IMG/VR virus record: IMGVR_UViG_2740892019_000005
Coordinates: 1-10,614 of that record
Origin: a virus
Lineage: Duplodnaviria > Heunggongvirae > Uroviricota > Caudoviricetes
DNA length: 10,614 bases
Direction: 5' to 3' (one strand)
Shown here: positions 1 through 10,614 of the stretch, piece by piece
How positions within the stretch are numbered: the first letter of the stretch is position 1
How the letters are laid out: each line of letters begins with the position of its first letter
The notes under the pieces: generated by a model
What the model saw: only the letters and a program-made list of their open reading frames with translations
What the model was told of the DNA's origin: nothing
Databases searched by the model: none
Translations under genes and position numbers: made by a program

Positions 1-536
1 TCATCATAACCCGCCACATCCACCGACTTTTCACGGTAGTTTTTTGCCGCTTTACCGCCCAGGCACCAAAAGCCACGACCATTGGTGAAACGCTTCATGG
101 TGAGCGTGTTATCCCGGTGCTTTTTGCCATACCACGGAGCCAGCGCCAGCAGCGACGGAATATCGCGGATGGTCGGCTCAACGTGGGTTTTCATAAAATT
201 TTCGGCATCGCCATCCGTCGGCAACCAGATAAGGGTGTTACGCTGCTTATGCTCTATGAAGTAGGCATAAACACCCAGCAGCATTTTGGAATAACCGACA
301 CGGGCAGACTTCACCACATTCACCTCACGGATGTAGTCGCTGCCCATCGCATTCATGATGGCCCGCTGAAAGGGCAGTGTTTCCCAGCGCCCTTCCTGGT
401 ATGCGGATTCTTTCGGGAGATAGTAATTAGCATCCGCCCATTCAACGGCGGTCTGCGGCTCCGGCCTGAACAGGGCACGAAGCCCGGCGCGGACAAAATG
501 CCGCAGCCTGTCAACCTGACTGTTCGATATATTCAC
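1..536 (-). CDS. A: Terminase large subunit, 5' portion only (gene continues beyond window start); GTG start at 534-536
   Basis: Minus-strand translation from 536 reads VNISNSQVDRLRHFVRAGLRALFRPEPQTAVEWADANYYLPKESAYQEGRWETLPFQRAIMNAMGSDYIREVNVV..., closely matching my recollection of lambda gpA N-terminus. No stop before position 1, so absent from the ORF track. Overlaps Nu1 3' end by 26 nt as in lambda. Confidence 0.9.
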   Translation of the reverse strand, partial: MNISNSQVDRLRHFVRAGLRALFRPEPQTAVEWADANYYLPKESAYQEGRWETLPFQRAIMNAMGSDYIREVNVVKSARVGYSKMLLGVYAYFIEHKQRNTLIWLPTDGDAENFMKTHVEPTIRDIPSLLALAPWYGKKHRDNTLTMKRFTNGRGFWCLGGKAAKNYREKSVDVAGYD

Positions 537-1056
537 TCAGCAACCCCGGTATCAGTTCATCCAGCGCGGCTGCTTTGTTCATGGCTTTGATGATATCCCG
601 TTTCAGGAAATCAATATGCCGGTTATCCAGCTCAGGAAAACGTCGCTGCACCGACAGAGGAATACCGTCGAGAATACTGGATATTTCCCTTGCTATACGC
701 GACAGCACGAAAGTACAGAATGCGGTTTCCACCACTTCAGCCGATTCTTTGGCATTTTTCAGTTCCTGCGCCGTCGCCTGAGCACGAGTCAGGCGATGGC
801 GCTCAAATTCAAGTGTTCCGGGGTGAAGATCTGCCTCGCTGGCCAGCCGCAGTTCTTCAACCTCCCGGCGCAGCTTTTCGTTCTCAATTTCAGCATCCCT
901 TTCGGCATACCATTTTATGACGGCGGCAGAATCATAAAGCACCTCATTACCCTTGCCACCGCCTCGCAGAACGGGCATTCCCTGCTCCTGCCAGTTCTGA
1001 ATGGTACGGATACTCGCACCGAAAATATCAGCCAGCTGCTTTTTGTTGACTTCCAT
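511..1056 (-). CDS. nu1: Terminase small subunit Nu1 (181 aa)
   Basis: ORF-track protein MEVNKKQLADIFGASIRTIQNWQEQGMPVLRGGGKGNEVLYDSAAVIKWYAERDAEIENEKLRREVEEL... matches lambda Nu1 from memory over almost the full length, including the N-terminal winged-HTH. Upstream sequence CCGTGGAATGAACA-ATG matches lambda. Confidence 0.95.
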   Translation of the reverse strand: MEVNKKQLADIFGASIRTIQNWQEQGMPVLRGGGKGNEVLYDSAAVIKWYAERDAEIENEKLRREVEELRLASEADLHPGTLEFERHRLTRAQATAQELKNAKESAEVVETAFCTFVLSRIAREISSILDGIPLSVQRRFPELDNRHIDFLKRDIIKAMNKAAALDELIPGLLSEYIEQSG

Positions 1057-1059
1057 TGT

Positions 1060-1260
1060 TCATTCCACGGACAAAAACAGAGAAAGGAAACAACAAAGGC
1101 CAAAAAGCCCGTTTTCAGCATCTGTCGTTTCCTTTCTTTTCAGGGGGTGTTTTAAATAAAAACATTAAGTTACGGCGAAGAAGAACGGAAACGCCTTAAA
1201 CCGGAAAATTTTCATAAATAGCGAAAACCCGCGCGCCTTCCGCCCCGTAGCCTGCCGGAT
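1060..1260. other. cos site: cosB-like segment (Nu1 R-sites and IHF region) and cosN-equivalent near 1234-1245
   Basis: Minus-strand sequence ...CGCGGGTTTTCGCTATTTATGAAAATTTTCCGGTTTAAGGCGTTTCCGTTCTTCTTCG...GAAAGGAAACGACAG... is nearly identical to the lambda left-end cosB region as I recall it. The aligned cosN 12-mer reads GGGCGGAAGGCG rather than lambda GGGCGGCGACCT. Confidence 0.7.
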
Positions 1261-1327
1261 CGCCGGAAAGGACCCGCAGGCGTTCTAGTTTATTCGCAAT
1301 GAATTCAATGTCTGACAGACCTGCGTC

Positions 1328-1345
1328 GTGCGACCACGGTCGCAC
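1328..1345. repeat. 18-bp perfect palindrome GTGCGACC-AC-GGTCGCAC, copy 1 of 4
   Basis: Exact 18-mer also at 2995-3012 and 3215-3232, and as the reverse-centre form (GT centre) at 6250-6267. The 8-bp arms are perfect reverse complements. Confidence 0.85.
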
Positions 1346-1370
1346 AGCAATGAATCAACATCCTGCATGC

Positions 1371-1438
1371 TCGCGCAGAGGAGTTCCCCGTCGGACTACG
1401 GTCATGGTTAATGCGGGAATACAGCGACGATACAGCGC
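1371..1438 (+). repeat. 68-bp direct repeat, copy 1 (second copy at 3137-3204)
   Basis: tcgcgcagaggagttccccgtcggActacggtcatGgttaatgcgggaatacAgcgacgatAcagcgc versus copy 2, with only 4 transition differences (capitals). Confidence 0.85.
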
Positions 1439-1554
1439 ATGATGTGTCAGGCTTGAATACCTTTATCCGTTAAAAGGGATATCAGTTAAGTTATCCCGTG
1501 CAGGGTATAAGCCATTATCAAAGCCACTCAGTAGCGAATGGCTTTTGTAATGGA

Positions 1555-2004
1555 CTATTTAATTAGTGATGCTGCGTATTCGATTAGATATAACTTAGGT
1601 GCCAGCCAAATTTTTAACCATGTCATATTGGCTACTACAGAAATAATAAAACTGAACCATAGAATAAAAACTGCTACTAATGGTAAGACAAAACCACTTA
1701 ACCTACCGTCACTTTCCCAAATCATAGTCGGTTTGTATTTAGGCTGTCCATTATCCCATGAGCGTCCTTCATTATCGAACTTACCAATTTCAACTTTTTT
1801 GCACTGTTTCTTCATAAACCAAATAACCAGCGGGATTGTTGAAATAGCTATTAATGTTTTAATCAGGCTATCAACCATATTCCATACCAGCAACTGATGA
1901 ACAACATCCGGAATCTGAGCCTGACTGAATGCAATGGCGGAATCAATTCCATCGCTGGCCTTCTTCAATAAATCAACAAGAATTTTATTTGCTTCTTCTT
2001 GCAT
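1555..2004 (-). CDS. Hypothetical small membrane protein (149 aa, about 2 predicted transmembrane segments); cargo gene
   Basis: ORF-track protein with hydrophobic stretches LIKTLIAISTIPLVIWF and GFVLPLVAVFILWFSFIISVVANMTWL separated by a charged loop. Region is visibly AT-rich. No lambda counterpart at this position. Confidence 0.6.
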   Translation of the reverse strand: MQEEANKILVDLLKKASDGIDSAIAFSQAQIPDVVHQLLVWNMVDSLIKTLIAISTIPLVIWFMKKQCKKVEIGKFDNEGRSWDNGQPKYKPTMIWESDGRLSGFVLPLVAVFILWFSFIISVVANMTWLKIWLAPKLYLIEYAASLIK

Positions 2005-2128
2005 GTTTATATCCTGTAAGTTGTAAGCCTGTTCGAAAAAAAATAAACAACTACGAGAGACAGAAAAAATATCTCAGGCTCTCTTTCTATAAGCTTTTAG
2101 TTGAGGATGTTCTGCAAAACAAAACTGG

Positions 2129-2971
2129 TTAGTTATGTAACTGCTTCCGGAATACAACAGCCGACGTGCTACAACGTAAAATTCGTTTGATTGTGGCCGT
2201 TGAGGAAACAGACTTGCATTTCTCAACATCATCAATGATGACCACATCCAGTACAGGTATGGCGCGGGTATGCAATGTTTTTGCACTAATAACATCACAA
2301 CCATTCAGCGGTCGAATATCTGAATCTTCAGGCACTACCAGAAGCACACGTTTTCCCGGTGCAGAAAAGCCAGCAGCAAGAGTTCGTGACAATAAAGTCA
2401 TTCCACTACGTGGCTTCATACAAATTTCAGAAATATGATTTTTTTCGTCAAAATGATGCTGGCCATCATTTTTATCATTACTCAACAACTCTGCTGTTAA
2501 TACAATCCCTGCTGTCTCAGATTTCCAGGAAATGCTGATATCCTGATCATCTGCATCAACATCATATTTCATCGAGTAAGGACTAAAGCAACGTCCAACG
2601 AACGCATCATTTACCAGTACACGCCCACCCTGTCTGACCTGAAAGTCAACGCGCCCTAAAAGCTGATTTGCTGTTACAAGCAATGCCTTTTTTCTTTTTG
2701 TTTTATTGCTCATTGCCACAAATTGTTCTGCCATCTCTCTTGTTACATCACCAGCAATTCTTTCCAGCAGTTTTACATTAACATTCTCCGTAAAATATCT
2801 GGATGACATCAGGCAGTTATTAACAATTGGCATCAGCTCACTTACGATTGTAAAAAATTCCCGGTAAAGCTCATTTTGCTTTTCAACACACAGTTCTCCA
2901 CAATCGTCCAGCTTACGCTCAAGAGCACTTAATCTTTCCATTATTGAATTAATTTTTTGCAACTCTTTCAT
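2129..2971 (-). CDS. Hypothetical protein (280 aa), no recognisable family; cargo gene upstream of the membrane protein
   Basis: Start ATG at 2969-2971 is preceded by AGGAGG (tctttgtcAGGAGGttttgATG). The ORF-track ORF extends to 3232 but that extension crosses a palindrome and a repeat and has no RBS. N-terminus looks helical/coiled-coil (MKELQKINSIMERLSALERKLDD...). Confidence 0.65.
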   Translation of the reverse strand: MKELQKINSIMERLSALERKLDDCGELCVEKQNELYREFFTIVSELMPIVNNCLMSSRYFTENVNVKLLERIAGDVTREMAEQFVAMSNKTKRKKALLVTANQLLGRVDFQVRQGGRVLVNDAFVGRCFSPYSMKYDVDADDQDISISWKSETAGIVLTAELLSNDKNDGQHHFDEKNHISEICMKPRSGMTLLSRTLAAGFSAPGKRVLLVVPEDSDIRPLNGCDVISAKTLHTRAIPVLDVVIIDDVEKCKSVSSTATIKRILRCSTSAVVFRKQLHN

Positions 2972-2994
2972 CAAAACCTCCTGACAAAGATACC

Positions 2995-3012
2995 GTGCGA
3001 CCACGGTCGCAC
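2995..3012. repeat. 18-bp palindrome GTGCGACCACGGTCGCAC, copy 2; 23 bp upstream of the 280-aa gene start
   Basis: Exact repeat of the 1328-1345 sequence. Confidence 0.85.
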
Positions 3013-3136
3013 GCTCCTGAATACATGCCCTGTTTCTTCCACCCTCGCACAGGACTGGCGAGCATGAGGGACAAACCCGCGAATCAATAGCGCGGTAAAA
3101 ACCCGGTGTGCATCGTTTTTGATTATTTCCGCACAC

Positions 3137-3204
3137 TCGCGCAGAGGAGTTCCCCGTCGGGCTACGGTCATAGTTAATGCGGGAATACGGCGACGATGCA
3201 GCGC
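3137..3204 (+). repeat. 68-bp direct repeat, copy 2
   Basis: About 94% identical to 1371-1438. The flanking upstream sequence (about 3030-3136) also resembles a lambda segment near bor that I recall, but this is unverified. Confidence 0.85.
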
Positions 3205-3214
3205 GGAATTTAGC

Positions 3215-3232
3215 GTGCGACCACGGTCGCAC
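3215..3232. repeat. 18-bp palindrome GTGCGACCACGGTCGCAC, copy 3
   Basis: Exact repeat, 10 bp after direct-repeat copy 2. Confidence 0.85.
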
Positions 3233-3251
3233 ACGAGAAACAAAGAGATTT

Positions 3252-3563
3252 TTATGCTACAGAGGAACAAGCTGGCGGGTAATTCAGCGTAGTGAATACC
3301 GGCATCTCCATCTTGTATGCGTAATGATACTCAGCAGTTGCTCCAGCAGACGCTTTCCAGCCAGGAAGCATCAAAATAGCATCAGCAGAACGAAGCATTG
3401 CAAAGCAAATATCCATGTATTAACGTTGCGTCAGGCCATTGGGTAAAGTGGCTGGATTCAGGACCGAATGACCATGACGTGACAAACGCTCAGCCTCTTT
3501 ATTAAAGGCGTCACGATTAAAATTCTCATATCCCGTCATTGGTCCGGCAATATAAATTTTCAT
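3252..3563 (-). pseudogene. DUF4406-like / nucleoside 2-deoxyribosyltransferase-like small protein interrupted by an in-frame TAA (codon 48)
   Basis: Minus-strand frame from ATG 3561-3563 reads MKIYIAGPMTGYENFNRDAFNKEAERLSRHGHSVLNPATLPNGLTQR-stop(3420-3422)-YMDICFAMLRSADAILMLPGWKASAGATAEYHYAYKMEMPVFTTLNYPPACSSVA-stop. One continuous frame with a single internal stop. The MKIYIAGPMTG start is characteristic of the family as I recall it. Confidence 0.55.
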
Positions 3564-3604
3564 TTACTATCCAACAAATTAAGTTAGTTTTTGATGCAGA
3601 TGGA

Positions 3605-4066
3605 TTAATTCAGGCATTGCGTCCTGATGTACTCCTGCAAATATCCAACCTGTTTCGTCACTGTGACGATTCGCTCTCTGAGGATGAAATAATCCCGTTC
3701 AGCGGAGTCAGTAAGTCGGGGGCCGGTAGCATCGCCCAGGCCGCCGGTGATGGTCGTTCCGTTCGCGGGACATCTGGCGTTGAGGTGCAGCCCACACTTG
3801 CCAGTGCGAACACAACGCTGCAAATCATCAAGCTGCTTTTTGGCATCAGCTAAGTCCTTCGTGTATTTGGCATCCAGAGCCGCTACATCACGCTGGCGGA
3901 TCTGCATGTCTTTGATGGTAGCGTTCGCCAGCTTCAACTCTCTGGCGTTTTTGTCGCGCTGCTCTTTATAGGAGATGGCGTTATCACGGTAATGATTAAC
4001 AGCCAACGACAGGCAGACGATGATGCAGATAACCAGTGTGGAGATAATCGCGGTGACTCTGCTCAT
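3605..4066 (-). CDS. Rz: Spanin inner-membrane subunit Rz (i-spanin)
   Basis: N-terminal TM segment ([20 protein letters not shown]) followed by a coiled-coil periplasmic domain, similar to lambda Rz. Start ATG 4064-4066 overlaps the R stop (TAATG). Chosen over the upstream ATG at 4078. Confidence 0.85.
3658..3846 (-). CDS. Rz1: Spanin outer-membrane lipoprotein Rz1 (o-spanin), embedded in the +1 frame of Rz
   Basis: Signal peptide ending in lipobox-like ...ALASVGC-TS, proline-rich body, and C-terminal TPLNGIIS motif as in lambda Rz1. Lies entirely within Rz. Confidence 0.75.
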
Positions 4067-4563
4067 TACTGCCCCCACAAACAGACTTCACGCTCAATCT
4101 CACGGCGAGTCATCAGCCCTTTCCATTGCTTACCGCCAGCATATGTCCAGCGACGTAGTTGATCACATGCACCTTTGATATCGCCCTGGTTGATTTTGCG
4201 AAGAAGCGTCGATGTTCTGAAATTGCCTGCACCCACGTTGTAAACGAACGAGTAAAGAGCACCACGCGTTGTTTCCGGTATATCGACTTTGATGTACGGG
4301 TTAATTTGTCTGGCGACAGTAGCAAGGTCTTTATTCAGGAGAGCTTTGCATTCTGCTTCGGTATACGTTTTACCGAGCATAATGTCTTTTCCTGTATGCC
4401 CGTAACATACAGTCCATACACCAACGATGTCTTTGTAGGGGTTATGTTTCACACCTTCCAGACCATCGTTGCCGCTCGGACCAGAGATGAGCACAGATGC
4501 TATGGCAATAGCCCCGCCACCAATAGCAGTTGCGACAGCTTTGCGTAATGATGACTGCATCAT
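4066..4563 (-). CDS. R: SAR endolysin (phage 21 R-type lysozyme)
   Basis: [38 protein letters not shown]... has a Gly/Ala-rich N-terminal signal-anchor-release segment followed by a T4-lysozyme-like catalytic domain. Close to the phage 21 R sequence as I recall it. Confidence 0.9.
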
Positions 4564-4832
4564 ATTTCCTTCGGTGCTCTCTTTCCCAATTCACCAATAA
4601 CCATCGCCGTGGCGGAAATATTATTGGCATCAGTTTTATCCAATATGTCCTGCAATATCTTCGTGCGCTTCATCTGCTCGCGTTTATTGAGCCGGTATGT
4701 AAGTACACCGAGGATAATGCTGAACGCGACACCGATAATGAAGCCCCAATCCTGCAATGACAGGCTGGCAAAGAACGCAGTAAGACCAGCACTACCATAA
4801 GGTGCGCTGCTGTATCGTTCATCCATCTTCAT
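4560..4832 (-). CDS. S: Holin, probable pinholin (class II, 2 TMDs) with dual-start motif MKM
   Basis: 90 aa with two adjacent hydrophobic segments ([11 protein letters not shown] and [18 protein letters not shown]) and a charged C-terminus. Stop overlaps the R start (ATGA). Preceded by GAGGT. Confidence 0.75.
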
Positions 4833-4928
4833 ATCTATTACCTCGCAATAGTTGCTGAGGTTTCGGCTTGGAAACTATACGGCGAGAAATAACCCCCATC
4901 AAAAACGGCAGGGGAATATATTCTTCAG

Positions 4929-6050
4929 TTACTCAAATAACTTTTTCACTTCATCAACTGTCTGAAGATAACGTTCACCCTCAATCTCAATACCGATTGC
5001 CTGACGACCTAACTTCAGCGCGGCTTTAATAGTAGAGCCTGATCCCATAAAGAAATCGGCAACGATATCTCCGGGGCGTGAACTACTTTTTATAATATGT
5101 TCCATCATCGCTGCAGGTTTTTCACATGGGTGCTTGCCAGGATAATATTGCACAGGAGGAAACTCCCATACATCGGTATAAGGTACATCAGCAGTAACAT
5201 GAAATGGGCGGCGCAAATTTTCATACTGAGCCTTCAAATCATCATACTGCTTCTTTACTTCCTCATAATGCAATTTCAGATCGCTATAACGCTTTTCATG
5301 TTCTGAATAATCAACATTAAAAGGATATGGACACGGGACACCGAGTGAATCTGCCTTCCTGCGAAATAATTCGCATAGTTTATTAAAATCAATTAATGAT
5401 GGAAGCCGCCACTGCGAATAAGAAAACCAGTGCGAACACATCTGCTTTCCTGTCGCTGAATTAATGTCTGCGGCTGATATATCTAACTGACGGCGAGCCA
5501 GCGAAAAAGCATCAATTAGTGGAGAAAAAATATTTTTTCTTAGATCTGCACATTTTGAAGCATAACCTGACTGACCTTTAGCATAACCTGACGCGCCGTA
5601 ATGCTCTGCAAATAATATTCTTTCAGTAGCAGGAAAATAAGCCCTTAAACTTTCTTTATGACAACCGCGCCACATACCACTGGGTTTAGCCCAAATGATA
5701 TGGTTCAGAACATTGAAACGGTCGCGAGTTAATAATTCAATTTTTGACGCAAGGCGAGAGCCGGTAAACATATACAGGCTGCCATTAGGGGCCAATATCC
5801 GCCAAAATTCTGCCAAAAATTCGTCAATCCACCCCAAAAAGTCAGCATCGCTATCCCACTGGTTATCCCATGCGTTAGCCTTTACGCCGAAGTATGGTGG
5901 GTCTGTTGCAATCAAATTGACCGAGTTATCAGGGATGGTTTTGATAAATTGCAGAGAATCTGCGCAAACGAGTTGTGCGCCATGAATATTAGTGGTTTTG
6001 AACATAGCTATTATTTTTTTGCCTGGGTAAGCTAACCCGGCGATGCGCAT
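4929..6050 (-). CDS. DNA methyltransferase, beta-class (motif IV DPPY precedes motif I FxGxG), probably N6-adenine; YhdJ-like architecture
   Basis: N-terminal ...VNLIATDPPYFG... and C-terminal ...GDIVADFFMGSGSTIKAALKLGRQAIGIEIE... Alternative start at 6003-6005 (MFKTTNIHG...); neither start has a strong SD. AT-rich relative to the flanking lysis genes. Confidence 0.85.
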   Translation of the reverse strand: MRIAGLAYPGKKIIAMFKTTNIHGAQLVCADSLQFIKTIPDNSVNLIATDPPYFGVKANAWDNQWDSDADFLGWIDEFLAEFWRILAPNGSLYMFTGSRLASKIELLTRDRFNVLNHIIWAKPSGMWRGCHKESLRAYFPATERILFAEHYGASGYAKGQSGYASKCADLRKNIFSPLIDAFSLARRQLDISAADINSATGKQMCSHWFSYSQWRLPSLIDFNKLCELFRRKADSLGVPCPYPFNVDYSEHEKRYSDLKLHYEEVKKQYDDLKAQYENLRRPFHVTADVPYTDVWEFPPVQYYPGKHPCEKPAAMMEHIIKSSSRPGDIVADFFMGSGSTIKAALKLGRQAIGIEIEGERYLQTVDEVKKLFE

Positions 6051-6140
6051 CGCGGGTGGGCTTTAGGTTCAGCCTATAGCTCTGGCATGGGTTGACCGCA
6101 GGACAAGCTGCAACTTGTCCTGCGCCCACTTTTCAGGCAC

Positions 6141-6162
6141 AAAAAAACCGCCATAAAGGCGG
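6141..6162 (-). terminator. Intrinsic terminator on the minus strand (tR'-like), about 55 nt downstream of the inferred late-promoter start
   Basis: Minus-strand RNA ...AAG-CCGCC-UUUAU-GGCGG-UUUUUUU: 5-bp all-GC stem, 5-nt loop, U7 tract. Confidence 0.5.
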
Positions 6163-6201
6163 CTTGTTGGCTGTTGGGTACAAAAAACACAACTTAATAA
6201 A

Positions 6202-6230
6202 ACAATAACTAAAAACCGTCATTTTGCCAA
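6202..6230 (-). promoter_or_regulatory. Sigma70-like promoter on the minus strand: -35 TTGGCA (6225-6230), 17-bp spacer, -10 TATTGT (6202-6207); candidate late promoter
   Basis: Hexamers and spacing read directly from the sequence. Position between the upstream small genes and the MTase/lysis cassette, with a short leader ending in a terminator, mirrors the lambdoid pR'-tR' arrangement. Confidence 0.45.
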
Positions 6231-6249
6231 GCTTTTTCGTTTTTGTGCT

Positions 6250-6267
6250 GTGCGACCGTGGTCGCAC
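6250..6267. repeat. 18-bp palindrome, copy 4 (GT-centre orientation; extended perfect palindrome CTGTGCGACCGTGGTCGCACAG at 6248-6269)
   Basis: Centre at about -63 relative to the inferred transcription start of the late promoter. On the plus strand it is followed by TTTTT. Confidence 0.85.
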
Positions 6268-6272
6268 AGTTT

Positions 6273-6500
6273 TTAGAAAGTTGCCTGCTTATATTCATCG
6301 GTCAAAGAATATCGACCAGATCCACTACGCTTTGCAACCCCAAAACAGATCATCTGTTCGATGATAAATTCAACGGCAACTTGACTCAAAAAACAGGCTT
6401 CGCTTAACTCTTTCAGGGAAATGCGTGGGTATCCACGCATAACACATTCCACACTCAGGGCCGCTTCAGTCATATTTCCACGAATTTCATTAATATTCAT
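6273..6500 (-). CDS. Small hypothetical protein (75 aa), possible winged-helix DNA-binding fold
   Basis: ATG 6498-6500 is preceded by GAGAGG. Sequence ...ISLKELSEACFLSQVAVEFIIEQMICFGVAKRSGSGRYSL... is compatible with a wHTH. It occupies the position where Q would be expected, but is too small and lacks a zinc finger. Confidence 0.55.
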   Translation of the reverse strand: MNINEIRGNMTEAALSVECVMRGYPRISLKELSEACFLSQVAVEFIIEQMICFGVAKRSGSGRYSLTDEYKQATF

Positions 6501-6513
6501 AACGCCTCTCTAA

Positions 6514-6735
6514 TCAATCTTGAAACTGGAAATCAACATCAGCCATAAAGCGGTTCAACTCAGCCAGTTTTGACCCCATAGTCCCAACTAAGCGACCAGC
6601 CAGTCGGTCTGCTAGGTTGGTACTGTTGAAACCATATTCCTTTTCGAAACGTTCAACCTTCTGCCACAACTCATACAGTTCGTTAGCTATCTCCGCAACG
6701 TCGTCGCGCATTTTTTCGTTACCTTGATAATTCAT
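6514..6735 (-). CDS. Small acidic hypothetical protein (73 aa from the RBS-supported start; the ORF-track start at 6753 adds 6 aa)
   Basis: GGAGGA lies 4-5 nt upstream of the ATG at 6733-6735. No family recognised. Confidence 0.5.
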   Translation of the reverse strand: MNYQGNEKMRDDVAEIANELYELWQKVERFEKEYGFNSTNLADRLAGRLVGTMGSKLAELNRFMADVDFQFQD

Positions 6736-6825
6736 AATATCCTCCAAATTCATATAGTTAGTAGGTTATTGCCCCTCAATGACACGAACTGTAACTCTGC
6801 CAAACGAACACATCCAGTGTTATTT

Positions 6826-6841
6826 TTCACTTTTTAGTGAA
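6826..6841. promoter_or_regulatory. Inverted repeat TTCACT-TTTT-AGTGAA in the toxin-antitoxin promoter region; candidate antitoxin operator
   Basis: Perfect 6-bp arms about 60 bp upstream of the toxin start, followed by GGAGG RBS. Confidence 0.4.
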
Positions 6842-6900
6842 ATTTTTAATTTGCGCTGTTTTCTCGTTTTGGTGTATTTTATGGGTATGGAGGCTATAAT

Positions 6901-7212
6901 ATGTTTAACGTGATAACCCACCCTGCAGCACTGGATGAACTGCTTGAACTACCAGATGATTTGCGAGGTCGCATGACCAGATTAATTGAGCGACTGGAGA
7001 AAGAAGGCAACAAACTGAAGATGCCTCATAGCCGTGTAATAGGTGGAGGGCTTTTTGAACTACGAGTAGGGGATAAAAACATCGCAAGAACGCTGTACGC
7101 CTACGCGACTGGTAACGAAATTTATCTATTGCATGCATTTGTAAAAAAGACACAGAAAACACCGGTGAAGGCTATCGAAATCGCCAGAACTCGCCTGAAG
7201 GAGATGAACTGA
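6901..7212 (+). CDS. Type II toxin, RelE/ParE superfamily, HigB-like (phage Gp49-like)
   Basis: 103 aa; ...GGGLFELRVGDKNIARTLYAYATGNEIYLLHAFVKKTQKTPVKAIEIARTRLKEM matches the conserved C-terminal signature of Gp49/HigB-like toxins as I recall it. GGAGG RBS. Stop overlaps the antitoxin start (ATGA). Confidence 0.8.
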   Translation: MFNVITHPAALDELLELPDDLRGRMTRLIERLEKEGNKLKMPHSRVIGGGLFELRVGDKNIARTLYAYATGNEIYLLHAFVKKTQKTPVKAIEIARTRLKEMN

Positions 7213-7499
7213 TGAAAGCGAAAGGCATCCCGTTTAACGAAGTAAAAGAAAAACTCCTCAACACTCCAGAAGCCGTCAAAGGATATGAAGAGGCCGACAA
7301 AGAGCTGGAGATGGTAGAAATGTTATACGAAATGAGGGAAAGAGCAGGTTTAACGAAATCAGCTCTGGCTGAACGAATGGGGTTGCGCCCGTCAGCCATC
7401 AGCCGCCTGGAAAGCAATCCTTTAGGGGCAAGTATGAAAACTTTGGCTAAATATGCTCATGCCTGCGGCGCAACCATCGATATTCGCGCTGTTTATTAA
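7212..7499 (+). CDS. Type II antitoxin, XRE-family HTH (HigA-like)
   Basis: 95 aa with HTH ...LTKSALAERMGLRPSAISRLESN...; translationally coupled downstream of the toxin (toxin-first order typical of HigBA). Confidence 0.8.
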   Translation: MKAKGIPFNEVKEKLLNTPEAVKGYEEADKELEMVEMLYEMRERAGLTKSALAERMGLRPSAISRLESNPLGASMKTLAKYAHACGATIDIRAVY

Positions 7500-7513
7500 T
7501 TAGACCCTTTTAC

Positions 7514-7537
7514 CACCCCGTCCAGAAGGGCGGGGTG
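7514..7537. terminator. Strong hairpin between convergent genes (10-bp stem CACCCCGTCC/GGGCGGGGTG, loop AGAA); possible bidirectional terminator
   Basis: Seen in sequence; sits in the gap between the antitoxin stop and the stop of the 67-aa gene. No clear U-tract on either strand. Confidence 0.35.
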
Positions 7538-7541
7538 TGCA

Positions 7542-7745
7542 TCAATGATGTGAACGCTCAACAGCGATAGTTTTCTGACAATGCTGGGCAATCTCTCGCG
7601 ACATGTTGATGAGTCGTGAAACCTCACCAATATGTAGGCTGGCTTCTGGAGAAGCCAGGGTGACGCTAACCAGATCCAGAACGGCGTCAATATCTCTTAA
7701 ATTTGAATCGAGTTGTTCAAGAGTTGATACGGCTGCTTCAGACAT
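7542..7745 (-). CDS. Hypothetical protein (67 aa), probably SOS-regulated
   Basis: ORF immediately downstream (minus strand) of a LexA-box-like sequence. No TM segment and no recognised family. Weak RBS. Confidence 0.5.
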   Translation of the reverse strand: MSEAAVSTLEQLDSNLRDIDAVLDLVSVTLASPEASLHIGEVSRLINMSREIAQHCQKTIAVERSHH

Positions 7746-7783
7746 TAAATCTCATACCATTTAACTAAAAAAGGTTATTTATA

Positions 7784-7799
7784 CTGTATAAAATTACAG
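7784..7799. promoter_or_regulatory. LexA box (SOS box) taCTGTataaaattACAGgg
   Basis: CTGT-N8-ACAG with AT-rich spacer matches the E. coli LexA consensus TACTGTATATATATACAGTA. Lies about 45 bp upstream of the 67-aa gene start in its promoter region. Confidence 0.65.
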
Positions 7800-7827
7800 G
7801 GTAAAACTCAAACTTTACGGTCAATTT

Positions 7828-8070
7828 TCAATGAATTAACTGCGTAAACTGCTGTGTGGCCCGATACTTATGCTCTCTCCCTATGCCACGATCAGCTTTC
7901 TCAAGAAGTCCAGTACGGACAGCAGAATCAAGCATCCTTTTAACAATTCTGCTATTTAACCCAACATCAAAAGCAAGCATCGAAGCGAAAACAAACCCAT
8001 CACCACCATCAGAAAAGCTCTTTTCGCTCCGTTTTCGTATCATTTCAAAAAGCAATGCCTTTTTATCCAT
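7828..8070 (-). CDS. Hypothetical protein (80 aa), possible winged-helix
   Basis: GGAGGG RBS 5 nt upstream of the ATG; last gene of a six-gene minus-strand operon. Confidence 0.6.
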   Translation of the reverse strand: MDKKALLFEMIRKRSEKSFSDGGDGFVFASMLAFDVGLNSRIVKRMLDSAVRTGLLEKADRGIGREHKYRATQQFTQLIH

Positions 8071-8088
8071 TTATCCCTCCGTGACCAG

Positions 8089-8415
8089 TCACGCTTTGAG
8101 CGCAAGTTTCAACCTCGTGGTTGTAAGGTGGCATGAGCCTTCGCCATCAAAAATGCATTCTGAAACAGGCATTTTTTGACCACATCGCGGGCAAGTAGTA
8201 GATAGCTGCTTCTGCAGCTCCTTATAGTTTTTCCTGATCAGCAAACCAATGACTTCGTTCTCCGAATATGGAACTCGCCCTGGTCTACGCAATACACAAA
8301 TTTCCCCCAACATACGTAACTCGTCAGGTTCTAGAATCCAGTCCCGTCTTGATGTGCCTTCCTTCTTCAACCGTTCCCTGCGTCTCCTTTGCCGTTCTGC
8401 CGGTGTCAGCGCCAT
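8089..8415 (-). CDS. Hypothetical protein (108 aa) with Arg/Lys-rich N-terminus and Cys-rich C-terminus (CPRCG...C...C, possible zinc ribbon)
   Basis: AGGAGG RBS upstream of the ATG at 8413-8415. Confidence 0.6.
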   Translation of the reverse strand: MALTPAERQRRRRERLKKEGTSRRDWILEPDELRMLGEICVLRRPGRVPYSENEVIGLLIRKNYKELQKQLSTTCPRCGQKMPVSECIFDGEGSCHLTTTRLKLALKA

Positions 8416-8430
8416 AAATCCTCCTGAAAA

Positions 8431-8844
8431 TTACTTAACCCAATTAACTACACCGCCAGCGGCCACAACCGCCCTTTCACAGTCACGCTCATATCTCAAA
8501 GGTTGAAATACACCATCAATAAAATATTTATCTCCACCAAACGCTGCAGGAAGTGAAACAGAAAACTGAATACGATTATCATCCGGCACCACCGGCAGTG
8601 GCTGGGCTACATATAATGACTGAACATACCAGCCCTTTGATAACCAACTGTCAGCAATGTTTTTACTCCGGGTTATTGCCGGAATACCTAAGCCATTGTC
8701 TGAATGCAGCCATGCCACCGGTTCTGCTTCCAGCGAGGCTAACGCTATTTCATAAGCCCGGCGCTCAATATTGTCTCTCACGTCCAGGCTGCCTATGCGC
8801 TCTTTGATTTCTTTAATCAGTTCTTTGTCGGTAAAAGTGCTCAT
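8431..8844 (-). CDS. Hypothetical phage protein (138 aa), paralog of the next gene
   Basis: RBS AAGGAGA upstream of the ATG at 8842-8844 (the ORF track extends 7 codons further without an RBS). Shares the motif ASLEAEPVAW with the 150-aa neighbour. Confidence 0.65.
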   Translation of the reverse strand: MSTFTDKELIKEIKERIGSLDVRDNIERRAYEIALASLEAEPVAWLHSDNGLGIPAITRSKNIADSWLSKGWYVQSLYVAQPLPVVPDDNRIQFSVSLPAAFGGDKYFIDGVFQPLRYERDCERAVVAAGGVVNWVK

Positions 8845-8845
8845 A

Positions 8846-9295
8846 TCAATCTCCTTTGGTACCAATGTTTACAGCCTGGCAAGCCTCTTTGAGCACCCAG
8901 TCAACAGCGTCTTTCCATGCTCCGGTTTCGACTGGCGGATTTTCACGCTTAACCTGTTCATAGAAGCGCACTGCTTTAATCAATCCTTCTGGTGTCAGTG
9001 GCACAGGCGGGGCAGTGAATAACGCCTGAATTTCATAGTTCGGTCTGTCGTTGCAACCCTCTTTTGTCGGTACATATTTCCAGTCACCAACCCACGGCTC
9101 CCCCTGTGAGTCCGTAATGCCTTTTTTCACGTAGCGATATCGCCACGCCATCGGTTCTGCTTCCAGCGATGCCTGTGCGATACGAAACACATTGGCAAGC
9201 AGGCTGTCTGAGGATTGGTTATCGTGCGCCGGGTCGCTCAGGAAGCCATTGATGAATGATTTAATCTTCGAGTTTTCTCTGGTAATAGTGGTCAT
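8846..9295 (-). CDS. Hypothetical phage protein (150 aa), paralog of the previous gene
   Basis: RBS AAGGAGAG upstream of the ATG at 9293-9295. The ORF-track N-terminal extension to 9553 overlaps the upstream gene and is rejected. Motif ASLEAEPMAW. Confidence 0.65.
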   Translation of the reverse strand: MTTITRENSKIKSFINGFLSDPAHDNQSSDSLLANVFRIAQASLEAEPMAWRYRYVKKGITDSQGEPWVGDWKYVPTKEGCNDRPNYEIQALFTAPPVPLTPEGLIKAVRFYEQVKRENPPVETGAWKDAVDWVLKEACQAVNIGTKGD

Positions 9296-9296
9296 A

Positions 9297-10049
9297 TCAC
9301 TCTCCTTTGCGAATCTCTGCGGCAAAGTCAGTCGCATGCTCACCGAGTAGTTTCCAGTTATCGCGTATATCAGATGCAAGCGACTGTTCGGATTTTGAGT
9401 TACATTTCTGTGCAAACATTTCCACCCCCTGCGCCCGCACTTCAGACAGGAAAGAGTCGGTGGCTGGGGTTTCGACATTAGGTCGAAGCTCATAATCACA
9501 AACTCTTTCAATCCATGGTGATACTCTGTCGCATTTCCTCTTCTTGCGTTCACCGACCTTGGTTGCCTGCTGAATAATTACCCCCCAGCAAATGCTTTCG
9601 ACCTCTTCGCTCCATCCATCGCAAGCATCGCCTCTATAGTCGTCAATTGCAGCCTCAGCAGCAGCGATAGCCTCCTCAGCAGTTTTGTGACACTCGAAAC
9701 TAAATTCAGAGCCATATGAGAAATACATAGCCCCGGCCTTCAGCGCCGCATTCTCCGCCGCCAGAGCCGCGCAACTGGCCTCCAGCTCTGCAATGCGTTT
9801 GCTTTGAGCCTCTCGTTCATCCAGCAGTGCCTGCACTACTTCAGGGTTGAAAGCTGCGATATAATGAGCGTTGTTCTCTGCGTTTTTCTGTCCGTCAAAG
9901 CCGGTCCATTTGATAACGTCTTCACATCGTTTATCACCGGGCGTATGCACTGCATACGTACCAGTACCCGGCGAAATAAATGCGACCCATTCACCCTGTG
10001 TTGCCTGTTTTGCTATCTCACGCAGTACCTGATAATTGATTTCACTCAC
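9297..10049 (-). CDS. Hypothetical phage protein (250 aa) with central Ala-rich coiled-coil; possibly Ea22-like
   Basis: GTG start at 10047-10049 is preceded by AGGAGG and overlaps the upstream gene stop (GTGA). Contains ELEASCAALAAENAALKAG. The Ea22-like call is a recollection, not verified. Confidence 0.55.
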   Translation of the reverse strand: MSEINYQVLREIAKQATQGEWVAFISPGTGTYAVHTPGDKRCEDVIKWTGFDGQKNAENNAHYIAAFNPEVVQALLDEREAQSKRIAELEASCAALAAENAALKAGAMYFSYGSEFSFECHKTAEEAIAAAEAAIDDYRGDACDGWSEEVESICWGVIIQQATKVGERKKRKCDRVSPWIERVCDYELRPNVETPATDSFLSEVRAQGVEMFAQKCNSKSEQSLASDIRDNWKLLGEHATDFAAEIRKGE

Positions 10050-10468
10050 AGTACTACCTCCTGAAGATTTCCCTGATAAAACGCCAGCACACGCTGCATA
10101 ACTTCGCTCTTCTGGCAATCGTGACAAATCATGTTCAAGCGCCTGTCGTAACGACGTATTTCTCCGTCAGGTAATGACCAGATAAGGTCTGGATCAACCA
10201 CTACCGATTTCTTCGGCTTTACTCTTGATAGCTTTTTACGGGCGTTTTGCCAGTCCTTGCGTGCTTGTGCAGACAGAAATATCCCGGAGCCAGAGATATA
10301 CAAATCACCACTGGCAGCAAGCTCTCTTGATAAACGACTAACAGCACACCGGCTAATACCAGTTTCATCCGCAAGTTGCCTAACCGTTCCTCGTCCATTC
10401 AGGCGTACGAGTTCCACAATTTGTTTATTCAGTTCTTCCCTCTGTTCTGGTGTAAAAGCCTTTGCCAT
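10046..10468 (-). CDS. Hypothetical HTH DNA-binding protein (140 aa), first gene of the operon
   Basis: AAGGAGAA RBS. HTH-like segment TVRQLADETGISRCAVSRLSREL. Confidence 0.6.
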   Translation of the reverse strand: MAKAFTPEQREELNKQIVELVRLNGRGTVRQLADETGISRCAVSRLSRELAASGDLYISGSGIFLSAQARKDWQNARKKLSRVKPKKSVVVDPDLIWSLPDGEIRRYDRRLNMICHDCQKSEVMQRVLAFYQGNLQEVVL

Positions 10469-10547
10469 TACGATTCTCCTTGCCCTTTTACAAGACGGGA
10501 GAAAATTGCGGATACATATTTAGCCTGATGAATAGCATCAGCCAGGG

Positions 10548-10614
10548 GGTAATGACTCCAACTTACTGATAGTGTTTTATGTTCAGATAATGCCCGATGA
10601 CTTTGTCATGCAGC
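10548..10614. mobile_element. IS1 terminal inverted repeat and first 67 bp (element continues beyond window end)
   Basis: GGTAATGACTCCAACTTACTGATAGTGTTTTATGTTCAGATAATGCCCGATGACTTTGTCATGCAGC matches the IS1 end (insB-proximal IR) as I recall it, with one or two differences. Confidence 0.8.

Follow-up and report, generated by a model that had tools for sequence, protein, structure and literature searches.

Architecture of the locus and positions of the palindromes

The window, by which we mean the whole stretch of 10,614 nucleotides analysed here, comes from a linear phage-plasmid of E. coli that is N15-like (Ravinvirus), and it covers the cos, lysis, late-promoter and early-gene segment. It contains Nu1 (511-1056) and the cohesive-end site cosN (1234-1245, minus strand), which reads GGGCGGAAGGCG as compared with GGGCGGCGTCCG in N15. 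The late promoter, a homologue of N15 p52, is located on the minus strand at 6202-6230 (TTGGCA-17-TATTGT, with the -35 element TTGGCA at 6230-6225 and the -10 element TATTGT at 6207-6202); it aligns with the annotated -35 and -10 elements of N15 at 41162-41167 and 41185-41190, and a promoter was also found here by a consensus scan. Downstream of it, on the same strand, lies a tR'-like intrinsic terminator with an 8-bp stem and a T run (6145-6165), which aligns with the N15 stem_loop at 41229-41250 and is the presumed target of Q antitermination. A 75-aa homologue of gp51 is encoded at 6273-6500. The right end of the window is cut by IS1 (10548-10614), which truncates an exonuclease gene at 10548, and the resulting junction has no match in PLSDB. 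Neither sopA nor sopB was found within the window, in line with the sequence-only reading, which had seen no ParB-like gene here. With these genes absent from the window and the IS1 junction absent from PLSDB, the source replicon could be rearranged or defective.

Four copies of the palindrome GTGCGACC-NN-GGTCGCAC were located in the window by a motif scan, all with zero mismatches: P1 (GTGCGACCACGGTCGCAC, 1328-1345), P2 (2995-3012) and P3 (3215-3232) have the centre AC, and P4 (6250-6267) has the centre GT, which represents the same site on the opposite strand. The scan thus reproduced the four perfect copies reported from the letters alone, and no additional copy with up to two mismatches and no lone half-site (GTGCGACC or GGTCGCAC) was detected elsewhere in the window. 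The four copies fall within 5 kb at spacings of 220 to 3035 bp, the shortest being that between P2 and P3. The earlier judgement that such recurrence is very unlikely by chance was borne out by 200 dinucleotide-preserving shuffles of the window, in which the palindrome had a mean of 0.00 and a maximum of 0.

The distance from P1 to the cohesive-end site is 83 bp, and P2 is located 23 nt upstream of the ATG (2971) of a 280-aa cargo open reading frame. P1 and P3 are 22 and 9 bp, respectively, from the two copies of a 68-bp repeat. P4 abuts the stop codon of the gp51 homologue, just downstream of that gene, and is situated 19 bp upstream of the -35 element, its centre being about 63 nt upstream of the inferred late-promoter start. 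The copies had been described as sitting at regulatory positions; the distances given for this hold, but the closeness to the cargo gene and the 68-bp repeats is a matter of a conserved module boundary, formed by the IR4 region of N15 (see below) and a generic lambdoid segment, rather than of demonstrated cargo regulation.

That segment, 172 bp long and non-coding, separates P2 from P3 (3029-3204) and is of a generic, cos-proximal lambdoid type: 3087 of 5426 E. coli genomes have homologues, which are mostly chromosomal, and it is therefore not specific to phage-plasmids. A truncated 68-bp copy of it lies beside P1 (1370-1438; 94% identity over 69 bp with 3136-3204), and the two form a direct repeat that brackets the cargo genes. 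RNAalifold applied to 30 homologues of the 172-bp segment predicts that the late-sense strand folds into a long hairpin containing three compensatory pairs; a structured RNA is unproven, as the single-sequence z-score is only -0.25. An Rfam search of the whole window returned only sub-threshold chance matches (RyhB, ctRNA), none of them at the palindromes or the 68-bp repeats. The cargo genes, which encode proteins of 280 and 149 aa, have no match in Pfam or PADLOC. We also considered a telocin toxin/immunity cassette, as found in Klebsiella telomere phages, and dropped this candidate because that cassette occupies another locus, between repA and telN.

Correspondence with the N15 centromere and distribution among relatives

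Inverted repeats IR1-IR4 of N15, bound by its SopB/ParB protein, were reportedly described by Ravin and Lane in 1999 and by Grigoriev and Lobocka in 2001. All four of these SopB centromere sites read GTGCGACC-NN-GGTCGCAC, with the centres AC, TC, AT and AC (PMC7205306, Table 4), and a functional N15 centromere array, on which N15 SopB-GFP forms foci, has been assembled from oligonucleotides of IR1-IR4 (PMC7205306). For the identical N15 sequence, specific binding of SopB and centromere activity, as plasmid stabilisation and incompatibility, are reported. In the N15 genome we found the sites at 33479, 35930, 41124 and 45561. The four exact copies in the window match both the published oligonucleotides and the N15 genome, and the correspondence extends to their positions: P4 is the positional orthologue of IR3 (alignment with N15 41095-41360), the core and adjoining flank of P2 match IR4 at 45560-45581, and P1, P2 and P3 are all placed by synteny and local match in the IR4 region between the lysis genes and cos. 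As in N15, the sites are dispersed and single, several per genome, with a conserved core and unrelated flanks. The four palindromes are thus, with high probability judging from sequence, parS-type centromere sites through which an N15-like linear phage-plasmid is partitioned by its Sop system. Of the binders proposed from the letters alone, the ParB/SopB-like one is the one favoured by the identity of the 18-mer with the N15 SopB repeat (PMC7205306), by the N15-family nature of the window and by the presence of SopA and SopB in its relatives. As docking sites for SopB the palindromes are a real feature whose biology is already known.

The best matches to the window are the Ravinvirus phage YDC107_1 and E. 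coli plasmids of about 46 kb, and its collinear relatives, which are 95-98% identical to it, have genes for SopA, ParB/SopB and a telomere resolvase. The element hence belongs to a family of plasmid-prophages, and its earlier framing as a chromosomal prophage has to be given up. One of these relatives, plasmid L002, encodes a protelomerase, SopA and a ParB 73% identical to N15 SopB. This ParB has retained D-R-N, the N15-type residues, around the conserved recognition-helix Arg and matches F SopB crystal structures with E = 2e-38. Another, pE16EC0316-2 (L247), encodes sopA, parB and telomere resolvase and shows the same P1-P2-P3-IR3 layout together with IR2 and IR1. The window's own replicon probably still encodes SopB, as its relatives do, and SopB would be expected to bind the window copies.

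A count in related elements gave four to six palindromes per genome: N15 has four, the E. coli relatives have five to six and the closest relative has six; further sites lie inside repA and in the gap beside Q (the Q-exonuclease gap in L002 and N15). P2 is kept in L001, L002 and pE16EC0316-2, and the 220-bp P2-P3 pair recurs in many N15-like viral contigs (L037, L049, L083, L084). P1 is absent from N15, L001 and L002, and the same P1 junction is found in pE16EC0316-2 and a few chromosomal prophages. Among 119 motif-bearing stretches in IMG/VR, with up to four copies per stretch, 60 carry N15-specific genes, a figure that rises to 87 if the lambda-like terminase small subunit is included among the markers. 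In 5426 complete E. coli genomes homologous palindrome contexts are confined to phage or plasmid DNA, and the IR3/late-promoter context occurs in 16 of them, always on plasmids. Given 16 specified bases, the motif would be expected by chance about 0.001 times per 4.6 Mb; a set of bacterial contigs with one genome per species yielded at least 120 matches, and each of those listed was the lone copy in its genome, the genomes being unrelated and for the most part GC-rich, in agreement with chance. These figures bear on a generic host interspersed repeat (REP/BIME-like), which would be expected in high copy number all over host chromosomes, whatever the mobile-element context.

Conservation of the sites and alternative explanations

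We compared 104 distinct contexts, drawn from the viral stretches with the motif and from four N15-family references. With one exception, variation is limited to positions 1, 17 and 18, and the flanking sequence contributes approximately 0 bits; the inner 14 specified bases are fixed across N15-like contigs, save one case. Integrated lambdoid prophages without Sop genes offer a natural contrast that supports SopB-dependent selection, as the homologous site near cos has in most cases degenerated there, with 18 of 21 reading TTGCGACCACAGTCACAC. At least one integrated prophage (L246), which carries an integrase and lacks Sop genes within 40 kb, retains a perfect copy, and a perfect site alone is therefore no proof of current function.

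This bears on the explanation that the sites are intact but idle relics in a rearranged or defective element whose genome encodes no protein using them. The IS1 truncation with its unmatched junction, the lack of sopAB within the window and the persistence of perfect or near-perfect copies in Sop-less integrated prophages are all compatible with such relics, which we nevertheless regard as improbable: all four window copies are perfect, whereas those of Sop-less lineages are mostly decayed, the rest of the window is 95-98% identical to and collinear with intact phage-plasmids encoding SopAB, and IS1 in the exonuclease gene leaves the partition genes untouched. It is less probable still, to a degree that makes it hardly tenable, that the palindromes function through RNA or DNA hairpin formation, terminating transcription or stabilising transcripts of the late operon, instead of binding a protein. 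The N15 annotation does call IR4 a 'putative rho-independent terminator' (stem_loop 45560-45584), a terminator scan flags P2 (2995) as terminator-like on the minus strand, and phage 2B8 has a variant in which a symmetric double change keeps the palindrome. However, P2 is the only one of the four copies with even a weak T-rich tail, those at 1328, 3215 and 6250 being unflagged; P4 is located upstream of the late promoter and hence outside the late transcript; and two central bases would leave a loop of 2 nt. An intrinsic terminator, taken as a GC-rich hairpin whose loop has at least 3 nt, with a U-run after it on the transcribed strand, was rejected as a general explanation, as the scan supports at most one copy. 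In addition, the inner arm bases are fixed in all but one case instead of covarying while the centre is free, and invariant arms around a free centre are the mark of a protein that contacts specific bases. The occurrence in Sop-less phages of a one-sided intermediate and of many decayed copies that are not palindromic also argues against a hairpin, and the use of the same sequences as SopB centromeres is published (PMC7205306).

We give the least credence of all, practically none, to operators for another dimeric phage regulator, e.g. a gp51-like protein, controlling the late promoter and the cargo. What speaks for it is position, with P4 adjoining the gp51 homologue's stop codon some 63 nt before the late start, and P2 23 nt from the cargo ATG. 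Yet the 75-aa protein shows no DNA-binding domain above threshold (its sole match, PCI at 19.4 bits, is below the cut-off), the cognate binder is already known from experiment (PMC7205306), and the presence of the motif inside repA and in the gap beside Q in relatives fits dispersed centromeres and not a promoter regulon.

Proposed mechanism, significance and comparison with known systems

The action of the palindromes as SopB sites can be outlined on the model of the Sop systems of F and N15 and of type Ia ParABS systems more widely. SopB, the product of a gene located elsewhere on the replicon, would bind each 16-18-bp inverted repeat as a dimer with one helix-turn-helix per arm, and the site-bound SopB would seed a larger SopB-DNA partition complex, which the SopA ATPase would place such that each daughter cell receives the low-copy plasmid prophage. 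P4, the counterpart of IR3 just upstream of the late promoter, might also aid Q-dependent late transcription, as reported for N15, where the Sop system is said to facilitate late gene expression. Of the phage transcription factor put forward by the sequence-only reading as its other hypothesis, this regulatory aspect stands, but a separate protein is not needed.

The main value of these results is correct annotation, as the 18-mers assign the window to a plasmid-prophage segregated by Sop (ParABS); a striking repeat is explained without invoking a new regulator, and the late promoter region is identified by orthology with N15. The motif is also a specific and easily searched signature for N15-type phage-plasmids in assemblies, in which the sites are unannotated, although its practical value is modest. 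Assembly errors often turn N15-type phage-plasmids into circular records or records with internal duplications. Minor new points are the presence of three copies in the IR4 region, where N15 has one, and their bracketing of the cargo module, and the extra copies P1-P3 probably add partition strength. The decayed sites in integrated lambdoids document gene flow between phage-plasmids and chromosomal prophages; together with the variation in copy number, the decay in Sop-less lambdoids is a small addition rather than a discovery.

A more far-reaching scenario, in which the cos-proximal centromere was multiplied from one to three copies that bracket an exchangeable cargo module and have a role beyond partition strength, the inverted repeat plus 172-bp segment serves as an exchange handle and prophage copies interfere with phage-plasmids that enter the cell, is unlikely as a whole. 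SopB loaded at 2995 and 1328 could keep the cargo genes, and perhaps the approach to cos, silenced or gated in lysogeny; the inverted repeat and the 172-bp segment may act as a recombination handle that passes cargo and centromere copies between phage-plasmids and integrated lambdoid prophages; and incoming phage-plasmids might even be hindered by the lone centromere copies that chromosomal prophages retain.

With N15 IR1-IR4 the window sites share identical arms (GTGCGACC and GGTCGCAC) and a free 2-bp centre, as well as their occurrence as single dispersed sites far from sopAB, with IR3 upstream of the late promoter and IR4 between the lysis region and cos. They differ from N15 in that three copies occur in the IR4 region here, compared with two in most E. 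coli relatives and one in N15, in that the cargo between IR4 and cos is the pair of 280-aa and 149-aa genes instead of gene 59, and in a lineage SopB that is, judging from L002, 73% identical to that of N15. The F sopC site, a 16-bp inverted repeat (TGGGACCACGGTCCCA) inside tandem 43-bp repeats, was given correctly in the sequence-only reading, as was its distance of one base per half-site. It resembles the window sites in its 7-8-bp arms, 2-bp centre and homologous family of binding proteins, whereas the latter are dispersed over the genome and form no tandem 43-bp array; no F-type TGGGACC..GGTCCCA site is present in the window or its relatives, and the palindromes are thus not of the F sopC type. 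The single base per half-site that separates the F and N15 SopB sites is read with a specificity that maps to the helix-turn-helix (PMC2910045), and F SopB does not work with N15 sites (PMC7205306). In common with ParABS parS sites in general, which are 16-bp palindromes that load ParB, the window sites are short perfect palindromes recognised by a helix-turn-helix ParB dimer family and present in several copies per replicon. Their sequence is different from that of chromosomal parS (TGTTNCACGTGAAACA type), and, unlike parS in general, at least one site of the window type is placed beside a phage late promoter and has a reported secondary role in regulation.

The palindromes and their genomic setting

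A motif search found GTGCGACCNNGGTCGCAC in four exact copies in the window, at 1328-1345 (P1), 2995-3012 (P2), 3215-3232 (P3) and 6250-6267 (P4), with no further match at up to two mismatches, no 8-bp half-site outside the four copies, and no occurrence in 200 dinucleotide-preserving shuffles. The recurrence, which the sequence-only reading had considered unlikely by chance, is thus real and highly non-random. The placement described there holds as well: P2 lies 23 nt from the ATG (2971) of the 280-aa ORF, P1 and P3 each neighbour one copy of a 68-bp repeat (1370-1438 and 3136-3204; 94% identical), at distances of 22 bp and 9 bp, respectively, and the centre of P4 is located about 63 nt upstream of the inferred start of a promoter (TTGGCA-17-TATTGT, minus strand).

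The gene order of the window is that of phage N15, with all major genes on the minus strand: the end of the terminase large-subunit gene, Nu1 (511-1056; Pfam Phage_Nu1), a lambda-type cos site on the same strand (GGGCGGAAGGCG, 1245-1234), two AT-rich cargo ORFs, Rz, lysozyme and holin genes (3605-4832), an N6/N4 DNA methylase gene (4929-6050), a terminator and promoter, homologues of N15 gp51 and gp50, a RelE/XRE toxin-antitoxin pair (6901-7499), several small early genes and, at the right end, the end of an insertion sequence (10548-10614), which we take to be IS1 from its inverted repeat. The latter breaks a 3'-5' exonuclease gene that follows a DUF977 gene in relatives. The toxin-antitoxin pair (toxin RelE/ParE-type, Pfam Gp49; antitoxin XRE-type) is homologous to N15 genes 49/48, lies on the plus strand, opposite to its neighbours, and is probably a plasmid-addiction module. 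The cargo consists of a 280-aa soluble protein (2129-2971, minus strand) and a 149-aa hydrophobic protein (1555-2004, minus strand), neither of which has a match in Pfam or PADLOC; this two-gene module is located between the sites of the IR4 region and cos and is bracketed by direct repeats. One relative (CP025712.1) shows an internal deletion within it.

The top database matches of the window are Escherichia phage YDC107_1, a member of the N15 genus Ravinvirus, and E. coli plasmids of about 46 kb, with 95-98% identity across 75-82% of the window; genes for a protelomerase, SopA and a member of the ParB family are present on one of them, plasmid L002. Database entries for relatives show long inverted duplications in the protelomerase/repA region (CP025712.1, 34650-46299; CP088562.1, 58000-75538), with fragmented annotation in the duplicated arm, or were deposited as circular at 62-75 kb, probably because the assembly ran through a linear plasmid's hairpin telomeres.

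Correspondence to the N15 centromere sites

Four instances of the window motif are present in the N15 genome. The first, at 33479, lies within repA and has one mismatch in the record used; the second, at 35930, falls in the interval separating Q from gene 41; the third (IR3, 41124) is immediately upstream of the annotated late-promoter -35; and the fourth (IR4, 45561) follows gene 58 and is annotated as a putative terminator. IR1-IR4, the SopB-binding repeats of the N15 centromere, all read GTGCGACC-NN-GGTCGCAC, with the centres AC, TC, AT and AC; oligonucleotides joining these four sites were used to build an artificial centromere, N15 SopB formed normal foci on it, and F SopB was non-functional with N15 IR1-4 (PMC7205306). 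The F and N15 SopB centromeres differ by one nucleotide per half-site, and the specificity of the two proteins is located in the helix-turn-helix (PMC2910045). The F site is TGGGACCACGGTCCCA, so that the likeness to F sopC noted in the sequence-only reading, within one base per half-site, was exact. The window motif is of the N15 type and not of the F type, and F-type sites were found neither in the window nor in its relatives. With a motif identical to IR1-IR4 in a window of the N15 family, the proposal of a SopB/ParB-like binder proved to be correct: judged by sequence, the four palindromes are dispersed SopB centromere sites of the N15 type, including one at the late promoter, and hence of an already known kind. 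What establishes this assignment, at the level of sequence comparison, is the identity with experimentally used N15 repeats, positional orthology, family membership and the presence of sopAB in collinear relatives.

The reverse complement of window positions 6300-6040 aligned with N15 41095-41360 and two relatives at a mean column identity of 91%, which places P4 on IR3, followed by conserved -35 and -10 elements and an intrinsic terminator. Downstream of this tR'-like terminator, a GC-rich hairpin without a T-run (GCAGGACAAG...CTTGTCCTGC; 6096-6125, minus strand) is kept in N15 and the relatives and may provide the late leader with its second terminator-like element. P1, P2 and P3 are located between a gene-57-like DUF4406 remnant and cos, which corresponds to the IR4 region of N15. 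In the majority of E. coli relatives this region holds two copies, 220 bp apart; the third copy adjoining cos (P1) was found in the window and in plasmid pE16EC0316-2, which encodes sopA, ParB/SopB and a telomere resolvase and contains sites at the positions of P1, P2, P3, IR3, IR2 (in the gap beside Q) and IR1 (in repA). Compared with N15 SopB, the SopB of the present lineage, taken from a relative, is 73% identical; it also matches F SopB crystal structures (E = 2e-38). Around the conserved recognition-helix arginine it shows the N15 residues D-R-N, whereas F has S-R-K.

Distribution of the motif and its state in Sop-less prophages

The exact motif was found in at least 119 IMG/VR stretches, with up to four copies per stretch, and N15-specific genes (RepA, TelN, Q, gp51) are present in 60 of the 119 listed. 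Among one genome per bacterial species, the 120 matches listed were all single-copy and belonged to unrelated, mostly GC-rich organisms, in line with the chance expectation for a motif with 16 specified bases in 298 Gb of sequence. Also among the matches listed, the Verrucomicrobia MAG OH_PDB_171 has one exact 18-mer on each of four contigs (L175-L178); this exceeds the chance expectation for a single, unrelated genome and may represent a repeat of its own. The IR3/late-promoter context occurs in 16 of 5426 complete E. coli genomes, always on plasmids. In 104 distinct contexts, drawn from the viral stretches with the motif and from four references of the N15 family, only motif positions 1, 17 and 18 vary in all but a single case; the two central bases are free, and there is almost no information in the flanks. 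Invariant bases in both arms, the lack of covariation and the free centre argue for base-specific recognition by a dimeric protein. Within these sequence sets, conservation of the motif is confined to Sop-bearing elements.

The 68-bp repeat belongs to a longer non-coding segment of 172 bp (approximately 3029-3204), of which 1370-1438 is a truncated copy. This segment is a generic cos-proximal component of lambdoid prophages: it occurs in 3087 of the 5426 complete E. coli genomes, mostly on the chromosome, and in DLP12-like prophages its place is downstream of ylcI. For its late-sense strand RNAalifold predicted a long hairpin with three compensatory pairs, at a z-score of only -0.25, and the segment has no match in Rfam. 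In some integrated, Sop-less lambdoids an IR-like sequence is attached to it. The site of phage 2B8 (48654), which has an integrase and O/P replication but no ParB, reads GTGCAACCACGGTTGCAC, a symmetric form with two mismatches. Unbiased retrieval by flanking context yielded 21 sites, of which 18 read TTGCGACCACAGTCACAC (three mismatches, palindrome lost), two had the 2B8 form and one was a one-sided intermediate; this is suggestive of a tendency of the site to decay without a Sop system, with the 18 identical copies possibly representing one clonal lineage and not independent events. One integrase-bearing chromosomal prophage has a site without mismatch in the P1 context. The states of the site next to cos in Sop-less prophages (2B8 48654; L249 3000; L246 20067; L250-L270) comprise perfect, symmetric two-mismatch, one-mismatch and non-palindromic three-mismatch forms. 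The copies in Sop-less integrated prophages are evidence that the site is exchanged with phage-plasmids via the common packaging module.

Alternative readings and putative function

The palindromes might be terminators or other hairpins, yet only one copy has a T-rich tail, a weak one, P4 is located upstream of the late promoter, and the arms are invariant instead of covarying, so that we reject this reading for the set as a whole. A separate transcription factor as the binder is unnecessary: the 75-aa gp51 homologue beside P4 has no supported DNA-binding domain, and in relatives the motif is also found inside repA and in the gap beside Q. Only one alternative deserves serious consideration, namely that in this genome the sites are idle relics. 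At its right end the window runs into IS1, at a junction with no match in PLSDB, and sopAB was not seen within the window; against this, all four copies are perfect, and the window is collinear with intact relatives. We infer that SopB is still encoded by the replicon to which the window belongs.

As functional SopB centromere sites, each repeat would be bound by a SopB dimer through its helix-turn-helix motifs, repeat-bound SopB would nucleate a larger partition complex, and SopA would position this complex such that the low-copy plasmid prophage is inherited, steps that are well established for the Sop systems of F and N15 and for ParABS systems in general. Grigoriev and Lobocka reportedly observed in 2001 that two sites outperform one, and the three copies in the IR4 region would presumably strengthen partition; the sites might also affect the adjacent cargo genes. 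Ravin, Rech and Lane reportedly found in 2008 that lysis of N15 is delayed by mutation of IR2 or IR3 and that full activity of the late promoter requires IR3, so that the Sop system also aids Q-dependent late expression. To this known system the lineage-specific details add little, namely three cos-proximal copies around a cargo module, relics in integrated prophages, and six sites per replicon, as in pE16EC0316-2, compared with four in N15.

Follow-up and report, generated by a model that had tools for sequence, protein, structure and literature searches.

Stacking of accessory gene slots as the probable source of a duplicated lambdoid linker in an N15-like phage-plasmid

We found that the two direct repeats bracketing a pair of small accessory (cargo) genes in a 10,614-nt stretch of phage DNA, referred to here as the window, belong to a longer non-coding segment that is widespread in Escherichia coli, and that each copy is preceded by a palindrome identical to the core of centromere sites in the phage-plasmid N15. 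The two 68-bp repeats appear to be two alleles of one linker in the moron region, from Rz to cos, of E. coli lambdoid phages, which in this N15-like lineage is joined to a predicted N15-type SopB centromere palindrome (IR). The two-copy state was probably created by inter-phage recombination, which stacked two accessory slots and thereby duplicated the conserved linker. A duplicated linker around cargo genes is ordinary phage mosaicism.

Genome context and cargo genes

The window represents the right arm of a linear, N15-like phage-plasmid whose cos and terminase are of the lambda type. Its nearest complete relative, pAH01-1, shares 94-99% identity with it and encodes sopA, a SopB protein 73% identical to N15 SopB, a protelomerase and repA; sopA and sopB lie outside the 10.6-kb window and were seen in this relative. 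YDC107_1, which carries a two-copy allele of the locus, is classified as Ravinvirus. The features of the locus are listed in Table 1.

Table 1. Features of the repeat locus and its surroundings in the window
Feature	Position (nt)	Strand	Description
IR1	1328-1345	.	N15-type predicted SopB-binding palindrome GTGCGACCACGGTCGCAC; between cos flank and repeat copy 1
Probable left-end segment remnant	1346-1370	+	AGCAATGAATCAACATCCTG..., cf. GCTCCTGAATACATGCCCTG after IR2; moderately supported
Repeat copy 1	1371-1438	+	3' part (part C) of conserved segment; allelic type ...ACAGCGACGATACAGCGCATGA
ext flank	1439-1554	+	Conserved; between segment and 3' end of following minus-strand accessory gene
Cargo gene B	1555-2004	-	149-aa membrane protein, PHROG 3054
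Cargo gene A	2129-2971	-	280-aa orphan protein, PHROG 2571; SD AGGAGG at 2978-2983
IR2	2995-3012	.	Predicted SopB palindrome; heads repeat unit 2
Segment, left and central parts	3013-3136	+	Hairpin-prone part A, hypervariable part B, near-invariant core ~3100-3139; from alignments and entropy profile
Repeat copy 2	3137-3204	+	Part C of full segment; allelic type ...ACGGCGACGATGCAGCGCGG
IR3	3215-3232	.	Predicted SopB palindrome; between segment and DUF4406 gene; slot of N15 IR4
DUF4406 gene	3252-3563	-	Homolog of N15 gene 57; interrupted by in-frame stop; Rz-proximal neighbour of unit
Fourth palindrome	6250-6267	.	Predicted SopB site; between gp51-like gene and methyltransferase; positional equivalent of N15 IR3

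Both cargo genes carry the PHROGs label 'unknown function'. In P22-like prophages, homologs of gene B with 70-72% identity are found on their own beside sieB. Those of gene A form 15 clusters, all from E. coli, and an exhaustive HMMER search returned one full-length 50% cluster among 1.84 billion, making this gene essentially an orphan. Searches of Pfam, PADLOC, NCBIfam and PDB were negative for both cargo proteins, gene A having no match in any of the four, and revealed no known defence domain; the single-sequence AlphaFold model of gene A was unusable (pLDDT 38.8). The DUF4406 gene, interrupted in the window, is intact in pAH01-1 and in the loci L166 and L278.

Extent of the repeated unit

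A sequence-only reading of the window had described 68-bp direct repeats on either side of the cargo, and the pair is real: the copies are identical at 64/68 positions (94%), have the same orientation and enclose both cargo ORFs, and the four differences are all transitions, each A<->G on the plus strand. The distance between the copies is 1766 bp, and the repeat search returned a 74-nt match with 92% identity (1365-1438 versus 3131-3204). A chance origin is excluded, since 0.25^64 is vanishingly small against ~1e8 position pairs. That reading had also pointed to a similar, single-copy sequence upstream of bor in lambda, and this proved correct: one copy is present, at positions 46869-46974 of NC_001416, with 84% identity to window positions 3099-3204, placed between a ybcV-like ORF and bor and ending ~115 nt upstream of the bor ATG.

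The extent of the repeat, however, had been underestimated. The 68 bp are only the right-hand part of a longer segment (3013/3029-3204), and the 18-bp palindrome preceding each copy, together with a third one beyond copy 2, had been overlooked; the true duplicated unit is the IR plus the whole segment, not the 68 bp alone. This unit is ~211 bp long in pAH01-1 and is internally shortened in copy 1 of the window, where about 99-110 nt of the segment are missing at the probable left-end remnant, which is identical at 14/20 positions to the segment start of L053. At the same place pAH01-1 has a complete IR+segment unit (L161 30695-30905), ~95% identical to window positions 2994-3204. The longest perfectly identical run between the two window copies is ~25 nt.

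N15-type palindromes

The 18-bp perfect palindrome GTGCGACCACGGTCGCAC is present at four exact sites in the window (Table 1), with 0 expected by chance. It is identical to the IR1/IR4 cores of N15, and the published N15 IR1-IR4 oligonucleotides match (oligo table, PMC7205306). The sites are perfect 16-18-bp palindromes with the N15 half-site GTGCGACC / GGTCGCAC, and exactly four such palindromic sites exist in the N15 genome. This identity to the IR1/IR4 core suggests that the palindromes are N15-type SopB centromere sites. The sites at 1328, 2995 and 3215 are in the lysis-cos interval, like N15 IR4, and that at 6250 comes after the gp51-like gene, like N15 IR3. On the minus strand, 12 nt separate IR2 from the gene A SD, which lies downstream of it. 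In the record of N15 itself, IR4 is labelled as a putative terminator, a point of relevance to annotation, and the IRs offer a handle for finding the accessory slots of phage-plasmids.

Distribution and structure of the linker segment

The segment is ~176-190 nt long and non-coding, and occupies 3013-3204 in the window, with the BLAST-conserved portion beginning at 3029; the near-invariant core in the entropy profile measures 40 nt, and the repeat is the 3' third of the whole. Matches were found in 424 phage records and in 3087 of the 5426 complete E. coli genomes (57%), the copy number being nearly always one and the site being the Rz/bor-cos interval. Lambda, 434 and 933W each have one copy, located upstream of bor. 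Among species-representative genomes, a scan located the segment only in Escherichia, and matches in other genera were rejected as contamination with lambda control DNA. Two copies were present in only four of ~160 sampled loci, and all four have the same cargo.

The neighbours of the segment are variable, with at least six kinds on the right (two bor types, two ext+moron types, IR-DUF4406 and others) and several kinds on the left, where the Rz-proximal side varies among phages. The ext flank, which contains a hairpin (AAGCCA-12 nt-TGGCTT) at 1521-1544, follows the segment beside different cargo in L096, L057, L088, L114, 3W and D2. The ORF annotated across the segment in 3W and D2 is not conserved, and the candidate coding sequence was rejected; most segment variants hit a stop by about codon 9-12 and 1-nt indels separate the types, and these frame-breaking indels and early stops exclude a conserved ORF. 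A literature search turned up no account of the segment or of a bor-upstream RNA. To our knowledge, which is not exhaustive, the segment had not been described before as a boundary or linker block.

Allele series and recombination

The sequence-only reading had suggested that the repeat may be a conserved linker at which accessory genes are gained and lost by homologous recombination, and the empty, filled and two-copy alleles of the relatives support this. Alignment with lambda and other lambdoid genomes revealed a widespread homologous segment with varying neighbours, and a comparison of prophages with and without cargo showed the empty alleles to be single-copy, most clearly in the plasmid pZ1323HEC0355-3. 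Specifically, a complete 211-bp IR+segment unit flanks the cargo on both sides in pAH01-1; in L166 and L164 the cargo is accompanied by a single segment and a single IR, the homology of L166 to the window switching within the IR; L127 has the cos flank, IR and segment followed by a different moron, with breakpoints that also fall in the IR; and the empty allele, segment-IR-DUF4406, was found in six genomes, including pZ1323HEC0355-3. The breakpoint with both L166 and L127 is located at IR2, and a homology breakpoint of L127 falls within IR1.

The diagnostic sites of copy 1 (...ACAGCGACGATACAGCGCATGA) are common to many other phages, and copy 2 is of the DUF4406-linked type. In-situ tandem duplication was rejected on these grounds, the differing ancestry of the two window copies arguing against it. 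The single segment of pZ1323HEC0355-3 resembles YDC107_1 copy 1 on the left and copy 2 on the right, and the segment of 933W is chimeric, being the same as EH1965 at 114/114 positions on the left and as lambda at 70/70 on the right. A four-gamete test gave an Rm of at least 12 among 61 unique segment sequences. The segment is a shared non-coding block with unrelated neighbours, internal crossovers and alleles of gain and loss. The sequences compared show directly what each part is, that every allele type exists, that breakpoints fall at the IR and that crossovers took place inside the segment.

The two-copy state may have arisen by recombination between genomes with differently filled Rz-cos slots. 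A single reciprocal crossover, either unequal or of the Campbell type, in the shared IR/segment homology would stack two slots and give the product IR-segment-[ext-geneB-geneA]-IR-segment-IR-DUF4406. The direct repeat would then be a by-product of module stacking, which the cargo would not need but which could supply homology for later loss or exchange of the cargo. We infer the direction and the order of the events, as well as the enzyme, which may be RecA or a phage recombinase. The hypothetical recipient allele that the simplest unequal IR x IR crossover would require, cos flank-IR-segment-IR-DUF4406, was absent from the complete E. coli genomes. Against this explanation, insertion and deletion look alike, so that empty and filled alleles give no direction, and the decay of the cargo in YDC107_1 and L163 occurred by illegitimate deletion and was not repeat-mediated. 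About 25 nt of perfect identity is near the lower limit for RecA-dependent recombination. The near-invariant 40-nt core, together with a small number of compensatory changes in a long inverted repeat, is a hint of less than purely neutral evolution in the segment.

Alternative explanations

A duplicated regulatory or structured-RNA element had been proposed as another reading of the repeat, and for the 68 nt alone it was not supported, there being no Rfam match, no fold signal and no promoter-like site. In a wider form, the segment including the repeat would be a cis-regulatory or structured RNA, serving as a leader or insulator for plus-strand bor-type lysogenic-conversion genes or as a processing or stability element of late transcripts, with each copy serving the adjacent gene; we regard this as quite improbable. 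RNAalifold analysis of the 61 unique sequences did predict a long imperfect inverted repeat, TATT(C/T)CCGC...GCGG(G/A)AATA plus CATCG...CGATG, at ~3107-3205, in which 98.1% of cells were paired versus 95.9% in shuffles and 34 cells were changed on both sides versus 10.8 (a value reached by 0/500 shuffles); in addition, the 40-nt core is near invariant, and part B forms a hairpin in five unrelated sequence versions. The covariation check on the full segment was divided, with compensatory changes in four pairs (e.g. CG 52 / GC 8) but a pair count not significantly above that in shuffles (4 versus 2.6; 50/500 shuffles), each covariation being traceable to roughly one lineage and the covariation term being just -0.4 kcal/mol. 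Moreover, the 68-nt repeat does not include the 5' arm of the hairpin, which copy 1 of the window has in altered form or not at all, the repeat alone folds no better than shuffled sequence (z of -0.05 and 0.57; consensus fold of 0 to -2.5 kcal/mol), and the full segment on the plus strand has a fold z of only -1.07. When the whole window was scanned against Rfam 15 by E-value, no match fell in 1200-3300, the two weak matches elsewhere both being under the gathering score, and no sigma-70-like promoter or terminator was found in 3013-3204; IR2 alone scores as terminator-like, with a poor T-run. The annotation of MG1655 has no RNA at the homologous DLP12 site, and conservation of the segment between lambda and 434 (83%) falls short of that of bor (93.5%) and Rz (98%) on its flanks. 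A deletion of 9-10 nt (10 alignment columns) falls within part C, where the repeat lies, in the EH1965-type variant, and the cargo functions in one-copy genomes. For a self-contained structured RNA, promoter or coding sequence in the linker, no support was found.

The IRs, rather than the 68-nt repeat, could be the functional elements, either as recombination joints for cassettes like [segment-ext-B-A-IR] or as sites multiplied under selection, for a stronger partition complex or for SopB-dependent control of late or cargo genes, with the repeat riding along. Several observations fit this account, which we nevertheless consider unlikely: the homology breakpoints of the window with L166 and L127 fall inside an 18-22-bp IR, in at least five different contexts an IR directly adjoins the segment's left end, the ~28-nt IR-bearing insert is missing from 3W, which shares the cos flank and segment, the window lineage has three IRs within 1.9 kb versus one in N15, and the title of a published paper attributes to the N15 Sop system a facilitating role in late gene expression (cited in PMC11652158). 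However, homologous recombination would have very little to work with in 18 bp, the locus has no linked site-specific recombinase, and an IR on both sides is not required, since the left copy in the two-copy alleles YDC107_1 and L165 and the left side of the empty allele L278 are without one. Also, 2 mismatches make IR3 degenerate in pAH01-1, evidence against strong selection on all three of the sites, and the IRs are present in the chromosomally integrated prophages L163 and L166, where partition is irrelevant. It is highly doubtful that the SopB palindromes act as portable junction elements exchanging cassettes between phage-plasmids and integrated lambdoid prophages, or that the three-site cluster places the cargo in a SopB-nucleated domain and so couples cargo or late-gene expression to the partition machinery. 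That the repeats are the ends or footprint of a cargo-carrying mobile element (a transposon or MITE target duplication, or an integron-like cassette) is scarcely tenable, even though direct repeats and identical palindromes bracket the cargo and the arrangement IR-202 nt-IR at 2995-3232 looks at first sight like a small element with terminal inverted repeats. Domains of a transposase, integrase or recombinase are missing from the unit and its neighbourhood, the repeats, at 68-211 bp and 92-95% identity, are much longer and more diverged than a target-site duplication would be, a single copy pre-exists in thousands of genomes without the cargo, and the cargo is also found with just one copy; a transposon, MITE or target-site duplication is thus largely refuted.

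Significance and comparison with known systems

Read as stacked slots, the locus is a sequence-level example of accessory gene shuffling among lambdoid phages and N15-like phage-plasmids, in which a ~180-nt linker present in over half of the complete E. coli genomes constitutes the shared homology and empty, filled and stacked alleles are found in public genomes. The predicted centromere sites travel with modules, sit at mosaic breakpoints and have reached chromosomal prophages, and their presence at cargo junctions is the new detail.

Among the dispersed SopB sites IR1-IR4 of N15, the IR1 and IR4 cores have exactly the 18-bp sequence of the window, and the intergenic slots of IR3 (after gene 51) and IR4 (lysis-cos interval) are matched. 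N15, however, has one site in the Rz-cos interval, as opposed to the cluster of three in the window, and is without the lambdoid linker segment, which the window IRs abut; unlike the described N15 sites, those of the window coincide with mosaic breakpoints, and the same IR, unlike in the N15 setting, also occurs in the integrated prophages L163 and L166. The N15 sites are relatives of the sopC repeat core of the F plasmid, TGGGACCACGGTCCCA, which differs from GTGCGACCACGGTCGCAC at one position per half-site, as described (PMC2910045).

The segment is homologous to the intergenic sequence preceding bor in lambda (~46.8-47.0 kb) and borD in K-12 DLP12, with 84% identity over 106 nt by BLAST and ~170 nt alignable, and the orientation relative to Rz and cos in lambda is as in the window. 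Lambda has a single copy, no IR and bor next to it, whereas the window has no bor and the neighbours are DUF4406 and the cargo. The annotations of lambda, 434 and MG1655 give no function for the segment.

A slot between conserved flanks holding alternative small cargo genes is shared with the P2/P4 antiviral hotspots (PMC9122126), but the locus is another one, the Rz-cos interval in lambdoid and N15-like phages, and its cargo showed no known defence domain. The closest parallel in concept comes from the theory of modular evolution, in which short conserved 'boundary' or linker sequences were proposed to mediate module exchange among lambdoid phages (PMC3029335). Recombination at such sequences is long established, and our finding refines this picture without overturning it. 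The window block and the lambdoid boundary sequences have in common a conserved non-coding junction with alternative genes on one side and internal crossovers, and a difference of one repeat unit between the empty and the filled alleles. The window block differs in its length (~176-190 nt) and in its extremely wide distribution (57% of complete E. coli genomes) and, unlike the boundary sequences described, it is found in a duplicated intermediate state in which both copies are kept.

Genomic context

As its relatives show, the window is the right arm of a linear phage-plasmid of the N15 type, with a lambda-type cos and terminase. Its top phage match, YDC107_1 (97.5% identity), is classified in Ravinvirus, the genus of N15, and its top complete-genome match, the 46.9-kb plasmid pAH01-1 (94-99% identity), carries genes for protelomerase, sopA, SopB (73% identity to N15 SopB) and a repA-type replication protein, together with both cargo genes. 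The strand as read is antiparallel to late transcription.

Features of the window
Feature	Position	Strand	Remark
Nu1	511-1056	-
IR1	1328-1345		palindrome
Repeat copy 1	1371-1438
ext	1439-1554		conserved flank
Gene B (cargo)	1555-2004	-	149 aa, membrane, PHROG 3054
Gene A (cargo)	2129-2971	-	280 aa, PHROG 2571, function category 'unknown'
IR2	2995-3012		palindrome
Core	~3100-3139		40 nt, near-invariant
Repeat copy 2	3137-3204		part C of the segment
IR3	3215-3232		palindrome
DUF4406 gene	3252-3563	-	ORFs 3420-3563 and 3252-3416
Rz	3605-4078	-
Endolysin	4066-4563	-
Holin	4560-4832	-
DNA methyltransferase	4929-6050	-
gp46-51/pmgU-like genes	beyond methyltransferase
Fourth palindrome	6250-6267
RyhB-like match	6778-6849	+
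Toxin (RelE/ParE-family) and HTH antitoxin genes	6901-7499	+
Direct repeats, pair 1	8709-8739 / 9142-9172		pmgU-like region
Direct repeats, pair 2	8830-8858 / 9281-9309		pmgU-like region

Several further features were observed. The toxin and antitoxin genes lie on the strand opposite to the neighbouring late-region genes (as do genes 49/48 of N15), and the weak RyhB-like Rfam match (26 bits, where the gathering score is 55; E 0.21) amounts to little more than a terminator-like hairpin 5' of the toxin gene, probably a chance match. The two pairs of direct repeats in the pmgU-like region (29-31 nt, 90% identity, spacing about 440 bp) suggest that genes there are tandem paralogs. The DUF4406 gene, which is homologous to N15 gene 57, is broken by an in-frame stop; each of the two resulting ORFs matches one half of PF14359. 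In pAH01-1, L166 and L278 the gene is intact.

The repeat as part of a conserved linker

We confirmed the 68-bp direct repeat described in the sequence-only reading, with four differences between the copies, all A/G transitions on the plus strand, and with both copies in the same orientation on either side of the two minus-strand cargo ORFs. A repeat search gave 74 nt at 92% identity (1365-1438 versus 3131-3204), and a match of the repeat's length within 10.6 kb cannot be of chance origin. Alignment of both copies with lambda, 933W, 434, 3W, D2 and others revealed that a conserved non-coding segment ends in the repeat, which forms its right-hand third (part C); the segment is about 176 nt long by BLAST (3029-3204) or about 190 nt if measured from the palindrome (3013-3204). 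The leftmost part A is hairpin-prone, with a conserved loop, TTTCTTCCACC; it is followed by the hypervariable part B, five unrelated versions of which each form a hairpin, and by the core, AACCCGGTGTGCATCGTTTTTGATTAT(T/C)CCCGCACACTC, listed also as AACCCGGTGTGCATCGTTTTTGATTATTTCCGCACACTCG. The core, which was outside the sequence pattern used for retrieving the variants, had a column entropy of 0.13-0.25 and almost no variation across 61 unique variants, the flanking parts being variable. It adjoins the repeat from just outside and is missing in copy 1, in which about 20 nt resembling the segment start follow the palindrome, with a direct jump to part C. Since the copy left of the cargo in pAH01-1 is a full unit (L161 30695-30905, 95% identity to window 2994-3204) and both copies in YDC107_1 are about 150 nt or longer, window copy 1 looks like an internal-deletion derivative; the shortened form is present as a single copy elsewhere, for example in contig L103. 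A second conserved piece, ext, in many genomes joins the segment to the following minus-strand moron, whichever this is.

Of 50,697 phage records, 424 contained the segment, among them lambda, 434, 933W, VT2-Sakai and many Stx phages. Of 5426 complete E. coli genomes, 3087 had it, at 4601 places in total, of which 40 are plasmid-borne. When species were scanned with a single genome each, it was present only in Escherichia, contamination set aside; matches in Pseudomonas, Cohnella, Brevibacillus, Flavobacterium, Shewanella and others (L009-L039) were rejected as lambda control-DNA contamination because their segment was the lambda version and lay on contigs of about 3.5 or 48.5 kb. The segment always occupies the interval from the lysis genes to cos, often at 115-180 nt 5' of bor, and at least six unrelated sequences adjoin its Rz-proximal edge. 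The likeness to lambda noted in the sequence-only reading was verified as a single homolog (NC_001416 46869-46974, 84% identity to window 3099-3204) between a ybcV-like ORF and bor, ending about 115 nt 5' of the bor start codon.

The repeat had also been proposed to be a regulatory or structured-RNA element, but neither reading was borne out. The 68-nt repeat is not a self-contained RNA: it matched no Rfam family, 81-nt copies folded on both strands no better than shuffled sequences (z -0.05, 0.57, 1.87 and 0.79), and the consensus fold of part C alone gave 0 to -2.5 kcal/mol. Nor did we detect a sigma-70-like promoter or terminator in 3013-3204, a conserved ORF in the segment across the aligned variants, or an annotated RNA at the homologous DLP12 position of MG1655. 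For the whole segment, RNAalifold predicted two hairpins, that of part A and a long imperfect one (about 3107-3205) founded on the inverted repeat TATTCCCGC / GCGGGAATA, the latter with its 5' arm outside the 68-nt repeat (total -13.4 kcal/mol, covariation term -0.4). Paired cells and doubly changed cells were each above every shuffle; compensatory change occurred in four pairs, each covariation coming from about one lineage, and this count was not above shuffles (4 versus 2.6; 50/500 shuffles). Lambda and 434 share 83% identity in the segment, below bor (93.5%) and Rz (98%). A regulatory role of the whole segment, above all of the invariant core, is possible but unsupported.

Centromere palindromes

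The sequence-only reading, which was right about the repeat itself, had overlooked the 18-bp palindromes (IRs). We found GTGCGACCACGGTCGCAC at IR1, IR2 and IR3 and its GT-centred complement at the fourth site, with 0 expected by chance; N15 has exactly four such sites and pAH01-1 six in total. These palindromes may be identified as SopB centromere sites because the published N15 IR1-IR4 oligonucleotides share their cores, IR1 and IR4 being identical to the window sequence (PMC7205306), and because the positions correspond, the fourth site following a gp51-like gene, as N15 IR3 does, and the other three falling within the lysis-cos interval, the location of N15 IR4. The F SopB site core is TGGGACCACGGTCCCA (PMC3597684), and a single position in each half-site distinguishes N15 from F sites (PMC2910045). 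Each repeat copy would be headed by such a site, with a third separating copy 2 from the DUF4406 gene. The lambdoid segment is absent from N15, so that the association of IR and segment belongs to lambda/N15 hybrids. In the N15 record (L160 45560-45584), the IR4 site is labelled 'putative rho-independent transcription terminator'; the same palindrome in the window is open to the same mis-annotation, IR2 having been flagged by a terminator scan.

Alleles of the slot and their possible origin

Arrangements of the accessory slot between Rz and cos, in window orientation (cos to Rz)
Allele	Arrangement	Found in
Two copies and cargo	IR-segment-ext-B-A-IR-segment-IR-DUF4406	window, pAH01-1
Two copies, IR1 absent at left copy	otherwise same order	YDC107_1, L165
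Cargo, one segment and one IR	ylcI-segment-ext-B-A-IR-DUF4406 (or HNH remnant)	L166, L164
Single IR and segment, other moron	cos flank-IR-segment-ext-other moron	L127, L053
Same flank and segment, no IR	without ~28-nt IR-bearing insert	3W
Empty	cos-segment-IR-DUF4406	6 complete genomes

The suggestion that accessory genes are gained and lost at the linker by homologous recombination was supported by the presence of cargo-filled and empty alleles and of crossovers within the segment. For example, the 933W segment is identical to Stx2_EH1965 at the left 114 of 114 positions and to lambda at the right 70 of 70, the switch coinciding with the left-hand limit of the 68-nt repeat, and a four-gamete test (34 informative sites, 61 unique sequences) gave 190 incompatible pairs and at least 12 recombination events. 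A single-copy junction of the kind that a collapse would leave was found in plasmid pZ1323HEC0355-3, which has the empty allele, whose chimeric segment is of the YDC107_1 copy 1 type on the left and of the copy 2 type on the right (identical in type), and which would be exactly the product, or the substrate, of a single crossover between two copies. Two copies were present in only 4 of about 160 sampled loci, all four with this cargo. At least 80% of window 1200-3300 was present in 28 complete genomes, on ~46-kb plasmids and chromosomes alike, the outer limits of homology often being the outer edges of the two copies.

In-place duplication of the repeat was rejected, since the window copies are of different allelic types, suggesting that they came together from different genomes. 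Sequence comparison shows the identity of the parts, all allele classes, the IR breakpoints and the crossovers in the segment. The most economical account is module stacking through recombination at shared homology. Differently filled slots would have the segment in common, and in phage-plasmids also the IR, and one reciprocal crossover there, either unequal between two genomes or a Campbell-type insertion of a circular IR-segment-ext-B-A intermediate, would place two slots head to tail and leave the cargo flanked at either end by the linker. A subsequent crossover between the copies would remove the cargo and leave a chimeric single copy, as in pZ1323HEC0355-3. We infer the direction and order of these events and the recombination enzymes. 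The simplest IR x IR scheme requires a recipient 'IR-segment-IR-DUF4406', which was not found among complete E. coli genomes.

The main rival explanation assigns the active role to the IRs, which would serve as junction elements or form a centromere cluster under selection. In its favour, the IR is present in many contexts and breakpoints are located at it, the homology of L166 to the window jumping from 3012 to 3211 inside 22 nt containing the IR and that of L127 also breaking in the IR; against it, two-copy alleles exist without an IR at the left copy, and IR3 is degenerate in pAH01-1.

Other slot alleles (L164 4697-4798; L165, H144-H147 and H158) have an HNH endonuclease remnant beside a degenerate IR, or IS5-family insertions in the cargo region, and show that the slot is still decaying and turning over. 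In YDC107_1, the cargo is partially deleted by an illegitimate event not involving the repeats.

Cargo genes

Gene A is essentially an orphan, with 15 clusters at 90% identity, in E. coli only, one full-length 50% cluster among 1.84 billion representatives, and no match in Pfam, PADLOC, NCBIfam or PDB. Gene B has 490 homolog clusters across the Enterobacteriaceae. Because homologs with 70-72% identity (L280-L287) occur without gene A, adjoining sieB just 3' of N in P22-like and lambdoid prophages, gene B may represent a prophage moron that stands on its own and possibly acts as an exclusion factor.

Comparison with known systems

N15 is already known to have dispersed SopB sites. To explain lambdoid mosaicism, a classic proposal invokes exchange at short conserved boundary sequences (concept outlined in PMC3029335). 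New here are the identification of one particular, very widespread linker, its capture in duplicated form together with matching empty and filled alleles, and the apparent clustering of N15-type centromere sites at cargo junctions and their spread into chromosomal prophages.

Follow-up and report, generated by a model that had tools for sequence, protein, structure and literature searches.

Do the two AT-rich genes that lie between the lysis cassette and cos in a 10,614-nucleotide stretch of tailed-phage DNA (the window) act together as one module, or do they simply share a site? The sequence-only reading had seen in them a candidate for an undescribed two-gene defence system, in which a cytoplasmic protein is paired with a membrane protein in the manner of RexA/RexB of phage lambda. 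The results point to another answer: the locus is probably a tandem of two independent single-gene morons, occupying a variable slot between IR4 and cos, where the late operon of an N15-like phage-plasmid ends.

Two cargo genes in an N15-like late operon

ORF calling and hydropathy analysis agreed with the earlier description of two intact genes, the first coding for a 280-aa soluble protein (gene A) and the second for a 149-aa membrane protein (gene B). Both are on the minus strand, co-oriented and 124 nt apart (Table 1). The start codon of gene A is the ATG at 2971, nested within a longer GTG ORF; the strong AGGAGG ribosome-binding site that had been pointed out upstream of it was indeed present.

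Table 1. Positions of the cargo genes and of the surrounding sites and repeats in the window
Feature	Position	Strand	Remarks
Downstream pre-cos copy (truncated)	1365-1438	-	74-nt direct repeat, 92% identical to 3131-3204
Third IR site	1328-1345	.	272 nt upstream of Nu1, just before cos
Hairpin after gene B stop codon	1496-1556	-	RNA fold -21.7 kcal/mol, z -3.9
Gene B	1555-2004	-	149 aa, two hydrophobic helices; ORF call and translation
Gene A	2129-2971	-	280-aa soluble protein; ORF call and translation
Ribosome-binding site of gene A, AGGAGG	2977-2982	-	5 nt before ATG; sequence read directly
IR site, GTGCGACCACGGTCGCAC	2995-3012	.	18-bp palindrome, 23 nt upstream of gene A
Upstream pre-cos element copy, non-coding	3018-3204	-	contains 74-nt repeat 3131-3204
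Second IR site	3215-3232	.	directly downstream of DUF4406 gene; IR4 position in most N15-like contigs
DUF4406 gene (N15 gene 57 homologue)	3252-3563	-	inactivated by in-frame TAA; last backbone gene before cargo slot
Fourth IR site (IR3 equivalent)	6250-6267	.	immediately precedes the p52-like late promoter and terminator at the head of the cargo operon

The flanking genes Nu1, Rz, lysozyme and holin were identified by Pfam. As had been noticed before, the cargo is more AT-rich than its flanks: gene A has a GC content of 0.401 and gene B one of 0.362, compared with 0.527 for Rz, 0.482 for R and 0.513 for Nu1, and GC3 is 0.34 and 0.33, respectively, against 0.63 for Rz and 0.52 for Nu1. The deviant composition, together with the other cargo carried by the same interval in related phages (see below), bears out the proposal that this is foreign accessory DNA inserted between the lysis cassette and cos.

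All full-length copies examined were intact (8/8 for gene A and 11/11 for gene B). The dN/dS values were 0.22-0.41 for gene A and, for gene B, 0.10-0.32 when distant copies were compared and 0.19-0.84 when close ones were. Purifying selection acts on both genes.

The lambda backbone implied by the sequence-only reading was replaced by an N15-like one: what the window contains is the late operon of a linear, N15-like phage-plasmid from E. coli. The IR3-p52-terminator region shares 85% identity with its N15 counterpart, and the gene order corresponds to N15 genes 51-57. The closest complete replicons are elements of ~46 kb with a protelomerase, sopA, a ParB-family gene and a CyRepA1 RepA; sopA, the ParB-family gene and the protelomerase are present in the closely related pAH01-1, and YDC107_1 is classified as Ravinvirus.

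The cargo occupies the 3' end of the Q-dependent late operon and is co-oriented with it. A crude promoter scan detected no sigma-70-like site upstream of either start codon. Genes A and B would be transcribed within the Q-antiterminated late transcript from the p52-like promoter near 6215, so that their products would be made in lytic growth rather than in the lysogen. A late-operon position with no promoter-like site of its own does not favour expression in the lysogen, and A and B most likely serve as accessory proteins of the lytic cycle, expressed from the late promoter. A lysogen-active promoter for the cargo may also exist.

SopB sites, repeats and the cargo slot

The 18-bp palindrome was found exactly 23 nt before the ATG of gene A, where the sequence-only reading had placed it and had treated it as a feature of that gene. 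It is identical to the N15 SopB centromere sites IR1/IR4 (PMC7205306, Table 4); position 4/4' is where it departs from the F sopC core, in agreement with PMC2910045. By its sequence the palindrome is an N15-type SopB centromere site; what had looked like a regulatory element is a partition site already characterised in N15.

Four copies of this palindrome (IR) are present in the window, compared with 0 expected by chance, and three of them bracket the cargo. All four match the 16/18-bp inverted repeat GTGCGACCNNGGTCGCAC with perfect arms; the centre is AC in three copies, each of them identical to N15 IR1/IR4, and the copy at 6250 has that centre on the opposite strand. The positions match the N15-type dispersal: the 6250 copy aligns with N15 IR3-p52, the sites after DUF4406 and before cos recur in N15-like contigs, and the IR just before cos is conserved in many related phages. 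In the N15-like contigs of IMG/VR, N15 itself included, the IR is likewise dispersed and multi-copy. It is exact in the plasmid forms and degenerate in some chromosomal prophages (GAGCAACC... in L013 and L024). The 23-nt spacing between IR and gene A is kept in L018, the gene A homologue of which is 80% identical.

The slot of N15 that holds gene 59 is at the same position, after the DUF4406 gene and a SopB IR and before cos, and the SopB site sequence is identical. N15 has one IR at this place, preceded by a cytosine methylase (gene 58), whereas in the window the IR is triplicated, with three sites within 1.9 kb. The cargo is also different: N15 carries gp59, which is similar to the tail-tip protein J, and gene A has no significant similarity to gp59.

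The tandem is flanked in addition by copies of a non-coding pre-cos element. Its upstream copy and the IR next to gene A form the left copy of a ~211-bp repeat that brackets the cargo, and in pAH01-1 the cargo is enclosed by 211-bp repeats that are 95% identical. The pre-cos element was matched in 327 phage records, and a query containing it gave matches in 4753 of the 5426 complete E. coli genomes. A search of the whole window against Rfam gave no match near threshold; hence the element is not a catalogued RNA.

Rearrangements in relatives have their breakpoints at these repeats. L020 is devoid of exactly the inter-IR segment, the homology of L024 starts at the IR, and L013 retains the IR and 12 nt more, fused to sequence that starts 58 nt ahead of gene B. 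Comparison with the relatives has shown that the tandem is bracketed by direct repeats of the ubiquitous pre-cos element and IR and, since the breakpoints coincide with the repeats, that the pair was assembled, and is being reshuffled, via homologous recombination between phages.

The hairpin after gene B, which has no clear U tract, is a boundary sequence following unrelated late accessory genes, common to ~1500 E. coli genomes; in phage Ayreon its counterpart carries a terminator annotation. In the window it could be terminator-like or transcript-stabilising.

A survey of the Rz-to-cos interval in relatives, which had been suggested as a check, revealed that it holds other cargo there: N15 gp59-like proteins, an Acb2/Tad1-domain protein, Rha/antirepressor, Iss/Bor and HNH remnants. 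The Acb2/Tad1 hairpin domain was found in the slot protein of the related contig L083 (PF24729, E 5e-17). A homing-endonuclease explanation for the HNH remnants that adjoin the palindrome in L013 and L024 was considered and rejected; in HK97-type phages an HNH gene located before cos serves a terminase function. A literature search yielded nothing relevant on PhiR46_1 or on a described Rz-cos defence hotspot. In N15-like phage-plasmids the IR4-to-cos interval is a recombination-driven cargo slot, with junctions that fall on SopB sites and on a pre-cos element found in most E. coli genomes.

The products of genes A and B

Profile searches, another check that had been proposed, were successful in part: both proteins matched PHROG families, and both families are annotated as 'unknown function'. 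Gene A corresponds to phrog_2571 (E 1.2e-143 over residues 1-280) and gene B to phrog_3054 (E 3.5e-58 over residues 1-149). No match was obtained in Pfam or NCBIfam for gene A, nor in Pfam, NCBIfam or a PDB sequence-profile search for gene B. Searches of PADLOC-DB 2.0.0, which covers systems described up to 2023, returned no family for either protein at E values up to 1.

Gene A is a near-orphan, PHROG 2571 being confined to Escherichia/Shigella. A phmmer search of gene A against 1.84 billion representatives yielded one full-length cluster, fragments and two distant relatives of the beta domain. The protein has no hydrophobic segment (Kyte-Doolittle 19-residue maximum 1.21). Three domains were distinguished, an N-terminal helical hairpin (~1-93), a beta-rich middle (~94-165) and a C-terminal alpha/beta domain (~182-276); the AF2 model is of low to moderate confidence (pLDDT 55.8). 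Stand-alone homologues of the beta domain, 68-89 aa long, follow Rz in L013 and L024, and a further one lies inside P0143, in the Q-holin interval; for the N-terminal hairpin, such a homologue is present in L131. Gene A would be a cytoplasmic three-domain mosaic, of which at least two domains have stand-alone homologues, small genes in late-operon slots. Truncated variants of the gene occur in YDC107_1, L064, L086 and L121.

The C-terminal domain has a motif layout resembling that of P-loop proteins (RSGMT ... VLLVVPED ... VVIIDD). The Walker A consensus GxxxxGK[ST] does not fit: gene A reads KPRSGMT, with Met replacing Lys, and this Met is invariant across all 7 aligned homologues. In the PDB profile search the domain gave sub-threshold hits to P4 NTPase and Wzc K540M (E 0.69-0.87), and the native sequence had no P-loop family match in Pfam. 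The domain looks like a P-loop fold from which the catalytic lysine was lost, for which reason gene A probably binds rather than hydrolyses. A role of gene A as a ParA-like partner of the adjacent centromere site was also considered; this idea was dropped because no significant similarity was found to SopA (hhalign 0.2%), to gp59 or to the small KTT-motif proteins of L035 and L083.

The family of gene B is far more widely distributed. PHROG 3054, called 'phage transmembrane protein' by some sources, includes Sf6 gp34 and members in virulent phages of Vibrio and E. coli, with Vibrio N4-like and phi92-like phages among the carriers, and it is also found in PL operons of P22- and lambda-like prophages (L004-L011, L014). 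Gene B is a full-length member, with 43% identity to Sf6 gene 34 by tblastn and 48% in the MAFFT alignment. In Sf6 and in the P22-like and lambda-like prophages the family gene belongs to the early-left operon, after N/ral, whereas gene B of the window is in the late operon. Relatives of gene B adjoin sieB in an accessory region of P22-like prophages, and have ral as a neighbour in PL operons in which anti-RecBCD genes are present as well.

Hydrophobic segments of gene B were located at ~43-64 and ~105-127 (Kyte-Doolittle 19-residue maxima 1.85 and 2.74), and the protein is predicted to be an inner-membrane hairpin; the AF2 model is again of low to moderate confidence (pLDDT 67.5). The loop between the helices is K/R-rich, with a net charge of +3, which favours a termini-out topology and goes against the simple guess of termini-in. 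Juxtamembrane motifs are kept family-wide, F..Q.P.V.HQLL.W before TM1 and W.KI.IAPK.YL.EYA..L after TM2. In the family alignments these juxtamembrane termini are the most conserved parts and the loop and transmembrane segments the most variable; the loop is almost gone in the Vibrio phage member. The conserved N- and C-terminal helices, lying on one side of the membrane, would be the working part of the protein. Since the family occurs in early operons of virulent as well as temperate phages, the likeliest role of gene B is to act, to the benefit of the phage, on a target conserved in the host, at the envelope or close to the membrane. Candidate roles are host takeover, exclusion of secondary infection or counter-defence. 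Being broadly conserved among phages and invariant in its juxtamembrane motifs, the two-helix membrane protein of PHROG 3054 would be worth a functional study.

Joint or separate functions of the two genes

The cargo resembles RexA/RexB of lambda in that a lambdoid prophage carries a soluble protein of ~280 aa followed by a small membrane protein of ~145 aa. There are four transmembrane helices in RexB and two hydrophobic segments in gene B; rexAB is expressed in lysogens and adjoins cI in the immunity region, whereas the cargo comes last in the late operon, between Rz and cos. The profile comparison by hhalign gave probabilities of 1.8% for gene A with RexA and 0.1% for gene B with RexB, in line with the earlier remark that no sequence similarity to these proteins was visible.

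Genes A and B are not obligately linked. Gene B is present in the same slot in L013 and L079, from which gene A is absent. An intact gene A that directly abuts cos, with no gene B, is found in L018 and L019 (80% identical, dN/dS ~0.25); this arrangement is rare, being limited to two draft assemblies and to 0 complete E. coli genomes. The complete pair is present in 28 of the 5426 complete E. coli genomes, and the lambdoid backbones that carry it differ, as do their lysis and terminase modules; such joint carriage would suit a functional unit too. The dS values between the window and L024 are 0.12 for gene A and 0.22 for gene B, and between the window and L022 they are 0.11 and 0.04. Judging from these values, the two genes are of different divergence and recombination histories. 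The RexA/RexB-like pairing was not upheld by these findings, and a two-gene defence system could not be demonstrated for genes that are independently mobile and have no match in PADLOC, Pfam or NCBIfam: the seemingly tidy module is corrected to two separately mobile accessory genes.

What such genes could do was considered next to the reading as two independent morons. A function in counter-defence or host takeover during lytic growth is plausible, though not probable: gene A could bind an NTPase of the host or of a competitor, or act as its decoy, in either case non-catalytically, and gene B could inhibit an abortive-infection effector of the host at the membrane. Both genes are in lytic operons, the same slot is occupied in L083 by the Acb2/Tad1-domain protein, and the neighbourhood of ral and anti-RecBCD genes and the invariant Met of the Walker-A-like motif are consistent with such roles. 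Against this, the proteins have no homology to known anti-defence proteins, the P-loop assignment of gene A is below threshold, and the function is assigned by neighbourhood only.

Each gene might instead serve singly in defence or lysogenic conversion, gene B in particular as a superinfection-exclusion protein expressed in the lysogen, comparable to HK97 gp15, P22 SieA or T4 Imm. The product of gene B is small and located in the inner membrane, the gene travels as a self-contained unit together with a hairpin of its own, and it is a neighbour of sieB in P22-like prophages; the dN/dS of 0.55-0.84 between close relatives may hint at diversifying pressure. Separately, its loop and transmembrane segments are the most variable regions in the family alignments. 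This explanation is nevertheless unlikely: the strongest conservation lies in the juxtamembrane termini and not in the loop, which the Vibrio member has nearly lost, members of the family occur in virulent phages, the gene invariably runs in the direction of a lytic operon, PL or late, and PADLOC contains no match.

The original proposal, in which A and B together would form a two-component abortive-infection or exclusion module protecting the lysogen, a soluble sensor or regulator acting on a membrane effector by RexA/RexB logic, is now quite doubtful. The genes are adjacent and co-oriented at 124 nt, close in size to RexA and RexB, both under purifying selection, and shared as a pair by several different lambdoid backbones in a slot known for accessory genes. 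However, each is found intact without its partner, their recombination histories differ, relatives of gene B belong to virulent phages and early lytic operons, the location in the late operon comes with no predicted promoter, and similarity to RexA/RexB or to any PADLOC model was not detected.

Two bolder proposals are together given a low probability. In one, the tandem would work as a unit within a patch of SopB-bound chromatin, where the lysine-less P-loop-like gene A, with its invariable 23-nt distance to a centromere site, would act as regulator or sensor, and gene B would block at the membrane, in exclusion or abortive infection; in the other, PHROG 3054 would represent new widespread early membrane effectors with one conserved host target.

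Selection for the DNA and not for the proteins, with extra SopB sites and pre-cos repeats aiding partition or late-gene activation and the genes as decaying hitch-hikers, is very improbable: the accumulation of three IR sites where N15 has one, their exactness in plasmid forms as opposed to some chromosomal prophages, the truncated copies of gene A and the neighbouring DUF4406 pseudogene would agree with it, but all 8 full-length copies of gene A and all 11 of gene B are intact, long-range dN/dS is well below 1, and gene B is conserved far beyond Sop-bearing phages.

As two independent morons, A and B can be compared with accessory genes of other phages. The moron concept is that of Juhala et al. 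2000, with bor, lom and HK97 gp15 as examples. Like the lambdoid morons, A and B are present or absent between the same flanking genes, have a deviant base composition and end in a hairpin; they differ in that no promoter of their own was detected in the crude scan.

Two-gene cargo of another kind is known from N15-type telomere phages of Klebsiella, in which repA and the protelomerase gene flank the telocin cassette TelA/ImmA, a locus expressed in the lysogen; TelA is similar to pore-forming bacteriocins, and four hydrophobic helices are present in ImmA (PMC12042878). Searches of Pfam and of PDB profiles gave no bacteriocin or immunity family match for A and B. The two cassettes are alike in combining a soluble with an inner-membrane protein in an N15-type telomere phage, and differ in that A and B are carried at another locus.

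The cargo genes and their surroundings

In the window, every gene of the left two thirds lies on the minus strand (see table). An AT-rich, co-oriented pair between the lysis cassette and cos, coding for a 280-aa soluble protein (gene A) and a 149-aa membrane protein with two transmembrane segments (gene B), had been described from sequence alone, and the description proved accurate. The GC content is 0.40 in gene A and 0.36 in gene B, compared with 0.48-0.53 in R, Rz and Nu1. At third codon positions (GC3), the cargo genes have 0.33-0.34, Rz has 0.63 and Nu1 has 0.52. Two hydrophobic segments were found in the gene B product and none in that of gene A. The AGGAGG ribosome binding site (2977-2982) and the 18-bp palindrome upstream of gene A were likewise read correctly.

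All copies extracted from relatives were intact (8/8 for gene A and 11/11 for gene B); dN/dS values were 0.22-0.41 for gene A and, for gene B, 0.10-0.32 among distant and 0.19-0.84 among close copies. Hence, genes A and B are real genes. The DUF4406 gene, intact in relatives, has an in-frame TAA after codon 47 and is a pseudogene in this phage.

The plus strand (6901-7499) encodes a Gp49/HigB-like toxin of 103 aa and an HTH antitoxin of 95 aa. Both have counterparts in N15 (genes 49/48, homologous to them) and probably serve as a plasmid-addiction module of the phage-plasmid.

Location of features in the window and in related sequences
Feature	Position	Strand	Remarks
N6/N4 DNA methylase	4929-6050	minus	first in transcription order
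Holin	4560-4832	minus	second
Lysozyme	4066-4563	minus	third
Rz/Rz1	3605-4078	minus	fourth
DUF4406 gene (N15 gene 57 homologue)	3252-3563	minus	fifth; in-frame TAA
Gene A	2129-2971	minus	280 aa; ATG at 2971
Gene B	1555-2004	minus	149 aa; followed by cos region
Nu1	511-1056	minus	beyond cos region
Palindrome GTGCGACCACGGTCGCAC	2995-3012		23 nt before gene A start codon
IR copies (same 18-mer, four times)	1328-1345, 2995-3012, 3215-3232, 6250-6267		0 expected by chance
Late promoter, p52-like	6100-6250		-35 TTGGCA; then strong intrinsic terminator GCCGCCTTTATGGCGGTTTTTTT
Pre-cos element	3018-3204 and 1365-1438		non-coding, conserved, duplicated around cargo
Hairpin after gene B	1496-1556		-21.7 kcal/mol, z -3.9
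Gene A helical hairpin	residues 1-93		AF2 model, pLDDT 55.8
Gene A beta-rich domain	residues 94-163		same model
Gene A small alpha/beta domain	residues 182-276		same model
L083 slot (related phage)	1353-3819 of IMG/VR contig 3300027312_000082		
N15 gene 59	L145 6508-7131		homologues L032, L047, L052, L062, L124, L135, L142

The palindrome and the N15-like late operon

The published sequence of the N15 SopB-binding centromere sites IR1 and IR4 is GTGCGACCACGGTCGCAC, whereas IR2 and IR3 have the centres ..CCTCGG.. and ..CCATGG.. (PMC7205306, Table 4); the sole difference between the N15 sites and the sopC core of the F plasmid, CTGGGACCACGGTCCCAC, is at position 4/4' of each half-site (PMC2910045). 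The window palindrome is therefore an exact copy of an N15 IR1/IR4 site. Around the cargo, a span of 1.9 kb contains three copies; N15 has only IR4 there. In IMG/VR, the 18-mer occurs in multiple copies per contig in a phage group which includes a 46,375-bp contig identical to N15. The corresponding site is degenerate in some chromosomal prophages and reads GAGCAACCACGGTCGCAC in L013 and L024.

The spacing between the palindrome and the gene A start is exactly 23 nt both in the window (2972-2994) and in L018 (5978-6000), which carries an 80%-identical homologue, and the sequence of this stretch differs between the two. The constant spacing may reflect functional coupling to SopB binding or shared ancestry.

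The IR copy at 6250 sits just past a gene-51 homologue. Next to it comes a region with promoter and terminator that aligns at 85% with N15 IR3-p52 and marks the start of the late operon containing the cargo. The closest complete replicons with the cargo are "plasmids" of about 46 kb, one of which, pAH01-1, encodes protelomerase, SopA, a ParB-family protein, a CyRepA1 RepA and Q; a truncated version is found in YDC107_1, a phage classified in Ravinvirus. The backbone is thus N15-like. N15 itself has gene 57 (DUF4406), gene 58 (cytosine methylase), IR4, gene 59 and cos in this order; by comparison of gene order, the cargo occupies the IR4-to-cos slot.

No promoter was detectable for the cargo genes, which lie within the Q-dependent late operon. 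Ravin, Rech and Lane reportedly found in 2008 that SopB complexes at IR2 and IR3 aid N15 late-gene activation. ParB-type proteins in general spread from their own sites and can silence neighbouring genes. A gene located 23 nt from an IR, amid two or three such sites, is therefore not one that would obviously be expressed constitutively in the plasmid prophage.

Distribution and families of genes A and B

Gene B, a full-length member of PHROG 3054, gave 490 matches in Escherichia, Shigella, Salmonella, Citrobacter, Cronobacter, Klebsiella and Pantoea; among the 174 phage records that it matched are Sf6 gene 34, CUS-3, Pseudomonas phages and virulent phages of Vibrio (N4-like) and E. coli (phi92-like). 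In P22-like prophages of Salmonella and E. coli it is located in the early-left operon after N, adjoining sieB, with a variable downstream neighbour (a pentapeptide protein, HNH or P22_Y8K6); its neighbours in a lambda-like prophage are ral and a DUF2528 gene. In the Rz-cos slot of L013 and L079 it occurs without gene A.

In the gene B model (pLDDT 67.5), a helical hairpin is seen together with a long helix at the N-terminus and an amphipathic one at the C-terminus. In the whole family, the invariant residues are concentrated immediately before TM1 (F..Q.P.V.HQLL.W) and immediately after TM2 (W.KI.IAPK.YL.EYA..L), and the inter-helix loop varies in length, being almost gone in the member from a Vibrio phage. 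This suggests that the two termini, both on one side of the membrane, form the functional surface. The loop is rich in K/R, so that the topology is uncertain.

Gene A is nearly an orphan. A word-index search returned 15 proteins, those with an organism name being all from E. coli; members of its cluster include Shigella sonnei. Exhaustive phmmer against 1.84 billion representatives gave a single full-length cluster, fragments and two distant relatives that share just the middle domain. An intact 276-aa homologue, 80% identical, abuts cos without gene B in two assemblies (L018/L019). Stand-alone homologues of the beta domain (68-89 aa, 47% identity) lie directly after Rz in L013 and L024, and one of the N-terminal hairpin follows the IR in L131; the beta domain is also part of a 181-aa protein encoded between Q and holin in another prophage. 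Gene A thus appears to be a mosaic of modules circulating in late-operon accessory slots.

The structural model of gene A is poor. Its C-terminal domain has motifs in the order of a P-loop fold (KPRSGMT, VLLVVPED, VVIIDD), with Met at the Walker-A lysine position in every homologue. PDB profiles gave E values of 0.7-0.9 to the P4 packaging NTPase and Wzc K540M, so that a P-loop reading is sub-threshold; Pfam on the native sequence and hhalign against SopA gave nothing.

In some N15-like contigs, proteins of 151-157 aa with a Walker-A-like PxxSSKTT motif and IIDD/VFDD sit between DUF4406 and the IR (L035 3136-3609, minus; L083 1388-1843). They matched no Pfam or PHROG family, and their similarity to the gene A C-terminal domain was not significant (E 0.05; hhalign 0.5%).

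Of the 5426 complete E. coli genomes, 28 had both genes, 4 had only a truncated gene A and about 34 only gene B (at megablast sensitivity). The sequence-only reading had put the pair forward as a candidate defence or lysogenic-conversion system, its architecture likened to that of RexA/RexB. Profile comparison showed no likeness to lambda RexA (probability 1.8%) or RexB (probability 0.1%), PADLOC gave no match for either gene, each gene is found without the other, and both lie in a late operon. The paired-defence reading is not supported; the accessory nature of the genes is confirmed. Our best guess, held with low confidence, is a lytic-cycle role of benefit to the phage (host takeover, exclusion or counter-defence).

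Occupants of the slot and assembly of the tandem

Comparison of slot contents across N15-like IMG/VR contigs and lambdoid prophages, a survey suggested with the first description, showed alternating cargo in the same interval: gp59-like proteins similar to tail-tip protein J (PF09327, PHROG 31), Rha/antirepressor genes, Iss/Bor and HNH remnants. The L083 slot encodes a 120-aa protein in which the hairpin domain of Acb2/Tad1 is recognised (PF24729, E 5e-17). Also in this slot are a coiled-coil protein of 204 aa, two small lipoproteins and, as a stand-alone gene product of 83 aa, a homologue of the gene A beta domain. The mosaic gene 59 family, with variable N-termini and a conserved C-terminal part that resembles protein J, is the usual IR4-cos occupant.

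Between the same genome pairs, genes A and B diverge in different patterns, which indicates recombination between them. The cargo is bracketed by direct repeats consisting of the pre-cos element and the IR: 74 nt at 92% identity in the window, and the full form of 211 bp at 95% identity, with an IR at the end of each repeat, in pAH01-1. Matches to the pre-cos element came from 327 phage records, and 4753 of the 5426 complete E. coli genomes matched a query that includes it; there was no Rfam match to the element. Small Arg-rich ORFs annotated across it in some records look spurious.

Breakpoints in relatives fall on repeat or IR sequences. In L020 the missing segment is exactly that between the two upstream IRs, and homology to L024 starts at the IR. 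L013 keeps the degenerate IR and 12 nt, joined 58 nt upstream of gene B, a clean absence of gene A; the order in L018 is pre-cos element, IR, gene A, cos. We conclude that genes A and B are ordinary accessory cargo, two independent genes juxtaposed by recombination. The simplest history for the tandem would be unequal homologous recombination between a phage with the order [pre-cos-IR]-gene A-cos and one with IR-gene B-hairpin-[pre-cos]-cos.

The hairpin that follows gene B is common to about 1500 E. coli genomes, in which it lies 3' of unrelated late accessory genes, such as a Gp49-family gene in strain 55989, and is itself a shared boundary sequence. The equivalent hairpin of phage Ayreon is annotated as a terminator, and the window copy differs from it by a C-to-T change which keeps the pairing as G-U.

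Follow-up and report, generated by a model that had tools for sequence, protein, structure and literature searches.

The late-control layout considered here is already described for the phage-plasmid N15, and there is little new in our main finding. In N15, Ravin, Rech and Lane (J Bacteriol 2008) reportedly described a split layout of Q and the late promoter, in which Sop sites aid late expression. Their study is said to have confirmed the promoter p52, Q antitermination and the leader terminators in N15. Mutation of IR2 or IR3 reportedly delayed lysis and reduced p52 expression, and the stimulation reportedly needed Q, IR2 and SopAB together. For the step of facilitation by SopB, we rely on this reported work.

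In the general Q mechanism, Q loads at a -10-like, sigma-dependent pause element (PMC9388147). The legend to Fig. 1 of the same paper depicts a canonical lambdoid cassette in which the Q gene directly adjoins PR' (PMC9388147). PF06323 corresponds to the Q82 family (PMC9388147). The cro and q genes of telomere phages are joined in a single operon, located in immB (PMC4488713). The SopB proteins of N15 and the F plasmid are 49% identical, and F SopB does not use N15 sites (PMC7205306). Oligonucleotides for the N15 inverted repeats IR1-4 are given in Table 4 of that study, and they built an N15 centromere on which N15 SopB forms foci (PMC7205306).

Here, we analyzed a 10,614-nucleotide stretch of DNA from a Caudoviricetes record in IMG/VR (IMGVR_UViG_2740892019_000005). 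We refer to this whole stretch as the window, and coordinates are those of the window unless another sequence is named. We consider it highly probable that the region at 6141..6269 controls late transcription in an N15-like linear phage-plasmid, with a split Q/promoter layout and a SopB site. This is supported by features of the sequence itself, by homology and synteny, and by the family of sites and the occurrence of Q and SopAB in related elements. From this evidence, we infer where transcription starts and pauses, that Q acts here, and that SopB binds and bridges in this element.

Identity of the element and gene order

Around the control region, approximately 1 kb shows 98.9% identity to Escherichia phage YDC107_1 (genus Ravinvirus) and to PhiR46_1. 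The DNA identity of the control region to N15, phiKO2 and an Enterobacter relative is about 74-77%. Collinearity with 46-48 kb Escherichia phage-plasmids extends over 75-91% of the window. These similarities assign the window to a linear Escherichia phage-plasmid of the N15/phiKO2 type (Ravinvirus).

The gene order on the minus strand is DUF977, Ead/Ea22-like genes, gp50, gp51, the control region, an N6/N4 methyltransferase, holin, lysozyme, Rz, a DUF4406 gene and the small terminase gene. It is the order of N15 from gene 42 to gene 59, followed by gene 1. The methyltransferase (4929..6005, minus strand) is the homolog of N15 gene 52, as indicated by its match to PF01555 (E = 1e-46) and by the annotations in relatives. 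Of the genes in the late transcription unit, it comes first. The lysis genes (3605..4832, minus strand) are holin-like (4560..4832), lysozyme (4066..4563) and Rz (3605..4078). They were assigned with the Pfam families PF00959 and PF03245, and the holin match is narrowly below the threshold.

Two small minus-strand genes are located upstream of the control region. The gp51-like gene (6273..6500) encodes 75 residues, and its homolog phiKO2 gp51 is labelled a winged helix-turn-helix protein by NCBI. The window protein has a weak, sub-threshold match of the winged-helix type (PCI), and no DNA-binding domain above the threshold. The gp50-like gene (6514..6753) encodes 73-79 residues (73 in relatives) and belongs to the YubE family; a homolog is listed with PF27407. 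Neither protein has a match to a Q family in a Pfam domain search. At 73-79 residues and with no Q-family match, gp50 and gp51 were ruled out as cryptic Q proteins.

A Gp49/RelE-type toxin gene (PF05973, 6901..7212) and an HTH_3 antitoxin gene (7212..7499) are found on the plus strand, between the Ead/Ea22-like genes and gp50, and adjoin the upstream side of the gp50-gp51 pair. Their homologs in N15 are genes 49 and 48, and they probably serve as a plasmid addiction module.

The late promoter and the terminated leader

The late promoter, a homolog of N15 p52, is located on the minus strand at 6202..6230. Its -35 hexamer TTGGCA (6230..6225) and -10 hexamer TATTGT (6207..6202) are separated by a 17-bp spacer. 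By itself, this match (9 of 12 positions) is at chance level, as 18 such sites are found in the window and 16.4 are expected. A block consisting of the palindrome described below, an A-rich tract, the -35, the -10 and a terminator is kept in N15 and phiKO2, with flanks that are only about 74% identical. In the N15 annotation, genes 51 and 52 are separated by a region with a -35, a -10 and a stem-loop, and the annotation of phiKO2 has a 'putative late promoter' and a 'terminator' in the same place. In a five-way alignment of the window, YDC107_1, pEA26_5, N15 and phiKO2, TTGGCA, TATTGT and the hairpin coincide column for column with the annotated signals.

The A-rich tract CACAAAAACGAAAAAGC (6231..6247, minus strand) separates the palindrome from the -35. 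It is invariant in most columns of the five-way alignment, and appears to resemble an UP element. On the other side of the promoter, the block 3' of the -10 reads TTAAGTTGTG in the window, CTAAGTTGGG in pEA26_5 and N15, and CTATGTTGGG in phiKO2. It includes a -10-like hexamer, TAAGTT (6196..6191, minus strand), which fits TAnnnT, is kept in the aligned relatives, and would be located at about -1 to +5 if the assumed start is correct. By analogy with the general mechanism of Q, TAAGTT is a candidate sigma-dependent pause element and a candidate site of Q loading.

Transcription was assumed to start about 7 nt 3' of the -10, at about 6195, and both the length of the leader and the offset of the palindrome depend on this assumption. 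With this start, the terminated leader is about 55 nt long and the center of the palindrome (6258.5) is located at about -63.5. The leader ends in an intrinsic terminator (6141..6165, minus strand) with the stem AAGCCGCC/GGCGGTTT (6165..6145), a 5-nt loop and a run of seven T residues (6147..6141). Folding predicts an 8-bp hairpin followed by a U7 tail. In the alignment, the N15 stem_loop at 41229..41250 and the 'terminator' of phiKO2 are the homologs of this terminator.

Together, these elements have the organization of a Q-dependent unit: a sigma-70 promoter, an intrinsic terminator no more than about 200 nt further on, and late genes (methyltransferase, lysis, terminase) beyond it. A preliminary description of this DNA had reported TTGGCA and TATTGT 17 bp apart on the minus strand, a GC hairpin with a U7 terminator at the end of a leader of about 55 nt, a palindrome at about -63, and an antiterminator-type late layout. 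Our analysis bears out all four. The hexamers are present, the hairpin folds as an 8-bp stem, and the palindrome is perfect over 22 bp. The short terminated leader precedes the methyltransferase, lysis and packaging genes, and the same signals are annotated in N15 and phiKO2. In a sensitive blastn search, N15-like phages alone matched the late promoter region, and no similar DNA was found beside the Q82-type genes of classical lambdoid phages.

The palindrome belongs to a family of dispersed sites

The palindrome CTGTGCGACCACGGTCGCACAG is located on the minus strand at 6269..6248. It lies 5 nt past the gp51-like stop codon and 20 bp upstream of the -35. Its 18-bp core GTGCGACCACGGTCGCAC (6267..6250) is an exact match to the N15-type inverted repeat. 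The core is that of the 18-bp inverted repeat GTGCGACCnnGGTCGCAC in N15 IR1-IR4, and the window core is identical to IR1 and IR4. In addition, the oligonucleotide published for IR3 equals the N15 row of our five-way alignment at the palindrome (PMC7205306). The window contains four exact copies of the core, where 0.00 are expected; for a 14-mer, the expectation is 0.23. Two of the other copies (2995..3012 and 3215..3232) are at the position of N15 IR4, downstream of the DUF4406 gene, and the pair is also found in relatives. The fourth (1328..1345) is upstream of the small terminase gene and is also present in pEA26_5 and in the related loci L007, L008 and L011. The late region of the window thus has three further cores, as compared to one (IR4) in N15. 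On the minus strand, a T-rich run follows the core at 2995..3012, which scores as terminator-like.

The placement of the sites is constant among relatives. In N15, the 14-mer GCGACCnnGGTCGC occurs exactly four times, and the copies are IR1-IR4. They are found inside repA, 185 bp past gene 40 (Q), 23 bp before the late -35, and after gene 58. In the relatives pEA26_5 and YDC107_1 and in ten metagenomic or genomic contigs, four to six copies are found: one is in repA, one precedes the conserved -35 block by 27 bp, and the late region holds two or three. A sister copy follows the q stop codon at a distance of 185-212 bp (185 in N15; 212 in pEA26_5, YDC107_1 and the ten contigs). Across sites and phages, 16 of the 18 core bases are invariant. 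The homologous sites in phiKO2 have an identical core and are annotated 'putative plasmid partitioning site'. pEA26_5 encodes both SopA and SopB, and its SopB is 73% identical to that of N15. On sequence and position, the palindrome is the predicted SopB (ParB-type) centromere site homologous to N15 IR3. We favor a SopB site over the operator of a dedicated activator because of the identity to the N15 repeats, the dispersed but constant placement, and the presence of SopA and SopB in a relative.

An activator had been proposed in the preliminary description, with the palindrome as a class I site. If so, a dedicated protein such as the winged-helix-like gp51 would bind at about -63 and SopB would be uninvolved. 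The center at about -63.5 from the presumed start suits this idea, as do the name given to gp51 homologs by NCBI and the weak PCI match of the window protein. However, the same core recurs at three places in the window that do not have the geometry of a promoter, and inside repA in relatives. It is identical to proven SopB sites of N15, and gp51 contains no DNA-binding domain above the threshold. The spacing between the repeat and the -35 also differs by 1 bp between N15 and the window, which argues against a strict face-of-helix geometry and has no bearing on bridging. As a dispersed repeat identical to SopB sites, the palindrome was rejected as a class I activator site, and we regard a dedicated activator as very improbable. 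What stands of the proposal is that something acting at the palindrome may promote late expression, as it reportedly does in N15. A different role could be played in RNA. The palindrome may mainly form a hairpin, which would act as a terminator or insulator between the gene 50-51 unit and the late unit, or stop antisense transcription. Its position just past the gp51 stop codon and the TTTTT that follows the hairpin on the plus strand are consistent with this, and so are the terminator-like sister site at 3013..2994 and N15 IR4, for which the annotation gives a putative terminator stem-loop. Read in the sense of gene 51, however, the hairpin is followed by an A-rich and not by a U-rich tract, so that it is no canonical terminator for this unit. 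Moreover, invariance at 16 of 18 core bases is expected of a protein site, whereas a hairpin needs complementarity only. We think it unlikely that an RNA hairpin is the main role of the palindrome, and possible that a role as terminator or insulator coexists with SopB binding, which we prefer as its predicted function.

Location of the antiterminator gene

In the domain search, no Q gene was found immediately upstream of the promoter, where the homologs of gp50 and gp51 are located. The relatives place it elsewhere. In N15, phiKO2, YDC107_1, pEA26_5 and ten of ten contigs, q is found beside cro in the immB region, 5.2-5.6 kb upstream of the promoter. The ten contigs are those that encode exactly the 140-residue DUF977 protein of the window. 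N15 q is gene 40, which adjoins cro and is located 5.4 kb upstream of the -35. YDC107_1 and pEA26_5 have a gene for a 236-residue Q in the same place. In all ten contigs, a Q gene of PF06323 precedes the start of DUF977 by 1,060 bp and is flanked by P22_Cro and an HTH repressor. The Q proteins of the relatives match PF06323 with E values of 1e-84 to 1e-110. They are 66.5% identical to N15 Q and 28% identical to phage 82 Q, and no relative with a solved structure was found for Q by sequence.

Projected onto window coordinates, q would be located at about 11,530-12,240. This is 0.9-1.6 kb past the right edge, or more if IS1 is a simple insertion. Q, SopB and the IR2-type site lie outside the window and are known here from relatives. 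The 'no Q' puzzle is a matter of the window boundary and of the known split layout of telomere phages. The preliminary description was right that neither upstream gene (75 residues at 6273..6500; 73-79 residues at 6514..6753) is Q, and its suggestion that late expression depends on a factor encoded elsewhere agrees with the position of q in all relatives examined. It had also stated that a canonical Q gene just outside the window and acting on this promoter would refute its reading, and the location of q in all relatives examined fits the first part of this. The absence of Q next to the promoter, which it treated as an anomaly, is the normal N15-type architecture, with q beside cro in N15, phiKO2, YDC107_1, pEA26_5 and all ten contigs.

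The right edge of the window is formed by the terminal 67 bp of an IS1 element (10548..10614, plus strand). Copies of IS1 in 4,944 E. coli genomes match these 67 bp at 100% identity. Phage homology ends at 10547, and the insertion is 79 nt before the end of a phage 3'-5' exonuclease gene. No record spanning the phage/IS1 junction was found among the phage, plasmid and complete E. coli collections searched.

An alternative is that q, and perhaps the immunity region with it, was lost in a deletion or rearrangement marked by the IS1. This would leave an orphan promoter, with every transcript ending at the leader terminator, and a defective element. Consistent with this, the IS1 interrupts the exonuclease gene on the stretch that separates the late promoter from the position expected for q, and the junction is unmatched in the phage, plasmid and E. 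coli collections. However, q is kept in ten of ten contigs with an identical DUF977 protein, and all other genes of the window are intact, with identities of 95-99% to functional-looking relatives. Ending in an IS copy is typical of contigs from short-read assembly, as it is the usual outcome of such assembly and implies no deletion. Since such contig ends are common, we rate the loss of q as distinctly unlikely. The suggestion in the preliminary description that the prophage has lost Q found nothing in its support, although a small probability of it stays for this genome because the window ends inside IS1.

Proposed mechanism of late control

In the mechanism that we propose, RNA polymerase would start at the sigma-70 promoter (6230..6202) and, when Q is absent, stop after about 55 nt at the terminator (6165..6141). 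After induction, a Q82-family antiterminator would be supplied by the cro-q operon in the immunity region, about 5 kb upstream. Q would load on polymerase paused just past the start, probably at TAAGTT. The modified polymerase would then pass the leader terminator and later terminators, and transcribe the methyltransferase, lysis, packaging and structural genes. SopB is expected to occupy the palindrome as one of the dispersed centromere sites, primarily for plasmid partition. By analogy to N15 IR3, SopB bound here and at the sister site downstream of q probably bridges the q region and the late promoter, which would raise late expression.

A structured leader RNA precedes the methyltransferase gene

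The 120 nt between the terminator and the ATG of the methyltransferase gene are more conserved in the five-way alignment than the surrounding coding DNA, and the fold of the 194-nt leader has a z-score of -5.1. The conserved sequence corresponds to a structured RNA of about 110 nt (6018..6138, minus strand). From 5' to 3', its architecture consists of AAAUGGGC, hairpin H1 (9-14 bp), an irregular hairpin H2, AAGGCCCAC, hairpin H3 with a palindromic top, and GAGCYUA. In the window, the 5' arm of helix P1 is UGGGC (6124..6128), H1 is at 6098..6123, Px pairs AAGC (6060..6063) with GCUU (6029..6032), and H3 is at 6036..6056, all on the minus strand. The 3' arm of P1 (GCCCA) is partly common to Px, so P1 and Px compete. 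The 5' arm of P1 (AUGGG) has a possible alternative proximal partner, CCCAU. Such competing P1/Px pairings would suit a switch.

To examine the distribution of the element, we used loci gathered through protein homologs of the methyltransferase. The element is found upstream of homologous genes in Pseudocitrobacter, Serratia, Morganella, Vibrio, Pseudaeromonas and Chitinimonas. With nhmmer, it was detected once each in 73 of 111 sequences, always on the strand of the gene. Copies include those in loci L004 (41254..41374), L001 (4664..4787), L018 (6693..6817), L023 (6862..6988) and L028 (6669..6795), and about 40 other loci, in coordinates of the respective locus. In several Morganella prophages, the element lies directly 3' of a coding region. 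Its linkage is to the methyltransferase gene rather than to a Q-type promoter.

The pairing was analyzed with a covariance model of H1 and Px (AGGC:GCYU), and the formal covariation tests are confined to these two helices. The seed contained only copies from Morganella, Vibrio, Serratia and Pseudaeromonas; the groups of the window, N15, phiKO2 and Chitinimonas were kept outside it. The model recovered the window copy with 30 bits (E = 3e-5), and also those in N15, phiKO2 and Chitinimonas. In the model alignment of 42 distinct sequences, 95.7% of the cells are paired, as compared to 76% in shuffles (0 of 500 reach the observed value) and 29-46% with slid partners. The covariation score is 0.49 versus 0.16, and double-sided changes are found in 8 of 12 pairs among the 42 sequences. 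These numbers lean towards structure because the alignment was fitted to the model; anchor-based counts agree with them. Plain MAFFT alignments mixed the stem registers, and as a result RNAalifold recovered only P1 and the base of H1.

Searches of Rfam 15 gave only chance-level matches for the window at E <= 1, and no match over the element at the gathering threshold in five divergent loci. Genes that carry the element do not have a Shine-Dalgarno sequence. Their homologs that lack the element carry AAGGA or AGGAGG at a normal spacing. We tentatively propose, with somewhat less than even confidence, that the element is an undescribed class of structured cis-regulatory RNA, which is tied to phage N6/N4 methyltransferase genes in Enterobacterales, Vibrio, Aeromonadales and a betaproteobacterium. 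Our guess is that it controls translation of the downstream ORF, be it the methyltransferase or a zinc-ribbon protein similar to Mu Com. The leader RNA may be new. If this is true, an RNA that is absent from Rfam would provide a new handle on how phages time or dose DNA modification.

Three further observations concern this element. In Vibrio, Pseudaeromonas and Chitinimonas loci (L018-L021, L027, L028), a small ORF with a CxxC...CxxC pattern is located between the element and the methyltransferase gene. The one in L018 (about 6839..6955) encodes 38 residues and matches Mu Com (PF10122) with 21.5 bits, below the cut-off of 22.9. No such ORF is found between the element and the methyltransferase gene in the window or N15. 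The top of H3 is always a short DNA palindrome that differs by lineage: ATGCGCAT, GTGCAC, CTGCAG or TCGCGCGA. It could be simply part of a stem, or a recognition site, for example of the methyltransferase itself. Finally, L052 contains a divergent copy at about 1340..1500, which reads AAATTGGGTG...CCCTCCCCAA...AAGCCTCGCCGCG...GGCTTACC. It was missed by nhmmer and by the covariance model at E < 0.01, and the family is therefore probably wider than counted.

Comparison with known systems

N15-like phage-plasmids keep the late promoter and the antiterminator gene kilobases apart, with ParB-type centromere sites beside both. GC-rich palindromes in genomes of this type should be read first as partition sites.

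The locus is most directly compared to N15. The two share the order of gp50, gp51, inverted repeat, promoter, terminator, methyltransferase and lysis genes, as well as the -35 hexamer and the core of the inverted repeat. The terminators share the stem CCGCC/GGCGG and the U7 tail, and differ in the loop. As seen through relatives of the window, q beside cro and the sister repeat just downstream of q are also common to both. Unlike N15, with which the DNA identity is about 74%, the window has TATTGT in place of TATCTT as the -10, 1 bp less between the inverted repeat and the -35, three further inverted-repeat sites in the late region instead of one, and an IS1 upstream. The region upstream of phiKO2 gene 52 has homologous elements, which were annotated by the depositors, and an identical palindrome core. 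Identity to phiKO2 is likewise about 74%, and its -10 region and leader differ in sequence.

The locus also resembles the lambdoid Q82 cassette. Both combine a sigma-70 promoter that looks constitutive with a -10-like element where the transcript begins, followed by an intrinsic terminator within about 55 nt and by late lysis and structural genes, and the Q proteins of the relatives belong to PF06323. In contrast to the lambdoid cassette, q is 5.2-5.6 kb away in the relatives, ParB-type sites flank both partners, and the blastn search showed no DNA similarity to lambdoid PR' regions. The palindrome is similar to sopC in the SopABC system of the F plasmid in that a ParB-type SopB binds, or here is predicted to bind, a short inverted repeat. 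However, the F plasmid has 10 tandem copies at one locus, whereas the N15-type sites are single copies scattered over the genome.

Follow-up and report, generated by a model that had tools for sequence, protein, structure and literature searches.

The question raised by this locus is what kind of toxin-antitoxin pair sits, in opposite orientation to its neighbours, within a 10,614-nt stretch of viral DNA (the window), how its expression might be controlled and what it might do for the element that carries it. The pair had initially been annotated as a HigB/HigA-like module embedded in a prophage. Judged from sequence, it is an orthologue of gp49/gp48 of phage N15, which constitute an already characterised cassette.

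Gene layout and carrier element

The cassette contains two open reading frames on the plus strand, with the toxin gene first. The toxin gene (6901-7212, 103 aa), the orthologue of tad and of N15 gene 49, encodes a predicted Gp49-type RelE-fold mRNase by homology. The antitoxin gene (7212-7499, 95 aa), the orthologue of ata and of N15 gene 48, encodes an N-terminal region of about 35 residues followed by a C-terminal XRE helix-turn-helix (HTH). The two genes overlap by one nucleotide in a TGATG junction, in which the toxin stop codon TGA (7210-7212) shares its last letter with the antitoxin start codon ATG (7212-7214). A Shine-Dalgarno sequence GGAGG, read in the sequence at 6889-6893 on the plus strand, lies 7 nt 5' of the toxin ATG and does not vary in two alignments (A1 and A2). 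The Shine-Dalgarno sequence of the antitoxin, AAGGAG (7198-7203, plus strand), is located within the final toxin codons, 8 nt 5' of the antitoxin ATG. The toxin gene comes first in all 15 cassettes examined, and the genes overlap in 14 of them, the remaining one (L072) having a 1-nt gap. The toxin-first order, the 1-nt stop/start overlap and the GGAGG ribosome-binding site listed in the initial annotation are all present at 6889-7499.

A relative with 98.9% identity over a 901-nt query (positions 6700-7600 of the window) is a complete N15-type phage-plasmid carrying a protelomerase, RepA, SopAB, CB/Cro/Q and lambda-like late genes, and the window itself holds four SopB-type centromere palindromes. 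Repeated open reading frame fragments ("MRPWSH/CDRGRT") were considered as a MITE and turned out to be an N15-type partition-site palindrome. The prophage setting proposed at the outset needs correction: the carrier is extrachromosomal, a linear plasmid-prophage of the N15 type and not a generic integrated one. The pair had also been called the only plus-strand coding unit, with which the RefSeq annotation of the relative agrees, all other genes in its corresponding stretch lying on the opposite strand.

The cassette comprises about 680 bp, bounded at approximately 6820 and 7499, and consists of an inverted repeat, a promoter and both genes. It also occurs on the IncF plasmid pETEC_80 and on an IncI plasmid, adjoining repA. 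Homology to the plasmid copies begins just 5' of the repeat, which makes the repeat part of the mobile unit, and stops at the ata stop codon. A cassette with such sharp bounds, common to N15-like phage-plasmids and IncF/IncI conjugative plasmids, illustrates how genes move between phages and plasmids. ColV-type plasmids often carry ata as a truncated pseudogene, and one plasmid copy of the cassette is located near an Abi-family gene.

Downstream, an antC-like antirepressor gene with its LexA box occupies 7542-7799 on the minus strand. The gene (7745..7542, 67 aa) encodes a protein matching phrog_10889 "anti-repressor" (E 6.5e-8), and upstream of it lies a perfect LexA box of the form CTGT-N8-ACAG (CTGTATAAAATTACAG, 7784-7799), for which the chance expectation was 0.12 such boxes. 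The pair is convergent with this LexA-controlled gene, as had been pointed out initially. In N15, the homologous open reading frame has a LexA box at the equivalent place, and AntC of N15 is a LexA-controlled antirepressor according to articles citing Mardanov and Ravin, 2007 (PMC4488713, PMC3121763). Here ata and antC converge on a GC-rich hairpin (7514-7537), which lies outside the mobile cassette; its 10-bp stem has a folding energy of -21.2 kcal/mol on the plus strand (z -3.25) and -19.2 kcal/mol on the minus strand, a U-tract is absent, and the terminator scan made no call there. The convergent arrangement, which is conserved, might couple the two units; antC is directed towards the 3' end of ata, with this hairpin without a U-tract alone in between. 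SOS-induced read-through from antC could impede tad-ata transcription or produce ata antisense RNA, reduce the antitoxin and release the mRNase in the switch from lysogeny to lysis, a scenario to which we give very little credence.

The upstream repeat and the candidate promoter

The cassette opens, on its 5' side, with a perfect inverted repeat, TTTCACT-TTTT-AGTGAAA (7+4+7; 6825-6842), a putative Ata operator. The initial annotation had recognised a perfect repeat with arms TTCACT/AGTGAA, each one base too short, and had suggested that it could be the antitoxin operator. When the 165-nt intergenic region was subjected to dinucleotide shuffling, 7.7% of the shuffles also contained a perfect 7-bp repeat; as this chance test alone is not significant, the reality of the repeat rests on its conservation and covariation among relatives. 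The repeat recurs at the equivalent position in N15 and phiKO2, in Klebsiella phages and in the plasmid copies of IncF and IncI. Among 37 distinct sequences, pairing holds in 94.6% of cells and three of the seven pairs change on both sides, a level of covariation reached by none of 500 shuffles. Several close relatives carry single-arm mismatches; in diverged cassettes, the arms change symmetrically and in parallel with the recognition helix of the antitoxin.

The best-conserved candidate promoter (6851-6878, plus strand), deduced from conservation, consists of a -35 element TTGCGC (6851-6856), a 16-nt spacer and a -10 element TGTATT (6873-6878). Every N15-like and plasmid copy keeps the TTG and (T)ATATT/TGTATT blocks; N15 itself has TTGTGT-17-TATATT. 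Measured against the consensus, the candidate is weak, and the sigma-70 consensus scan did not flag it. The repeat is situated upstream of the candidate -35 element and not across the -10 element or +1. Two other candidates were rejected as the cassette promoter. The sole sigma-70 consensus match, TTCATA-16-TATAGT (6731-6758), has a -10 element that is not conserved in N15 and lies outside the region shared with plasmids. CTGCCA-18-TATTTT (6797-6826), considered as a main promoter whose -10/+1 region the repeat would cover, has its -35 region outside the mobile cassette.

Dziewit and colleagues are said to have described, in 2007, a second promoter, internal and upstream of the antitoxin gene. 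A sigma-70 consensus scan for an internal antitoxin promoter within the toxin gene gave no match, and synonymous-site conservation across the toxin gene revealed nothing unusual except in the last nine codons. These codons carry the antitoxin Shine-Dalgarno sequence and show the highest third-position conservation (0.70, compared with about 0.5-0.6 over most of the gene and 0.68-0.69 near codons 22-33).

The comparative data on the repeat could be read in another, somewhat doubtful way, namely as a weak terminator or insulator hairpin, or as an A+T-rich UP-like element with incidental symmetry. The N15 record labels the equivalent site "putative rho-indep. transcription terminator", and the repeat, which is followed by a T-run, folds better as RNA than its shuffles do (-6.2 kcal/mol, z -2.35). 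Covariation suits an RNA hairpin equally as well as a protein-bound dyad, G-T combinations are present, the repeat precedes the -35 element, and breaks in one arm are tolerated. However, the stem of this hairpin contains just two G-C pairs, the terminator scan made no call at the repeat, and, by the gene annotation of the relative, the phage context has no plus-strand transcription running into it. The concerted change of the arms and the recognition helix also argues against a mere hairpin, as does the binding of homologous HigA antitoxins to promoter palindromes; in Streptococcus pneumoniae, HigA/HigBA binds palindromes of its own promoter (PMC7984235). Covariation and recognition-helix tracking support, but do not prove, the repeat as a putative antitoxin operator, and autoregulation through it is inferred by homology. 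Located in the mobile unit and changing in parallel with the recognition helix, the repeat provides a concrete operator hypothesis, and its variants could form, together with those of the helix, a small natural specificity series for the operators of Gp49-type toxin-antitoxin systems.

Protein families and the probable role of the cassette

The toxin matches the Pfam family PF05973 (Gp49) along the entire 90-position profile (E 2.5e-29), scoring 101.6 bits where the cutoff is 23.9. PF05973 was the sole family reported at E up to 0.01; the canonical HigB family of the Rts1 type (PF05015) was not matched, and NCBIfam gave no matches, having no specific model for this toxin. Among solved structures, the toxin sequence matched S. 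pneumoniae HigB and Mycobacterium tuberculosis HigB1 (E 5.5e-5), and a profile of toxin homologues matched M. tuberculosis HigB1 (7nbu/7awk, E about 1e-6) and S. pneumoniae HigB (6af3, E 1.2e-6). The antitoxin matches HTH_3 (E 2.8e-12, residues 38-90) and HTH_31 (E 2.9e-9) in Pfam, with an HTH span of residues 36-92, and its matches among solved structures include M. tuberculosis HigA2 (7ewc), HipB and S. pneumoniae HigA (6af3_B, residues 11-90). The original HigB/HigA-like label was right in the broad sense of a predicted RelE-fold toxin followed by an XRE-HTH antitoxin; by sequence family, the pair is a Gp49/Tad-Ata type II system and not a canonical HigB of the Rts1 type.

The toxin residues R45, E53, R55, N60, R63, F80, K82, Q85 and K86 align with K58, E66, R68, N73, R77, F93, K95, Q98 and K99 of HigB-TAC, which have been proposed to be catalytic (PMC9098466), and E53, R55, R63, F80 and K82 are invariant among toxin homologues down to 31% identity. 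As far as these alignments indicate, the conserved basic and aromatic catalytic-type residues of RelE-superfamily mRNases are kept in the toxin. A Gp49-type HigB toxin has been seen on the ribosome cleaving mRNA (7NBU; PMC9098466). All residues for which a catalytic role has been proposed in distant HigB structures, including those of the ribosome-dependent mRNases M. tuberculosis HigB-TAC and S. pneumoniae HigB, are retained, so the mRNase mechanism is reasonably transferable to the toxin, and we infer a ribosome-dependent RNase activity by homology. An AlphaFold2 model built from the toxin sequence alone was poor (mean pLDDT 45.3) and was dropped for fold search and confirmation; it contains two helices, four strands and a long C-terminal helix, in the order published for HigB.

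We consider it probable, at roughly 85%, that the cassette is a toxin-antitoxin system of the Tad-Ata class stabilising an N15-like linear plasmid-prophage. Both genes would be transcribed together, and their translation would be coupled via the TGATG overlap. The antitoxin would dimerise through its C-terminal HTH, its N-terminal part would bind and neutralise the toxin, and the toxin-antitoxin complex would repress its own promoter via the repeat just upstream of the -35 element. When the plasmid-prophage is lost in a daughter cell, the labile antitoxin would decay, and the freed toxin, as a RelE-fold ribosome-dependent mRNA endonuclease, would cleave mRNAs under translation, leading to growth arrest or death. 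Plasmid-free segregants would thereby be removed and the prophage stabilised. The binding mode and the lability of the antitoxin are presumed from its homologues.

Since the host element is a phage-plasmid, stabilisation by post-segregational killing would be the natural role. As later articles (PMC2701414, PMC5906591, PMC3581621) summarise the original study by Dziewit et al. (2007, J Bacteriol 189:1983), the N15 gp49-gp48 pair is a stabilising toxin-antitoxin system with homology to tad-ata; its toxin reportedly inhibits growth, its antitoxin relieves the inhibition, and the N15 cassette is reported to stabilise an unstable replicon. The share of the cassette in the stability of the native phage-plasmid may nevertheless be small, because a homologue on SXT had no effect on the stability of its native element (PMC2654960) and the phage-plasmid also has the SopAB partition system.

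The initial annotation had left a choice between stabilisation of the element and phage defence, of which the former is backed by the reported stabilising function of the N15 orthologue and by the phage-plasmid host, and the latter by nothing that we found to support it. Prophage toxin-antitoxin modules can act in phage defence. If abortive infection or superinfection exclusion were the main role, shut-off of host transcription would cause the antitoxin to decay and the toxin to abort the infection. This capacity of prophage modules has also been invoked elsewhere (PMC12029707), toxin residues 43-95 match the C-terminal part of the PADLOC candidate-defence protein NsnC (E 2.6e-7), and the Abi-family gene near one plasmid copy would fit such a role. 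However, no full PADLOC system model was matched, and a search of both proteins for PADLOC defence-system components gave none beyond the partial NsnC match, which reflects the shared RelE-like core, and antitoxin matches to generic HTH. Moreover, the cassette recurs on extrachromosomal replicons, as on pETEC_80, where it lies about 1 kb downstream of repA, and the secondary accounts of the N15 orthologue describe it as stabilising. Defence as the main role is therefore unlikely, although one role would not preclude the other.

It is still less plausible that the pair is a decayed or non-toxic relic, or serves as a transcription-factor pair only. Some toxins of the Gp49 family, such as M. tuberculosis HigB2 and HigB3, are not toxic (PMC9098466), and the ata pseudogenes on ColV-type plasmids attest to decay elsewhere. 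Here, however, both open reading frames are intact, every proposed catalytic residue is kept, and the toxin, whose N15 counterpart (92% identity) has been reported as functional, occurs with identical sequence in at least 17 IMG/VR loci and as RefSeq WP_001495871.1. Both genes are under strong purifying selection, with dN/dS values of 0.03-0.04 for the toxin gene and 0.06-0.09 for the antitoxin gene in a comparison with synonymous sites near saturation. Least probable of all is a ParE-like gyrase poison in place of an mRNase: the RefSeq name is merely "RelE/ParE family" and the RelE/ParE fold is common to both activities (PMC5906591), but the solved-structure matches were HigB endoribonucleases only, with no ParE at E up to 1, and the residues of the HigB/RelE catalytic set are conserved.

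Comparison with known systems

The correct label for the pair is the N15 gp49/gp48 (Tad-Ata, Gp49-type HigBA) plasmid-stabilisation module instead of "RelE/ParE family toxin / HTH protein"; beyond this correct annotation, the significance of the locus is small. HigBA of Rts1 / Proteus vulgaris shares the toxin-first operon, a ribosome-dependent mRNase of the RelE superfamily, an HTH antitoxin and plasmid stabilisation, whereas its toxin belongs to PF05015, a Pfam family separate from PF05973.

The Gp49-type HigBA systems with solved structures (M. tuberculosis HigB-TAC, 7NBU/7AWK; S. pneumoniae, 6AF3/6AF4; Vibrio cholerae HigBA2, 5JAA) resemble the present pair in the toxin subfamily, the long C-terminal helix, the E/R/R/F/K set, the dimerising XRE-HTH antitoxin and the toxin-first order. 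They differ in the low similarity of their toxins to the present one (E about 1e-6 with a profile), V. cholerae HigB2 not being recovered in the sequence search with the toxin, and HigB-TAC additionally requires a SecB-like chaperone, for which there is no gene here.

The prototype tad-ata of plasmid pAMI2 from Paracoccus aminophilus, with a toxin of COG4679/DUF891 and an antitoxin of COG5606/COG1396 (PMC2701414; PMC3832669), has in common with our pair the toxin-first order, the Gp49/DUF891 RelE-like toxin, the XRE-HTH antitoxin and plasmid stabilisation. This alphaproteobacterial plasmid system is a distant homologue, likened here by description.

The closest counterpart is N15 gp49/gp48, with proteins of equal size (103 and 95 aa) and full-length amino acid identities of 92% for the toxin and 85% for the antitoxin. 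The gene order, the 1-nt overlap, the upstream repeat and the linear phage-plasmid type are all alike, as are the neighbours gene 50 and gene 51 (both divergent), antC (convergent) and gene 47. The two loci differ as allelic variants do: DNA identity over the 901-nt query is about 78%, synonymous sites approach saturation, the promoter spacer has 17 nt in N15 and 16 nt here, and the antitoxin stop codon is separated from the end of antC by 64 bp in N15 and by 42 bp in the present element.

The gene pair and its host element

Two plus-strand genes, toxin first and overlapping by one nucleotide, had been proposed in the initial annotation, and they are confirmed as ORFs of 103 aa (toxin, tad, 6901-7212) and 95 aa (antitoxin, ata, 7212-7499) sharing a single base in the motif TGATG. 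The GGAGG ribosome-binding site of the toxin gene is likewise present at 6889-6893 (+), with the ATG 7 nt downstream; an AAGGAG at 7198-7203 (+) stands 8 nt before the antitoxin ATG, and a search for an internal antitoxin promoter found none. Selection on both genes is strongly purifying: dN/dS is 0.03-0.04 in the toxin gene and 0.06-0.09 in the antitoxin gene, and synonymous sites are near saturation. A perfect TATAAT hexamer (6895-6900, GGAGGCTATAATATG) directly 5' of the toxin ATG is kept in E. coli-type and plasmid copies, and the corresponding bases are TATACT or TATGCT in N15, phiKO2, and the Klebsiella phages. The hexamer is probably an incidental feature of the SD-ATG spacer.

The pair had been placed in a prophage, which is correct for an N15-type plasmid-prophage and not for a generic integrated one, given the plasmid matches and the protelomerase and SopA of a relative. 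The 901-nt region around the pair is 98-99% identical to ~46-kb E. coli plasmid records, and 289 of its 290 matching places in the E. coli collection are on plasmids. The same region is ~99% identical to phages PhiR46_1 and YDC107_1 and 75-78% identical to N15, phiKO2, and Klebsiella N15-like phages. Genes for protelomerase, a CyRepA1/RepA replication protein, SopA, and a ParB-family partition protein are carried by pEC21Z151-46K, the closest plasmid, together with those for a CB-like repressor, Cro, and Q and with lambda-like head, tail, and lysis genes; this set identifies the plasmid as a complete N15-type linear plasmid-prophage. In its annotation, the pair is alone on its strand across the corresponding stretch, in agreement with the claim that it is the only plus-strand unit in the window.

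An 18-bp palindrome, GTGCGACCACGGTCGCAC, occurs four times (1328-1345, 2995-3012, 3215-3232, and 6250-6267), where none is expected by chance. Because phiKO2 carries the same sequence annotated as 'putative plasmid partitioning site', we identify the four copies, on sequence grounds, as the SopB-type centromere sites that are dispersed on N15-like linear plasmids. They also account for spurious 'MRPWSH/CDRGRT' ORF fragments and for a 367-aa ORF (2129-3232) of artificial length. Segment 1365-1438 (74 nt) is duplicated directly at 3131-3204 with 92% identity, a partition-site palindrome adjoining each (1324-1438 and 3131-3232). Among the partition sites in the examined stretch of pEC21Z151-46K, the copy near cos/Nu1 lacks an equivalent; the best phage match covers only 75% of the window, so the window holds additional or rearranged DNA at this place.

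Convergent with ata lies a 67-aa antC-like antirepressor gene (7745..7542, minus strand; related locus L002 3860-4127), preceded by a perfect LexA box (7784-7799), as the proposed convergence with a LexA-controlled gene had implied. Its product also matches an 'anti-repressor' PHROG. N15 has a homologous ORF with a LexA box at the same position, left unannotated in its RefSeq record; the DNA upstream of the phiKO2 counterpart showed no perfect CTGT-N8-ACAG box. N15 AntC is described, in the passages of PMC4488713 and PMC3121763 that cite Mardanov & Ravin 2007, as a LexA-controlled antirepressor required for induction. Between the converging units, outside the mobile cassette, is a GC-rich hairpin (7514-7537) without a U-tract.

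The inverted repeat upstream of the toxin gene

The perfect inverted repeat noted in the promoter region, TTTCACT-TTTT-AGTGAAA, is present at 6825-6842, each arm being one base longer than originally given. Taken alone, the repeat is not significant, because a perfect 7-bp repeat (spacer 2-8 nt) also turns up in 7.7% of shuffles preserving the dinucleotides of the 165-nt intergenic region. However, its position is conserved in N15, phiKO2, Klebsiella phages, and the plasmid copies. When 37 distinct sequences of the upstream region are compared, pairing holds for 94.6% of stem cells, and both sides have changed in 3 of the 7 pairs, counts that have few independent lineages behind them and are inflated by relatedness. 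None of 500 shuffles reached the observed covariation, and slid controls pair just 16-46%. Symmetric arm variants are TTTCAT..ATGAAA (IncF and IncI copies), TTTCTAT..ATAGAAA (related locus L058), and TTTATCT..AGATAAA (L062). The antitoxin recognition helix PSAISRLE accompanies CAC/GTG arms, and helix and arms both differ in L058 (QSGINSLM), L062 (QSALNRLE), and L066 (PSNINRIE, with TATC/GATA palindromes). Position, covariation, and the arm and helix variants are evidence that the repeat is real and selected.

As to its function, we give about even odds to a putative antitoxin operator, the role originally suggested. The covariation and the arm changes accompanying the recognition helix favor this reading, and in S. 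pneumoniae the promoter of higBA contains palindromes to which HigA/HigBA binds (PMC7984235). Against it, the covariation comes from few independent lineages, several close relatives carry one-arm mismatches (L012, L013, L018, L029, L035, L065, and the Klebsiella type), and the dyad lies immediately upstream of the best-conserved promoter candidate without overlapping it. This candidate (6851-6878, plus strand) combines a -35 TTGCGC (6851-6856), a 16-nt spacer, and a -10 TGTATT (6873-6878), compared with TTGTGT-17-TATATT in N15; a consensus-scan promoter at 6731-6758 was discarded for lack of conservation. We rank lower a hairpin or terminator, for which the N15 record annotates a putative terminator at the repeat position, but as RNA the repeat folds into only a weak hairpin (-6.2 kcal/mol).

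Farther upstream, the block ACACGAACTGTAACTCTG...ACATCCAG (6782-6818) is almost invariant in all N15-like elements. We assign it to the side of the divergent gene 50 because it is missing from the IncF and IncI cassette copies; it is perhaps a gene-50 promoter or regulatory site.

Probable toxin mechanism and antitoxin contacts

A sequence search of solved structures with the toxin retrieved S. pneumoniae HigB (6AF3, E 5.5e-5) and M. tuberculosis HigB1/HigB-TAC (7NBU, 7AWK), and a profile from 16 homologues improved all three matches to ~1e-6; ParE and gyrase-poison structures gave no match in this search. HigB-TAC has been visualized on the 70S ribosome with an mRNA substrate, with K58, E66, R68, N73, R77, F93, K95, Q98, and K99 as proposed catalytic residues (PMC9098466). 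Their counterparts in HMMER alignments are, in the same order, R45, E53, R55, N60, R63, F80, K82, Q85, and K86 of the toxin. E53, R55, R63, F80, and K82 are unvaried in homologues as far as 31% identity and correspond to E66, R68, R73, F90, and K92 of S. pneumoniae HigB (PMC7984235). The homology, the retained residues, and the lack of a ParE match are good grounds to infer that the toxin would be a ribosome-dependent mRNase. Single-sequence structure prediction of the toxin was too poor for use (pLDDT 45).

Residues 11-90 of the antitoxin align with S. pneumoniae HigA, and its HTH aligns with M. tuberculosis HigA2 and HipB. In the complex from S. pneumoniae, HigB is bound by the N-terminal strand and helices of HigA, and dimerization occurs through HigA alone; by analogy, the N-terminal part of the antitoxin would bind the toxin and the antitoxin alone would dimerize. 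On an extrachromosomal prophage, the expected role would be post-segregational killing of cells losing the element.

Mobility and relation to known systems

The complete pair also resides on the IncFII/FIA plasmid pETEC_80, with repA ~1 kb upstream, and on an IncI-gamma/K1 plasmid, at 83-85% nucleotide identity. Homology to both copies extends from ~6820, only a few bases ahead of the repeat, to the ata stop codon at 7499, so the repeat is part of the mobile cassette, and the unit limits first set at 6826-7499 essentially coincide with it. Of the cassette, only a 231-nt fragment (window 7192-7422; L008 1569-1781), at 84% identity, is present on about 170 large conjugative plasmids of E. coli and Salmonella. 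This fragment is an orphaned antitoxin relic; in E. coli D10 plasmid A, the single plasmid inspected, the annotation calls it a truncated HTH pseudogene amid IS remnants adjoining tsh. In Enterobacter phage MStein-2023a (Ravinvirus; L005 1331-2290), tad is absent, and in its place stands a small-gene pair (60 aa and 143 aa) that resembles HicA/HicB in appearance, followed by a truncated ata (63 aa). Here one TA cassette seems to have taken the place of another.

The label HigB/HigA-like holds for architecture and superfamily but not for the canonical HigB Pfam family, to which the toxin has no match; it instead matches PF05973, 'Phage derived protein Gp49-like', over its full length (E 2.5e-29). 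The antitoxin has an XRE-type HTH at residues 38-90 (HTH_3, E 2.8e-12). NCBIfam holds no specific toxin model, and the pair matches no described defence system. The proteins are identical to RefSeq WP_001495871.1 (toxin) and WP_001683870.1 (antitoxin), and at least 17 IMG/VR loci encode the toxin with 100% identity.

Dziewit and colleagues reportedly devoted a study (2007) to the N15 gp49-gp48 locus, and later papers reflect what it concluded. Tad-Ata comprises a RelE-like DUF891/COG4679 toxin and an Xre-HTH antitoxin, N15 gp49 being cited (Makarova et al. 2009, PMC2701414); Gp49-domain 'Tad toxins' have been validated and are always encoded in toxin-first operons (Armalyte et al. 2018, PMC5906591), and the N15 locus was named by Sala et al. 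2012 (PMC3581621). From sequence, we assign the pair to this Tad-Ata/Gp49-XRE family as the orthologue of a member reported to be functional. The toxin is 92% identical to gp49 and the antitoxin 85% to gp48, with equal lengths and an identical arrangement of gene order, overlap, and flanking genes. The pair is biology already known, because its gene content, order, size, and context show no departure from N15; mildly new are only the sharing of a sharply bounded cassette by conjugative plasmids and phage-plasmids and the comparative evidence in favor of an operator role for the dyad.

Follow-up and report, generated by a model that had tools for sequence, protein, structure and literature searches.

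A probable AntC-type antirepressor gene behind a LexA box in an N15-like linear phage-plasmid of Escherichia coli

The stretch of DNA analysed here, referred to as the window, comprises 10,614 nt of a Caudoviricetes record (IMG/VR IMGVR_UViG_2740892019_000005, positions 1–10,614). Its genes run in the order Nu1 small terminase, Rz/lysozyme/holin, adenine methylase, gp51, gp50, a toxin–antitoxin (TA) pair, a 67-aa ORF, gp47 and gp46, all of them on the minus strand except for the TA pair, which lies on the plus strand, and this is the order of the right arm of coliphage N15 in reverse. The 381 bp surrounding the 67-aa ORF are 98.7% identical to the Ravinvirus phages YDC107_1 and PhiR46_1. The segment that carries this ORF, called antC for reasons given below, is present in 16 of 5426 complete E. 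coli genomes and is plasmid-borne each time (~46–75 kb), whilst the top matches to the whole window are Escherichia plasmids of 46–50 kb. Gene order, identity to Ravinvirus, plasmid-only occurrence and the plasmid matches together identify the window as the right arm of a linear E. coli phage-plasmid of the N15-like (Ravinvirus) kind. A scan of the entire window against Rfam returned no families.

The final 67 bases of the window (10548–10614) represent the terminal inverted-repeat end of IS1 and match IS1A/B/X3 at 98–100% identity in over 5000 plasmid records. The N15-like homology ends at ~10547, where the IS1 end starts, which indicates that IS1 has inserted between a DUF977-like gene (10046–10468) and the Q/cro/cB side, and the copy of the phage-plasmid in the window may be disrupted by this element. 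An 18-bp palindrome, GTGCGACCACGGTCGCAC, occurs in four copies (1328–1345, 2995–3012, 3215–3232 and 6250–6267), three of which fall in the cos-proximal region. In the phiKO2 record the equivalent palindrome site, which lies upstream of the late promoter and the methylase gene, is labelled 'putative plasmid partitioning site', and the four copies look like the dispersed SopB/ParB centromere sites that are typical of N15-type phage-plasmids. Two of the palindromes are adjoined by a 74-nt direct repeat (1365–1438 and 3131–3204, 92% identical), the copies of which bracket a segment of ~1.7 kb with a 149-aa membrane-like ORF (1555–2004, minus strand) and a 367-aa ORF of unassigned function (2129–3232, minus strand). 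The alignment of several related plasmids to the window begins only at ~1370, which suggests that a moron arose by insertion or duplication in the interval separating the lysis genes from cos/Nu1.

The features around the 67-aa ORF are the following.

6901–7212, plus strand: Gp49/HigB-like (HigB/RelE-like) toxin gene (PF05973, 2.5e-29), equivalent of N15 gene 49
7212–7499, plus strand: HTH antitoxin gene (HTH_3, 2.8e-12), equivalent of N15 gene 48
7514–7537, no strand assigned: GC-rich hairpin with a 10-bp stem, within the 42 nt that separate the stop codons of antC and the antitoxin gene
7542–7745, minus strand: antC-like gene, 67 aa, with an ATG start and a weak Shine-Dalgarno GAG at 7751–7753
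7778–7783, minus strand: alternative -10 TATAAA, a second candidate for the antC promoter
7783–7788, minus strand: putative -10 hexamer TACAGT, lying within, or sharing bases with, the right half-site of the LexA box
7784–7799, no strand assigned: LexA (SOS) box core CTGT-N8-ACAG, CTGTATAAAATTACAG; the full 20-mer TACTGTATAAAATTACAGGG lies at 7782–7801
7806–7811, minus strand: putative -35 hexamer TTGAGT
7828–8070, minus strand: homologue of N15 gene 47, upstream of antC and on the same strand (phrog_13995, 6e-47, and synteny)

The textbook consensus for LexA is TACTGTATATATATACAGTA, with which TACTGTATAAAATTACAGGG agrees at 15 of 20 positions by manual count, all eight of the CTGT/ACAG positions included. 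Seven sites of the form CTG-N10-CAG are found in the window, and it is in the box at 7784–7799 alone that the spacer is made up entirely of A and T. The box ends 38 nt upstream of the ATG of the 67-aa ORF. Homologous loci were gathered from viral contigs, genomes and phage records, giving 53 in total and 32 distinct versions when upstream sequence and protein are considered together. In 31 of these 32 the ATG is preceded, at -54 to -58, by a perfect CTGT-N8-ACAG, the sole exception being phiKO2, where ATGT replaces CTGT in the left half-site. A preliminary description of this DNA had placed a near-consensus LexA box upstream of the ORF, and this is borne out by a site that occurs once in the window and at the same offset in the homologues.

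A short motif of this kind could also represent a chance match in AT-rich intergenic DNA, in which case the ORF would be without SOS regulation. At least one CTGT-N8-ACAG occurred in 23 of 200 dinucleotide-preserving shuffles, and the one-base mismatch in phiKO2 points the same way. However, the mean over the shuffles was only 0.12 per window, compared with the one site present. Across 25 distinct promoter versions, moreover, the box is invariant and its distance to a conserved -35 element is constant whilst the flanks vary, and the same box precedes a homologue with a protein identity of only 37%. A chance match is accordingly very unlikely.

The 25 promoter versions, which include the 37%-identical homologue (L111) from an unrelated short contig, were anchored on the box. 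The invariant columns are TTTG (-13 to -10), at the putative -35 hexamer, followed by TGT, TT and TATACAGT, the last of which contributes to the putative -10, whereas the eight bases that separate TTTG from the box are unconserved. The spacer between the -35 and TACAGT is 17 nt. The distant homologue has the same promoter architecture in a different context, where there is no TA pair. A consensus promoter scan, for which at least 9 of 12 matches were needed, left the antC promoter uncalled as its hexamers are weak (8/12), and the promoter is therefore assigned from conservation alone, as a putative sigma-70 promoter with a -35 TTGnnn, 17 nt and a -10 TACAGT in which the box lies over the spacer and the -10. 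A box that covers the spacer and the -10 is the customary geometry of LexA-repressed promoters. LexA probably occupies CTGTATAAAATTACAG in this allele and, if bound, would cover the core promoter whichever of the two -10 candidates is used. It is possible that antC is additionally reached by read-through from the early operon, via the gene 47 homologue.

The pattern of variation within the ORF clearly indicates a protein-coding gene under purifying selection. When the window gene was compared with 31 other distinct alleles by the Nei-Gojobori method, dN/dS was 0.13–0.41 wherever dS was finite. The 67 aligned codons contain no indels, and variable columns number 43, 35 and 62 of 67 at codon positions 1, 2 and 3, respectively, with the third position the most variable. 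The invariant core consists of L12, L16, D18, D20–D24, V26, S27, S32–H38 (SPEASLH), R44, L45, M48–R50 and C56. AlphaFold2 places helices at residues 3–30 and 33–66 with a mean pLDDT of 87, and the protein is accordingly modelled as a two-helix hairpin, a prediction in which the SPEASLH motif is found at the turn. Foldseek searches of the model against the PDB and BFVD returned generic helical hairpins only, with E > 0.4, and since the fold is itself a generic helical hairpin these searches are uninformative.

The statement in the preliminary description that the product belongs to no recognisable family is not correct. Scans against Pfam and NCBIfam returned no families for the 67-aa protein, but it matches phrog_6301, a PHROGs family of unassigned function (E = 1.8e-35). 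A weaker match (E = 6e-8) is to phrog_10889, a family with the annotation 'anti-repressor' that is matched by seven of eight members of the AntC family. The protein is also homologous to an ORF of N15, as detailed below. A word-indexed homologue search returned only close E. coli relatives, and when 1.8 billion representatives were searched exhaustively with an HMM, only three true cluster representatives were gained (P0014, P0015 and P0018), the other matches being spurious coiled coils. One further sequence, P0009 (69% identity), was left out of the profiles as its middle section is a +1-frame translation, probably due to an assembly frameshift. By tblastn of 50,697 phage records, matches are confined to N15-like telomere phages, namely N15, phiKO2 (Gp47), several Klebsiella phages and one Enterobacter phage. 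As judged by these searches the family is small and restricted to N15-like elements. The identical 67-aa protein is encoded on at least 1000 public contigs. A Klebsiella-type AntC locus is also found on a 52-kb contig assigned to the alphaproteobacterium Limoniibacter endophyticus (NZ_BMZO01000013.1), with a protein identical to that of the KpLi5/P0015 type; the contig probably derives from a telomere phage and is present in the assembly through contamination or misassignment.

Downstream, the minus-strand ORF (7542–7745) faces the plus-strand toxin and antitoxin genes, the convergent arrangement that had been described at the outset, and the TA pair adjoins the ORF in 49 of the 53 loci examined. 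The hairpin in the gap, which had likewise been pointed out, is real and is located where relatives place a terminator. Its fold is calculated at -23.8 kcal/mol on the plus strand (z = -3.4) and -20.7 kcal/mol on the minus strand (z = -1.9). No U-tract follows it on either strand and an intrinsic-terminator scan made no call at 7514–7537. Most relatives have between antC and the antitoxin gene a bidirectional terminator composed of an A-tract, a GC stem and a T-tract, exemplified by AAAAAGGTGAGG...CCTCACCTTTTT and by the 14-bp stem of N15, and the two units thus appear normally to be insulated from each other. The lineage of the window and a 78%-identical sister lineage have CCCCGCCC-TTCT-GGACGGGG instead, with no U-run on either strand. 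The hairpin may function as a terminator or as a 3'-end stabiliser for both convergent units, with an efficiency that is uncertain.

In KpLi5, the region following antC (1700–1790 of the locus) contains two hairpins, a canonical terminator and then CCCCGTCC-TTCA-GGGCGGGG. Of these, the window (7500–7541) retains a hairpin of the second type only, and 'CCTTTTACCA', found just before it, is similar to the 3' flank of the canonical KpLi5 terminator, the first of the two. By comparison with KpLi5, the hairpin module of the window reads in the direction of the TA pair and not in that of antC, and it may have arisen from a terminator module by rearrangement or inversion.

Because the hairpin is without a U-tract in either direction, the earlier remark that transcription from antC could run antisense into the TA operon is reasonable for the lineage of the window. 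This could be taken further, in that the main output of the SOS promoter may be an RNA that passes antisense through a weak hairpin into the TA operon and shifts the balance of toxin and antitoxin, with the ORF being incidental. The absence of a U-tract, the negative terminator scan and a convergent layout with a gap of only 42 nt are all compatible with such a role. Against it, the ORF is coding by the dN/dS values given above, its frame is kept in homologues of 37–100% identity and its structure is confidently predicted, the two units are separated in most relatives by a canonical bidirectional terminator, and one homologue has no downstream TA pair at all. Since the ORF is under selection at the protein level and the distant homologue (L111) lacks a TA pair on its downstream side, read-through is unlikely as the main function of the locus, and an RNA output with an incidental ORF is regarded as highly improbable. 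Read-through could nonetheless take place as a side effect in the lineage of the window.

The identity of the protein is suggested by its counterpart in N15, an unannotated ORF (39619–39831, 70 aa) between genes 47 and 48. The two proteins are 52–56% identical over 63–67 residues without gaps (tblastn E = 9e-16; the match spans 39619–39807), and the N15 ORF has CTGTGTTTATATACAG at -55 from its ATG, with the box at 39564–39579. The gene order around the ORF is identical in N15, phiKO2, KpLi5, YDC107_1 and the window, and this order sets the ORF apart from the immB immunity region, with the gene 47 homologue on one side and the convergent gene 48/49 TA pair on the other. A census of LexA boxes in the N15 genome gave two AT-rich boxes only, the one at this locus and one before the umuD-like gene 26. 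On the basis of this census and of the position of the published antC, which we take to be between genes 47 and 48, we infer that the N15 ORF at 39619–39831 is antC. The second N15 box, TACTGTATAAAAAAACAGTT, lies at 21660–21675, directly upstream of gene 26 (UmuD-like, 21692–22078), and the N15 phage-plasmid therefore has two SOS-regulated units.

Induction of N15 is described in passages of several papers (PMC4488713, PMC3121763 and PMC11652158, citing Mardanov & Ravin 2007) as proceeding via AntC, a LexA-controlled antirepressor that acts on the CB repressor, and two of these (PMC3121763, PMC11652158) liken AntC to Tum of phage 186. A passage in a further paper (PMC10432266) states that the N15 repressor is experimentally non-proteolytic and is not cleaved upon SOS induction. 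The Klebsiella telomere phage NAR688, which encodes a homologue of the 67-aa protein, is inducible with mitomycin C (PMC12042878). We consider it likely, with a probability of about 85%, that the 67-aa ORF is the gene for an AntC-type antirepressor in an N15-like linear phage-plasmid, with a promoter under direct repression by host LexA. The suggestion in the preliminary description of a LexA-controlled prophage antirepressor or SOS regulator finds its support in the synteny with N15, in the fact that this is the sole N15 box not associated with umuD, and in the literature on N15 AntC.

In comparison with AntC of N15 (Mardanov & Ravin 2007, J Bacteriol 189:6333), the gene in the window belongs to the same Ravinvirus-like type of element, has the same position and falls in the same size class (67–71 aa). 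The motif LDxxLxD[IL]DAVLD[ML]VS...SPEASLH...RL..MSR is shared by the window protein with N15 AntC and its homologues in phiKO2 (Gp47) and in the Klebsiella and Enterobacter telomere phages. As with N15 antC, the promoter takes the form of a -35 TTGnnn, 17 nt and TACAGT, overlapped by CTGT-N8-ACAG. Unlike N15, where an A-tract/stem/T-tract terminator follows the gene, the allele in the window is followed by the GC hairpin that is free of a U-tract. The window allele is 52% identical to N15 AntC, whereas the cognate CB repressors are 78% identical.

The proposed induction pathway would then operate as follows. In the lysogen, a LexA dimer would sit on CTGTATAAAATTACAG, over the 3' half of the spacer and the -10, and keep antC silent. 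DNA damage would activate RecA, leading to the self-cleavage of LexA and to transcription of antC. The two-helix AntC would bind the CB prophage repressor, which would in turn lose its hold on the operators. CB, which is encoded beyond the window, would consist of an HTH domain and a degenerate, non-cleaving S24-like domain, and its release would permit expression of cro, Q and the replication and late genes and hence lytic growth. In the allele of the window AntC presumably interacts with CB in this way, and antC would be SOS-inducible, with an exact transcription start that is a predicted one.

The CB gene is absent from the 10,614-nt window, the N15-like part of which ends before it is reached. 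In YDC107_1 it lies ~4 kb beyond antC and is divergent from cro, and the encoded protein is 78% identical to N15 CB. Like N15 CB, it has an HTH_3 domain and a partial Peptidase_S24 match that covers profile positions 29–97 only. Co-evolution of AntC and CB was assessed in 22 distinct genomes by comparing the pairwise identity matrices of AntC, CB, Cro, Q, gp46, gp47, the toxin, the antitoxin, gp50 and gp51. The Spearman correlation with AntC was 0.61–0.85 for every gene, with CB not outstanding, and because all of the genes track the same phylogeny this comparison cannot part functional coupling from shared descent.

That the correlation with CB is no better than with other neighbouring genes, and that the ORF lies next to a convergent TA pair in nearly all loci, could be accommodated if the gene were LexA-controlled but its product were directed at a partner other than CB, such as the adjacent HTH antitoxin, the gp46 regulator or, in the style of DinI, RecA/LexA. 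The passages of the literature referred to above (PMC4488713, PMC3121763) nevertheless assign the LexA-controlled antirepressor of N15 to CB, the distant homologue keeps its LexA-box promoter without an adjoining TA pair, and Pfam returned neither DinI nor any other family for the protein. A target other than CB is thus considered very unlikely, and an AntC that acts on CB is preferred.

Between lineages, AntC is only ~50% identical whilst CB is 75–80% identical. With AntC alleles more diverged than their repressors, it may be AntC that sets the specificity of induction, or cross-talk, among co-resident N15-like phage-plasmids. Separately, as the canonical terminator is replaced by a hairpin with no U-tract, SOS-induced transcription of antC might run antisense into the HigB/HigA-like operon and in this way link DNA damage to the activity of the TA pair. 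Taken jointly, these two proposals are tentative and rather improbable.

Small antirepressors under LexA control are found in other phages. Tum of coliphage 186 is reportedly an antirepressor under LexA repression, which attaches to the maintenance repressor and prevents it from binding operators (Shearwin et al. 1998). Tum has 146 aa and a DinI-like C-terminal half (PMC3121763), in contrast to the window protein of 67 aa, which is without a match in Pfam or NCBIfam, and its phage is P2/186-like whereas the element here is N15-like. The antirepressors GfoA, GftA and GfhA of the Gifsy prophages and FsoA of Fels-1 are directly controlled by LexA and bind and inactivate a non-cleavable repressor (Lemire et al. 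2011, PMC3121763), and like them the window protein is small and encoded far from the immunity region. The Gifsy genes differ in being co-transcribed with a dinI homologue (PMC3121763), no dinI-like ORF adjoining the gene in the window, and in targeting another family of repressors, the GfoR/GtgR/DicA-like proteins (PMC3121763). No similarity to the Gifsy antirepressors was detected in the tblastn search of the 50,697 phage records, from which only N15-like phages were returned.

The module had already been described in N15 in 2007 and the copy in the window is a diverged allele of it, with 52% identity. The finding is accordingly correct but ordinary, with a low surprise value, and adds nothing to the biology beyond a diverged allele of a known switch. 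Its practical value lies in annotation. The names retrieved from databases for members of the AntC family are 'hypothetical protein' and 'Gp47' or 'putative gp47', and in the N15 RefSeq record the gene at the antC locus is uncalled, such that the experimental result of 2007 has never been carried into the databases. For the biology of the family, an AntC-type antirepressor under LexA control would explain how a widespread lineage of E. coli phage-plasmids can detect DNA damage although its repressor is incapable of self-cleavage.
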